64,000 nt of DNA, from the NCBI RefSeq assembly GCF_006345805.1, contig NC_042997.1:155372001-155436000 (forward strand), read 5' to 3'. The DNA comes from Octopus sinensis. Its lineage: Eukaryota. The position numbers and the translations under genes were made by a program. Under the pieces are notes generated by a model that was given only the letters and a program-made list of their open reading frames with translations, had not been told where the DNA came from and made no database searches. Below, in pieces: positions 1 to 64,000 of the stretch (the first letter of the stretch is position 1; each line of letters begins with the position of its first letter).

Positions 1-189
1 CCAGACCCTTTTGTTTTAAAAAAAAATGGAGGATATACTAGATAAATATATTTTGCATATATTATGCCAGGAAAAATACATAGTTGGAATATTAGTTACA
101 AGATGGAAAAAAAAACTAAAATACAGTATAATTTAATGTTTAAGTTACTTATAATTCAGGCAATGCCAGCTATTTTCTTGCTGGTATCA

Positions 190-302
190 TCACACACACA
201 CATGCATGTGCAGGCACACATACACACACACATGCATACACACATGCAGGTGCAGGCACACACACATGTATGCACACGCATGCATGCATGCGCACAAACA
301 CA

Positions 303-336
<34 letters not shown>
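190..336. repeat. Compound (CA)n/(CATG)n microsatellite
   Basis: Direct reading. Confidence 0.95.
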
Positions 337-338
<2 letters not shown>

Positions 339-419
339 GTGTCTCTTTCTCTTTCTGTCTACTGAATCCATTTACATGGCTTTGGTCAGCTTGGAGCTAT
401 ACTAGAAGACATCGATGCC

Positions 420-792
420 CCTGAATGTGATTGATGCCAGGACCGCCTGACTGGCCCCCATGCCGGTGGTATGTAAAAAGCACTATCCAAATCTAACCGA
501 TGCCAGTACCACCTGACTGGCTCTCGTGCTAGTAGCACGTAAAAAGTACTTTATGAACGTGATCGATGCCAGGCTTGCATGACTGGCACCTGTGCTGTTG
601 GCACATAAAAGGCATCCACTACACTCTTGAAGTGGTTGGTGTTAGGAAGGGCATCCAGCTGTAGAAACATTACCAGATCAGATTGGAGCCTGGTGCAGCC
701 ACTGGCTCTCCAGACCACAGTCAAACCGTCTAACCCATGCCAGCATGGAAAGTGGACATTAAACGATAATGATGATGATGATGATGATGATG
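420..792 (+). mobile_element. RTE 3'-UTR element inserted into an older SINE (halves at ~345-420 and ~793-870)
   Basis: GGAAGGGCATCCAGCTGTAGAAAC...CCATGCCAGCATGGAAAG..(GAT)n. The flanks join into one minus-strand SINE. Confidence 0.75.
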
Positions 793-2344
793 AAGGTGCA
801 GTAAAGTGGGACTGAACCTGAAGCAACGCAGTTGGAAAGCAAGCTTCTTAACCATATTGCCATGCCTGTACCTTGTTATGTAAATAATGTTTTATCTTCC
901 ACCTTTGTGCATTAGCATGTATTAAAGAGGTTAGCGATATGGTATTCCCTTTTTATATTAATCGTCTATCATCTCATCTGTAAGGCTCAATCTTTTCATA
1001 CTTTCAGGACTTGCATAGTCTATCAGTACCAAAACATTCCATGTAAAATGCATTAGGATTTGGAAAAAAGGGTAGTAATGCTTGAATATTTATGCTACAT
1101 GTAAAACGCATGAGGATTTAGAAAGTGGGTAATGATGTTTGAATATTCATGCTACATGTTTGCACTATATACCATGTTGACTTGTATGCCAGAAAATGCA
1201 CCAGAAAATGCAGAACATTTTGCACTCAGTGTTCTTCATTTGAAGAACTTTTGTTGCTTACAGATACAGCAATGCTGTGAAGTATAATGTAAGCCATAAT
1301 GATGTCACTTGTTCTTTCATAGATAATAACTAGGATACACAGCTAGCTAGCTGGCTGACTGGCCGGCTCATTTAATTTATCTCTACTTGCACTGCTCAAA
1401 TACGCATTTTCATTGATAAAAACACTTTACATCAGATGTGACCCCATCAAATAAACTCTTTGGCTTGTGAAAAACACTTGAAAATCTGTTAACAATATTC
1501 CTTTGAATTCATTGTTATCTTTAGGCAACCACTCCAATCTGTCTCTACTTGTAACATATTTAATACATTGTTACCACTACTTGAGAAAGCTACTCTTTCT
1601 TCTCTTTAAAAAAAAAAAAAAATCGAGAGAGACAGGCTTAGGTTTGGTTTGCCTGTTATTTTAATTTTATTATTATCATATCTTGTGTAGAAATCTGACC
1701 TCAATATATATCATTTATTTCATCGACCTTGCTAACAGCAGCTGTAACAGCTTGTTACCACTACATTATTGGTATATTATCATACTTCACTTATACAAGC
1801 TTTCCTCTTTATCTGTTTCTATACTCTTTGGGTAGAATCTAATCCTGCAGCAAATATTCCTTGACCTCTGCTTTGGTTACACTCCACCATTATATCATTT
1901 TCATCATCATCATCATCATCATTTTCATCATCTCCATCATTCTTTTAATGTTTTATTTTTCCATGCTTGCATGGGACTACTTTGGGGGCAAAGTTTTCTA
2001 TAGCTTGATGCACCAATCCTTGCCTCTTTCGAAGCAACATAATAATCTTCCAGACTATTGAACAACAAACGGCCCAGATATGCTTTTGTCATGAGCTCCT
2101 AACAAACAACACAGCCTGTACAAACAGTGATGTGTTTGTTTACACAAACAATGAATGCATGTGAAGATGAGGGGATATATGAACTCACTCACACAAACTC
2201 ACGCACGTTTTTTCACACCCAACATAGTGTATTTAAGACTGCATATTTAATGTGTCTTTCTTCCCCTCTTTAAAAAAATCAGTAAGGTTTGATTCGAAGG
2301 AAGTTTTGGCTGCTATTTCTAACTGATTCAGTAACTGTTCATCA

Positions 2345-2420
2345 TACATACATGCATGCATGCATACATACGTACATGCATACATACATACATACATACA
2401 TACATACATACACACATACA
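2345..2420. repeat. (TACA)n microsatellite
   Basis: Direct reading. Confidence 0.95.
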
Positions 2421-2529
2421 TATTGTGAACTCGTCTCCTTAATCTGGGAATCAGGATCAGTCCCACGGGAGTTTAAAGACACTTCTATTATCCATCTTTA
2501 TATGCACAAAGACAACAAATGTGAATGCA

Positions 2530-3240
2530 ACATCATCATCATCATCATCATGGTTTAACGTCTGTTTTCCATGCTGGCATGAGTTGGATGGTTTGACTGA
2601 AGTCTGGAGAGCCAGCAGCTGCACCAGGCTCCAATCTGATCTGGCAATGTTTCTACATCTGTATGCACTTCCCAATGCCAACCACTCTGAGAGTGTAGTG
2701 GGTGCTTTTTACATGCCTGCAGCATGGAAGCCAGTCAGGTGGCCCTAATGTCAATCACATTTGGATAGTGCTTTTTACATGCCACTGGCATGGGAGCCAA
2801 TCAGGGGGCACTAGCATTGGCTATGTTCGGATGGTGCTTTTTACATGCCACCAGCATGGGAACCAGTCAGGGGGCACTGACCATAACTACGATTTTGGTT
2901 TCACTTGACTCAATAGGTCTTCTCAAGCATATATCATATCGCCCGACACATAAAGGATACTCTTAAATGGGTCAGATATGTGACACTAGTATTGGCCATG
3001 ACTGCGATCTCACTTTAGTTGCTGGGTCTTCTCAATCACAGCATATCTCCAAAGGTCTCGGTCTCCTGTCATTGTCTCTGTGAGGCCCAACATTCGAAGG
3101 TCATGCTTCACCACCTCATCCCATGTCTTCCTGGGTCTACCTCTTCCACAGGTTCATTCCACTGTTAGAGTGTGGCACTTCCTCACACAGCTGTTCTCAT
3201 TCATACATAACACATGACCATACCAGTGCAGTCGTCTCAT
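2530..3240 (-). mobile_element. RTE LINE 3' end with 3' UTR and (GAT)n tail
   Basis: Minus strand reads RRLHWYGHV...GRGRPRKTWDEVVKHDL; same 3' UTR as at 33400-33735. Confidence 0.85.
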
Positions 3241-4022
3241 TCCATGAAGTAATATCCTTGCTATATCACTGTACACACCAAGCAACTAACTACATAATCA
3301 TGAGTTCAGATCATACTATAAACAGGTCATTGCACCCTTGATCTAAGAACCTGCCTTTCTCTACTTTATATAGCTTAAACAAAAAGACAAGGGAGTGAAC
3401 TGGTAGAACTGTTAGCACATCAGACAAAATGTTTAGCAATATTTCTTCTAGTTCTTTTTGTTCTGAGTTCAAATCCCACTAAAGTCAACTGTGCCTTTAA
3501 TCCCTTCAGGGTTAGTAAAATAAAATACAAGTGCTGGGATTGAAGTAATTGACTTGTCCCCGGCTCTCAAAATTGTTGGCCTTCAATCCTGTAATGGATC
3601 AGGGTCCATTTAGAGGGAACATTGTGATCTCGATCATTTATACACCATGCCCTTCCTGTAGTCAACTCTCACCTGTTTCCCAGCAATATCATATTTCTCC
3701 ATGGCCAGACATGTTTTCACAAAATATTGGAAATGAAGGACACTGCATGTGTGAAAATGACTCTCATTTACAACTATCATGCAATGTCAAGACAAAGAAA
3801 CACAAATATACACGCACGCATGCATGCACACACACACACACGCGCGCGCGTGTGTGTGTCTGTGCAATGGTCTTTAAGTTTCCATTTATCAAATCCACTC
3901 AAGGGTTTAGTCAGCCTGGGACTGTAGTAGAAGACACTTGCTCAAGGTGCCATGCATTGGGATTAAACAAAGAACCATGTTGTTGGGAAGCAAATTTCTT
4001 CACCACACAGCTATGCTTATAC

Positions 4023-4059
<37 letters not shown>

Positions 4060-4089
4060 ATAAGGCTTCATTTCCACACATGCCAGGTT

Positions 4090-4670
4090 AATTCAATTCG
4101 TCCTTAGTTGAAAGACACTTGTTGCTATGTCCTGTTATTATTTTTATTGTATTTATATTTGTGTAACATTGTCCGTTTTTCCGTCCTTGTTTTTGTATAC
4201 ATTCACTGCTTTCTTCCAAGGAATCTAATGCTCTTAGCTTAGTTTTTCCTTGGGGATGGCCAGATTGGAGCAATCTCAAGAATAATCAGCTGAAATTGCG
4301 AGGATAATCTGGTGCTTGACTGAAGAAAGAAAACTTCGAATGACCTGTCCTTGTTTTCTTTGTATCGTGTATCTGGATGTTTTTTGTCCCTTTTTGTATC
4401 AACTAGCTGTCCAAATGATTTGCATTCTTGTCCCATTTTGTATTTTGTATTTCATATATATATATATAAAGTTAATCCAAACAAGAAAGCACAAAAAAAC
4501 ACAACAACGTGAGGATGTGGAACAAATATAGTATTATTGGATGCTAAGGAAAGAAGGAGGGTTTAACGTTTCGAGTGGAGCTCTTCGTCGGAAACATAGG
4601 AGAAGGAAAGATCCAGAGGAGGGAAGACAGAGGAAAAAGAATCGCCAACGGTACACACGAGGTCACATTT
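4090..4670 (-). mobile_element. Dispersed-repeat-like segment, probable Penelope-like element terminus carrying the hammerhead motif
   Basis: Carries the ACGTTTCG...CTCTTCGTC motif typical of Penelope-like terminal repeats and ends at a (TA)n/(GA)n tract. Boundaries are estimated. Confidence 0.4.
4561..4595 (-). ncRNA. Minimal type I hammerhead-ribozyme-like motif (Penelope-type)
   Basis: Minus strand reads GUUU-CCGACGA-A-GAG(CUCCA)CUC-GAAA-CG-U-U-AAAC: stems I and II pair, stem III is the palindromic ACGU. U4 is C in this copy. Confidence 0.6.
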
Positions 4671-5565
4671 TGAAATATATATATATAGAGAGAGAGAGAG
4701 AGGGGTGGGGAGATATCAAGCTTCTGAAGAAGTTCTTTTATAAAATTCCACTCACAAAATATCGGTCAACTCTACAACTCAAAGCTTTAGCAGAAGGCAG
4801 TATCTACATCGTACGATGTAATAAAGACCAAATATGGAACAATAGGTTTGTAAAATGGTCTTCTTAATCACACAGCCAAGTGCTATATGTTAAAATTGAA
4901 CAAACTATTGTAAATAAATCATTATGAGCTCTTTCAACAAATCATCATAATACCCACCTCCACAACTGTTATACACCTCTATGTTTATACCAGATGTTTC
5001 ACTGTCTTCTTAATTGATTTATTTTTCTTTTAGCATGTGTGTGTGTGTGTGTATGTAAAAAGTCACAAAAATAATATAAATCAATGACAGAGCTATTGTC
5101 ATGATATTCTTTGTGCAATAAGCACAAGGTCTGAAATATCTCCACGTCTCTGAATACTTGCTTAATATTTAAATATTCAGAAGGCATTGGGCTGGCAGAA
5201 CAGGGTGAGCAATGGTCAAAATTCTTTATGGTATTTTGTTATATAAGTTTATACATTTAGTTTAAATCTAGCTAAGGTCAATGTCTTCATCCTTTTGAGA
5301 TTGATAAAATAAATACCAATCAAATACTAGATTTAATCCTCTTTCTCTGCCATCTTTCCTTAAAGTAGTGGCCATGTATTTATATTTGAATGCTCTTAAA
5401 AGTTGTTAAAAAATATATATTAGAAACAGAGGTAGTATTAATATTTAGAAGTTATATTTATTTCCACTTAAATGTGAATATTCATTAGAACAAACTATAC
5501 TGCAGTAGATACCATGAGAAAAACTCTCATATAGGCTTTTGGTGCAAAAAGCATGCTTGCTTATT

Positions 5566-5596
<31 letters not shown>

Positions 5597-6095
5597 AATT
5601 ATTGTATACAGTGCTCAGGTGCACCACAACTTGTCAAAAGTGCATATAAAGCATATGCAGTAATGTACAAATGTCTGGAAAGTGAACAGTGTATGAGTCA
5701 GATACATACTTGCGTGTGTATGGAGGGGAGAAAATCAGGTTTAGTGTTGACGAATCTCAGGAAGCATGGAAGTTTTGAAGGATGAAGTGCTCCGACAAAT
5801 AGCAACTGATGCCAGCAGTTTGTTCCATACTTCAGCAACTCTTAGCGGGAAAAAATGTTTCCGAAAGTCATGGGAGCTGTGCTGTTTTCTGACTTTGTAA
5901 ACATGTCCATGGGTGTTAGACAGGTGGAGTTTGAAAAAGTGCTCAGAGTTATTGTTAGTAAGATGGTTAATAATTTTATGGGTGTCTGCCAAGTCAGCTG
6001 CCAGATGTCGGAGTTTCAATGTATCCATGCCCAGGGAAGTAAGGCATTCAGAATATGGCAAATGCCTGATGGAGGGTATTCTCTTCGTTGCACAT
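5566..6095 (-). mobile_element. CR1/L2-type LINE 3' fragment with (ATT)n tail
   Basis: ORF 5741..6061 (PYSECLTSLGMDTLKLRHL...RKHFFPLRVAEVWNKL) is a typical CR1 ORF2 C-terminus. (AAT)n at 5566-5594. Confidence 0.85.
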
Positions 6096-6145
6096 CACTG
6101 GTCGCTAGCAGGGAGAGAAGTCCCTACCAACTCCAGTGCTGAGAC

Positions 6146-6190
6146 CACCGGATCATGTGATTTCAACTTTACTTGACCTCATCAGTGATG
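6146..6190 (-). ncRNA. Degenerate type I hammerhead-like motif in a ~332-nt tandem unit
   Basis: Minus strand: CAUCA-CUGAUGA-GGUC(AAGUAA)AGUU-GAAA-UCA(CA)UGAU-C-CGGUG. Core intact; stems I and II weakened. Confidence 0.45.
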
Positions 6191-6771
6191 AATGCTTGAC
6201 TGCTAGAGATAGCAGTGACTCACCCTGCCAGTGATGTATAGAAAATCAGTACGTGAACAGTCACTGATGTTGCAATTAGCCAGTGAGCTTGTTAAAAAAT
6301 ATATATTAGTAAAAGAGGCAATATTTATTCCCACTCAAATGGGGATGTTCTGTTAAAACAAACTTTACTGTAGTAGATACCAAGAGAGAAACTCTCATAT
6401 GGGCTTTTGGTGCAGAATACATGCTTGTTTATATCACTAGCAGGAAGACAAATCCCCACCATCACCAGTGCCGAGACCACCAGTTAATGTGATTTCAACC
6501 TTTTTAAAAGTTTGTCTCAGTAAAGATTAATGTGATTAAAATAAATAAGTATTGTTAAGTCAATTGCATTTCTGTTTTATCACATTGTATAAAATGTTTG
6601 AAATGTTAAAATCATTATTCTCCACTCCTAACAAAACCCAGTTAACTGTTTATTTCCTGCCTAGCATAGGAAAATCTAAACTCTTTTGAAAGCTATCACT
6701 TTGTTCTGTCTGGCAAGCTTTTTAGTAGACAGACAAAAAATGAAATACACATCTCTCTCCTCTCTCTCTTT

Positions 6772-6793
6772 TTCTATATATATATATATATAT

Positions 6794-6843
<50 letters not shown>
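6772..6843. repeat. (TA)n microsatellite (others at ~15020-15073, 48481-48523, 59538-59576, 60625-60688)
   Basis: Direct reading. Confidence 0.95.
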
Positions 6844-6849
6844 TAAATT

Positions 6850-7445
6850 GAGTATAAGTGGCATCAGCTGTAAGTGTGCAGGAGAGAAGACTGTGCTGGT
6901 ATGGCCACATGAATCAGATGGACAAGGACAGCTGCATAAAGAAGTGCCAATATCTAATTGTGGAACCTGTGGAAGAGGTAGACCCAGGAAGATGTAGACG
7001 AGGTGGTGAAACATGATTATTGGATGTTGAGTCTCACAGAGGCGATGACAAATGAACAAAACTTCTGGTGAATTTCTGTACTTGAGAAGACATGTCAGGC
7101 TAAGTGAAATCATGGTCCTGGTTACTGCTGGTGATGCATGAAAGGCACCCATGCTGGCAACACATAAAACACATAAAAGGTACCTGTGCTAGGGACATGT
7201 TAAAGGCACCCACGTTGGTGACATGTAAATGGCACCCATGCCAATGACACATAAAAGGCATGCATACTGGTTACATGTAAAAGGTACCAAGTACACTCTG
7301 TGGAGTGGGTTGATGTTAGGAAGGGCATCCAACCATAGAAACCAAGCCAAAATTAGACAAGCACCTGATGCAGCTCTCTGGCTTACCATCTCCAGTCAAA
7401 CTGAGTAACCCATACCAGAAAATGGACATCAAATGATGATGATAT
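6850..7445 (+). mobile_element. RTE LINE 3' fragment
   Basis: Decayed RL.WYGH...GRGRPRK followed by the shared 3' UTR and (GAT)n. Confidence 0.75.
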
Positions 7446-7744
7446 ATAGATATGTATTGGTGCAGACAGGGGCATGTGGTAAGAAGCATGGTTCTGAGTT
7501 CAGTCCAACTTCTTGGCACTTTGGGCAAGTGTCTTCTACTATAGCCTCAGGCTGGCCAAAGCCTTGTGAGTGGATTTGGTGGATGTAAACTGAAAGAAAC
7601 TTACATTATTTACATTCGACAGATATTTTTCCTCATCTTGTTTGTTGTTAACCCAGGACTGAAAACGAATAAATTAATCCAAGAATTGTTATTTCTTGGT
7701 CCACTGCTTTCTGTCATTTCCTTTATATGATAATATGCAAATAA

Positions 7745-8095
7745 AAAGAAAATAATAAGAGCACTCAGAGAGCACAAACCTCTGCTGAGGCAACACCAAC
7801 ATCCTCTCAACAATTAGCTGGAGATGATTTTTAAAATGAGAATATTTGAAATAAACTCGACTACTCTCACAAATGAGAATACTGAAAACGAAACCGACCA
7901 CTCTCAAAAATTAAGTAAAAAAAAAAGGAAGAATAATCCAGAGTCCTTGTCTGGTACCTGATTGATCCCAAAATCTAATCAGTTTGTGCCAATCATGAGG
8001 CCAAACATCCCTGAAAGTTTCATCTGAATCCATCCAGTGGTTCTTGAGATATCTTGTCCACGGACACACAGACAAACACAACTGAAAACAATACC
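7745..8095 (-). mobile_element. DINE/HINE-like non-autonomous element
   Basis: Reverse complement of 53640-53975. Contains the GATATCTCAAGAAC..GATGGATT..GATGAAAC motif seen in Helentron-associated elements (class inferred). Confidence 0.55.
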
Positions 8096-9649
8096 TCCGC
8101 CTTAGTGAAGACGGAGGTAATAATTCTTTCTATTATAAGCACAAGGCCTGAAATTTGGGGGAGAGGTTTAGTCAATTATATTGATCCCAGTGCTCAGCAG
8201 GTACTTGTTTTATTAATCCTGAAAAGCAGAAAGGCAAAGTTGACCTTGGCAGAATTTCAACCGAGAGCATAAAGCCCGAAAAAAATGCCACTAAGCACTT
8301 TGTTTGATATGCTAATGATCCTACCTTCTTGCAACCTTAATCATCACCATCATCATCATCATCATTGTCATCGTTTAGTGTCCATTTTCCATGCTGGCAT
8401 GGGTTAGACGGTTTGACTGGAACTGGTAATCCAGAGAGCTGCATCAGGTTCCAGTATGGTTTGGCATGGTTGCTAAGGTTAGATGCCCTTCCTAAAGCCA
8501 ACCACTCCAAGAGTGTAGTGAGTGCCTTTTACATGTCATTGGCATGGGTGACTTTTATATGTCACTAGCCACAACAACACTTTCTCTTGATAATAACTCA
8601 CAATTTCTGATCTTAACTGATTAGAAGTGTTATCATGTGCCTGTTATGTCTTGGTAGAAAAGATGGGTTACAGCAAATATTCTGCCAATACCACAGAATT
8701 GCATGCCCTGATGCAGTACCTATTTCTTTACTACCCACAAGGGGCTAGACACAGAGAGGACAAACAAGGACAGACAAACGGATGAAGTCGATTATATCGA
8801 CCCCAGTGCGTAACTGGTACTTATTTAATCAACCCCAAAAGGATGAAAGGCAAAGTCGACCTCAGCAGAATTTGAACTCAGAACGTAGCGGCAGACGAAA
8901 TACCGCTAAGCATTTCGCCCAGCGTGCTAACGTTTCTGCCAGCTCGCTGCCTTATGATGCAGTACCAGGCAGTGACTCTCATGGCTTCTGATCTTGACTG
9001 ATTGGAAATGTTATCATGTACAGCATTTTGCCCAGCGAGCTAACGATTCTTCCAGCTCACTACCTTTGTGTCGTATATAATAAAAATTTTATAGGTTGTT
9101 CAGATATATAAAACCATTGGCTCAGTCTTATACAAAGAAAATCTTTATAAGCTTATTTTTTTTTAATATAATTGTATCATAGTAATGTATTGTAGCAATT
9201 AAAAACAAACCTAAGTTACACCATTGTCGTCGCTGCCACCACCATCCTTGTTGTCATTGTAGTCTTGTCATCATTGTCATTTAATATTTGTTTTCTATGC
9301 TGGCATGGGTTGATTGTTTCGAAGCACTATATATTTATTAGGTGTCAAAGTATTTTATTGTATGTTTACCACATAATTATTGTTATTCTATTTCACTGTA
9401 GGGTATTGAAATACTGTTTCTTAATAATATATATTATAATCACAAAATAATAATAAAGTATGAGAGTGAATACATTAGTGTTTATGGGAGTTTTAATGGG
9501 TATAGTGATTCTACCATGATCTCTTAGTCCTAGTACACAATTCCAAGTGAAATCTCTTGTAAAACATAAGCAACTAAGAAAAATTTCTTTGAAGGATTTT
9601 TTTTTACATTTCTTATATGTCTTTTTGATTGGTTAATAGTATAAATGTA

Positions 9650-10070
9650 TCGTTACCAGCGTTGCCTGACTGGCACTTGTGCCTGTGCTAGTAGGGTGCC
9701 AAGAGCACCCTCCGAGCATGATCATTGCCAGAGTGGCCAACTGGCTTCCATGCCGGTGGCACATTAAAAAACACCATTCGAGTGTGATTGTTACCAATGT
9801 CGCCTTACTGGCACCTGTGCCGGTGGCTTGTGTAAAAAGATTCGAGTGAGGTCATTGCTAGTACCGCCTGACCGGCGCCCATGCCAGTGGCACATAAAAA
9901 GCACTCACTATAGTCTCGGAGTGGTTGGCATTATGAAGGGCATCCAGCTGTAGAAACTCTGCCAGATCAAGATTGGAGCCTGGTGCAGCCATCTGGTTTG
10001 CCAGCTCTCAGTCAAAATCGTCCAACCCATGCTAGCATGGAAAGCAGACGTTAAATGATGATGATGATGT
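9650..10070 (+). mobile_element. RTE 3'-UTR element
   Basis: Same family; further copies at ~8345-8560(-), 20870-20990(-), 35980-36300(+), 40590-40745(+) and 54300-54520(+). Confidence 0.8.
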
Positions 10071-12093
10071 ATCATCTTCACACTTTTAATAAGAGCTGTA
10101 GTGACATCATCACCATCTGGTCATTACTTTATCGTTGTTGGCATTGTCGTCGTCACCATCATCTAACTATAATGGTAGTATCACTTGAGAACTACAGTAT
10201 CAAGCCAATGAGGGGACTGTTGTATGGTCACTTGATCTAGAAATTACAGCCAAATCTCATCCAAATGACTGCTTACCACTATAAAAAATAGAGGGGGAAA
10301 ATATACATTGGTTAATATAGTTCTAGATACACTGTATCTGAAAATAAGACAGGATTGTCATGACTGGAATGCTTTTGGTCACAGGTCTACTTGATTGGGG
10401 CTAAACAGCAATAAGTATCTAATGATTTGGGAATAAGTCAACCTTAGATAAATGGGTGATGTTAGTGTAATTGTTGTCTGATTTGAATTGCTTTTTGGAG
10501 AACACACTTCAATAGTAAGGAAGGATTGCAGTTTTTGAAAGGAAGAATTGGATCAAACATTTAGTAAGATGTCTTGAAATAAGATGAGGAAAAGTGAAAC
10601 TGTAAGTTTTTATTCTCCATTATTTTACCTAGGTTTACAAATAGTCTGTCTGTGAGATTATATCAAACATTGCTACCATTTGATGTACTGTACTTGTCTG
10701 TTAACCGAGTCCATCATAATAATCACTCTGCCACTTGTCTTTAGCTGTTCTTTTTTTCCTTTTCCTTTCTGGTGTACATGGTAAAACATTTCACATAGTA
10801 AATGGCTGCTGTCATCTTTTCATCTTCTTCAACAAAACTACTATCCTTGTCTTTTCTTGAAGTTGGATTGAATGGGAAATCCTGCTCTGTTGTTGTACAT
10901 TTTATAATAAGTGATAAGAAAATCTAGTGTATTTGTATTGTGCTGTGACTGAAGTTTGGCAATATTTTGTAACTTATCTAAGGTGGTGAGCTGGCAGAAT
11001 CATTAGCATGCCGGGTGAAATGCTTAGAGGTATTTTGTCTGCCATTACGTTCTGAGTTCAAATTCTGCCAAGGTCAACTTTGCTTTTTATCCTTTTGGGG
11101 TCGATAAATTAAGTACCAGTTACGCACTGGGGTCGATGTAGTTGACTTAATACCGTTGTCTGTCCTTGTTTGTCCCCTCTATGTTTAGCCCCTTGTGGGA
11201 AATAAAGAAATAAGAAATAAAAATATTTTGTAACTTATCTGTTTTATTTATCAAGTTACAACAAACGCAGCCTAACATTCAAAGTAGAGACCATCATGTA
11301 GCACCTTTCTGCCAGTTCTTTGATATCATACTGATACCAGTTCTTGTCCTTCAAAGGGAGAACTCCATCCCTGAAGCTTTCAACTCCTCTTCATTGATGG
11401 TATGTTGCAAGTGCAGGAAATTAACTATGGATGTTTAGCTGCTTTTGTCATAACTTGATAAACCACTTACCAAAATGTTGCGAAACTTTTGACTCAACAC
11501 AATCACTGTCCACTCCAAATTTTTGACTCATCACAATAGTTTTTGCCCTCAGGTTTTGCATGTAATATTTCCTATTAGTATGTTCCTAAGCAAGAGTCAC
11601 ATCATTAAGATTTCAGTTCAGTTTCTGGCCAATAATACACTTGCAGAGAACATGGACATTAAATGATGATGATGTACCATGATTAATACAGTACTTTCAA
11701 GTTGCATTACATCATAATGTAATGGCTTAAGACCATGTTCCTTGATTACATCAATCCATTTAACATTCCAAAACACAAACTAACAAGAAACCCTCTACAT
11801 AGTCATGTAACTTCTAGAAATAGCTGTTAAATCAATAAGCCACCCTTTGTTGTCTTAAAAGTTACGATTTATTGGATAATGTAGTGCTCTCATTCTGGTT
11901 ATTCTATATGAGCAAAAGATTGGATGGTCTGAATGAATTGATCCTTGTACTCATTTTCTTTTTAAGCCCAGTACTTATTCTATTGATCTCTATCACCAAA
12001 CCACTAAGTTACAGGGATGTAACCATACCAACACCAGTTGTCAAGAGATTGTAGGGAAAAGACATACACATATAAAATATATATATATATATA

Positions 12094-12136
<43 letters not shown>

Positions 12137-12429
12137 AACTGATGATGATATATACAATGGGCTTCTTTCAGTTTCCGTCTACCAAATCCACTTACAAGAT
12201 TTTGGTTGACCTGAGATCATAATAGAAGACATTTACCTACGGTACCATGCAGTCAGATTGAACCCGGAACCATGTGGTTGGGAAACAAACTTCTTACCAC
12301 ACAGCCACACCTGTGCCTAATCGTCCCAAATATTTCTCTTAATTTATACAACTTTTTATTTATTATTTGAACATTGATTAATATTTTATGGCCCTTATTA
12401 AAAATGCTGTTACCAATATTATATTATAG

Positions 12430-12511
12430 CTTACAACCAGTATATGGAGCAGCATGGTGGATCAATAGTCAACATCATTGCTGATATGTGGAAGGGTTTT
12501 CCTATGATGAG
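12430..12511 (+). CDS. PECR: PECR internal exon (82 nt), (A)YNQYMEQHGGSIVNIIADMWKGFPMM(S)
   Basis: AG at 12428-29 and GTAAGT at 12512. GGSIVNI is the SDR beta-5 motif and matches vertebrate PECR WMKEHGGSIVNII as I recall it. Phase 2 joins the next exon. Confidence 0.95.
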
Positions 12512-13845
12512 GTAAGTTATCATTTATGGACATTGAGTGTAGATGATCTGAAGAGGATGAACAGAAATAAGGGAAATGTAATCTGTTGGATGTGTTTGGT
12601 TGTATGAAACACAGAGCACAGGTTGATGTGTTAGATTCCTGTAATGTTAGTCTGTATGAGAGACAAAGCTCAAGTGATCTAGTGTATATGATTGTAATGC
12701 TGAGAATCTGAGCTCAAGTAATCTGTTGGGTATTTATAATGTCAACCTGTGTAACAAACTGAGCTGTTTGTAGTAGTTGTAGTTGTATTAGAAATAATAA
12801 TTCTTTCTTCTATAGACACACCTGAAATTTTGTCAGTTGGGCATCGCTCAACTTGGTACTTATTTTATGACCCCAGCGCTCAACTGGTACTTATTTTATG
12901 GATCCTAAAAGGATGAAAGGCAAAGTTTATCACAGTGGGATTTGCATTTAGAACATAGAAAGCTGGTAGAAATTCCGCTAAACATTTCATTTGATGCAGT
13001 AACGAATCTGCCAACTTACCACCTGAGCAATAATGATTCTTTATAATTTTGGTACAAGTCTGGCAATTTTGAGGGGAGAAGTAAGTGAGCTATATAGATC
13101 TCAGTACCTGACTGTTTTATTATATTAACTCCAAAAGGATGAATGACAAAGTTAACTTTGGTAGGATTTGAACTCAAAATGTAAGTTATCTGTTTATTGT
13201 CATTGTGAGAGACTAAGTACAAGGTATCTGTTAGATGTCTTTGACATTAGTCTGTATGATAGTCTGAACACATGTAAGAGAGGAGCTGAGAGAGAGAGAG
13301 AGTATTGCTTGAAGTGTATAGTTGAGATAACTTTGGTGGTATGGCTAGTTTGGTTATGTGATAAGAATGGATGGCGAATGCTGTGTGAAAAAGCGTTGTG
13401 TGTTGATTGTGAAAGGTAATTGTGGAAGAGCAAGACTGCAGAAGGAAATGATGAGGTTAAATTGTACAATGCCTGGCCTCAAAGAAGAAATGGTGTAAGA
13501 GTGAGATTCTTGATAATGTGCTGCAGTGTAGCAGATCTATCTAACTCATGCCATTAAGGAAAAATTAATGCTAAAATGTTGATAATAATGATGATAATGA
13601 TGATGAAAATGATGGTCGTGGTGAGAATGATAGTGATAGTGGATGATCAAAATAAAGCAGTTACTATATTTACTTGTGTATAAGTCTCACTATTTTATAC
13701 TTGATATTAACTTAAAAGAATTGGGATTTACACATGACAAAGCTAAAACTGTGGAGGGAAAAAACTTAACAGTAAATTTAGGGATGTGATTTATACGGGA
13801 GTGCAACTTATATACAAGAAGATAACTTTATTAAATGAATCTTAA

Positions 13846-14046
<201 letters not shown>

Positions 14047-14059
14047 TAATTATCTATCT

Positions 14060-14570
14060 ATCTCTATCTAGGTTGTCCCACAGCACGCCCCATGACTGTT
14101 TCCATACATTTTCCCCATTCATCTCGATCCTCCATAATGGTCCTCTGCTCCTGTACCCATTCCATACCAGCATCTTCCAGCAAGTTGTTAATATAGGTCA
14201 TCTTCCTCCTTCCTCTCCTGGTTCTTCCTTCCTTTGGTTGCCAGAGCACTAGGTTGTTAGCAATTTCATCAGTGTATCTGATGCAGTGTCAAGCTAGCCT
14301 CATATTTCTATGATGTATCTTCAATGCTATTTTTGGTAGTCTCTGGTATAAGTTGGCATTTGTTATATGACTCTTCCAGGAGACATTGAGTGCCATCTAA
14401 GTATCCTTGCATAACAACCATCCAACTGCTTCTTCAATGCTTTAGTGAGCATCCATGTTTCAGCCCCGTATAGAAGAACAGACTTCACTGTTGCCAGAAA
14501 TAACCTCACTTTCAATTTCCTTACTAACTTTGAACTCCATACCTTTCTCAATCCTAAGCATAATTATGTT
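14060..14570 (-). mobile_element. RTE/RTE-X-like LINE ORF2 C-terminal fragment
   Basis: ORFs 14363..14551 (KVRLFLATVKSVLLYGAETW) and 14064..14249 (LWQPKEGRTRRGRRKMTY...MEDRDEW). Confidence 0.85.
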
Positions 14571-15022
14571 AAAAAAAAAAACAAAACATTCCTTACCATG
14601 CCAACTTTTATTCAGTTTTACTTAATCTAGATCTACGTTATCCAATGTGTCCTTCCTTCTTGTAGTTTAGTGCCCATATCAATTCTGTTCCAGTGTTATT
14701 TTGATCAAAAGCATTCCAGCCAGTATTTCATTCAGGGATTTATCTAAAGCTGCTAAAAAATGGTAGGTTCTTGTTTCAGGAAGAATTGTCTATTTCTAGC
14801 AGGAACATCACCTGCATGTTAGCTTCCTTGCTGGATTTATCATCATCATTTTAATACCCATTTTTCCATGCTTGCATGGGGCAGATGTTCCATGGACAGA
14901 CACATTTTCACAGAATTTTGCAGATGAACGAAACTGCTTGTATGATGGATACACTCATTTACAACTGCGATGTGATGTCAAGATAAGGAGACACAAACCT
15001 GCATGTACACACACACACACAA

Positions 15023-15076
<54 letters not shown>

Positions 15077-15204
15077 CAGGCTTCTTTGAGTTTCTGTCTA
15101 CCAAATCCATTCACAAGGCTTTGGTCAGCCCAAGGCTATAGTAGAGGCACTTGCCCAAGGAGACATGCAGTGAGACTGAACCCAGAACCATGTGGTTGGG
15201 AAGC

Positions 15205-15592
15205 AAGGTGCAGGAGTGGCTGTGTGGTAAGTAGCTTGCTTACCAACCACATGGTTCTGAGTTCAGTCCCACTGCGTGGCACCTTGGGCAAGTGTCTTCT
15301 ACTATAGCCTTGGGCCGACCAAAGCCTTGTGAGTGGATTTGGTAGACGGAAACTGAAGGAAGCCTGTCGTATATATGAGTATGTGTATTTGTTTGTGTTT
15401 GTGTTTGTCCCCCCAACATCGCTTGACAACCGATGGTGGTGTGTTTACGTCCCCGGAACCTAGCAGTTCGGCAAAAGCGACCGATAGAATAAGTACTAAG
15501 CTTACAAAGAATAAGTCCTGGGATCGATTTGCTCGACTAAGGGTGGTGCTCCAGCATGGCCACAGTCAAATGACTGAAACAAATAAAAGAGT
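15205..15592 (+). mobile_element. tRNA-derived SINE, family A
   Basis: A-box TGGCTGTGTGGT, B-box GTTCAGTCCC, internal (TA)/(TG) tract, 3' AAATGACTGAAACA. Head-to-head with a partial minus copy at 15072-15205. Confidence 0.85.
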
Positions 15593-16899
15593 GAAAGGTT
15601 TATTCTGTCAAAGTTGATCTAGACCTAAACAACAACAATAACAATGATGCATAAATGTTTCATGCTGCTTTTTCTGATAAATAAAGCATATACATATGTA
15701 AACAATGATTTAAATAAAACAACATACATAAGATATAGAATGTGATAGTTGATAGTCTTCATTGCACACAATATTTTAGTTATTCATTTGAAAATTTTTC
15801 ATGGTTTATCAAGGACAGATTAAGTAGAAAAAACTTACCACAAAACTGACTGACAGAGTTCCGTGTAGCTCCTGAAGTTGTTCTGATTAGGAGGTTAGAA
15901 GCTTTGGTAGAGCAATTTGGTGGGAAAATTCACAAAACTTACTTTCAAGTCATAAAAAATATCTTTCAAGCTTATGTGGTTATACACAAGCTGATCTGAT
16001 TGGTCAAACCATGTTCACATAGGCGTTAATGCATTTTATAGCGATGCAGTCAATTTCTCAGAGCTGGTCTTTTCTTTTTAAGATTGTGTAGTTAGGCCAT
16101 GGTCCTAAACTGGAGATCTGAGCATGATGGTTTGAAATTCAAGAGAAGCCTCATTACAAACTAAACCCTTGAAGGCAGTGCCCCAGCATAATCATAGTCC
16201 AAAGAATGAAAACAGTAAAAGGATACAAGAATAAATAAGATTAAAAAAAACAATATTTGTTTATAAAGTTTGTTATCTCAAACTTAAATCATTTAATTAA
16301 GTGAAAGAAATATGTCAATTAATGCAGTTAATTAATCTAAAATAACTTCCGATTATCACGCACACATATACATAATAACTCAAATAACTTAATGAGGAGA
16401 AGCTTTATAAATAGATATTCGGTAATGCTTTATAAATATCAACCAAGCAATATCGGAATAAATATTCAAAAAGGAGGAAGGAAAAACTTCCTGTTGATAT
16501 TTCTGTTTTATGAAAGGCGGCAAGCTGGTAGAATCATTACCACACCAAGCAAATTACTTAGCAGCATTTATTCAATCTTTATGTTCTGAGTTCAAGTGCT
16601 ACCAGGGTTAACTTTGCCTTTCTTTCTTCCAGAGTCAATAAATTATATACCAGTTAAGCACTAGGGTCAATGTAACTGATTTAGCCCTCCCCACAAAACT
16701 GCTGGCCTTGTACCAAAATTTGAATCTGATACTTCTTTTATGAGCAAAACAATATTTTATTGTTTCTGTTTTTATTTGAAACACACACACGCACACATCC
16801 ATACATTTAATGTTCATAGCATGATTTGGATGGAGACTTAATTGGAGCAGCAATTTCTGACAGATGGTGCATATGTACACATAGACACACACACACACT

Positions 16900-17100
16900 G
16901 GCTTTAAGGGTATTGTGAAAGGCCTGGTTGGAGGCCCAACCTCCCAAGTATTTTTACAGGTATAGAACTTAGAAAAACTGAAGGACTGCTGCAATATGTG
17001 TGTGAATCTGAGAGGAATATGTTGAATAAAATCATAATAATTAACTGATCCTCCTGTATTTTCTTTTACCCAAAGCCAGGAACTTTTCAGCCCTCCCCTC
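16900..17100. mobile_element. Short mariner-derived non-autonomous element
   Basis: Encodes a decayed LEKLKDCCNxCVNLRGxYVE* mariner C-terminus and ends AAAGCCAGGAACTTTTCAGC. A second copy lies at 19850-20010. Confidence 0.6.
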
Positions 17101-17113
17101 CCTGTCAAGTATA

Positions 17114-17715
17114 TAGGGGTCATCCAATAAATAATGTGGTTTTTTCAATTACATGAACTAAAAGTTGGAGGAGGTCAGAATAAACTACCCACATCAACTT
17201 GCTATAAAAGCAGACAATAATTTTACCTTGTACTTGTTCTTAGTGCAAGTTTTGAAGAGTGCAGTTCGATTTTAACAGTTATTTTTCCAAAGCTATAAAG
17301 GAAATTACAAAGGAGCATATTAGGCATATTTTGCTTTATGAGTTCAATAAAGGCAACAACGCAATGGAAAGTGTGAGGAATATTAATGCAGTATATGGGG
17401 ATCGGACAGTAAGTGTAAGCCAGTGTCAACAGTGGTTCCAGAAATTCCAAGCTAGAAACTACAGTCCAGAAGACAAGCCTCGCCCTGGAAGATCTGTAGA
17501 GCTCAACGATGATGTCGTGCAAACCCTTGTGGAACAAAATCCCATCGTAACTGTTGAGGAACTACCAGAGAAGTTTGGATTTGGTCATTCACCCATTCAA
17601 CAACAACTGTGTGCCATCAGAAAAGTCTAATCGCATGCAGAGAGTGAATGTGTACTCCGCTTTGTTGTCACATCTCATGAATGAACTTTTTTAGACTGAA
17701 TAGTGACTGATGACA
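17114..17715 (+). mobile_element. 5' half of the same mariner family in a PECR intron
   Basis: Left TIR GGGGTCATCCAATAAATAATG. ORF 17259..17630 is homologous to 62130..62519 and breaks off at the IVTGD motif. Confidence 0.9.
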
Positions 17716-17734
17716 TTTATAAAGAGGAAGTTAC

Positions 17735-17780
17735 TCTTACAGCTGTTTCTGGGATATTAGGGATGTTTCTTCGTCAGAGA
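17735..17780 (-). ncRNA. Degenerate hammerhead-like motif with palindromic stem III
   Basis: Minus strand: UCU-CUGACGA-(21-nt decayed stem II)-GAAA-CAGCUG-U-A-AGA. ACAGCUGU palindrome and GUA cleavage triplet. Confidence 0.4.
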
Positions 17781-19849
17781 CGATATGTTTAAATAGGAGG
17801 AAATATTAGAATTCAATATGAGGAGTCATTGTCATCATCATCTTCATCACATCATCGTCGTCGTTGTCATCATCATCATCATTTAACCTCTGCTTTCCAT
17901 GTTGGCATGGGTTGGATTGTGTGACAACAGCTGGCAAGGCAGAAGGCTGCACCATGTTTCACTGAGGCTGTGTGGTTAGAATTTTGTTTCCCAACCATGT
18001 GATCTCAAGTTCAGTCTCACAACTCAATACCTTGATCAATTATCTTCCACAGTAGACCTCAGCCAATCAAAGCCCTGCGAGTGGATTTGTTAGAAGGAAA
18101 CTGAAAGAAGCCTGTTCTGTTTATATTTATGTCTGTGTTTGCATATACTTTTGTCTTGACATTACGTGATGTTTTTAAACAAGCTTCACTGTCATAAAAA
18201 TGATCTTGTTCATTTCCTGTCTTTCATAGAAACAGGCGCAGGTTGGTGACAGAAAAGACATCCAACTATAGAGAATCTGTCTAATCCTTACAAGTATGAA
18301 AAAGTGGACATTAAATAATGATGATAAATGGTGATGATGAAGGTGATGGTGATGTCAGGGTTTTAATTGAGTGGCAAATGATTATTTGAGACTGTGTATT
18401 AAAACTGAAGCAATTAAATCATAGAAATACTGTTTAATAATTCATATACATGAAGCAAGGCAGCGAGCTGGCAGAACCGTTAGCACGCCGGGCGCAATGT
18501 GTAGCCATATTTCATCTGCCGTTATGTTCTGAGTTCAAATTCCTCCGAGGTTGACTTTGCCTTTCATCCTTTCAGGGTCGATAAATTAAGTACCGGTTAC
18601 ACACTGGGGTCGATGTAATTGACTTAATCCATTTGTCCCCTCTGTGTTTAGCCCCTTGTGGGTAGTAAAGAAGTACATATACATGAAGCTGTTAACTTCA
18701 TTTTAAATTTAAATTAATTTCATGAAGTGTCAGAAGTTTTGTTAGACAAGTATGACCTGGTCACCAACATAACGGTTCCTTTGCAATTGCCTTAACATAT
18801 ATTAGTAACCAGCTCTTAGATAGGCCTAGGGTTTATTTTTCTATTTTCGTTTTTAATCTTATTTATTGTATGTTGTTGCTATTAGATAAATTGTGTGCTG
18901 TATTGATTTAGGTTGAGTTTGACCTCATGGTTTTGGTCTTCTCAATGATATCTTGATTTACTGTTAGACATTATCTTCCAATCTGGAATAACTCTCGCTT
19001 CTGATACTTCTGATAACAATCATGAGCAAATAGTGACTTGCAGGACTTTCTGAATGGTATCCCAATGGAAAATTACTGTGACTTATTTTAGTAGTGTGGC
19101 CTGCCATGTTTCAAGTTGCCAATGCTTGTCTTAGAACATAGGTAAACGTCTTACTCGTTTTACCTCTCACTAATATAGCTGAGATTTAACCTTTCTTCAT
19201 ATTTTTAATAAGTCTATCTCTCAGCCTTCAATGGCCTTTGCACCAGTCACAAATTTAATCTGTCATTATTCGAATAGGTTATTTCATAGAAACTCCCATC
19301 TATATAATTTTCTATCTTTTCCTCTAATACCAGAGATATGTGTGAGGGGGAGAGTGTATGGGTGTGTATATATGTATACACACACACATCATTATCATTG
19401 TCCCTACCATCACCACCACCATCCTTATTGTCCTTGTCATCATCATTTAGTGTTTATTTCCTATGCTGGAATGGAATGGCTATCCCACTATCTTTCAAGC
19501 AACCGTAGCATTTCATTAAAGGCAGACATAGAGGCTGTTATGTAAATGCATATAAATGTACAAATACATGTGTGTGTGTGTATTGGTGTTTGCATTTATG
19601 TTATGTTTTAATAATAAACAATTTTACATTAAATCGAAGGATTACTAATACATTTTGTAGAGTATATATTTATTATTCCTTTACAAGAATAGCGTCAACA
19701 GTGACTGAAGTAAAAATACAAACATAAAGGCTTCCTTGATAACTTATGCTTAACTGAATATGTGGATGATAGGCCTAATGCATCACCTTGGCTGATGCCT
19801 CTACCTTTGAATTTCAGTGGCTTTAGCAGAGTCCAATTTTTGGCAATAT

Positions 19850-20010
19850 GATGAGGTGTTGAAAAGTTTCTGGCTTTAAGGGTATCACAAAAGGCCTAGT
19901 TTGAGGCCCAACCTTCTGAGTTCTTTTACAGGGCTTAGAAAAACTGAAGGACTGCTGCAATAAGTGTGTGAATCTGTGAGGGGAATATGTTGAGTAAAAT
20001 GATAATTAGC
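19850..20010. mobile_element. Second copy of the short mariner-derived element
   Basis: Starts TATGAGGTGTTGAAAAGTTTCTGGCTTT and is homologous to 16900-17100. Confidence 0.6.
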
Positions 20011-20194
20011 ACCCCCGCCTATTTGGACAATATATTTGGTCCTACTTCATCACCCATGTTTTATCGCTGAGGACCTCAACCTACAGAGATGTTCAGGTTG
20101 GGCATCAGCTATACTAATTTCATTGATTTGGAAGATCCTTCAAATGTCATGAGAGCTCTTCCCTTCTCATATATTACTAACTTTTATCTTTTAT

Positions 20195-20408
20195 CTTTTA
20201 CTTGCTTCAGTCATTAGACTGTGGCCATGGTGGGGGTACTGCCTTGAAGAATTTTTAGTTGAATGAGTTGATCCCAGTCCTTATTCTTTATAAGCCTAGT
20301 ACTTATTCTATCAGTCTCTTTTGCTGAACCGCTAAGTTATGGGGATGTAAACACCAGCATCAGTTGTCAAGGGATGTTGGGGGGACAAACACACACACAC
20401 ACACACAC

Positions 20409-20483
<75 letters not shown>

Positions 20484-20655
20484 ATATATATACGATGGGC
20501 TTCTTTCAGTTTCTGTCTACCAAATTTACTCACAAGGCTTTGGTTGTCCCAAGGCTATAGTAGAAGACACTTGCCCAAGGTGCCATGCAGTGGGACTGAA
20601 TCCGGAACCATGCGGTTGGTAAGCAAGTTACTTACCACAGCCACTCCTGTGCCTA
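20195..20655 (-). mobile_element. SINE family A with an expanded internal (TA)n
   Basis: Reverse complement of the 15205-15592 element. Confidence 0.85.
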
Positions 20656-21009
20656 TGTTAGTACTGTTAACTTGTTCAGCTAGTTCTACTGGCTGTTGAA
20701 CTATTTGGACTTCTAATGTCTTGTTTTTATTGTGTCTTCAATCCTCTATTTGGCGTTTTTCTTTTTTTTGTAGCTGTCACCATTTTTAATGTATCATTTG
20801 GCTTTACTTGAATGGCGTAAAAGACACTCAGGCATATTGGATGCACTCAAATTTTAGCAGTACATCATTATCATCGTCTTGTCATTTAACATCCGCTTTC
20901 CATGCTGGCATGGGTTGGACGGTTTGACTGAGGGCTGGCAAGCCAGAAGGCGGCACCAGGTCCCAATCTGATCTGGCAATGTTTCTACTGATTATCACAA
21001 ATTCTACTG

Positions 21010-21212
21010 ATTATCACAAATATACACACACACATACATCAATACACCACTCTGCCCCACAAATACATACTCATTATCATGCATATACACACACATGTTC
21101 ATATTGATTATCACATATACACTTATATATCTATGTATGTATGTGCACTCACAGACAGCAACCTCTCTCTCCATGCATACTCATAAATTACCCACATACA
21201 TATACTCATTAT
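21010..21212 (+). repeat. ~200-bp direct repeat, copy 1 (copy 2 at ~23330-23512)
   Basis: CATCAATACACCAC..TGCCCCACAAA..ACATACTCATTATCATGCATATACACAC...GACAGCAACCTCTCTCT is shared by both copies. Confidence 0.8.
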
Positions 21213-21518
21213 CACATTCTAGAACTTCTCTGTTAGAAATAACAGCCAAATCACCCACAAATTGAGTCCTACTGTCTTATGAAATGAAAGAAACATTAAA
21301 CAATGTAATCATTAATGTACAAAAACGGAGAAGGGGCATGGTTGGAGTGCCTTTGATGATAAATCTGCTCAGTCATGGCTGTATTGATGTTAAACAACAA
21401 TTTTTAACCTTTGCTCTTTATCCTTCAATCATTACTTTCATTTGTGAATAAATTTTCTGTTGCTTCCATGCATGTGGTCTGCTCAATTTTTTCCTAGGTT
21501 ACATTGTTTTTTAAATAT

Positions 21519-21968
21519 ACTAGCAGTTATAGCCCGGCGTTGCTCAAGTTTGTTTTTTAGTTGTGCTTAAAATGGCAGACTTTGATGTCATGTTAACAAA
21601 GTTTTGACATAGTTTCAATCTTTTTTGAAAAGTAAAAATTTTGCATTATGTAGCTTGTTATTCTCTTTAAATGAACATTTTTCTGGTTGAAATACACTGA
21701 AAAATGGCGACACAGCAGTAAAAAAAAATCGTAAAAAATAGGGATTTTCATAGGAAAAAAAGCACCTTTTTGATGTAAATAATTTTTGATCTTAACATGG
21801 TCCGATTTGAATTTTTTCTTCTATGGAATGAAGAGCAAGCCTTCTTCTATCATTCTTTCAATTTTGGTCAACTTGCGCTGCAGGGTCTTGGAGGAGATAG
21901 TGTTAGTTGAAGGCTACCAAACTTGCCACACACACACAGACAACTTCAGCTTTATTTGTATATATATA
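21519..21968 (+). mobile_element. Non-autonomous Helitron/Helentron-like element
   Basis: Starts ACTAG..CCCGGCGTTGC and ends CAGACAACTTCAGCTTTAT..(TA)n. A reverse-complement partial copy lies at 31680-31955. The class is inferred from the terminal motifs. Confidence 0.55.
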
Positions 21969-22026
21969 TTAAGAATAACAAAACCATAGTAATATTTTGA
22001 TTCTTTTTATTTTTTACTGTATTTAG

Positions 22027-22131
22027 GGATTAATTTATTCCAAGACTGCTGCTGCTAACTATGGTGATCTTGATGTATTCAGTATGTCGAAACCCTTAAT
22101 CCCAGCCAAAAGACTTGGTCAACCTGAAGAG
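22027..22131 (+). CDS. PECR: PECR internal exon (105 nt), GLIYSKTAAANYGDLDVFSMSKPLIPAKRLGQPEE
   Basis: TAG acceptor and GTAAGT donor, phase 0-0. The IPAKRLGxPEE motif matches PECR. Confidence 0.95.
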
Positions 22132-22959
22132 GTAAGTCAAAATTAATAAGTTTTGTCAAACGGATGTGTCTCATTATATATCTAGGCACCTAGATATTGT
22201 ATGATATTTCAAGTGTTGGCAATTTCAACTCCGAAAATATCAGATAATATCCATAATCTAAAATATGTATGGTATTTAAAACTGAAATATTAAATGAATA
22301 TTTTTTTGTTTTATTCTGCATTGTGGAGTTTCCATTAGTTTTTGTTACTTAAGTAACAAGGATTCCTATAAACTACATGATTCTACTATTAAATTTGTCA
22401 CTAAACTTACACTTGCATAGCATTTTGGGCAAGTGTCTTCTACACTGGCTCTGAGCTAACCAATGCATTGTGAGGAAATTTGATTCACGGAAATGGTAGA
22501 AGCCTGTCATGCATGCATACATGCATGTATGTATGTGAGTGTGTGTGTATAGGTATGTAGGTAGGCAGGCAGGCCTGTTTGTCTTGTTGGCTCAAATTAT
22601 AACAGTATAAATGGCAGCAGATGAAGGTATGTGGCCTTCATATGGTGTTGCAATCATGATTGCCAGATCGTGGGTTCAATTCATAGACTGGGTGGTATGT
22701 TGTGTTCTTGTGCAAAACACTTCATTTCATGTTGCTCTAGTGCTGTGTGAGGTCTGGCATGTCAAAGAGTAGACCCAACATTTCATCTGCATGTCATAAG
22801 AGGCAACTAAAAGAGGTTGAGGTAGGATTTGCACTCCGATCTCATAAAACCTTCACCAGCAATGACTACCCCAACAGTGCAAAGGTGTCATCCATTAGGA
22901 GTAGGGAATCACTAACAAATGGTGGATGCAGTGATGTGCTGTTACAGCACATATCCCTG

Positions 22960-22990
<31 letters not shown>

Positions 22991-24294
22991 GATGATGATG
23001 ATGATGATTACATTAACTGACCCATATAAGTGTATTTACTCAGTAAATCAAGTGTGAAAATTAGTTTTTATTGTAAGACAAAGACAGAGAGAAGCTGGCA
23101 GACATATGTGAAGTGAGGGATTAAAATACATTATATAGATATGAGGGTTGTCTTTCATTCTTCTGGGGTTGATATCTCAAGTACCAAATATAAAGGTGAG
23201 GTGGCCAAGTCATTTAAACCAAATGAAGCACTCCCTTTCAACAGCCAGCCTTGAAACAATGTAAGACATTCATTATTGAACAGCGCCCACAAACATATAC
23301 ACATACATATACTGGTTATCACATACACACTCACATCAATACACCACCCTGCCCCACAAACACATACTCATTATCATGCATATACACACACACATTCATA
23401 TTGATTATCACATATACACTCATATATTTATGTATATATGTGCACTATAAGACAGCAACCTCTCTCTTCATGCATACTCATAAATTACCCATATACATAT
23501 ACTCATTATCACATACATACATACATACATAATCACTCACCCACTTACACACTTAGATACACAAATTATTATCTTTGTTTCAATAGTTTTTACATGGCAG
23601 TATGAGTCAAAGAGAGACATGATAAGTCTTAATTAAGACTTATTAACATAATTATTCAATCATAGTTATATTTGGCACTAGACACTTGTTCGTAATATTT
23701 TCTTATTTTGTTATTGCTTTATTTTTTTACTTTGTTGTTATTCTTTAGAATCAGGTCAACCCTTGTCCAGCAGACCTATGGTCAAAGAGGTTTCAGACAA
23801 CCATCTCATCTTTAGTTAATTTTATTCTTTTATTCTCTTGTTGCTGTGCTCAGCTTTGTCCTTATCAAAATGTCCATCTAGAATCAGTGAATAAGTTATG
23901 GAGAATTCAAACGAGGTGGTGGAATAAATCACTTACTTAGAAATAGAAATAAAGACAAAATAGGATAGGCCAACAAGGGAATCTCTCAATGGTTGTTGAA
24001 CAAGCTATAAAAATAGCAGCTAAATCTCCTTTGTATTGCATTGCACCATCTTTAGAAAAGAAAGGGCTTGGAAAGAGATGGGATGGTCATGCTTGTACTG
24101 ACTTTGATCATATGTGTGTCTGTTTGACCTATTTTCCTGTCATGACCATCCCAGCTTTGTTATATTTTCTTCTCAGTTTTTTTTTTTTATATTATTGTTG
24201 AGTTCAGTTTAGCCATGGTCCAGCAAACTTAGGATCAAAATTGTTCCAGCTATGACCATCCCATTTTGTTTCATCTTGTTGCTCTTGCTGTTTA

Positions 24295-24308
24295 ACAACA
24301 ACAACAAC

Positions 24309-24364
<56 letters not shown>

Positions 24365-24378
24365 TGATGATGATGATT
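24295..24378. repeat. Compound (AAC)n(AAT)n(GAT)n microsatellite
   Basis: Direct reading. Confidence 0.95.
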
Positions 24379-24407
24379 TCAATTTTTGTTGTTTAATAAT
24401 AATAATG

Positions 24408-24802
24408 ATTATGGTTTCAAATTTTGGCACAAGGCTAGCAATTTGGGGAAGGGTGCAAATCAATTACATTGACCACAGTGCTCAACTGGTACTTATTTTA
24501 TTGACCCTGAAAGAATGAAAAGCAAAGTCAACCTTGGTGGAATTTGAACTCAGAATGTAAAGACAGATGAAATACCACTAAGCATTTTGCCTGGCATGCT
24601 AATTAATGGCTCTGCCAGCTTGCTGCCTTAATGATAATAATCATTTCTATTATAGGCACAGGGTCTGAAATTTTGGGGGAGAGGGATAGTTGATTACATC
24701 AACTGGTACTTATTTAATTAACCCTGAAAGGATGAATCAATCAACTTACCATACCCTTCAAATTTGCTGGCTTTGTATCAAAATTAGAAAGAATTATCAT
24801 TA

Positions 24803-24851
<49 letters not shown>

Positions 24852-25063
24852 GGCAGCAAGCTGGCAGAATTGTTAGCATGCCGGGCGAAATGTTTAGCAA
24901 CATTTCATCTGTCTTTACATTCTGAGTTCAAATTCCACCAAGATCAACTTTGCCTTTCATTCTTTTGGAGTCGATAAATTAAGTACCAGTGAAACACCGA
25001 GATCTATGTAATTGACTTGTCCCATCCCCCAAAATTTCAGGCCTTGTGCCTATTATAGAAAGG

Positions 25064-25131
<68 letters not shown>

Positions 25132-25359
25132 GGCAGCAAGCTGGCAGAATTGTTAGCATGCCGGGCGAAATGTTTAGCAACATTTCATCTGTCTTTACAT
25201 TCTGAGTTCAAATTCCACCAAGATCAACTTTGCCTTTCATTCTTTTGGAGTCGATAAATTAAGTACCAGTGAAACACCGAGATCTATGTAATTGACTTGT
25301 CCCATCCCCCAAAATTTCAGGCCTTGTGCCTATTATAGAAAGGATTATTATTATTATTA

Positions 25360-25425
<66 letters not shown>

Positions 25426-25610
25426 AGGTGGCGAGCTGGCAGAATTCTTAGCATGTCTTGCAAAATGCTTCATCCACCTTTACATTTTGAGTTCAAATCC
25501 TGCCACGGTTGACTTTACCTTTCATTCTTTTAGGGTTGGTAAATAAGTAGCATTCTGATTGACTAGCTCCCTTCCTCCGAATTTCAGGCTTTGTGCCTAT
25601 AGTAGAAAGG
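24408..25610. mobile_element. Cluster of five family-B-related SINEs separated by (ATT)n/(ACT)n
   Basis: Minus copies at ~24410-24630 and 24640-24790; plus copies start at 24851, 25131 and 25426. Confidence 0.85.
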
Positions 25611-25654
25611 AGTATTATTATTGGTGTTTTATGATTAAAATAGACCATTATTAA

Positions 25655-25825
<171 letters not shown>

Positions 25826-27309
25826 TGAATTGGATTGTCTTGCAATTAGAAGGGCACAAAGACAATCACTGTGCATAAATGCATGCTCCACCTCACACAT
25901 CAGCATCAAGCATCACTTTAATGTTCACTTTTCCAAGTTCTCATGAATCAGGCAGAGTTTACTGAGGCCAGTTTTCTATGGCCAGATGCCCTTCCTGTCA
26001 CCAACCCTTACTTTTTTCCATGCAAGGTAATATTTCTCCTAGGCCAGATATGTTTCTACAGAATATTGGAAATGAACAACACTGCTTGTATGACAGTGGC
26101 ACTCGTTTACAACTATCATGCAATGTCAAGACAAGGAGACACAAACATACACACACATATACATATGTGTGTACAACATATGTATATACATATAAATATG
26201 TGTGTACACATATACATATGTGTGTACAACAGACCTCTTTCAGTTTTATCTTTGTATTTTTTTTTTAATAGGAATGCTTTGAGAGTGTTTGTGGACCGAT
26301 GAGTGAATTTAATGTTGCTCAAAGGGGTACGGAACCATCATGATGCAGCAGGGGTAAACCAGATTATGCTTTTGGGCCCTGCTGCTGATACAATTACTTT
26401 TCCAATTACTGAGTTTTGTTCTTGTGGAATTATTCTCCTAGTACTAACTATCAAGCAGAATTAGTTATCTCTCTAGTTATTCATTTGATTCTATCTATTT
26501 AGTATCTGCAACACTATGAAAATATCCATTATTCACAGAGCAGAATAAGTTAGTGTACAGTGGTGAGGGACAAGAAACCTGGTATTCTGAGTACTCTGTG
26601 AATATCTTATACTTATTTTTCCCACATAGAGATTATCACTAGCTTCTTCAGATTCTGTTTGCTTTGATGTCTCCTAGAAGTGGGTCTTTGCAGTGAAGTT
26701 CAAACCTGAGGTTGTACTGGGAACATCTATCTGTTATATTCACAATAAAAAACAAAATTCACTTAGATGAATAAAACCTTAAAACATCCTATTCTTTTTC
26801 TCCCTATTATATACAAACTTATTAAAACCTTTAAATTTTACTATAGCTAGTTATTAGAAAGAGAGATTTCAAAGGAATAAGTGTCTGTCATATGAATTTC
26901 ATTAGCTTACAGTTGTTTCTGCTATAAGATGCAGCGGACTCTTAGTTGAGTGCCTGTATAACACCTTATAACGTCACCAGAGCCTCGACTATAAGATAAA
27001 TCATTTATTGCCCTGTCATCTCTCTTTCTTATTACTGCTATTTACTCAGCCAACACTTCGTTCTGAAACATATGTATATTGAGTTCTACACAGGGTTATT
27101 GATCTTGCAATACCCAAGCATAATATTAGCTAATCATATTTGTAAACTGAAGCTAATCAATGTGTGATAAATTGGCAGAAGAGATAATTTTGTTTCATTG
27201 TAAACTAATTAAAAATACACACACACAGTAAGATTAAATTATAACACTAAAATATCACATTTATGTATTCATTTTGCAAGATTCTTGATGTGAAATCGTA
27301 TGTTGAAAC

Positions 27310-28067
27310 AGATATTGTTGTATTTGGGGTGGTCATGATGCCAATTTAACCAATGAAAGCACACACACACACTATTTATTTAGTGTTCATTTGCTTCTGC
27401 TTATTTCATATTAGTTATATTTCAGTCAAAGTTCTTTCATCACACTTCTGTGACCTCATCAGTGGTCCTTTGCTTTCTTCTTTCTTTTTTGTGTCTCTCC
27501 TTCCTGCATTATCAGTATCCCCTGTTTATTCACATTTATTTTATTTTATTTATTTGTTTTTATCTACTTACTCATTCATTTTTTTGTATTAATTTATTAT
27601 ATTTTGTTTGTATTTAATTATTTAATTCCATTTATTTATTTATTTATAAATAGATAAATAAATAAATGGAATTAAATAATTAAATACATAAACAAAATAT
27701 AATAAATTAATAAAAAAAATGCACAAGTAGATAAAAACAAATAAATAAAATAAAATAAACATGAATAAACCAGGGATACTGATAATGCAGGTACCATACT
27801 CATTCCCATACACACACACAGGGATATACGTATGTGCAAATAAAGACTCATACAACAGGAATACAAAATAGCAGATCGTTAGGAAGGAGAGACACAAAGA
27901 AGAAAGCAAAGGACCACTGATGAGGTCACAGAAGAGTGATGAAAGAACTTTGGCTGACATATAATTAATATGAAATAAAGCTAAAGCAAGCAAACACCAA
28001 ATAGATAGTGTGTGTGTTTTCATAGGCTAAATTGGTGACATGACCATCCCCAAATACAACAATATCT
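27310..28067. repeat. 758-bp foldback (long inverted repeat) in the last PECR intron
   Basis: 27310-27640 is the diverged reverse complement of 27660-28067 (AGATATTGTTGTATTTGGGG...CCCCAAATACAACAATATCT). The right arm has an extra ~95 bp near 27785-27880. Mirror ORFs 27353..27592(+) and 27640..28023(-). Confidence 0.92.
27914..27953 (+). ncRNA. Hammerhead-like motif in the right arm of the foldback (mirror copy on the minus strand at ~27426-27465)
   Basis: CCA-CUGAUGA-G-GUCAC(AGAAGA)GUGAU-GAAA-G(AA)C-U-U-UGG: intact core, 5-bp stem II with one G-U pair, 3-bp stem I. Confidence 0.5.
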
Positions 28068-28113
28068 AAAATATCGTTTTTTAAACTAATGCTTTTTACT
28101 TTCTTGTTTGAAG

Positions 28114-28193
28114 ATCATAAAAATTGGCCAGAATATTCCTGTGGTTCTGAAGCAGACACTGATGAAGACAGTTCCCCCAAAAGCAAATTATAA
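28114..28193 (+). CDS. PECR: PECR last coding exon, (D)HKNWPEYSCGSEADTDEDSSPKSKL*
   Basis: AAG acceptor after a pyrimidine tract; phase 1 fits the previous exon. DH.NWP as in PECR; ends in canonical PTS1 SKL, then TAA at 28191-93. Confidence 0.94.
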
Positions 28194-28840
28194 TAATGTG
28201 CTGAAGAAAATGGAAGAATACATAAAAGTGATTTATTTTTTAATATAAGATATTGAACCAACAAATTATTGCACTTAATTAAAATAATGCAAATATAATT
28301 GTTATATTTATATCTATTTTGCCATATTTAGAATAGCTTTTTGAAATGAAAAGGGGCTAAAGATTTTAATCATTTAAGATTATAAGTCAACTAAGAAGAC
28401 TGAAGCAAGGGAGGCTCAGAAACTAAATGTGAGAATGCAGTCTACAGGAGAATTTTAAAAGATTTAATAGCAATGTAGAAGCATGTGTTTTCAGTCAGCT
28501 TGCAAGACATGGAAGGAGACATTGGATTTATGTAGTCCCTAATGTACTTAGACAAGATAGTCATGACTTTTTTTGATCATAGTCAGTATGGATCTGGGGT
28601 GAAACAGCCTCACTTTAAAATTATTTTACGTCACCTTACTGTACACTGGATTAAGTGAAGCCAGTGCTTTGCAGAAGAGGTCTAATAAGAACAAAACATA
28701 TCCAGAGTGATCTCTCTTGTTTGTTGAATTGATTAAAATATCCCCTCTAGATTGTAGACTGATGTTGTCTCTTCTTTTTCTACATTAAATATGTTAACAC
28801 TTACTTGACTAATATCATTGTCAAATAATCAGGTTGCTGA

Positions 28841-28846
28841 AATAAA
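28841..28846 (+). promoter_or_regulatory. Candidate PECR polyadenylation signal AATAAA
   Basis: AATAAA about 650 nt after the stop codon; such motifs are frequent in AT-rich DNA. Confidence 0.25.
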
Positions 28847-29827
28847 AGTACTTTGAAGGTATTGGTACCTCTTTTGTCATGCCATATAATTGTTTTCAGT
28901 GGATTTATACAGGTATTCCCCACATTTCAGCTACCTCAGGTTGAGATTTTATACTTATGAAGATTGTAAAATATAACCACTAACTTTAGTATATGGACTG
29001 TGATTTAGCCTAACAAAATTCAGATAAATTTTCAGAATTTTTCTGAAGTTTCAGCTCTGAGCTGAAACGTATTAAAAAAAAAAAGAATTTAAAACCTACA
29101 TACAATATCCTTGTTAGCCAAAAGACCACTTCTCAGTGATTTTGTTAAGATCAAAGAAGTTATCAATTTGAGAAACTATAATCATGATACACACGCACAT
29201 GTATGTATGTGTGTGTGTATGGCACAATAAACCCTTTCATAGTGTAATATGAAATTTCTTATTGTATTTGTGTATGGTTTTGAGGGGTTAGTATCTGTTT
29301 AGTTATATATATAGAGAGCTATAAATAAAAATCAACCTTCACCATCAACACCAACACCATTGGCATCAAACCAAAACCAATACAACCATCATTATCAACA
29401 CACCTACTCCTTAATGACCAACACCCACAAGATTACGAAATCCATCTAAAATAAATCACAATGGCATGAGATAATGTGGTATCTGAGTGTATTTTAAATG
29501 TTGAAGGGAATGTTTTTGATCTTAGGTCAATGAGGATTGACTTGTGGCTAAACAATGACATCAATGCAATTATCAAGAATAAATGATCGATGCCAGTCCC
29601 TATTATCACAGTCACCAACGCCAAAACAGCCAATGTTCCCCACATCTTCCTCTCTACCAACTTTTGAATAAGCAACTAGTAACAACAATAGTATCCACAT
29701 GATAGTATCTGTAGCTGTATATGATGCATGTCAATACAACAGTGTGTGGTGTGTATGAGTGTACAGTTATATGGTTCAAAGGGCAAAGTGTCTATAAACA
29801 TGGTAGCCCTTCAACTAAATGTAATCA

Positions 29828-30212
29828 TACAGGAGTGGATGTGTGGTAAGTAGCTTACTTACCAACCACATGGTTCTGGGTTCAGTCCCACTGCATGGCA
29901 CCTTGGGCAAGTGTCTTCTACTATAGCCTTGGGCCGACCAAAGCCTTGTGAGTGGATTTGGTAGATGGAAACTGAAAGAAGCCCGTCATATATATATATG
30001 TGTGTGTGTGTCTGTATTTGTCCCTCCAACAACGCTTGACAACTGATGCTGGTGTGTTTACATCCCCATAACTTAGGAGTTCGGCAAAAGAGACCGATAG
30101 AATAAGTACTAGGCTTACAAAGAATAAGTCCTGGGGTCGATTTGCTCAACTAAAGACGGTGTTCCAGCATGGTCACAGTCAAATGACTGAAACAAGTAAA
30201 AGAGTAAAGAGA
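29828..30212 (+). mobile_element. SINE family A
   Basis: Full-length match to 15205-15592. Confidence 0.85.
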
Positions 30213-30419
30213 GTACTTTCTTCCACCTCACTCCTTCACCCTCTCATCAAATTTCCACTCTTACGTCCATAATAAGACACTAACTTTGTACTCTCACAAA
30301 ATAGTTCTTTTGTGGTGTTATTTTTTGTTTTTATAATACATATTTGTTGTAGATAATTGTTGATTGTCACTGTTTGATTTATGGAAAGAACCCATGAACT
30401 TACAAAAGAACCCATCAAG

Positions 30420-31640
30420 TGAAATTGGAAGCAGTGGCACGAAAAGGAACCGTAGTAGGATTACATTGAATATTAATTTTGATATGTTAAAAGGGCTTGC
30501 TGCAAGAGAAAATAATTAGCCACGTTGCCGAATCATAATAGCTTGCAATGTCTAAAGCGAGACCAATACATGCCATTAGAGAGAAAATTAAGTCAAGTGC
30601 TCAAGAAGCTACTCTGTTAACTGCTCAGACCTTATCTTTATATAGATCTATTGTGATGCTTAAAGTGTGACAGATCTTGAGAGTATTAATAAAGAGTCAG
30701 ACTCCATGTGCTGATAAGCATGATGAAAATTTAAAAAGAAAAAAGCCAAAAAGTTTGTGTGACAATTTGTAAAAAAATAAAAAAGAAAGTGAAAGTTTTA
30801 AAAATCTTTTCTGCCTTGTAAAGGATGGTTTGATAGGTCTAAGAAGAATTTGAATTTACACAACTTAAAAATGACTGCTGAAGCTGCTAGTGCTGACACA
30901 GGGGTTACTGCTAATTATCCTCAGCAGCTGGAAAAAAAAACAAAAAAAAACTGCAGCACAAGTATAGAATGCTGATGAACCTGCACTTTTTTGAAAGGTC
31001 ATGCCTGCTAGAATTTATATTTAAGAAAGAAAGAACAACGCTAGGATTTAGAACCTCTAAAAATCATCTGGCGTTTCTTCTGGGAGAAAAAGCTGTTGGC
31101 GATTCTAACTTAGAGCCCTTACAGATGTACATGAAAATCCAAGGTCCTTTAAGAGTTATGCAAAGTTTAACATAACTGATTTGGCATTCAAATAAGACTT
31201 GGAGAACTAGGAATCTTTTCAAAGAGTAGTTTACAAACATTTTTGACATGATGTAGAAAGGCACAGTGCCAGATACAAAGCATCACTCCTATTAGGTAAC
31301 ACACCAATCCATTCAGTAAACCTAAATGAACTTTCTGATAGTGTGGGAATAGAATATATCCCCAAGAATATCTCTTTCTTACTCCAGTTAATGAATCTAG
31401 GTATGATAGCTAACTTCAAGATATATTACCAGAGAACTTTCAAACAACTGACAGGAAAGATAAATCTACAGTTAGAGACTTCCTAAAGAATTTTCACACA
31501 ATGGATACTGTGGATAACATAGCTGAGTCATGGGATGAAGTGAAACCTTCGATTTTAAATGCTACTTGGAAAAAATATATAGCCAGACTGTATCCATGAT
31601 TTCACAATTCAACACTTGCAAATGATGTAAATGTTTGAAG
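30420..31640 (+). mobile_element. Decayed pogo/Tigger-like transposase
   Basis: Broken frames give EAASADT..ANYPQQL, NADEPALF*KVMPAR and KE.TTLGFRTSKNHLAFLLG, matching the Tigger GE.ASAD...NADETGLFWK...GFK..KDRLTLLLG pattern. Confidence 0.75.
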
Positions 31641-31679
31641 AAATCAGAGCTGCATGCGTCTCAGAGAATTTATCTAAAT

Positions 31680-31955
31680 CTCTCTCTATATAAAGCTGAA
31701 GTTGTCTGTGTATGGCAGGTTTGGTAGCCTTCAACTAACACTATCTCCTATGAGACCCTGTGGTGCAAGTTGACCAAAATTGAGAGTATGATAGAAGGCT
31801 TGCTCTTCCTTCTGTAGAAGGAAAAATTCAAATCAGACCATGTTAACACCAAAACTTATTTACATCAAAAAGGTGCTTTTTTTCTGTGAAAATCCCTATT
31901 TTTTACGATTTTTTTACTGCTCTGTCGCCATTTTTTGGTGTATTTCAACCAGAAA
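31680..31955 (-). mobile_element. Partial copy of the 21519-21968 element
   Basis: Reverse-complement match (AAAGCTGAAGTTGTCTG...GGTAGCCTTCAACTAACACTATCTCC...). Confidence 0.7.
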
Positions 31956-32329
31956 GCTTCTTTTGCTGTAAGAATATATCCTATTAATATCTTTTCCTTA
32001 TTTAACACTTTAGCATTTAAACTGACCATATCCTACCAAAATATGCTTTTATGTTTAAACTGCCAATATCTAAAAATTAGCAGTTACCTTATAAATATTT
32101 CAAAGCTATAAAATAATGCATGGTTAATTCAAAACATTGTGAATAAACAAGTATTAGATTTGATAGAATAATCTGAATGCTAAAGGGTTATGTTAATGGA
32201 CTACAGCCATGATGAGACACCATCTCAAAGGGTTTAGCCAAACAAGTCAATCCCAGTTCTTCCATTCCCAAGGTTTTGATTGATTTGAGGCGGGCTAACC
32301 ATAAATCCCTTCAGGTAGATGGCTCTGCT

Positions 32330-33735
32330 TGATCTGTAGGAAAGGCATAAGTGGAAACTCCAAAAGATGTACTCGGTGTAAGCTATGGATACATAAGAGG
32401 TGCAGCAATATCAAATAAAGGCTAATTGGGAAGATAGATTTTGTGTAACAAATGCTCAGGGGTATTGAACACTGAAAATGTACAGGAAATAGCCTACATC
32501 ACATTCCAGAGGGGAAAACTAGAAGTAGTTGATAGCTTCTGTTACCTCGATGATCAAGTCAGTAGCAGGGGCTGTTGCTCTGAGAGTGTAGCTGCTAGAA
32601 TAAGAATAGCCTGGGCAAAGTTCAGAGAGCTCCTACCTCTGCTGGTCTCAAAGGACCTCTCTCTCACAGTAAAAGGTAGACTATGTGGCATGTGCGCAGG
32701 AGTGGCTGTGTGGTAAGTAGCTTGCTTACCAACCACATGGTTCCGGATTCAGTCCCACTGCATGGCACTCTGGGCAAGTGTCTTCCACTATAGCCTCAGG
32801 CTGATCAAAGCCTTGTGAGTGGATTTGGTAGGCAGAAACTGAAAGAAGCCTGTTGTGTGTGTATATATATATATATATATATAAAAATGTGTGTGTGTAT
32901 TTGCGTTTGTTCCTCCAACATCGCTTGACAACCGATGCTGGTGTGTTTACATCCTTGTAACTTAGCGGTTCAGCAAAAGAGACAGATAGAATAAGTATTA
33001 GGCTTACTAAAAATAAATCTTGGGGGTGATTTGACTAACGGCAGTGCTGCAGCATGGCCACAGTCAAATGACTGAAACAAGTAAAAAAAAAATCCATGCT
33101 ACATGACAGTGAAACATGGGCCGTGACTGCTGAGGACATGCGTAAGCTTGCAAGGAATGAAGCCAGTATGCTCTGCTGGATGTGTAATGTCAGTGTGCCT
33201 TGAAAGAAAAGTTGGACATAAGAAGCATCAGATGTGGTGTGCAAGAGAGACGACTGCGCTGGTATAATCATGTGTTGCATATGGATGAAGACAGCTGGGT
33301 GAAAAAGTGTCACACCCTAGCAGTAGAGGTAACCTGTGGAAGAAGTAGACCCAAGAAGACCTGGGATGAGGTGGTGAAGCACGACCTTTGAATGTTGGCC
33401 TCACCAAGGCGATGACAAATGACAGACCTTTAGAGAGATGCTGTGCTTGAGAAGACCCGGCAAGCCAAGTGAGACTGTAACCATAGCCTATGCCAGTACA
33501 GCATAATCAGCCCATTTAAGAGCACCCTTCAATCATTGGGCAATATATTGCACTTGCGAAGACCTGTTGAGGCAAGTGAAGTCATTGTCGCGGCTGATGA
33601 CAGTGCCAATCAGATTGGCACTTGTATTAGTGGCACATAAAAAGTACCATTCGAGTGTGGTTGTTACTAGTGCTGCATAACTGGCCCTCGTGCTGGTGGT
33701 ATGTAAAAAGCACCCACTACACTCTTGGAGTGTTG
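32330..33735 (+). mobile_element. RTE-clade LINE 3' fragment with a nested SINE
   Basis: LEVVDSFCYL...RIRIAWAKFRELLPLL, then after the SINE MLHDSETW and ERRLRWYNHV...GRSRPKKTWDEVVKHDL, followed by the 3' UTR. Confidence 0.9.
32694..33085 (+). mobile_element. SINE family A nested in an RTE LINE
   Basis: Interrupts the RTE reading frame between GRL and MLHDSETW. Confidence 0.85.
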
Positions 33736-35334
33736 GCTAGAAATCACATTGGTTGCTTGACCTACTAGAAGCAGCAGCTAAATTTTTATTACAGGCTGAT
33801 TACCTTTTGATGCAAATTAACCAATTTAGTTATAGTGAAAATTGTTAATGTTACTTGGAAAGAAGACAAAACAAAATATGAACTTATCTTTTTTATTAAA
33901 AAATACATAATTTATTATATAAAAAAAGTTGTAATTTGAAGTAATATTTTACATTTCACTGAAAAAACAAACATAAAAGTTGCCATCATTAAGTTTGTCC
34001 TTTGAAAATAAAAAAATCATGTAAAAATATATATATATACATATATAAAATGAATATTTTTGCTGGTTTTAGGCTAGTTCACATGGAATGTTAATATTTT
34101 CAAAATAAGAATCATAATAATTATGAGAAACTAAGAAATCTTATTCTGACATCAGATAATCAATAAATTTGGGAGGGCCATTAAAAAATTTTTTTTCTCT
34201 TTTAAGAATATTTATTCTTATGGAATTAATCCCCCACCCCATGATAATCCACCCTTCTAAAAATGAAATATATTTCATGAATGATGAATTGTTAAATTGT
34301 TAAGCAGGGCTATACAAGACTACACAGTTTTAGGGAGAGATTCAGTCAGTTATATTGACTACTGTTCTTTTCTGGTAATTTATTTAATCAATTCTGGACA
34401 AATGAAAGACAAAGTTAATTCTAGTGGAATTTGAACTCAGAACATATACAGACAACTAAATACCGCAAGGCAGCATCTTATCCTCCATTTTAATTGATTC
34501 TGCTAATCCACAACTCTTGAGATTTAATGAAAAAATTTTTTATTTTTATTTTTATATCGTATCTTCTACAGAAATATGCTAATATTTTTGTAGTATTTTT
34601 TACATCATTTTAATGAATATACTTAAACTGTTGCTTTAAGAACACTTTTAGATTGTTAGAGATGTAGTAAAAAACATGTAGTTCCAGCACAGCTGGAATT
34701 TGGATTTACTATTTATATATACAAAATGTTAATTTTAATTATTTACAGGACAAATAATAACAATAATGTTGACTTCTTTTAATGTCATTTCTTCCATTTT
34801 GTAAATAAAATAAATACAAAGAATGATCACATCATGTTTGTAGTTATATTTTTTCTACAAACTAAGAAATGAATTTAAAAAAAAAAAAATTTGTGTAAAA
34901 ACACATACCATGAATAAAAAATTTCATTTTTCACACTACATCTAATTTCATCTTTATGAACTGATAATGTGAAAGGATATAAAAGATTTCCACTTTACCA
35001 GATGTAAAATATACAACTCTCACAACTTATAAGTTAATGCAGAGGTAATACTTTAAAAAAAGAAATAGAAATTTCTTGATTAAATTAAAAGTGATATATA
35101 ACGCTTTAACATGTCTTCAGCCCCTTGCAGAGAATATTGAATATATTCCAATAAAGAAGTAAATTTTTGTAATGCGATTCAAGAGCTTATTTCATCCCTT
35201 TCTTTAAAATCCGACAGAAGTTTGCTCGAAATTTCTGAAGATATTTTTTTTCCTTGTGATTTCAAGGATTATTTACAAAAGATAAATAAATAAATAAATA
35301 AATGAGTTTTTATATATTTGGCAATATAACTGTA

Positions 35335-35485
35335 TCATGCTTCTTTCTCAGCGAGTTTTGTAAGTTCATGTATTTCTCTCCCCAACATTTTTGTGACATG
35401 CATTGCTTGTTTTACTTCATCACCGCCAATCTGTTGCAAGGCCACTTCTGCAGCTGTTCGAACATCGGCAATGACATCATTCCGC
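35335..35485 (-). CDS. TIR protein last exon (151 nt), (W)RNDVIADVRTAAEVALQQIGGDEVKQAMHVTKMLGREIHELTKLAEKEA*
   Basis: TTTTCAG acceptor, phase 2 fits, fourth HEAT motif, TGA stop. Total CDS 1293 nt = 430 aa plus stop. Confidence 0.92.
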
Positions 35486-36970
35486 CTGAAAATAAATAAA
35501 TAAAACCTTATAATTTTCAAAGCATTGAAACAATTTAAAATTTTTTATTGTTTCAGTCATTATATTGAGGTCATTCTAGGACACTATGTTGAAGAGTTTT
35601 AGTCAAACAAACCAATTCTACTACCACTTAAGCACTGACTGGCCTGGAAATATAGTAGATGTGCCCAAGGTGCTACACTGTAGGACTGAACCCACAATGT
35701 GGATGCAAAATGATCTCCTTAACCACACCCAATCCTGCACCTGAATTTTTTTTTTTTTTATCAAATTTGAACTAGGAAAACCAGAAATCAATAATGGCCT
35801 GATTTTGAAAAATTCAAGAGAAAAAGTTCACCAATTACTTTGCAACAGCTCTGTATAAGCATTGATTGAGAGGATAAAAAAAATTACCGGTGAACTAGGA
35901 GGCAGCAGAGAAATGAAGAATTATGATTACACCTAGCAAACATCAGAAATAAAAAATTCTGAACTCATGAAAATGAGTGTGCTGGTGGCACGTAAAAGAC
36001 ACCATTCGAGTGTGATCGTTACCAGCATCACCTTACTGGCACCTGTGCAAGTGGTATGTGTAAAAGATTCGAGTGAGGTCGTTGCCAGTACCACCTGACT
36101 GGCCCCGTGCCGGTGGCACGTAAAAGCACCCACTACACTCTCAGAGTGGTTGGCATTAGGAAGGGCATCCAGCTGTAGAAACTCTGCCAGATCAAGATTG
36201 AAGCCTGGTGCAGCCATCTGGCTTGCCAGCCCTCAGTCAAATCGTCCAACCCATGCTACCATGGAAAGCGGATGTTAAACAATGATGATGATGATGAATA
36301 AGTAGAGGCATGCTAAAAAGTTTGCCTTTCAACCATGTGGTTGCCAGTACAGTACAGCTCATTAGCACCTTGGGCAAGTGTCTTCTACTATAACCCCAGC
36401 CTTGTGAGTGGATCTGGTAGATGGAAAGCGAAAAGAAGTCTATAATGTAAATGTTATGTCTCCTTGCCTTCACATCATGCAAACAGTGTCTTCTGCGTTG
36501 AAAATATGTCTGTTCATAAGAAAATATTACCATACTTGGATACAGGGCATTTGGCTATAGAAAATCTATCTCAACAAATACCACCTGACCCATGCATACA
36601 TGGAAAAGTAGACATTAAAACGATGATGAATAGAGAAATGCTTTAGCACTAACATTAAATTACTTTATAATCAGTTTTCAGATAAAGCTAAAAGACATCT
36701 CAATTATAGAAGTAATAAAAATGTAGTTGAAATATTTACTCTTTTCAGTTTCTGTTTACCAAATCTCACAAGGGTTTACTTGGCCTGGGGTTACAGTAGA
36801 ATACACTTGCCCAAAGTGCCATGCTTCAGGACTGAACCCAAGGCCACATGATTGGGAAGCAAGCTTCTTAACCACAGAGCCTTGCTTACACAGTTTAAAA
36901 AGCTAAAAAATGTTTTTTTTTTAAATCAAGAAAACCAAGAATAGCAATTTGAATAAAATGTAAAAGTTAC

Positions 36971-37211
36971 CATAATTCTAATAGAGTTGGTACAGCTTTG
37001 TGTGCTTGTGAACGTCCAAGTGCCAAACATCCAGCTTCTCTCACTAAACGATCTTTGTCTTCGAGAACATCTATTAATGCTTGAATTGTTATATCATCAT
37101 TAGCACCAGTCTGGGCAAGACAAATGGCTGCAACAGTACGAACATTTGGTTCTTCATCGTTCGTTACTAAGTAGATTAAAGCATCAACAACTTCTCGGCT
37201 TTTGAATTTAC
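36971..37211 (-). CDS. TIR protein exon 8 (241 nt), HEAT/PBS repeats KFKSREVVDAL...DKDRLVREAGCLALGRSQAHKAVPTLLEL
   Basis: AAG acceptor and GTAACT donor. Repeated D..VR..A...L motifs; overlaps ORF 36967..37233. Confidence 0.93.
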
Positions 37212-38660
37212 CTTTAAAATAGAAGAAAAACAAACAAAATTTAAAACATAATCAGGGTTTAGAACAGATGAAATCAGGTGTAGTCGTTGGTAAACCGAAA
37301 TGCACCTATTCCTACCATCTTAAATAGAATAGAAACAATACCAAAATATCCTTAATTTTTAAATTAATGAATAGTTTTCTACAAATATCTTAACCCTAGA
37401 TCTTCATTACCAAACTTTTGGCATTTGTGTTGTATTTAGTCAATATCAAACAGTTTGGAATTAATCTAAGAGACTTTTAAATTTTAAATACATCTTGGCC
37501 TTCATTAGATCTGTACTAACTAGTTGATTTTTTTTATGCCTAATCAGTGAAGGAATGATAGTGTTTATGAACTTTGGCAGGGCACCCAAAACTGGTCATC
37601 CTCAAACTGGTGACCCAGTCTAAATTCTTTTTTTGTTTACTATCACCGGAGAGTTTTTATCTTTTGTCTCAGTAAAAGGAAAAAAAAAAAAAAGCAGCAG
37701 CTATGGCCTTTTTATGGGATCTAAAGGGAAAGGTGAGGATTAAATAGGAAGAAATCATGAATATAGAGGTCCTGCAGTAGGGAGCAGCACATCAAGAGAT
37801 AGTTATCCTTGACCAGAGATCAGGTCCAAATACTTGTGAAGTTTAACACCATCCAAGAACAATCCATCCATTGTTTTTGTCTAGCCACTTTCTCCTCTCA
37901 CAATCCAAGGCTACGGTTAAAAGCCCCTTCTTCAAGATGTCACATAATGGGAATGAATCCAAATCATATTATTGAAAAACCATGTCTGCAACCATGACAT
38001 ATAAGAATTTATCAGTTTGCAAGACATTACCCAAACATTTCTTCACAGCTGTGTTGTTATGGAGTGTGCTTTGTAACCATATGGTTTTGGGTTCTGTCTT
38101 GCTGCAAGGCACTTTAGGAAAAAGTGTCTTATAATATAATCTCAGGTTAACCAATGTCTTGTGAGTAAAATTGCTAAATAGATACTATATAGAAGCCTTT
38201 TGTATACATTGTATAGCTGTGTGTGTCTAAACATTTACTTTCTCTGTCTTTGCATGATGCTAGCTTAATAATTTCGACATGCCAAGACCAGAGGAAAAAA
38301 AAAAAAGTACCATAATTGAGTAAGAATTGGTGATAGGAATGGCATCTGGCCATAGTCTTGTTCTATCCATGCTAGCCATGGAAAGAATGGATGTAAAAAT
38401 GACAATTATACATTTTCCATGCAAGATGATCTTTAACACATCGATACATTCAACAATTATGAAGTAATCTTGTTTATAATCAGTGAATTGTACCTATTCA
38501 TGTGTTTTCTCGCTGCTAAGTGAACCAAACTGTTGAAAATGAAATGTCTTTAAGAAACTATAGCTATAAGACTCAATATGCTTTAGAAATATAAAGAAAT
38601 ATTAGTAAATCAGTTTGGTTTGCTGTAAAGGAGAGTAACCAAAGCAGAAAATTTACTTAC

Positions 38661-38792
38661 TAAGATTTTCAATGGCTTCTACGCGGACATGAGAATTTAT
38701 GTTAAATACTTCTTTCATAGCATAACTTTCCCGTGCCTGCTCTTCTATCCTTTGCCACAAAGATGAAACTATTCCATCCACAGTGCAAAATT
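38661..38792 (-). CDS. TIR protein exon 7 (132 nt), (E)FCTVDGIVSSLWQRIEEQARESYAMKEVFNINSHVRVEAIENL
   Basis: CAG acceptor and GTAAGT donor, phases 1/1. The first HEAT motif begins here (NSHVRVEAI). Confidence 0.9.
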
Positions 38793-40023
38793 CTGATAAA
38801 AAATAAAAATAAACAAATAAGGAAATACAGTGATGATTACAAAAGAATTTTATTGAAAGTTAGTTAACAACAGAAATCAAGAAATATATGCTCAGCATTT
38901 AATCAAAAATAAAACAAAAAATTTGTAATTAACTTTTGATACTAATCTATGCCTTTGGCGTTTTTAAATAAAGCTGCCTGTTTTAAAGTGTTCAATGTTA
39001 AGGAATGTTACAGTCAACTGAATGTCAGTATATAACTGGTACTTGATTTATTGACCAAAATCCCTGCCAGCAGAGATACAAGTCAGCAACTCATTATGTA
39101 AATGGATGAATAAAAACTAATGCATTTAGTCACGTTGTTTCTGTCTCAGTTACCATCACTCTTTCAATAATGTAATATTACATTACACTGGTTGAAGGCT
39201 ACACATTCTTAAGGTTGTAGAATAGTGAACTGAATGGATACCAATATTGTATCAATTCAATTGACATTTATTTTATTATTGAAGAGGGGTGAAACACAGG
39301 ATATAGAGGAACACAAGACATTTGGTCTATCATTGCCATTTCTGTTACTCTACCAAATGATGAAGAATCTTAAAGTGATATATAAAAGTTAATATAATAT
39401 TAACATTTATATAATATTATATAAATATATTATATAATATAAATATTAGTTATTTCTTTCACAGCTCTGGTCAAACAGAACAATAAACAAAAGTGTTTAA
39501 ACTATAACAATTCCATCTAACTTTTAAGAAGTGCAACTCATCAAAGTCTCTCTTTTTAAGATAGAAGGATGCGGTTTAAGGAAGATTTGGTTGCTATTTC
39601 TAGCAAATCCAGCAACCATGTAACATTTTTATGTTCATTAATGAGTAGATTAAGCTAGTATTTGAAACACAACTGAACAGAATAGTCATTGCACAAAGAC
39701 AGGAGATTTTTATCAAATAACCCTTACGAGAACATTAGATAATGTAGTCCTAAATATTTCATTAAAATTACAAGATCCATTGCTGGAATTTCTTTCATCG
39801 TAGGCCTGCCTAGTAAGGGTTAATCTGGAGGAGATAACTAACTGGAAATCAAAACCAAGATCTCGGGAATCAGAACTCCCTATCTGCATTAAGCCCAAGA
39901 TACTAAATGAGATGCAGACCCTTTTTGACTGCTATTTAATATAAAAAAAAGTCTGAAAAAAAATTGATTTCTGTTCACGTAATTTCTTTTCTTCACTTCT
40001 TAACAAATCAAGGTTGAACTCAC

Positions 40024-40163
40024 CAATAAATTTATCTCGTTTAAGACACCCATCACGAGTTATATGCATCTCCCACCGAAGGATAGATTTCAGCCAGTTT
40101 TGATCATCAGGAGTGTAAGCGCTAAACAAGCCTTGATAATCACAGGTCAAATCATACCAAAAT
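40024..40163 (-). CDS. TIR protein exon 6 (140 nt), FWYDLTCDYQGLFSAYTPDDQNWLKSILRWEMHITRDGCLKRDKFI
   Basis: CAG acceptor and GTGAGT donor, phases 2/1 consistent. Confidence 0.88.
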
Positions 40164-40865
40164 CTGCATTGGAAATAAAAAAAATCAATTATAAATTGGA
40201 AGAATTAACCTATCACAGTTTCATTTACCTGTCTCACAAAACAATGTTGTGAAACCTCTGGTAGATTTAATTGAGAGTTGGAAGTTTAAATATGTCATAA
40301 GCAAACAAATTATTGACAGGGTAAGATGATTGGAGATATATTACAAAAACCATCCAACCCAACTGAAAATCAGGTTGTTACAACAAGTGCTTCAGTTGAT
40401 CCAATCAATGGAACAGCCAGTTTGTGAAATCACAGGTATACCCTTAACGTAGTTCTCAGAGAGATTCAGCGTGACACAAAGTGACATGGCTGGCCCTTTG
40501 AAATACAGGTATAGCTCATTTTTGCCAGCCAGGTGGGCTGGAGTAATGAGAAATAAAATGTCTCGCTCAAAGACAACACAATATACTGCCAGAAGAGTGG
40601 TTGGCGTTAGGAAGGGCATCCAGCTGTAGAAACACCGCCAGATCTGACTGGCCTGGTGCAGCCTTCGAGCTCCCCAGACCCCAGTTGAACCGTCCAACCC
40701 ATGCTAGCATGGAAAGCGGACGTTAAGCGATGATGATGATGATGATGAAATCAAACTCATCACCTTGCAACTGTGAGTCAAATACCCTAGCCACTAAGCC
40801 ATGCACCTTGATGAAATGTGTTTAACTAAGAAGTAGACTGATTTTTAAAGTAATGCCATTTAAAA

Positions 40866-41252
40866 ATATAAACTCTCTTTACTCTTTTACTTGTTTCAGT
40901 CAATTGACTGTGGCCATGCTGGAGCACCGCTTTTAATCGGGACTTATTCTTTTGTAAGCCCAGTACTTATTCTATCGGTCTCTTTTGCCGAACTGCTAAG
41001 TAACGGGGACATAAATACACCAGCATTGGTTGTCAAGCAATGCTAGGGGGACAAACACAGACACACGCATATATATATACACATATATGACAGGCTTCTT
41101 TCAGTTTCTGTCTACCAAATCCACTCACAAGGTTTGGTCGGCCCGAGGCTATAGTAGAAGACACTTGCCCAAGGTGCCACGCAGTGGGATTGAACCTGGA
41201 ACCATGTGGTTGGTAAACAAGCTACTTACCACACAGCCACTCCTGCGCCTAT
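40866..41252 (-). mobile_element. SINE family A
   Basis: Full-length reverse-complement copy. Confidence 0.85.
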
Positions 41253-41744
41253 AGATTGGACAGGTTTTCTGAGGCAGATTTTATGGCTGGATGCCTTAAC
41301 TAGTTTAGCTGCCTCTTACAACACAAAAATGAGGAATATCTAGGATATACATGAAAGTAGTAATGAAAATGGTGTTGACAAATAAAAATTCAAATTTGAG
41401 GAAACCAGTGGTGATCTTTCTAAAAAAGAAATTTACTTGTAATATCAGGGTTCTTGTCTCCCCAAGCTATACAAACATTCAAATTTGTGAATTCTACTAA
41501 ATATCATTAGTGCAATGCTTGAATAATATTGGTTTCAAATTTTGGCACAATGTCAGCAATTTCAGGGGAAGGGATAAGTTGATCACACTGAACTATGTTC
41601 AAATGGTACTAATTTAAAGAACAATGAAAGAATGAAAGGCAAAGTCGACCCCCTCCACAGCATTTGAACTCAGAAGAAATGCTGCTAAGCACTTTTCCCA
41701 GCTCACCGCCTTAAACACTAAAGTAATATTCCAAAATAACTTAC

Positions 41745-41868
41745 TGATTCCAATCTATTTGGTTTTCTGTATATTTTCTATCCCAATAATCAATAGGAGT
41801 TTCAAGGTTTTGTTTGTTGTAAATCTTAGTTGATCGCTGAGGTCTCTTCGATTCAGCATTCGACTTGT
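41745..41868 (-). CDS. TIR protein exon 5 (124 nt), KSNAESKRPQRSTKIYNKQNLETPIDYWDRKYTENQIDWN
   Basis: TAG acceptor after a pyrimidine tract and GTAAGT donor, phases 1/2 consistent. Confidence 0.88.
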
Positions 41869-43371
41869 CTACGTAAAGAACACAGAAAAAAAAAATCAAT
41901 AAAGACAAAATAAAAAAAAACAGGACACTCAAATCAAAACAGCTTGAGAAATTTTAACCCTAAGAAAAATATATTAAAATGGCTTCATTCATTTTCAGAT
42001 TATGGAGTGCATAAAAGAATTCAAATTGTTTTGCAATTTCAATTACAATTCAGAAATAGCTTAATCCTAATAAATTCCTACCAACTTAGTAAACCAATCA
42101 TTTGTCTTCAATAATCTTTTTCTTTGAAGACATAAGTATTTTTCCTTATTATAGCAACAAGTTAAGGTTGTGATTAACTTTAATCCATTAGCATTCAGAT
42201 TATTCTGTCATATATAATGCTTATTAATTCACATAGCTTTGGATTAATCATACTTATCTTGTACTTATGAGATTTTGATATGATTGTTTATATTAAGAAC
42301 GACATTGTAGGGTAGGTGTGAAAGATCAGAGCCGGCCAGTTTGATCATAGAACAGAATATTTTGGCCTGATATGGCCAGCTAAAAGCAAAGGGTCAATGT
42401 ATATACTAATGTCACTTGCCCAAAGAATCCAATTGAGACAGCATTTTATTTTCAAGAGTCAAGCTCTCATTAAAATCAAAGAAAGAATTCAGTTATGATG
42501 TACAAGTATAACTAATAATATGAGGCAAAGAAAATATCAAATCTGTCAACATCTATCTTTACTTTTTGATGTGAAACCATGTATTGAAAACTGTTGTACT
42601 TCAAAAAGGTCATTCTGCCAATACAACAAAAGCATACTGGCTGTAGTTTACTTTTTATTATTAATTTCAAAAATATAATATTAATAATATTGGTTTTTCA
42701 GTGATTTTCTCAGCAACAGTTTTTTTCCTTCTCCATCAAAAATATTTATTGGTATATTCAGATTTGGTATTTGTTGTTGTCGACTAGCAATCCCTACACC
42801 AACTAAACTTACTTTAACTTAGAGGATCAGATTTAGTATCTCAGAGAAGAGACTGCATCGGTATGGGCATGTGATGCACAGATAAAGAAGTGCCAAGCAA
42901 TCATTTGGAAGAAATTGATGGAAGAGAATGAACAAGGAACACCTGGAAGAAGTGGTAAATGCTAATCTCAGAGGGCTGAACTTTACAAAGGAGATAAAAG
43001 ACCCATAACATGTGATATGATAATGTTATATTAAAGAAAACTTAGTTAACCCATGCAAACATGGAAAAATAACATAAAATGATTATCATCCTCGGCTTGA
43101 TGGCTATTTCTTTCCATGTGAGCATGAGTAGGAGAAAACTTTTTGAGGTAGCACTTAAATGAATGTCCTTCCTAACACCAACCCGTGTTTATAGCTAAGA
43201 TATTGCATGCCATTGGTCTGCATGTGTTGAATTAAACTGCAGGATACAGTGTTTATGCAGAACATACATAAGCAACACCAATAACTTAATATATGAATGC
43301 AAAGACAAATTCACACATACATGCCATGCATTTATATATTTATTTATATATATATATATACATACACACGT

Positions 43372-43680
43372 GGAGGTGCAATGGCCCAGTGGTTAGGGCA
43401 GCATACTCGCGGTCGTAGGATCGCGACTTCGATTCCTAGACTGGGCATTGTGAGTGTTTATTGAACGAAAACACCTAAAGCTCCATGAGGTTCCGGCAGG
43501 GGGTGGTGGCGATCCCTGCTGTACTCTTTCACCGCAACTTTCTCTCACTCTTTCTTCTGTTGGCCTGCTCACTTAGCCAGCGGAGTGGCGTCATTTGAAG
43601 ACTAAAACAATGTGAAGCGCATTGTGACTAGTGATGTGTAGCAACATCTGATAGCTTGGTCGGTCACGGTGATCACGGTA
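43372..43680 (+). mobile_element. tRNA-derived SINE, third family
   Basis: A-box TGGCCCAGTGGTTAGG and B-box-like TTCGATTCC, followed by a non-tRNA body. Confidence 0.7.
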
Positions 43681-43959
43681 ATACACACACACACCATATC
43701 TAATGGCTATATAAGATGTATTTTTTTAAAACGTTTTTAAAAAATTACAAAAAAAAAAAAAAAAAGACTGGCACTCTAGCAATATTAATTACTTCAGCAC
43801 GTGTCTAATACTGCTCAGGCATCTTTTATGCAATCAATTATATATTAAGGTATACAAGTTATAAGCTTGTCAAGATATCAATTGATTGATAAATTAAATT
43901 GCTATAAAAAGTAAGAACTAATTTGAAGAAAAAGAAAAAAAGACAAAGGAGAAACTTAC

Positions 43960-44072
43960 TGTTAATGGAATTTAATACAGCTTTTATGTCCCTCAAAAGT
44001 TCGTTCATGGTTTCTGGATACCTCTCCTTATCAAGAAATTTATACCACTGCATACCTGCCAGCTTGAGTCTC
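43960..44072 (-). CDS. TIR protein exon 4 (113 nt), RLKLAGMQWYKFLDKERYPETMNELLRDIKAVLNSIN
   Basis: CAG acceptor and GTAAGT donor, phases 2/1 consistent. L...QW..F resembles TIR beta-E/alpha-E. Confidence 0.9.
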
Positions 44073-44729
44073 CTGTGAATAAAAAAAATATTTTGCTTTT
44101 ATAAAAGAGAAAAGACAAATTTCATAGTTATTTTTTTCTTTAGATGCATATTAGATGCATATTCATTATTTTCTGAAAATTTCTTCGAAACTATCAATTA
44201 ATCTAAACTTCAGTTTCCTTCAATATGATTGCTTTGTCAGTTTTAACGTCCACATTTCCATGCTTGATTAAGTTGGACAGAATTCACTGAGGTAGATTTT
44301 CTATAGAGGGATGCCATTCCTGTCACCAACCATTATCTATTTTCAAGTAAGGTAATATTTCCCCTTGGTCAGACAGATTTCCACATAAGATTAGGAACCA
44401 AGAACACAGCTTGTATGACTATGCACATTTACAAATATCACATGATGTCAAGAGAAGGGTACAAACACCTCTGACAAGCTTCTTTTAGTTTCCATCAACC
44501 TAATCACTCATAAAGCTTTGGTTGGCCTGGGGCTATAGTAGAAGACACTTGCCCTAGGTGCCACACAATAGGACAGAAACTGAAACAATCTTGTTGCAAA
44601 GCAAACTTCTTAACTACAGACACACCTGTACACAGGTGTCACACCTGTACTACAGACACACCTGTACACAGGTGTCACACAAAGCTTCATATTAATAGAA
44701 GAAAATTAAATTGATATTCAGTCACTTAC

Positions 44730-44875
44730 ATCCCAGTATCCATAGCCGAAAGGAGATTTTCATCTGAAGAAATGCTAACAGGGAAAATGCTTTTGTTTGA
44801 TATATATGCCAAGGACAATTCATCTTTACAGAATTTGGAATGAATGGAAGTTTCGCTGACAATAGATATGAACAC
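44730..44875 (-). CDS. TIR protein exon 3 (146 nt), VFISIVSETSIHSKFCKDELSLAYISNKSIFPVSISSDENLLSAMDTG(M)
   Basis: CAG acceptor and GTAAGT donor. TIR beta-C, alpha-C (SKFCKDEL) and beta-D (IFPV). Confidence 0.93.
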
Positions 44876-46644
44876 CTGTTATGAATAAAAAGATAGAAAA
44901 AATGTAAGAATAAATTTGATTACTAAAATATGGAAAAAAATTAACATTTAATAAGAATTCCTCATAATTATAAAATAATGAATTTCCTACATTGACCAGA
45001 GTGTTAAAAATTTATTGGAAAGCAGTGGTATTAAATAAATTAACCAAAGATATTTTATGGTATTTCTTCTTAGTATGGACTCTAGAGAGATAAACATTCA
45101 AAGTTGACACCAGCTGGATTTGAACTCAAAGTCAGATAAGTAAATACCACAATGCATTTTTTTATCCAGCACTCTAGCAATTTTGCACATCTGTTTTGAC
45201 AATACCTATATTTAACAGCTTTATATATTCTTCTACTTATTAAGATTTTGATGTCAGACAACCAAAAAATGTTTATGTAAAATGTGCAGTGTGTGTGTGT
45301 GTGTGTATGAAAGCTATGAGAGAATACATGGATTAAAAATATTAAGAAATGTAAATGAAGTTGAAGGTTTTGCAAAGATCAGACTATTTTTGTAATAGTG
45401 AAGCAGTAGCATCTGAGAAAACAAGTGATGTCCTGTGTTGGCAAATAATAAATGGAAAAAAATTAAGTGGTACAAGTTAGTACAAAGAAGAGATTTGGCA
45501 CTTCAGAAAGGAATCTTTATCAATGCCTCAGGTTTGGCATGGCTTCTACAGCTGGATGTAGAACAACCACTTTACAGAACACACAGGATGCATTATTTCA
45601 TGGCACCAGCACTAAAAAAATTGTCTTGCCCTTGGCAAAACTAAAATCCGTTTACAGCGTGTACTGGGTTTTTGTGCTGTTTTGTAGTAAGCACTTGTAA
45701 CCAGCAAGATAAAACTAACTAAAAGAGAACAGATTTGGTGCAAAGAGATCTGTTATGGTAGTGGGAAGAGTTAACAGAAGCGATACTTTTTAGTGGAAGA
45801 CTGGAAGAAGTAGTGTAAGGAGTTAGTGTGAAAGAGAGAGGATAAGTGGTGAGGAGGATGGGGCAAGTGAGTAAAGATGACCATATATACAAATACTTTA
45901 AACATTTTTATTTTCATTTTGAATGTGCTTTTTGATGCTGGAAAGATCTGATCTTGCGATATTGTTATTATTTCTCTCAGTGAATGCAGAAGCTTTGTTG
46001 AAAAAAGGTCAGCATTCATAAAGACAGAGATTTGACTCATATACTACTTGCAACATAATGGATGCTGCCTGAGGTACCAAGTGGCCAGGTGGTAGCACTG
46101 AATAGGCAACAAATTATGACGAACACCCAACAATCTATCCATGCAGTTTCCATCAAGTTAATGTCACCCACATGGTTTGAATAACCCAAGCTATGTTAGA
46201 AGATATCATAGCTCAAAATACTACTCGGTGAAATAACCAGGAACCACTTAATTGCAAAGCAAGTTTCATAACAACTCAGCTATGCTTGCACAAATTAATT
46301 CAGTAAATGTTTTTTCTTTAAGCTCAAATCTATATTCTTTACAACTGAATTTTATTGGACATTTTAATCCTTTTTTCGTGATAAGTAAATTAAGCAATAA
46401 ATGTTTTATAAAATTAAAAGAGAGTTGTGGTGGTGGAAAGCCTGAATAAAACTATATTAGTGTATACTCTGATGTTTATAATAACCTACTTTTCAAGTGA
46501 TATCATTTGCAACAGCTATACAAGCACTCAAACAATAACATAACTTGTAAAAGCAAGTTTACATACACACACACACACACAATTATATATCATTACGCAC
46601 AATAAACACAATATAATAAGGCGCTGAATACTAAATGCTGCAAA

Positions 46645-47505
46645 AGTAGAGTATGCATATGCATGAAAAGGAGTATGCATATGTAGAAAAATGAAGTATG
46701 CATATGCAGGAAAAGGAGTATGCATAAGCATGAAAAGGAGTATGCATATGCATGAAAAGGAGTATGCATATGCAGGAAAAGGAGTATGCATATACAGGAA
46801 AACAAAGTATGCATATGCAGGAAAAGGAGTATGCATATGCATGAAAAGGAGTATGCATATGCAGAAAAAGGAGTATGTATATGCAGGAAAAGGAGTATGC
46901 ATAAGCATGAAAAGGAGTATGCATATGCAGGAAAATGAAGTATGCATATGCAGGAAAAGCAGTATGCATATGCAGAAAAAGGAGTATGTATATGCAGGAA
47001 AAGGAGTATGCATAAGCATGAAAAGGAGTATGCATATGCAGAAAAAGGAGTATGTATATGCAGGAAAAGGAGTATGCATAAGCATGAAAAGGAGTATGCA
47101 TAAGCATGAAAAGGAGTATGTATATGCAGGAAAAGGAGTATGCATATGCAGGAAAACAAAGTATGCATAAGCAGGAAAAGGAGTATGCATATGCAGAAAA
47201 AGGAGTATGTATATGCAGGAAAAGGAGTATGCATAAGCATGAAAAGGAGTATGCATATGCATGAAAAGGAGTATGCATATGCATGAAAAGGAGTATGCAT
47301 ATGCATGAAAAGGAGTATGCATATGCATGAAAAGGGGTATGCATATGCATGAAAAGGAGTATGCATAAGCATGAAAAGGAGTATGCATAAGCATGAAAAG
47401 GAGTATGTATATGCAGGAAAAGGAGTATGCATATGCAGGAAAAGGAGTATGCATATACATGAAAAGGAGTATGCATATGCATAAAAAGGAGTGTGCATAT
47501 GCAGG
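46645..47505. repeat. 22-bp minisatellite (GCATATGCATGAAAAGGAGTAT)n, about 39 units
   Basis: Directly visible tandem array in intron 2 of the TIR gene; explains ORFs 46528-47696. Confidence 0.97.
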
Positions 47506-48326
47506 AGACTATATATGCATGTGTGTGTGTGGTAGTGCATATAAAAATAGGTGCCTGCACAGAGTATGTGCACACATGAAAGAGGTGTATGCTGGAATGT
47601 GTGAATGTGTATGTATGCAAGTGTGTGTGTGTGCGTGTGTGTATGCATGTGCATATTCATAGAAAAGAGAGCAGTACTAATTACATAGCTGTACATTTAA
47701 GTAATTTACTCTTATAAAAAATACTGTTACACTTCATAAACAACATTTTGTTAAATGAAATGACTGGCCAAAATAGCTACTGACCTTGAAATCAGTTGTC
47801 CTAAAAACCCATCCTTGAATGTTTACTTAGACAACTAACTACGTATGCAATAACAAAAATCATCTTTTTACACATTTTAAATTAAGAGAGGTCATTTGAA
47901 GCAAGAAATTTTAACTTTCATGTAGCTTCTGCACTGCCCTTAATGCTTCTTAAACTTTTCAGCAAATATTCTTTACTTTGTGTGTGTGTGTGTATAAATA
48001 CAAACACTCGAAATTATTCAAAAATAGTTAAAATTCCTTTGTAATAAATTCTGTTGCTTCCCTTCCCTGTCCTACAATTTCTAATCCCCACCCAGATTTT
48101 TTTTTTTTTTTTGCTGAAATAAAACAAAATATTAAAAACAATGAGAAAAAAACCTAAACACTTTCATCTGAATTGATATATGTTGTGCCAGTATATATAT
48201 ATATATTTTTCATGTCATTAACTATTCTCCAACAATAAGGTATGTTGAGAAAAATTCTCAAGAGAAATCAATATTATGAAACAAGATTTTCCAGCACAGG
48301 AAACAAATTAAAAGATATTTACTTAC

Positions 48327-48430
48327 TTTACTCTCAATGATAGCTTGTCCAATTTTTTTAAGGAAGTCAACACCAGCTCCTATATCAGCAGTGTCTACCC
48401 AAACACTAATGTTGTTCTTTTCCAGAGTAT
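48327..48430 (-). CDS. TIR protein exon 2 (104 nt), (D)TLEKNNISVWVDTADIGAGVDFLKKIGQAIIESK
   Basis: TAG acceptor and GTAAGT donor. Matches the TIR_2 beta-B/BB-loop/alpha-B pattern VWxDxxDIxxGxxFxxxIxxAIxxS. Confidence 0.92.
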
Positions 48431-48477
48431 CTAAATAAGCATAAAAAGTTTTTAAATTGTTTAGATTTTTATATTAT

Positions 48478-48527
<50 letters not shown>

Positions 48528-49551
48528 AACAATTTAGCAACTAATAACCATTCTAAAGCTCTTCATTCCTGCCAACCCAGTCTTATTTCTTATTTCTTTA
48601 TTGCCCACAAGGGGCTACACACAGAGGGGACAAACAAGGACAGACAAACAAGGATGAAAGGCAAAGTCGACCTCGGTGGAATTTGAACTTAGAACGTAAA
48701 GACATGAAATACCTATTTCTTTAGTACCCACAAGGGGCTAAACACAGAGAGGACAAACAAGGACAGACAAATGGATTAAGTCGATTATATCGACCCAGTG
48801 TGTAACTGGTACTTAATTTATCGACCCCAAAAGGATGAAAAGCAAAGTTGACCTCAGCAGAATTTGAACTCAGAACGTAACGGCAGACGAAATACGGCTA
48901 CATATTTTACCTGGTGTGCTAACATTTCTGCCAGCTCACCGCCTTATTTCTTTTAAGACTATTATTTATTCACTGTTTATCAGTAAATTAAAAACAAATA
49001 TAAAATTCAGTGTTATTACAGAGGCATGCATACCAGACAAATGATTTTATCTGAGATAGTGCGTTGGAACAAAAATGATTTCAGTTTGGAAGATACCTGT
49101 TAGCCATTTGTCAATGTTTTCATTGCTCAAAACTGCAACATAGTCACTACTAGGTTACAGTTTGGGGCACCAAAAATTTTGACATCATACAACAAACAAA
49201 TATTAAAGAGAAGTTAACAGTCATTGTGTGTTTCTGAACAGCTAATGTGTTATCATCAATGTTAATTTAACCTATTTCTATTAAATACTGCACGTTGTCA
49301 CCTTAACTTCACCACACATACACACAAACTATCCATTTATAGGCTGTTTCATTTTGTCATGTGAGAACTTAAATGATTGCTTTTTAAATGTGAGTCAACT
49401 ATACCAATAAATAAAATTCATTTGACTGAACTTCTCACTCTTAAGTGTTTTGGAATAATGGTCCAACATATACTGACAATCTATTCTTGTATAAAATAAG
49501 GTTAGTAAAAAAAAAACAAAAAAACTATGATAAATTAAACAAAGTCAAGAT

Positions 49552-49940
49552 AGGCGCAGGAGTGGCTATGTGGTAAGTAGCTTGCTTACCAACCACATGG
49601 TTCTGGGTTCAGTCCCACTGCGTGGCACCTTGGGCAAGTGTCTTCTACTATAGCCTTGGGCTGATCAAAGCCTTGTGAGTGGATTTGGTAGATGGAAACT
49701 GAAAGAAGACCGTCGTATATATGTATATGTATGTTTGTGTCAGTAGTTGTCCCCCCAACATCGCTTGACAACCGATGCTGGTGTGTTTATGTCCCTGTAA
49801 CTTAGCGGTTCAGCAAAAGAGACCAATAGAATAAGTACTAGGCTTACACAGAATAAGTCCTGGGGTCGATTTGCTCGACTAAAGGCGGTGCTCCAGCATG
49901 GCCACAGTCAAATGACTGAAACAAGTAAAAGAGTAAAAAG
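49552..49940 (+). mobile_element. SINE family A
   Basis: Full-length copy; further copies at ~55530-55880(+), 59670-60030(-), 60075-60210(-) and 12160-12320(-). Confidence 0.85.
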
Positions 49941-51548
49941 AGAAAAGAGTATAGAAAACTATAATCTTTATTCTCTTTCCTTTCAGTCATGTGTACACAC
50001 ACACAGTTTCAAAGTCATATTTTTGCAGGTTAAAACTATTGCCAGCAACATTTAAAGCAACCTGCATGTTCTTCATTGTGAATATTTAGTTAGACGCCGA
50101 AAATTCTGGGTCATACTAATCTAAATCATTGTAATTTATTCTCCATCTAATTACAATATTCACAGTATCGAGCCACCCTTCTTCATTAATATCACTGCAA
50201 CACAAATGTATTTACTGTATGCCACTGCACACCAACGAAGAAGCCTCTCTGTTGCTAGAAATAGCAACCAAATCTCCATGCACTACTGTCATTAAAAAAA
50301 AACCCACAGATAGGAAGGAAGGACAAATTGTATAACATGATCCTAGATAAACCTTGCCCTGAAGGAGGAATGGGATAATAGCTGTAGCTTCTTGATCAAG
50401 GAATTGAATTCATGAGAGCAGATGGGCTAGACAACATCACCTGTAGCCAATGGTACTAATGATTATAGCTCTCGTAAGCCAAGATATTAACTTCCATATA
50501 GTTGCTAGACTTGAACTTAGTGAATGTGACTGCTGGGTTTCTCTTGGGTTGCACCCTTCTATCTTAGATGGTAAGTGGAAACGTTTGGTTTTACATCTAT
50601 TTTTCCATGCTAGCATGGGTCAGATGATCAGGTTATTGAAGCATTGTTTTTCAGCTAGATGCCTTTCCTAGCCCTAACCTTCAACTGTGAGAGATCTCTT
50701 ATTCCACACAACTTCAAAGACATGAAGAGTGAACGGACAAGTAATTAACAGAAGTACAAACAATGCTATTCAAATATCATGAGTTTCTAATATACAGACA
50801 CATACATGTGCATACATAAATGATAGGGTTTTATTGTCCCAAGACTATAGCACAAAACACTCGCTCAACAACATACCATGCAGTGGAAGAGAACTTCTTA
50901 ATCCACACATCCATGCTGCCCATCTAATCAAATTAAAATGGTTTTAAGCCTTTTAAACTTGCCCAACAGAATTACAGACAGAAAACTATACAAATGCAAA
51001 TCTAAAGAGAGAAGGATCAAAAAACATTTTCCATTTCTCAGCAGAGATGGTATTTGTTACTTGAGAACCATTACATTATTGAATATAGCATGAGATAGAT
51101 CATGTACTGTTCTGACAGTTTTAAATTTACACTGGTCTTTTTCCATATTACTAATGCATAGAGACTCTACTTTTCAAGCTATGAATGTCAGCTTTGAAGC
51201 TACAAATCACCAGGATTACCAGTTTCATGATGGGAAATTCTAGAATATGGCATTTATGTTCTTCAGTTTCTCTTTGAATTTGTTCTCAAAACAGACATAA
51301 ACCGATTAGGAAAGAGGTGTTGGCATTCAGTATTTCCTTGTGCATGATAAGCTTCAGTATTTTAAACATCTCATATGTGCATATAGACATAGTTGACTCA
51401 TTTGAACAGGCATGTGATGAGAAAGTTTTCACTTCCTTGTTTGTTCAAGATAATAGCAATATTTTTAATCTTGTTGCTCAAATTATCACATGCAAGGAAC
51501 ACAAAGTTCACAGAAGTAATGGTTTTCACTCAAAGCGAAGTCATTATA

Positions 51549-52389
51549 CAGGATGTCCCAAAAGTCACTGATGGTTTTCAATTTTTAATAACTTCCTTAA
51601 ATTTGCAAATAAATGCATGAAATTTTGATACAATAATGGAAATTAATATGCAAATTTTGCAACATCACTACATCACATATGAAAAATGACATCGCTTAAA
51701 TGGCAGCCATTTTCAGCATCGCATGCCCGTATTCTTTCCTAAACTTGCACCTTAACACCCTTAAGAGTTTCAGACCTCACATCCCTGATTTCTCTATTAA
51801 TGTTCTCCTTCAGTTGCACCAGGGTCTCTGGGCTTTTGATGTAAACCCTCTCTTTCAGGTATTCCCACATGAAAAAATCCTAGTCAAGTCTGGGTAAAGT
51901 GAAGGCCAGTTGACATTGCTGCAGCAGATTATTCTTTCTCCAAAGCACTGCCTTAACAACTGCATTCTCTTCTGGTATGAGCAGTTGTCCTATCTTGCTG
52001 GAACCATGTGAGAGGTCTTCTTTGAATGGCCTTCACATTACCTAGACTCGACTAGCCTGGATTTTTTCATGTGGGGATACCTGAAAGAGAGTTTACGTCA
52101 ACAAACCGGAGACCCTGGTGCAATTGAAGGAGAACATCAATAGAGAAATCCAAAAGTGGTGCCTGAAACTCTTGGTGGGTGTTATGGTGTAAGTTTTAGA
52201 AAGAGCACAAGTGTGTGAAGCCAAAAATGGCTGCCATTTAAGCGATGTAGTGGTATGGCAAAATTTGACTTATGCATATTAATTTCCATTATGTCTTTTA
52301 TATTGTATCAAAACATTTCATGCATTTATTTGTAAAGTTACAGAAATTATTATAAACTGAAATCCATCAGTGAATATTGGGGCATCTTG
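51549..52389. mobile_element. Palindromic Tc1/mariner-superfamily derivative made of two transposon 3' ends
   Basis: TA on both flanks. Both arms carry the terminal repeat plus the transposase C-terminus (WPS..PDLT..DFFMWxYLKERVY..PETLVQLKENINREI) in opposite orientations. Confidence 0.85.
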
Positions 52390-53639
52390 TATCTGCACAG
52401 AAAGCAAGTCACAACATCCATATACAAAAGAATCATGACATTCACACAGAAAAGACAAATAAATTAAGTGTAGTCTTAGTTTGGATACACTGAATTTGAC
52501 TCCCCCCCCCCCACTTGTCTAATAGCTAGGTTGTAATGATAACTACATTAGGTAAACTTCATAAAAGGTTACAACTCCTTGTTATTTGCCAGTCTAAAGC
52601 TGTCCACTCCAATACTCTTATCCTATTTCACAGTGACTGGTAAAAAGTTTATTGCAGCAACATAGTAACATCTGGCCTATAATACATTGGAATTTCAAAT
52701 CAGTTGACCTTATATAGTAGCTACAAAAATGTTCACATTTTACTAAAACAAGCAAAGAGCAGTACACTGCTTCTTCCAGAGACTAATTAATTCTACCCTA
52801 TTAACTTAATACTCCAAGTATTATATTTATAGCGATGAGCTGAACAATAAAACGAAATGCAGCTACTATTGTGTAATACAAGTAACTGTAGTTGCTTCAG
52901 TTTATATTTTTGTATTCCCAGCCATTTCAGTAAATGCAGTGAGATACCAGCTCAAAAAGGTCTTGAGTTCAAAATCTTTTATGGATATTTTCATTGTGTA
53001 TTGAAATCCATATGCTTAAATTCTACATATCTCATATGATTTAATTTATGATTTCAGGTTCGAAACTAGAACCAAACACTTACCCTTAAAAATCCTCTTA
53101 AGGAAAAAGAGGAAGGGATCAAGAGACATTTGCAATAATTTTCCACAATTTAAAAAAAATTAAACTGAAAATGCTTTTCCAGGTCAGTATCTTATAGAGC
53201 AGATGGGAATTTTAGTTCTCAAACTTTGCCAGGTACCATGATGTAATAAACGGACTGCTAATTTTACTCTGTAAGTTACACAGAATTCCTCAGAGGAAAG
53301 AAACATTGAAAGCTCACCATACAGATCCAAGATAATTTTATTCATGAAAAGGAGTAATTAAATAATAACCTAATGTTTTCAAGACAGATGCTGGGGGGAA
53401 TCTATTCGAAAGATCCATGTAACACTGCATTTCATAACTAGCATTTCAAGTGAAATACATTGTTTAAATTGCTTTTGAAAATAACAAGAATTTGGAGGTA
53501 TTTATTAAAATAACTTAATTTATTAGTATATTAAGCTGGTGTTTGCAAAATGTAACTTCACTATATAAGTCTCTTACATAAAATGATGATTGAGAAGGTT
53601 TTAATTTAAGCCAGATTATTCCCTCAAATGTAACATACC

Positions 53640-53975
53640 TCTGCCTTCAGTCATGTTTGTCTGTTTGTGAACAAGATATCTCAAGAACCGCTAGATGGAT
53701 TTGGATGAAACGTTCAGAGATGTTTAGCTTCATGACTGGCATGGACTGATTAGATTTTGGGATCGATCTGGTACTGAACAAGGATTCTGGATTATTTTGC
53801 TTGTTTTTTTTTTAACTTAATTTTTGAAAGTGGTCAGGTTCATTTTCAGTATTCTCGTTTGTGAGAGCAGTCGAGTTTATTTCAGATATTCTCATTTTAA
53901 AAATCATCTCTGGCTAATCAGAGAGGACGCTGGTGTTGCCTTGGCAGAGGTTTGCGCTCTCTGAGTGCTCTTGTT
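53640..53975 (+). mobile_element. DINE/HINE-like element, second copy
   Basis: Homologous to 7745-8095 in the opposite orientation. Confidence 0.55.
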
Positions 53976-56900
53976 TACATGGTTTTGAATTAATCATAAC
54001 TTATCTCACAGCCCCCAGACTTCAATGATTTATGTATTTAAAATGACATTGTAGGGTAGGGGTGAGAGGCTGAATCTGGCTGGTTTGAACATAAAACAGG
54101 TAGAATATATGGGTCAGATATGGCCTGTTTAAGATAGTTTTGTATCTTAGAACCAGGAGAGTTATCAAGAGAGATGGCATCAAAAGGTCATTGAATACTC
54201 TTTGTTAGGAACCAAAAATTGCCAATAATAGCTAACTTTCATTTTTCTTTTGTAACTTATTCTTCAAGACTACATCACTTCTGAGTTTAATGAACCCATA
54301 CTGGCATCTGTGCTCATGGAACGTAAAAAACACCATTCAAACATGGCTGATGCCAGTGCCACCTGACTGGCTCCCATGCCGGTGGCACATAAAAAGCATC
54401 CACTACACTCTCGGAGTGGTTGATATTAGGAAGGGCATCTAAGATGTAGAAACCTTGCCAAATCAGATTGGAGCCTGGTGCAGCCTTCTGGCTTGCCAGT
54501 CCTCAGTCAAACTGTCCATCTACACATTTCAACCTTATCAAGTGTGTTATTAGTGCATGTGTACATATTTCCAGATTGGATTTGAACAACTGTTTCTAAA
54601 CTGAATGCAGGAGCGTTCTTATCCACTAAGTCATTGACACATGTGCACCCTCTATCATAGGTGAGGTGTCAGCTGGACGGTTACACACAATCACATAGGT
54701 TTGTCTCGTGATAAGCTGCACATAACATGAACCTGAGTAGCGATGGAATGTTAATCATCAGCTTCCAAAAAATACTAATAAACACAACAATATACATAAA
54801 GTACTCTTCCTATTGTTCGAGTGCTTTTATATAACACGCGGACCCACACATGCACTATTGTTTAAAAGCAAACCTACAGGTACATATATGCATGATTCAT
54901 CCATTCATTTATTTAACTATCCTTTAAAACTGAAAATAAACAATCCGCTTTACTAAATATACAATTTAGCCATACTGTGAAGACTAAAAAAAGTAAAAAA
55001 TTGTTACAACATAAGTTATATCTCTGGTTAGTTTCAGGCTTTGTTAAATCTTTACCCCATCATCTGTCGCTTTTAGCAACTTATATTCAATACAACTTTG
55101 CTTATTTCTCAGTGAGGCCGTCAACAAACAAACAAAAATGTATACCTTACATTTCAAATTATCCAAGAAAATGTTATACATGTACAAAAACACATTAGCC
55201 TAACTCTAAATTTATAATTACGGCGAGGCAGCTGGTAAATTGTATGATAAAATTGTTTTCTTTTGACAAGAGTAAAAGATTTCGAATATCCCAGAGTTTA
55301 AGCTCCGTAACAAAACTTTCAGGATGGAAAATAAAGTTGGTCGATTCCTTTCACATGAAAAACAAACATACCTTGTTTTAAAAAAAGTTACGAAGAAACG
55401 ATGTACCGGAGGAATGCATGCACAAAAGAATTGATCGAATTAGCTTGCATTTTGAGAACGTTTTGTTTTGGAGCGTAACATTCCGGAATACAAGAAAAAA
55501 TTACTAGTATGGTTTGATTCCACATTTAGAAGTACGGTGAGAAGCTTGCTTCCCAACCACATGGTTCCGGATTTAGTCCCACTGCGTGACACCTTGAGGC
55601 TACTATAGCCTCGAGCCGACCAAAGCCTTGTAAGTGGATTTGGTAGACGGAAACTGAAAGAAATCCGTCGTATATATGTATACATGTGTGTATGTCTTTG
55701 TTCTCCACTACCACCGCTTGACAACTGGTGTTGGTGTGTTTACCTCCGCATGACTTAGCGATTCGACAAAAAAGGATCGGTAGACTAAGTACCAGGCCTA
55801 AGTCCTGGGGTCGATTTTGTTCAACTAAAACAATTCAAGGCGATGGTGCAACATAGCCGCAGTCAAATGACTGAAACAAGATAAACGGTTTAATAGGCCT
55901 CAAAATATCAAGTATATTTGCAAAGCCTGTTTCATCATAGCTAAAAACATGCTGCAATAACAAGAAAATAAGAGAAAGAAAAAGCTGGTGATGGGATAAG
56001 AGAAAATAGAAAGGGTGAGGAGAAAGTGGATGTGATAAGACATTTAGAAGTTAAATACACCGCAAGGAAGAAAAAACGAGGGAGGGAGGAAGTATACAAA
56101 AAAAGAGGAAGATTACACAAATCGTTTAGAGAGGAGAAAGAAAGATTGTGAAAGAAGAAAGACAAAGAAAAAAGAATAGTGAAATGATTTTTCCCACCCT
56201 ACAGAAAGCTGAATGAAATTTAACAATTCAAGCTACTCCTCAAAAGTTGAATTTTTTTTTTTAACCCATAAAAGCTAGAAAGTTACTACTATTGCTACTA
56301 CTAATATTTAACACAGCTACTATTATGGTTGTTGTTAACTGCTTACATAAAATAATAAAACACATCCTACGTAAAAGAGTGAAGGTGGGGAGAGATAGAC
56401 AGAAGGAAAAAAAAAAATTATAAGAGATCGAAACACTGAGGTGGGAAGAGTGCGAGCATGTTAGTGTGTTTTACGTACGAAAATTCCAGTTGCTAATGAA
56501 TTTAAGCTTTCTCCTTAAGACTTTTGAAAGTATATCCCTGGTACATTTTTTCTAAGGCACTAAATCAACTGCCTGTAAAAGGTTATAAGGAGCGAAGATA
56601 GATCAGACAGATCTACCCGAAAAATTAAGACAAAAAAACACAAGAGGAAGTTTCGGAAGAAGTTCCATACCTCGTGGTAAAAAGGAAAACTAATGATTTT
56701 TGTCATTTTTTTTTTATTATTCCTGTGTTTCATACAACGGAATTTACAAACCTGACCCCCCACCTCCACTATTATATTTTTCATTTTTGTCCCATCCCCT
56801 ATTCCTTCTGTAACCGGTGGAATGGAATTCTGCTTCAAGCACCTCTCATAACTATTTTTAGAAAATTTTTGCGAATTTGTATTCCTTTCCCAGGAGGCCT

Positions 56901-57543
56901 GGGATTCCTAATCAAAATACGCCAAACATAGAGCAGTCACCAACAGTGTTCCAGCATGTTCTTGGTTGTAGTGACTAAACTGAACTAAAACAACTGGCTG
57001 TGTGAATGGAAGTCTGTGTCTGTGAATGAGTACACATGTATTATCACTAGGGGCAACAGTTGGTTGAAAGGCTGTCAGTTTGTGTTCGGAAGTCGGCTCA
57101 GAGATTTCAACTCAATCCGGCTAACCTACCCACTCGTAAATACAAATTGCTGATGTAGCATTAATAGTATCGTAAACATTTACTTATTTCCTATCCGAAC
57201 GAGTGAAGAATTTATATGATCGCTCAAGCGAATAACAATAACCAAATCACCTTAAAATCACTTCGTACCATTTTCATCTCTATAAAAGCTGAGAGATCAT
57301 CCGAAAGTAAGTTTGCTCGATAATAGTTAACCTGGAACTATACATCATTTTCTTCCTTCACTCAGAGACGAAAAAAGACAAGAGCTGAAATATTAAATTC
57401 TATACCCCTCAGCAAAACAACTGTTTCTTTAGTTTTCGAGTGTAACCAGTGATTGAAGTCTCTTGGGAACTGCTAATTAGAATTGCAATAGAAGATACAA
57501 AAGGTAAGATGTGCTACAAAATCAATGGAAATAATATACTAAC

Positions 57544-57685
57544 CTTTTAAGTATAGCATAAAATCCTTGTTGCTATGGCTGTAACTTATCATTAAATCAC
57601 GGCTGACTGGACGTATTGTAATTGGAGGGTGTTGAGATTTTTCTTTTCTGTACACAGGAGGACAACGGGATATTTTATGTCCCAT
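57544..57685 (-). CDS. TIR/EF-hand-like/HEAT protein exon 1 (142 nt), MGHKISRCPPVYRKEKSQHPPITIRPVSRDLMISYSHSNKDFMLYLK
   Basis: ATG directly follows a TTTTTATTTAG acceptor whose TAG is an in-frame stop. DLMISYSH is TIR beta-A. GTTAGT donor, phase 1. Confidence 0.85.
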
Positions 57686-58759
57686 CTAAATAAAAAGATT
57701 TTTTAAAGAGAAAAAAAAAATTGTGATTATCAAGTAAAAAAAAAAAAAAGACTTGACAGAAAAAGAAAATTTCCTGAATGACTGGAAGAACGGGAAATAA
57801 GGTTAGACATACAGGAAGAGAAAAAGAAAAGAGGAAAGAGGAAAGAAAAATATAGGAAGAGAAGAAAAGTTACACAAAAGAAGATAAGTTTTCTGTTTTC
57901 AAAATTTGGGATTCTCACTGAGAATAAGACTAATTACAAACATCGAAAGATTAAACACAAGTTTATAATGTAGAAAAAGTGATTATTATAATGTTATTGA
58001 AACTTAAAAAGTACTTTTAAAACTAAAATCAAGCTTTCCTTTTAATCGATGTTGACTATCTTTCATTTTTTCGGGGCTGATAAAATAAATCAACAATTAG
58101 GGGTAAAATGACTAGAAGGAAATCATAAGTAAAAAAAAAAAATTCATACTTTTTGTGCGTGTATACTCAGTAGATGACAAGCAGAATAACTGGGAAAATA
58201 CAATCGGGTTTTAAATAGAGAGAAAGTTTAAATAGAGAGAAAGTTTTGTGCCACCTACGCACAAAATTAAAATATGTGGCCAATGGTAAGTGGCCGGAAG
58301 CAGTAAGATAAACAAAAGGAAAGAACAACAAAAATGATAATGAACTAAGGTCGTCTATTGGACTAGAAAGTTGCGAGTTTTTCTACCTTACTATTTAAGT
58401 TTTATTGTCACGCCTTTATTGACAGCGATCCATTTTTACACTCGTCCATACGTCCAGCCACCTACGCATTCAGAAGAGCCCCCCACTACAGAGGAAACCC
58501 ACATTAAATGAACAACATCCAAGTACATTGTTCAGCAAATATGCGGTATTTGTGGGGGAATAATAATTCTTTCTGTTGCAGGCACAAGTTCTGAAATTAT
58601 GGGGTAGGAGGTTAGTCGGTTTGATCAACTCCAGTGCTTGACTGTTACTTGTTTTATCGAACGCAAAATGATGAACGGCAAAGTGGACCTCGGCAGAATT
58701 TGAACTCAGAATGTAAAGACGGACAAAATGCCACTAAGCATTTTAACCGGCATGCTACT

Positions 58760-58975
58760 GGCAGAAACGTTAGCAGGCCGGGCGAAATGCGTAGCCGTAT
58801 TTCGTCTGCCGTTACGTTGTGAGTTTCAAATTCCGCCGAGGTCGACTTTGCCTTTCATCCTTTCGGGGTCGATAAATTAAGTACCAGTTACGCACTGGGT
58901 CGATATAATCGACTTAATACTTCGTCCTTATTTGTCCCCTCTATGTTTAGCCCCTTGTGGGTAATAAAGAAATAT
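58760..58975 (+). mobile_element. SINE family B
   Basis: Same consensus; other copies at ~8715-8955(-), 10980-11215(+), 18457-18675(+), 48580-48945(-) and 58560-58755(-). Confidence 0.85.
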
Positions 58976-59534
58976 ATAATTTAGGCACAAAGCCCACGAT
59001 TTTTAGAGAATGAGGTGGGAGGGGGGGTCGATGTCATTAGGCCCAGTACTCGACTGGTACTGTACATTATCGAATCCTGGAAAGATTAAAAGGCAACACT
59101 GACACCGGCGTGATTTGAACTCAGAACGCACAGCCGAGCACGAGATTTTCCCCGACGGACGTACAATTCTGCCAATCCATTACCTCTAAGTAATCCTTCC
59201 TATAACAGGCACACGGAGGGGAATCGTCGACTACATCGACCCCAATGCACAACCAGTGGCGAAGCTAATTTAAGGGTACCGTTTAAAAAATGAATAATCA
59301 ATAAGTTAAAAATTGTTTGGTATGTGTCACGACACCTGTTCTCTTTATGTGCTCGCTCTCCATAACTTTAGAACCTGGTTAAGCCTTCATCGCCATCTTT
59401 TATCTCTTACTTAGTTTCATTCATCAGTCTGCGGCCACGCTAGGGCACCACCTTGAAGAATTTTAGTACTTTTTAAGCCTTATTCTATCGTCTCTTACAC
59501 CGAACCGCTAAGTTACGGGGACGTAAACACACAC

Positions 59535-59579
<45 letters not shown>

Positions 59580-60499
59580 TAGCGTAGCTAGAGTGTGTGT
59601 CACCCGGGGCGGACTGCCCTCACCCCCAGCTGCACAAGGGTGTGTGTGCATGTGTATATATATATATATTCTTTTATTTGTTTGTCATTTGACTGCGGCC
59701 GTGCTGGAGCACCATCTTTAGTCGAACAAATCGACCCCAGGACTTATTCTTTGTAAGCCTTAGTACTTATTCTATCGGTCTTTTTTGCTGAACCGCTAAG
59801 TTGCGGGGACGTAAACACACCAGCATCAGTTGTCAAGCGACGGGGGAACAAACACAAGCAAACAAACATATATATATATATATATATACGACGGGCTTCT
59901 TTCAGTTTCCGCCTACCAAATCTACTCACAAGGTTTTGGCCGGCCGAGGCTATAAGAAGATGCCCAAGGTGCCACGCAGTAGAACCGAACCCGGAACCAT
60001 ATAGTTGGGAAGCAAGCTACTTACCACACAGTCAGTTAAGCTAGTATTATATATATATATATATATATATATTTCATCTACCAGATCAGTTCACAAGGCT
60101 TTGGTCGGCCCGATGACATAGTAGAAGAAACTTGCCCAAGGTGCCACGCAGTGGGTCAGAACCCGGAAACATGTGACTGAGAAGCAAACTTCTTACCACA
60201 CAGCCACGCTATATACCTATAAATAATTATAAGCGCCAGAAGGCGACGAGTCGGCAGTACGCCGGGCAAAATGCTTAGCAGCATTTCGTCCGTTTGCACG
60301 TTTTGAGTTCAAATTCCCCCGAGGTCGATAAAATAAGTACTAGTTGAACATTGAGGTCAATGTAATCGACTTATCCCCTCGCTCGCCCACCCCAAATTGC
60401 TGGTTTTGTGCCAAAATTTGAAACAACTTCGGGAAAGAGTCTTCTAAGCATTGAGTCGACCAAAACCTTAAGTCGAAATTTTTCAGAAAGCCTTTAGAA

Positions 60500-60620
60500 G
60501 GACCGTTTCTGTTTTCGACTCGTAGGGCGATCCTTCGGTATAAGAACACACGTGGCTTTGTTTACATTTCTGAAGATAACAGAAACCCTTTTCTCCCACC
60601 CCTAACCGTAACCCTCGCCC

Positions 60621-60677
<57 letters not shown>

Positions 60678-61500
60678 ATATATATATAAAACACTTTCTT
60701 GAAATGTATACGGTACTTCCGGTACTTATACCGAAGTTACGCCGATGAGGCCTTTTCTGTTGCCACTCTCAGAGATCTTGAAAAGGTGTGGGTACTACCC
60801 AAACAGATAAAGACTTCTTTTTTTATGGCTTAAGGAAAAGCCGGACAAGAATGTCAGTTATGTCGAATATATCATTAATCAAAAGCAGAAAACCCGAGAG
60901 CGGAAGAAAAAAAAAGAATATCGCATACCTAGAAGATAAGTGGACACATTCCTGAAATTTTTACAGCAATGTTATCGAAGTCGATTTCTCATTTTCATTC
61001 AAACAATAGTTTGTTGAATATGAGCGGACTTCGGCGAGAGTTTAAAAAGAAGCACGAGAGTTTCAATCTGCGGAGTCGTGCTGTCGCTGTCTTACGAGCA
61101 CATTTCTCAAAATGTATTTGCTTAAAAGCGCGCGCGCACACACATAATAGTAATATAGTGAGCTGCAAAACTTAACTTTAGTTGACAGAAATTATCAACT
61201 GAGCGTCGGCAAAACTCACCTTTAAAGCGTTTAAAATATACATTCTGTCAACTTAGTTTATTGGGGGTTATCTCCAGTTGTTTGTTTTCAACTTGAAGTA
61301 TCTTTAAAAGCTTCAATTTACTCATTGTTGAAACACTTTATGCTATATATATATGGGACCCAAGTACTTGTATTTAGTGTAAAGTATGTGTCTCTGTGAG
61401 AGTGATTGTTCATATATAAGTGAAAATGGGCGAACGGAAACTGTGCAGAATTTCAAACGTTGCACTCTGTGACACGCTTGTTCTACCTGAGGATTCCGTT
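60500..61500 (-). promoter_or_regulatory. Candidate promoter and non-coding first exon of the TIR gene
   Basis: Largely non-repetitive, CpG-retaining sequence. Strong minus-strand donor AG|GTGAGT at 61220/61219, ACTTCCGG (ETS-like) at 60715 and CACGTG at 60549. The ATG exon needs an upstream exon. Inference only. Confidence 0.3.
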
Positions 61501-61633
61501 AAAGACACACCTGTCTGCGGAACATATAGTCACAGTCGTTCACATAGGAAGTAATTCAGTTAATCGGATACCTAAATATTCATTGTCAAAACCGTCGGAA
61601 ATACATTCACTTCATATGTTTATTGTGCGTGTA

Positions 61634-61860
61634 AGGCGGCGGAGCTGGCAGAATCGTTAGCACGCCGAGCGAAATGCGGTATTTCGTCTGCCGTTACGTT
61701 CTGAGTTCAAATTCCGCCGGGGTCAACTTTACCTTTCATCCTTTCGGGGTCGATAAATTAAGTACCAGTTACGCACTAGGGGCGATGTAATCGACTTAAC
61801 CCGTTTGTCTGTCCTTGTTTGTCCTCTCTGTGTTTAGCCCCTTGTGGGTAGTAAAGAAAT
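61634..61860 (+). mobile_element. tRNA-derived SINE, family B, CpG-intact copy
   Basis: AGGCGGCGGAGCTGGCAGAA...GAGTTCAAATTCC...CCTTTCATCCTTTCGGGGTCGATAAATTAAGTACCAG. The core resembles the MetaSINE central domain from memory (unverified). Confidence 0.85.
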
Positions 61861-61988
61861 AGATATTTATTGTGCGTGTATTTGTGTATAGTATTTCCTT
61901 AACAGTTACTAACCAAACAATAACAGACAAATTAGCAAGGCATACCTATACATGTGTACCTGCAACATTCGTCATAAAAATCGATATA

Positions 61989-63250
61989 CTGGGTCATCCC
62001 ATAAATAATGCGTTTTTTTTTTTTTAATTGCATGAACTAAAAGTCAGGGGTGGGGATAAACTACCCGCATCAACTTGCTATAGAAGCAGGCAGTTACTTT
62101 GTCCTTATTCTTGGTGCAAATTTTGAAGAGTGCAGTTCGATTTTAACAGTTATTTTTTCAAAGCTATAATGGAAGTGACAAAGAGCATATTCGGCGTTTT
62201 GTTTTATGAGTTCAATAAAGGCAACAGCACAACGGGAAGTGCGAGGAATATTAACGCTGTGTATGGGGATCGGACAATAAGCGTAAACCAGTGTCAAAGG
62301 TGGTTCCAGAAATTCCGAGCCGGAAACAACAGCCTAGAAAACGAGCCACGTCCTGAAAGATCTGTAGAGCTCGGCGAGCTCCTGCAAACCCTGCTGGAAC
62401 AAAATCCCATCGAAACTGTTGATGAACTAGCAGAGAAGCTTGTATTTGGTCATTCAACTATTCATCGACACCTGCGTGCCATTCGAAAAATCAGCAAATT
62501 GGATCAATGGATTCCTTAAACTTGCCGAATCTATTCGCACGGAGAGAGTGAATGTGTGCTCTTCTTTGCTCTCTTACGTCTCGCGAATGAACCTTTTTTT
62601 GAACCGAATAGTGACTGGTGATGAGAAATGGGTCTCTATAAAATGTCAAGTGCCGAAGACAATGGGTAGGGAAAGGAGAAACACCGGCACCCTAGGCTAA
62701 AGAAGGCCTTCACCCACGTAAGGTGTTGTTATCTGTTTGGTAGAATATGAAAGGTTTAATCCACTTTGAAATTTTAAACCCAAACCAAACGATAACACGG
62801 GAGATCTACTGCGAGTAGCTTGAGCGGCTTAAGTCTGCGCTAGAAGAAAAACAACCAACTTTACTTTCAAGACGAAAGGTGTTCTATCAGGACAACGCAC
62901 GGCCACATACAGCGAGGATGACATTCCAAAGGCTGGAGCAGTTTGATGGAAAACGATGCCCCACCCACCATAATCGCCGGACATTGACCCATCTGATTAC
63001 TATTTATTCCGCAATCTTCAAAATCATTTGGGCGGAAAAAATATGAATTTTGTAAACGAGGTCAGAATAGTTCTAGAGGAGTGTTTTTCGTTACGGACAA
63101 GCGAATTTTGGAAGAGGGGCCTTGCAAGTCTACCAGATAGATGAAAGGGCATTGAAGAAAATGGAAGGAGAGTATATTTTAGATTAAAAAAAAAAAGAAC
63201 TTTGTTTATTTTAATTTTGAAAAATAAAAGAAGTATATGGGATGACCCAA
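61989..63250 (+). mobile_element. Full-length (1262 bp) mariner DD34D transposon with inactivated transposase
   Basis: TIRs CTGGGTCATCCCATA / TATGGGATGACCCAA with TA on both sides. HTH ORF 62130..62519, IVTGDEKWV, FYQDNARPHTA and PP*SPDIDPSDYYLF (YSPDLAPSD with Tyr changed to stop), plus frameshifts. Confidence 0.95.
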
Positions 63251-63540
63251 TATTGTAATGGAATTTTCTACAATATACTTTTCAGATGGTGTAGATTGGA
63301 ATTGGTCCGGAAAACTTTTTTCCGAGGGTGGAGAGAGCAGTTTCGGTAAATTCACACGAGTCAGCTTTGTTTTCTCATAACTTTCAGAAAAAGGGTTTTT
63401 TAGTGAAATTTTCTACAAATATTTTTCAGCTGGTGTACATTACGATTATATTTAATATATACTTTATATATGTGTGTGTGTGTGTGTCTTCGTGGCCTCG
63501 CATACATGCATCCATATTGATACACATCACATATTTACAT

Positions 63541-63693
63541 CGATGGTACCCAACCCTTTTATTTAAATAAGTTTTCCAACGGACCCCTTTTAATATGCTT
63601 ATCCGTATATGAAATTTTGAATTTAGTTCACGGACCCCAGTACTACCTTCGCGGGCCACCAGAGGTCTGCAGACCCCAGGTTGGGAACCATTG
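63541..63693. mobile_element. hAT (Charlie-like) MITE
   Basis: TIRs CGATGGTACCCAACC / GGTTGGGAACCATTG. 8-bp TSD ATTTACAT / ATCTACAT (7 of 8 match). Confidence 0.75.
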
Positions 63694-63759
63694 ATCTACA
63701 TAATGAAATTTAAAATTTTGAAAAAAATTGTGATGTGTTAGTTGAAGGGTGAACCAAAC

Positions 63760-64000
63760 ATCTGTACTACTTACTGTAGTGTATGCCTGTAAGACATGAG
63801 CAGTTTATGAACACCACGTCAAAAACCGAAACTGCTTTCACATGAACTGTTGGAGAAAGCTGCTGAAAAGCACCTGGCATAACAAGGTCGCTTGCGCGAA
63901 TGCCCGACACGTCTCCCCAAGAGGCTGTTTAATAGTGAACTGGCAGGAACCAAGCGCACGCAAGGTGGACAGAAAAAGCATGTCAAGGACACACTCAAAA
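63760..64000 (+). mobile_element. RTE-BovB-like LINE fragment running off the window end
   Basis: ARMPDT..., RLFNSELAGTKRTQGGQKKHVKDTLK. Confidence 0.75.

What the first reader, a model, noticed from the sequence alone, without database searches (positions are those of the whole stretch)
44730..48430. TIR domain keeps the catalytic-position glutamate (E101), so it may be an NAD+-cleaving enzyme
Seen: alpha-C reads SKFCKDEL and the BB loop reads DIGAGVDF, lacking the Pro of the TLR/MyD88 PG motif. Established: SARM1, plant and bacterial TIR_2 enzymes need this alpha-C Glu to cleave NAD+ or make cADPR isomers, whereas scaffold TLR TIRs act through the BB-loop Pro. Inference: enzymatic rather than purely adaptor function.
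Basis: partly seen in the sequence, partly recalled or inferred. Interest (0 to 1): 0.7.

Follow-up and report, generated by a model that had tools for sequence, protein, structure and literature searches.

The report
Octopus TIR-HEAT gene, likely cADPR-making enzyme

Summary
Observation confirmed. Both motifs lie on the minus strand in consecutive exons: DIGAGVDF at 48363-48386 and SKFCKDEL at 44816-44839. They belong to a 9-exon gene (57685 to 35335). Its 430-aa product is identical to RefSeq XP_029636231.1, "uncharacterized protein LOC115211707 isoform X2" of Octopus vulgaris/sinensis.

The protein has an N-terminal TIR_2 domain (aa ~29-170), an EF-hand-like helical module (~193-285) and PBS-type HEAT repeats (~290-430).

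E101 aligns with SARM1 E642, AbTIR E208, BdTIR E127 and TLR4 E750. It is Glu in 63 of 65 family members from molluscs to amphioxus.

A 2026 bioRxiv preprint (Hurieva et al.) already lists this octopus protein. Its Glu (108 in isoform X1) lies 0.41 A from the validated ThsB catalytic Glu. The preprint marks the TIR domain of the Branchiostoma lanceolatum orthologue as active, making canonical cADPR in E. coli. That domain is 53% identical to the octopus TIR, without gaps, and its E183 matches E101.

The enzymatic reading is therefore supported, more likely as a cADPR cyclase than as an NAD+ depleter. The Glu alone is a weak predictor: only 12 of 61 Glu-bearing animal TIRs were active, and TLR2 was not. 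The octopus enzyme itself is untested. Interest is modest.

The parts
57544..57685 (-). Coding exon 1 (aa 1-47 plus 1 nt). It starts ATG GGA (MGHKISRC...) directly after an AG acceptor and contains TIR strand A, DLMISYSH.
   Evidence: The AG acceptor in front of the ATG fits isoform X1, which adds a 7-aa leader (MRFGKLR) from an exon outside the window.
48327..48430 (-). Coding exon 2 (aa 48-82): helix A end, strand B (SVWVD), BB loop DIGAGVDF (48363-48386) and helix B.
44876..48326 (-). Intron 2 (3.45 kb). It contains a 22-bp minisatellite of ~39 copies at 46649-47506.
   Evidence: The minisatellite explains the spurious 310-367-aa ORFs.
44730..44875 (-). Coding exon 3 (aa 83-130): strand C, helix C SKFCKDEL (44816-44839), E101 codon GAA at 44819-44821, and strand D.
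43960..44072 (-). Coding exon 4 (aa 131-168): strand E and helix E, the C-terminal end of the TIR domain.
   Evidence: Pfam TIR_2 extends to aa 156.
41745..41868 (-). Coding exon 5 (aa 169-209): disordered linker and the start of the EF-hand-like module.
   Evidence: Found only after comparison with P0001. pLDDT is below 50 for residues 181-186.
40024..40163 (-). Coding exon 6 (aa 210-256): EF-hand-like helical module.
38661..38792 (-). Coding exon 7 (aa 257-300): end of the middle module and the first HEAT repeat.
36971..37211 (-). Coding exon 8 (aa 301-380): HEAT repeats.
   Evidence: Pfam HEAT_2 E = 1e-18, plus HEAT and HEAT_PBS. Foldseek matches alphaRep HEAT-like proteins.
35335..35485 (-). 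Coding exon 9 (aa 381-430 plus TGA stop): last HEAT repeat and the C-terminal helix.

Best explanation
The window carries the octopus gene LOC115211707. It has 9 coding exons over 22 kb on the minus strand. It encodes a 430-aa cytoplasmic protein built as an N-terminal TIR_2 domain, an EF-hand-like helical module and PBS-type HEAT repeats.

The TIR domain is most likely a working NAD+-processing enzyme with E101 on helix C as the catalytic residue. By analogy with its lancelet orthologue, it most likely cyclises NAD+ to canonical cADPR, a Ca2+-mobilising messenger, rather than draining NAD+.

Shown here: the gene model and its identity to RefSeq; the TIR fold; equivalence of E101 to validated catalytic glutamates; near-invariance of E101 and of the surrounding S-K-[YF]-C-x-D-E-L motif across bilaterian orthologues; and, from the literature, activity of one orthologous TIR.

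Inferred: that the octopus domain is itself active; that activity needs TIR self-association through the flexible Gly-rich BB loop, as in SARM1, plant and bacterial TIRs; that the C-terminal EF-like and HEAT modules hold the TIR in check or sense the trigger; and that the MG N-terminus of the short isoform may tether the protein to membranes.
For: The gene model has canonical AG/GT at all junctions and consistent phases. Its product is identical to XP_029636231.1.

Pfam gives TIR_2 at 3.6e-20 and HEAT_2 at 1e-18. The AlphaFold2 model has mean pLDDT 85 with the TIR core above 90. Its best solved TIR neighbours are enzymatic TIRs: human SARM1 (TM 0.72-0.76), RPS4, RPP1 and SPARTA. The best sequence hits in the PDB are all NADase-type TIRs, namely Cat1 (2.5e-6), AbTIR, RPS4, L6 and RPV1, with no TLR or MyD88.

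E101 shares a column with SARM1 E642, AbTIR E208, BdTIR E127 and TLR4 E750. An aromatic residue sits four positions upstream: F97, Tyr in 56 of 65 relatives, matching AbTIR W204 and BdTIR Y123. E101 is Glu in 63 of 65 relatives.

Preprint 10.64898/2026.04.20.719644, Table S2, lists octopus A0A6P7SDV1 with GLU 108 at 0.41 A from ThsB E85, in the same >=40%-identity TIR cluster as the lancelet protein. Table S4 entry 139 is B. lanceolatum TIR 111-246 with catalytic residue 183, scored active with cADPR. That construct equals P0033 at 100% identity and is 53% identical to the octopus TIR without gaps.
Against: No assay exists for the octopus protein. The supporting experiment is a preprint that over-expressed an isolated domain in E. 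coli. The signal was seen only in the 4-hour lysate, and no NAD+ depletion or Thoeris-reporter activation is recorded for that entry.

The catalytic-position Glu alone is a weak predictor. Only 12 of 61 Glu-bearing animal TIRs were active, and TLR2 (E716) was inactive. In some TIRs the Glu side chain points away from the pocket, and I could not inspect side-chain geometry here.

The octopus protein differs from the lancelet protein at 47% of TIR positions, including F97 for Tyr and D63/I64 for Gly/Leu in the BB loop. The regulatory roles proposed for the HEAT and EF-like modules and for the N-terminus rest only on analogy.
Confidence: 0.65

Rival explanations
1. Scaffold or adaptor only. The TIR domain acts by TIR-TIR contacts in Toll-like or other immune signalling, perhaps at membranes like myristoylated TRAM. 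The conserved Glu would be structural or vestigial.
For: Invertebrate 'ecTIR-DC' proteins have been proposed as adaptors or regulators (PMC6321704). Many family members start with an N-myristoylation-type MGxxx[ST]. HEAT repeats are protein-binding modules. Most Glu-bearing animal TIRs, TLR2 included, gave no product in the screen.
Against: The orthologous lancelet TIR is catalytically active. The whole helix-C motif and strand-A DxMISYSH are nearly invariant over more than 500 My of bilaterian divergence. There is no BB-loop Pro, death domain, LRR or transmembrane segment. The nearest sequence and structure relatives are enzymatic TIRs. Scaffold and enzyme roles are not mutually exclusive.
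Confidence: 0.15
2. SARM1-like executioner. Once activated, the TIR domain drains NAD+ to ADPR and nicotinamide and kills or disables the cell. The HEAT module would play the autoinhibitory role of the SARM1 ARM domain.
For: SARM1 TIR is the best solved structural match among TIR domains. The BB loop (G-A-G-V-D-F) resembles SARM1's E-A-G-K-F. The pairing of a helical-repeat module with a TIR recalls ARM plus TIR. A few animal TIRs in the screen did deplete NAD+.
Against: The lancelet orthologue has no NAD+ depletion recorded. There are no SAM domains to build an octamer, and the domain order is reversed. No SARM1 ARM-domain chain appears among the 50 best Foldseek matches listed.
Confidence: 0.15
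3. The TIR is an enzyme with a different main product or substrate that the published screen did not measure, for example linear or other ADPR-derived signals, base-exchange products, or 2',3'-cNMP from nucleic acids as in some plant TIRs. cADPR would then be a side product.
For: The preprint states that several known TIR products were not measured and that isolated domains may behave atypically. The cADPR signal of the orthologue needed 4 hours of induction.
Against: There is no positive evidence. cADPR is the only product observed for the family.
Confidence: 0.05

Closest known systems
Branchiostoma lanceolatum A0A8J9VAE2 (mislabelled 'FAM65A'; P0033), a TIR / EF-hand / HEAT (TPR-clan) protein tested in Hurieva et al. 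2026 (bioRxiv 10.64898/2026.04.20.719644)
   Same: It is an orthologue with the same domain order. The TIR domains are 53% identical and 73% similar without gaps, and the S-K-[YF]-C-K-D-E-L and GAGVDF motifs match. Its E183 corresponds to E101. The preprint places both proteins in the same >=40% TIR cluster.
   Different: The lancelet protein has a ~80-aa longer N-terminal region. Its middle domain is annotated as an EF-hand, while the octopus loop lacks Ca2+ ligands. Only the lancelet TIR has been assayed.
SARM1 (human / Drosophila dSarm), an ARM-SAM-SAM-TIR NADase
   Same: Both have a TIR fold (Foldseek TM ~0.72-0.76). The catalytic Glu matches (E642 and E101), as does the strand-A Tyr (Y568 and Y35). 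Both have a Gly-containing BB loop and a helical-repeat module in the same chain.
   Different: Here the TIR is N-terminal, not C-terminal. There are no SAM domains. The repeats are PBS-type HEAT, not ARM. TIR identity is only ~20%. SARM1 depletes NAD+, whereas the orthologue of this protein made cADPR with no depletion recorded. This protein is not a SARM1 orthologue.
Bacterial and plant catalytic TIR_2 domains (Cat1, AbTIR, ThsB, BdTIR, RPS4, L6)
   Same: These are the best sequence matches among solved structures: Cat1 at E = 2.5e-6 with SDWCWDEL aligned to SKFCKDEL, then AbTIR, RPS4 and L6. The Pfam TIR_2 model fits far better than the TLR-type TIR model (73 against 34 bits).
   Different: The partner domains differ (CARF, NB-LRR, or none). 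Their products are 2'cADPR, 3'cADPR or NAD+ depletion rather than canonical cADPR.
TLR / MyD88 / TRAM-type adaptor TIRs
   Same: Same fold. TLR2 and TLR4 also keep the helix-C Glu (E716, E750). An N-terminal Met-Gly is reminiscent of myristoylated TRAM; this comparison is from my own knowledge and was not tested.
   Different: This protein has no BB-loop Pro (A66). It has no LRR, transmembrane or death domains. No TLR or MyD88 chain appears among the PDB sequence hits up to E = 10.

Membership tests
Catalytic (NAD+-processing) TIR domains | TIR (flavodoxin-like) fold | tested here: met
   Pfam TIR_2 scores 3.6e-20 over aa 32-156. The AlphaFold2 model shows a beta-alpha pattern with TIR-core pLDDT above 90. 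Foldseek matches SARM1, RPS4, RPP1, SPARTA and Hydra TRR-2 TIRs.
Catalytic (NAD+-processing) TIR domains | Glutamate on helix C at the position of SARM1 E642, AbTIR E208 and ThsB E85 | tested here: met
   The MAFFT column is shared with E642, E919, E208, E127 and E750, and HMMER alignments to Cat1 and AbTIR agree. The preprint's TM-align gives 0.41 A to ThsB E85 for the octopus protein. Side-chain orientation was not examined.
Catalytic (NAD+-processing) TIR domains | The Glu is conserved among orthologues | tested here: met
   63 of 65 members have Glu. One is a gap in a truncated model, and one is Arg in the most divergent member, P0067.
Catalytic (NAD+-processing) TIR domains | Aromatic residue four positions before the Glu (SARM1 W638, AbTIR W204) | tested here: met
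   The octopus residue is F97. Across the family it is Tyr in 56, Phe in 6 and Thr in 2. It aligns with AbTIR W204, BdTIR Y123 and TLR4 W746. Its role in the pocket is taken from established knowledge of SARM1 and AbTIR.
Catalytic (NAD+-processing) TIR domains | Glu-dependent NAD+ turnover or cADPR-isomer production | not testable with these tools
   The octopus protein has not been assayed. The lancelet orthologue's TIR is scored active for cADPR in Table S4, entry 139.
Catalytic (NAD+-processing) TIR domains | Self-association that forms a composite active site through the BB loop | not testable with these tools
   Only a monomer model was made. The BB loop (61-70) is Gly-rich and of low confidence (pLDDT ~63), which is consistent with mobility.
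SARM1 orthologues | ARM - SAM - SAM - C-terminal TIR architecture | tested here: not met
   The TIR is N-terminal. No SAM domain was found. The repeats are HEAT / HEAT_PBS.
TLR / IL-1R / MyD88-type signalling TIRs | BB-loop Pro (xPG) with LRR/TM, Ig/TM or death-domain partners | tested here: not met
   Position 66 is Ala (Ala in 58 of 65 members, Pro in 3). No such partner domains were found. No TLR or MyD88 chains appear in the PDB sequence search up to E = 10.
Bilaterian TIR / EF-hand-like / HEAT family (TIR cluster with representative A0A2G8L436 in Hurieva et al. 2026) | Same domain order, with at least 40% TIR identity to cluster members | tested here: met
   All 65 relatives match TIR_2 and HEAT_2. 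Whole-protein identity to them is 29-83%, and TIR identity to the lancelet member is 53%. The octopus entry A0A6P7SDV1 is listed in that cluster. Isoform X1 (437 aa) equals the window protein plus 7 residues.
Canonical Ca2+-binding EF-hand proteins | A 12-residue loop with Asp/Asn/Glu ligands at positions 1, 3, 5 and 12 | tested here: not met
   There is no Pfam EF-hand hit. Only the EF-hand-like Cbl_N2 model matches, in 9 of 65 members. The octopus loop H-I-T-R-D-G-C-L-K-R-D-K lacks the ligands.
N-myristoylated proteins | N-terminal M-G-{EDRKHPFYW}-x-x-[STAGCN]-{P} | tested here: inconclusive
   31 of 65 family members fit the pattern, and 8 more fit it behind a short leader. Octopus MGHKISR has His at position 3, which is off-pattern, and isoform X1 buries the Gly.

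The most novel reading that the evidence does not exclude
This family is an ancient bilaterian, CD38-independent source of the Ca2+-mobilising messenger cADPR. The family is present in molluscs, annelids, nemerteans, bryozoans, brachiopods, echinoderms, hemichordates, amphioxus, tunicates and acoels, and it was not seen in vertebrates, arthropods, nematodes or cnidarians. On this reading, a TIR-type ADP-ribosyl cyclase has its output gated by the attached EF-hand-like and HEAT modules. Its membrane attachment would be switched by alternative first exons that expose or bury an N-myristoylation Gly (octopus X2 MGHKIS... against X1 MRFGKLR-MGHKIS...).
Probability: 0.2. Interest if true: 0.55.

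Novelty: already known. Interest (0 to 1): 0.3.

Why it matters
Until recently SARM1 was regarded as the only enzymatic TIR protein of animals. This gene belongs to a conserved invertebrate family whose TIR domain now has first experimental support for making cADPR. If the octopus protein behaves like its lancelet orthologue, it would be a TIR-based route to a classical Ca2+ messenger, in animals where cADPR biology was first described (sea urchin, Aplysia).

The family also offers a compact three-module protein for studying how flanking domains gate TIR catalysis.

For the genome scan, the practical message is this: the call was correct, the gene is annotated but uncharacterised, and the specific insight is already in a 2026 preprint.

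Tried and rejected
1. Bacterial-style ORF listing of the span gave only spurious 97-367-aa ORFs. These are created by a 22-bp minisatellite and by microsatellites. I rejected them, because the gene is spliced.

2. A word-indexed homologue search with the 83-aa exon 2+3 peptide found nothing. The full draft protein was needed.

Comparison with P0001 corrected it to 9 exons and 430 aa.

5. I searched for the alternative leader exon (MRFGKLR) of isoform X1. It is not in the window.

6. A canonical EF-hand in the middle domain is not supported.

7. SARM1 orthology is rejected on architecture.

8. The 'ecTIR-DC' nomenclature of Gerdol et al. 2017 could not be checked, because that paper is not in the library. 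Only citing papers were found. A search for the amphioxus bbtTIRA / bbtTIRC adaptors found only a review, which I did not follow up.

9. Rfam and tRNA scans of the window found nothing.

10. I did not use the exhaustive representative-protein search, the second structure job or the contig look-ups. They would not have changed the verdict.
Full report
WHAT IS IN THE SEQUENCE

The window is animal DNA, about 35% G+C, full of microsatellites and interspersed repeats. The two quoted motifs exist, both on the minus strand. DIGAGVDF is at 48363-48386 and SKFCKDEL is at 44816-44839. They lie in different reading frames, so they belong to two exons. Both exons have clean splice signals. The limits of the finding, 44730 and 48430, are exactly the end of one exon and the start of the other. 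The 3.45-kb intron between them contains a 22-bp minisatellite of about 39 copies (46649-47506). That repeat produces the long but meaningless ORFs in a bacterial-style ORF list.

GENE MODEL

I assembled the gene from splice sites and reading-frame phase. It was about 50 residues shorter than the best database relative, and comparison with that relative revealed one missed exon and a better acceptor site.

The final model has 9 coding exons on the minus strand: 57685-57544, 48430-48327, 44875-44730, 44072-43960, 41868-41745, 40163-40024, 38792-38661, 37211-36971 and 35485-35335. All junctions have AG/GT and consistent phases. The model encodes 430 residues.

The product is identical, residue for residue, to XP_029636231.1, "uncharacterized protein LOC115211707 isoform X2", of Octopus vulgaris/sinensis. 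A second isoform, X1 (437 aa), adds the leader MRFGKLR in front of MGHKIS. Its exon is not in the window. The AG acceptor that directly precedes the ATG of exon 1 fits this isoform. E101 of isoform X2 is therefore E108 of isoform X1.

THE PROTEIN

Pfam finds TIR_2 at aa 32-156 (E = 3.6e-20). The TLR-type TIR model scores much lower (4e-8). Pfam also finds HEAT_2, HEAT and HEAT_PBS repeats at about aa 290-400.

An AlphaFold2 model built on 65 relatives is confident, with mean pLDDT 85 and pTM 0.69. It shows:
- a TIR domain at 31-170;
- a disordered linker;
- a helical module with two short strands at 193-285;
- HEAT repeats at 293-429.

Helix C spans residues 96-107, so E101 sits on it. The BB loop (61-67) has low confidence, as expected for a mobile loop.

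The middle module is annotated as an EF-hand in several orthologues by the preprint discussed below. Here it gets only a Cbl_N2 (EF-hand-like) match, in 9 of 65 relatives. The octopus loop lacks the usual Ca2+ ligands.

IS E101 THE CATALYTIC-POSITION GLUTAMATE?

Yes, by four independent routes.

1. An alignment of the family with reference TIR domains puts E101 in the same column as SARM1 E642, dSarm E919, AbTIR E208, BdTIR E127, TLR4 E750 and TLR2 E716. The reference sequences and catalytic residue numbers come from Table S4 of the preprint. In every case the aligned residue is the tabulated catalytic residue.

2. HMMER alignments to solved structures put SKFCKDEL on SDWCWDEL of the CRISPR-associated TIR Cat1, and on KDWTNYE of AbTIR.

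3. Foldseek finds human SARM1 TIR (TM 0.72-0.76), RPS4, RPP1 and SPARTA TIRs as the best solved TIR matches.

4. The preprint's own structural alignment lists Octopus vulgaris A0A6P7SDV1 (TIR 36-171) with "GLU 108" at 0.41 A from the validated catalytic E85 of ThsB. Their cut-off is 3 A.

An aromatic residue lies four positions upstream, as in AbTIR (W204) and BdTIR (Y123). It is F97 in octopus and Tyr in 56 of 65 relatives.

CONSERVATION AND DISTRIBUTION

The search returned 74 hits at E <= 0.001. Sixty-eight are animal relatives from molluscs, annelids, a nemertean, bryozoans, hemichordates, amphioxus, tunicates and acoels; most carry both TIR and HEAT domains. The other six (P0069-P0074) are weak HEAT-only matches (E 6.5e-14 to 4.4e-4), one of which is named as bacterial and the others unnamed. 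The preprint's cluster adds brachiopods and echinoderms. No vertebrate, arthropod, nematode or cnidarian appears. The word-indexed search could miss very distant members.

In an alignment of 65 members, E101 is Glu in 63. One exception is a gap in a truncated model, and the other is Arg in the most divergent sequence. The surrounding S-K-[YF]-C-x-D-E-L-x-L-A-Y and the strand-A D-x-M-I-S-Y-S-H are nearly invariant.

EXPERIMENTAL EVIDENCE FROM THE LITERATURE

Hurieva et al. (bioRxiv, April 2026, 10.64898/2026.04.20.719644) expressed 154 eukaryotic TIR domains in E. coli and looked for cADPR isomers by LC-MS.

Entry 139 of their Table S4 is Branchiostoma lanceolatum A0A8J9VAE2: a 525-aa protein, TIR 111-246, catalytic residue 183. 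It is scored active and produces cADPR in the 4-hour lysate. [quoted passage not shown]

That construct is 100% identical to residues 111-246 of my hit P0033. It is 53% identical and 73% similar to octopus residues 29-162 without a gap, with E183 opposite E101.

Among the lancelet entries in the part of Table S4 that I read (entries 138-155), it is the only one scored for cADPR. It is therefore most likely the "lancelet" of their Figure 3. For Figure 3 the text states that mutating the glutamate abolished cADPR production in all cases.

HOW STRONG IS THE INFERENCE?

The glutamate alone is weak evidence. Only 12 of 61 Glu-bearing animal TIRs were active in that screen. TLR2 (E716) was inactive, while TLR4 (E750), which also has the BB-loop Pro, was reported active.

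The screen also misses true enzymes: RUN1, RPS4 and RPP1 scored negative.

What lifts the probability here is the active orthologue in the same TIR cluster, the deep conservation of the whole motif, and the closeness to enzymatic rather than TLR-type TIRs. I put about 0.65 on the octopus TIR being a Glu-dependent NAD+-processing enzyme, most likely a cADPR-forming cyclase.

The main rivals are:
- a pure adaptor role (0.15);
- a SARM1-like NAD+-draining executioner (0.15);
- another main product that the screen did not measure (0.05).

REGULATION (INFERENCE ONLY)

Known catalytic TIRs need self-association, and the preprint notes that flanking domains may autoinhibit. The HEAT module matches generic PBS-type HEAT scaffolds (alphaRep, 28-36% identity). 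No SARM1 ARM-domain chain appears among the 50 best Foldseek matches listed.

About half of the family starts with an N-myristoylation-type MGxxx[STAGCN]. Eight more members carry a short leader in front of such a motif, which suggests that alternative first exons expose or bury the Gly. The octopus MGHKIS is off-pattern at position 3, so this point is uncertain for octopus.

COMPARISON WITH KNOWN FAMILIES

This protein is a member of the bilaterian TIR / EF-hand-like / HEAT family that the preprint clusters around A0A2G8L436. It probably works like other catalytic TIR domains.

It is not a SARM1 orthologue: it has no SAM domains, the domain order is reversed, and TIR identity is about 20%. 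It is not a TLR/MyD88-type TIR either: it has no BB-loop Pro and no LRR, transmembrane or death domains.

NOVELTY AND VERDICT

However, the gene is annotated, although uncharacterised. The catalytic-position Glu of this very protein is tabulated in a public preprint, and an orthologue has been assayed. I therefore rate the finding as already known, with modest interest (0.3).

Open questions remain: activity of the octopus protein itself, its physiological trigger, the role of the EF-like and HEAT modules, the isoform switch, and whether TIR-made cADPR feeds Ca2+ signalling in these animals.

Noticed in passing
window 46649-47506 (intron 2 of the TIR gene): A 22-bp minisatellite (consensus GAGTATGCATATGCAGGAAAAG) in ~39 copies with 90% matches. 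It generates open frames of 310-367 aa on the minus strand that are not genes.
   Followed up: yes
window 17259-17630 (+) and 62130-62519 (+): Two ORF fragments with the Mos1/mariner transposase N-terminal HTH_48 domain (E = 5e-21 and 2.8e-17). They are 85% identical over 181 nt and are probably decayed mariner-type elements.
   Followed up: partly
window ~7.4k, 15.2k, 17.9k, 29.8k, 32.7k, 49.5k and 55.6k (repeat families D3, D5, D8), plus D9/D10 and many inverted pairs: Several SINE-like interspersed repeat families of 150-280 nt occur in both orientations, including inside introns 1 and 2 of the TIR gene. None has an Rfam or tRNA match.
   Followed up: partly
window 24793-25352: A 280-nt unit is duplicated head to tail at 100% identity, flanked by long poly-Asn/Ile-coding AAT/ATT-type simple repeats.
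   Followed up: no
window ~14067-14563 (-) and 5741-6094 (-): Short ORF fragments that resemble the C-terminal tails of non-LTR retrotransposons. One matches DUF6451 (E = 1.4e-7) and the others have no Pfam match.
   Followed up: partly
window 57685 (start codon of exon 1) and upstream, beyond 64000: The ATG of isoform X2 directly follows an AG acceptor. Isoform X1 splices a 7-aa leader (MRFGKLR) onto it from an exon outside the window. The short form exposes Met-Gly and the long form buries it. The same 'short leader + MG...' arrangement appears in Argonauta, Haliotis, Patella, Tegillarca, Lineus and Watersipora proteins.
   Followed up: partly
protein aa 193-285 (exons 5-7, window 41868-38661): The middle module folds like an EF-hand pair and is annotated as EF_hand in many orthologues by the preprint. 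The octopus loop H-I-T-R-D-G-C-L-K-R-D-K lacks the Ca2+ ligands, and Pfam gives only an EF-hand-like Cbl_N2 match in 9 of 65 relatives.
   Followed up: partly
database relative P0033/P0034: The Branchiostoma lanceolatum orthologue is named 'FAM65A' in NCBI and UniProt, and a Phallusia orthologue is named 'G patch domain-containing protein 3'. Both names look like annotation errors for a TIR-HEAT protein.
   Followed up: no
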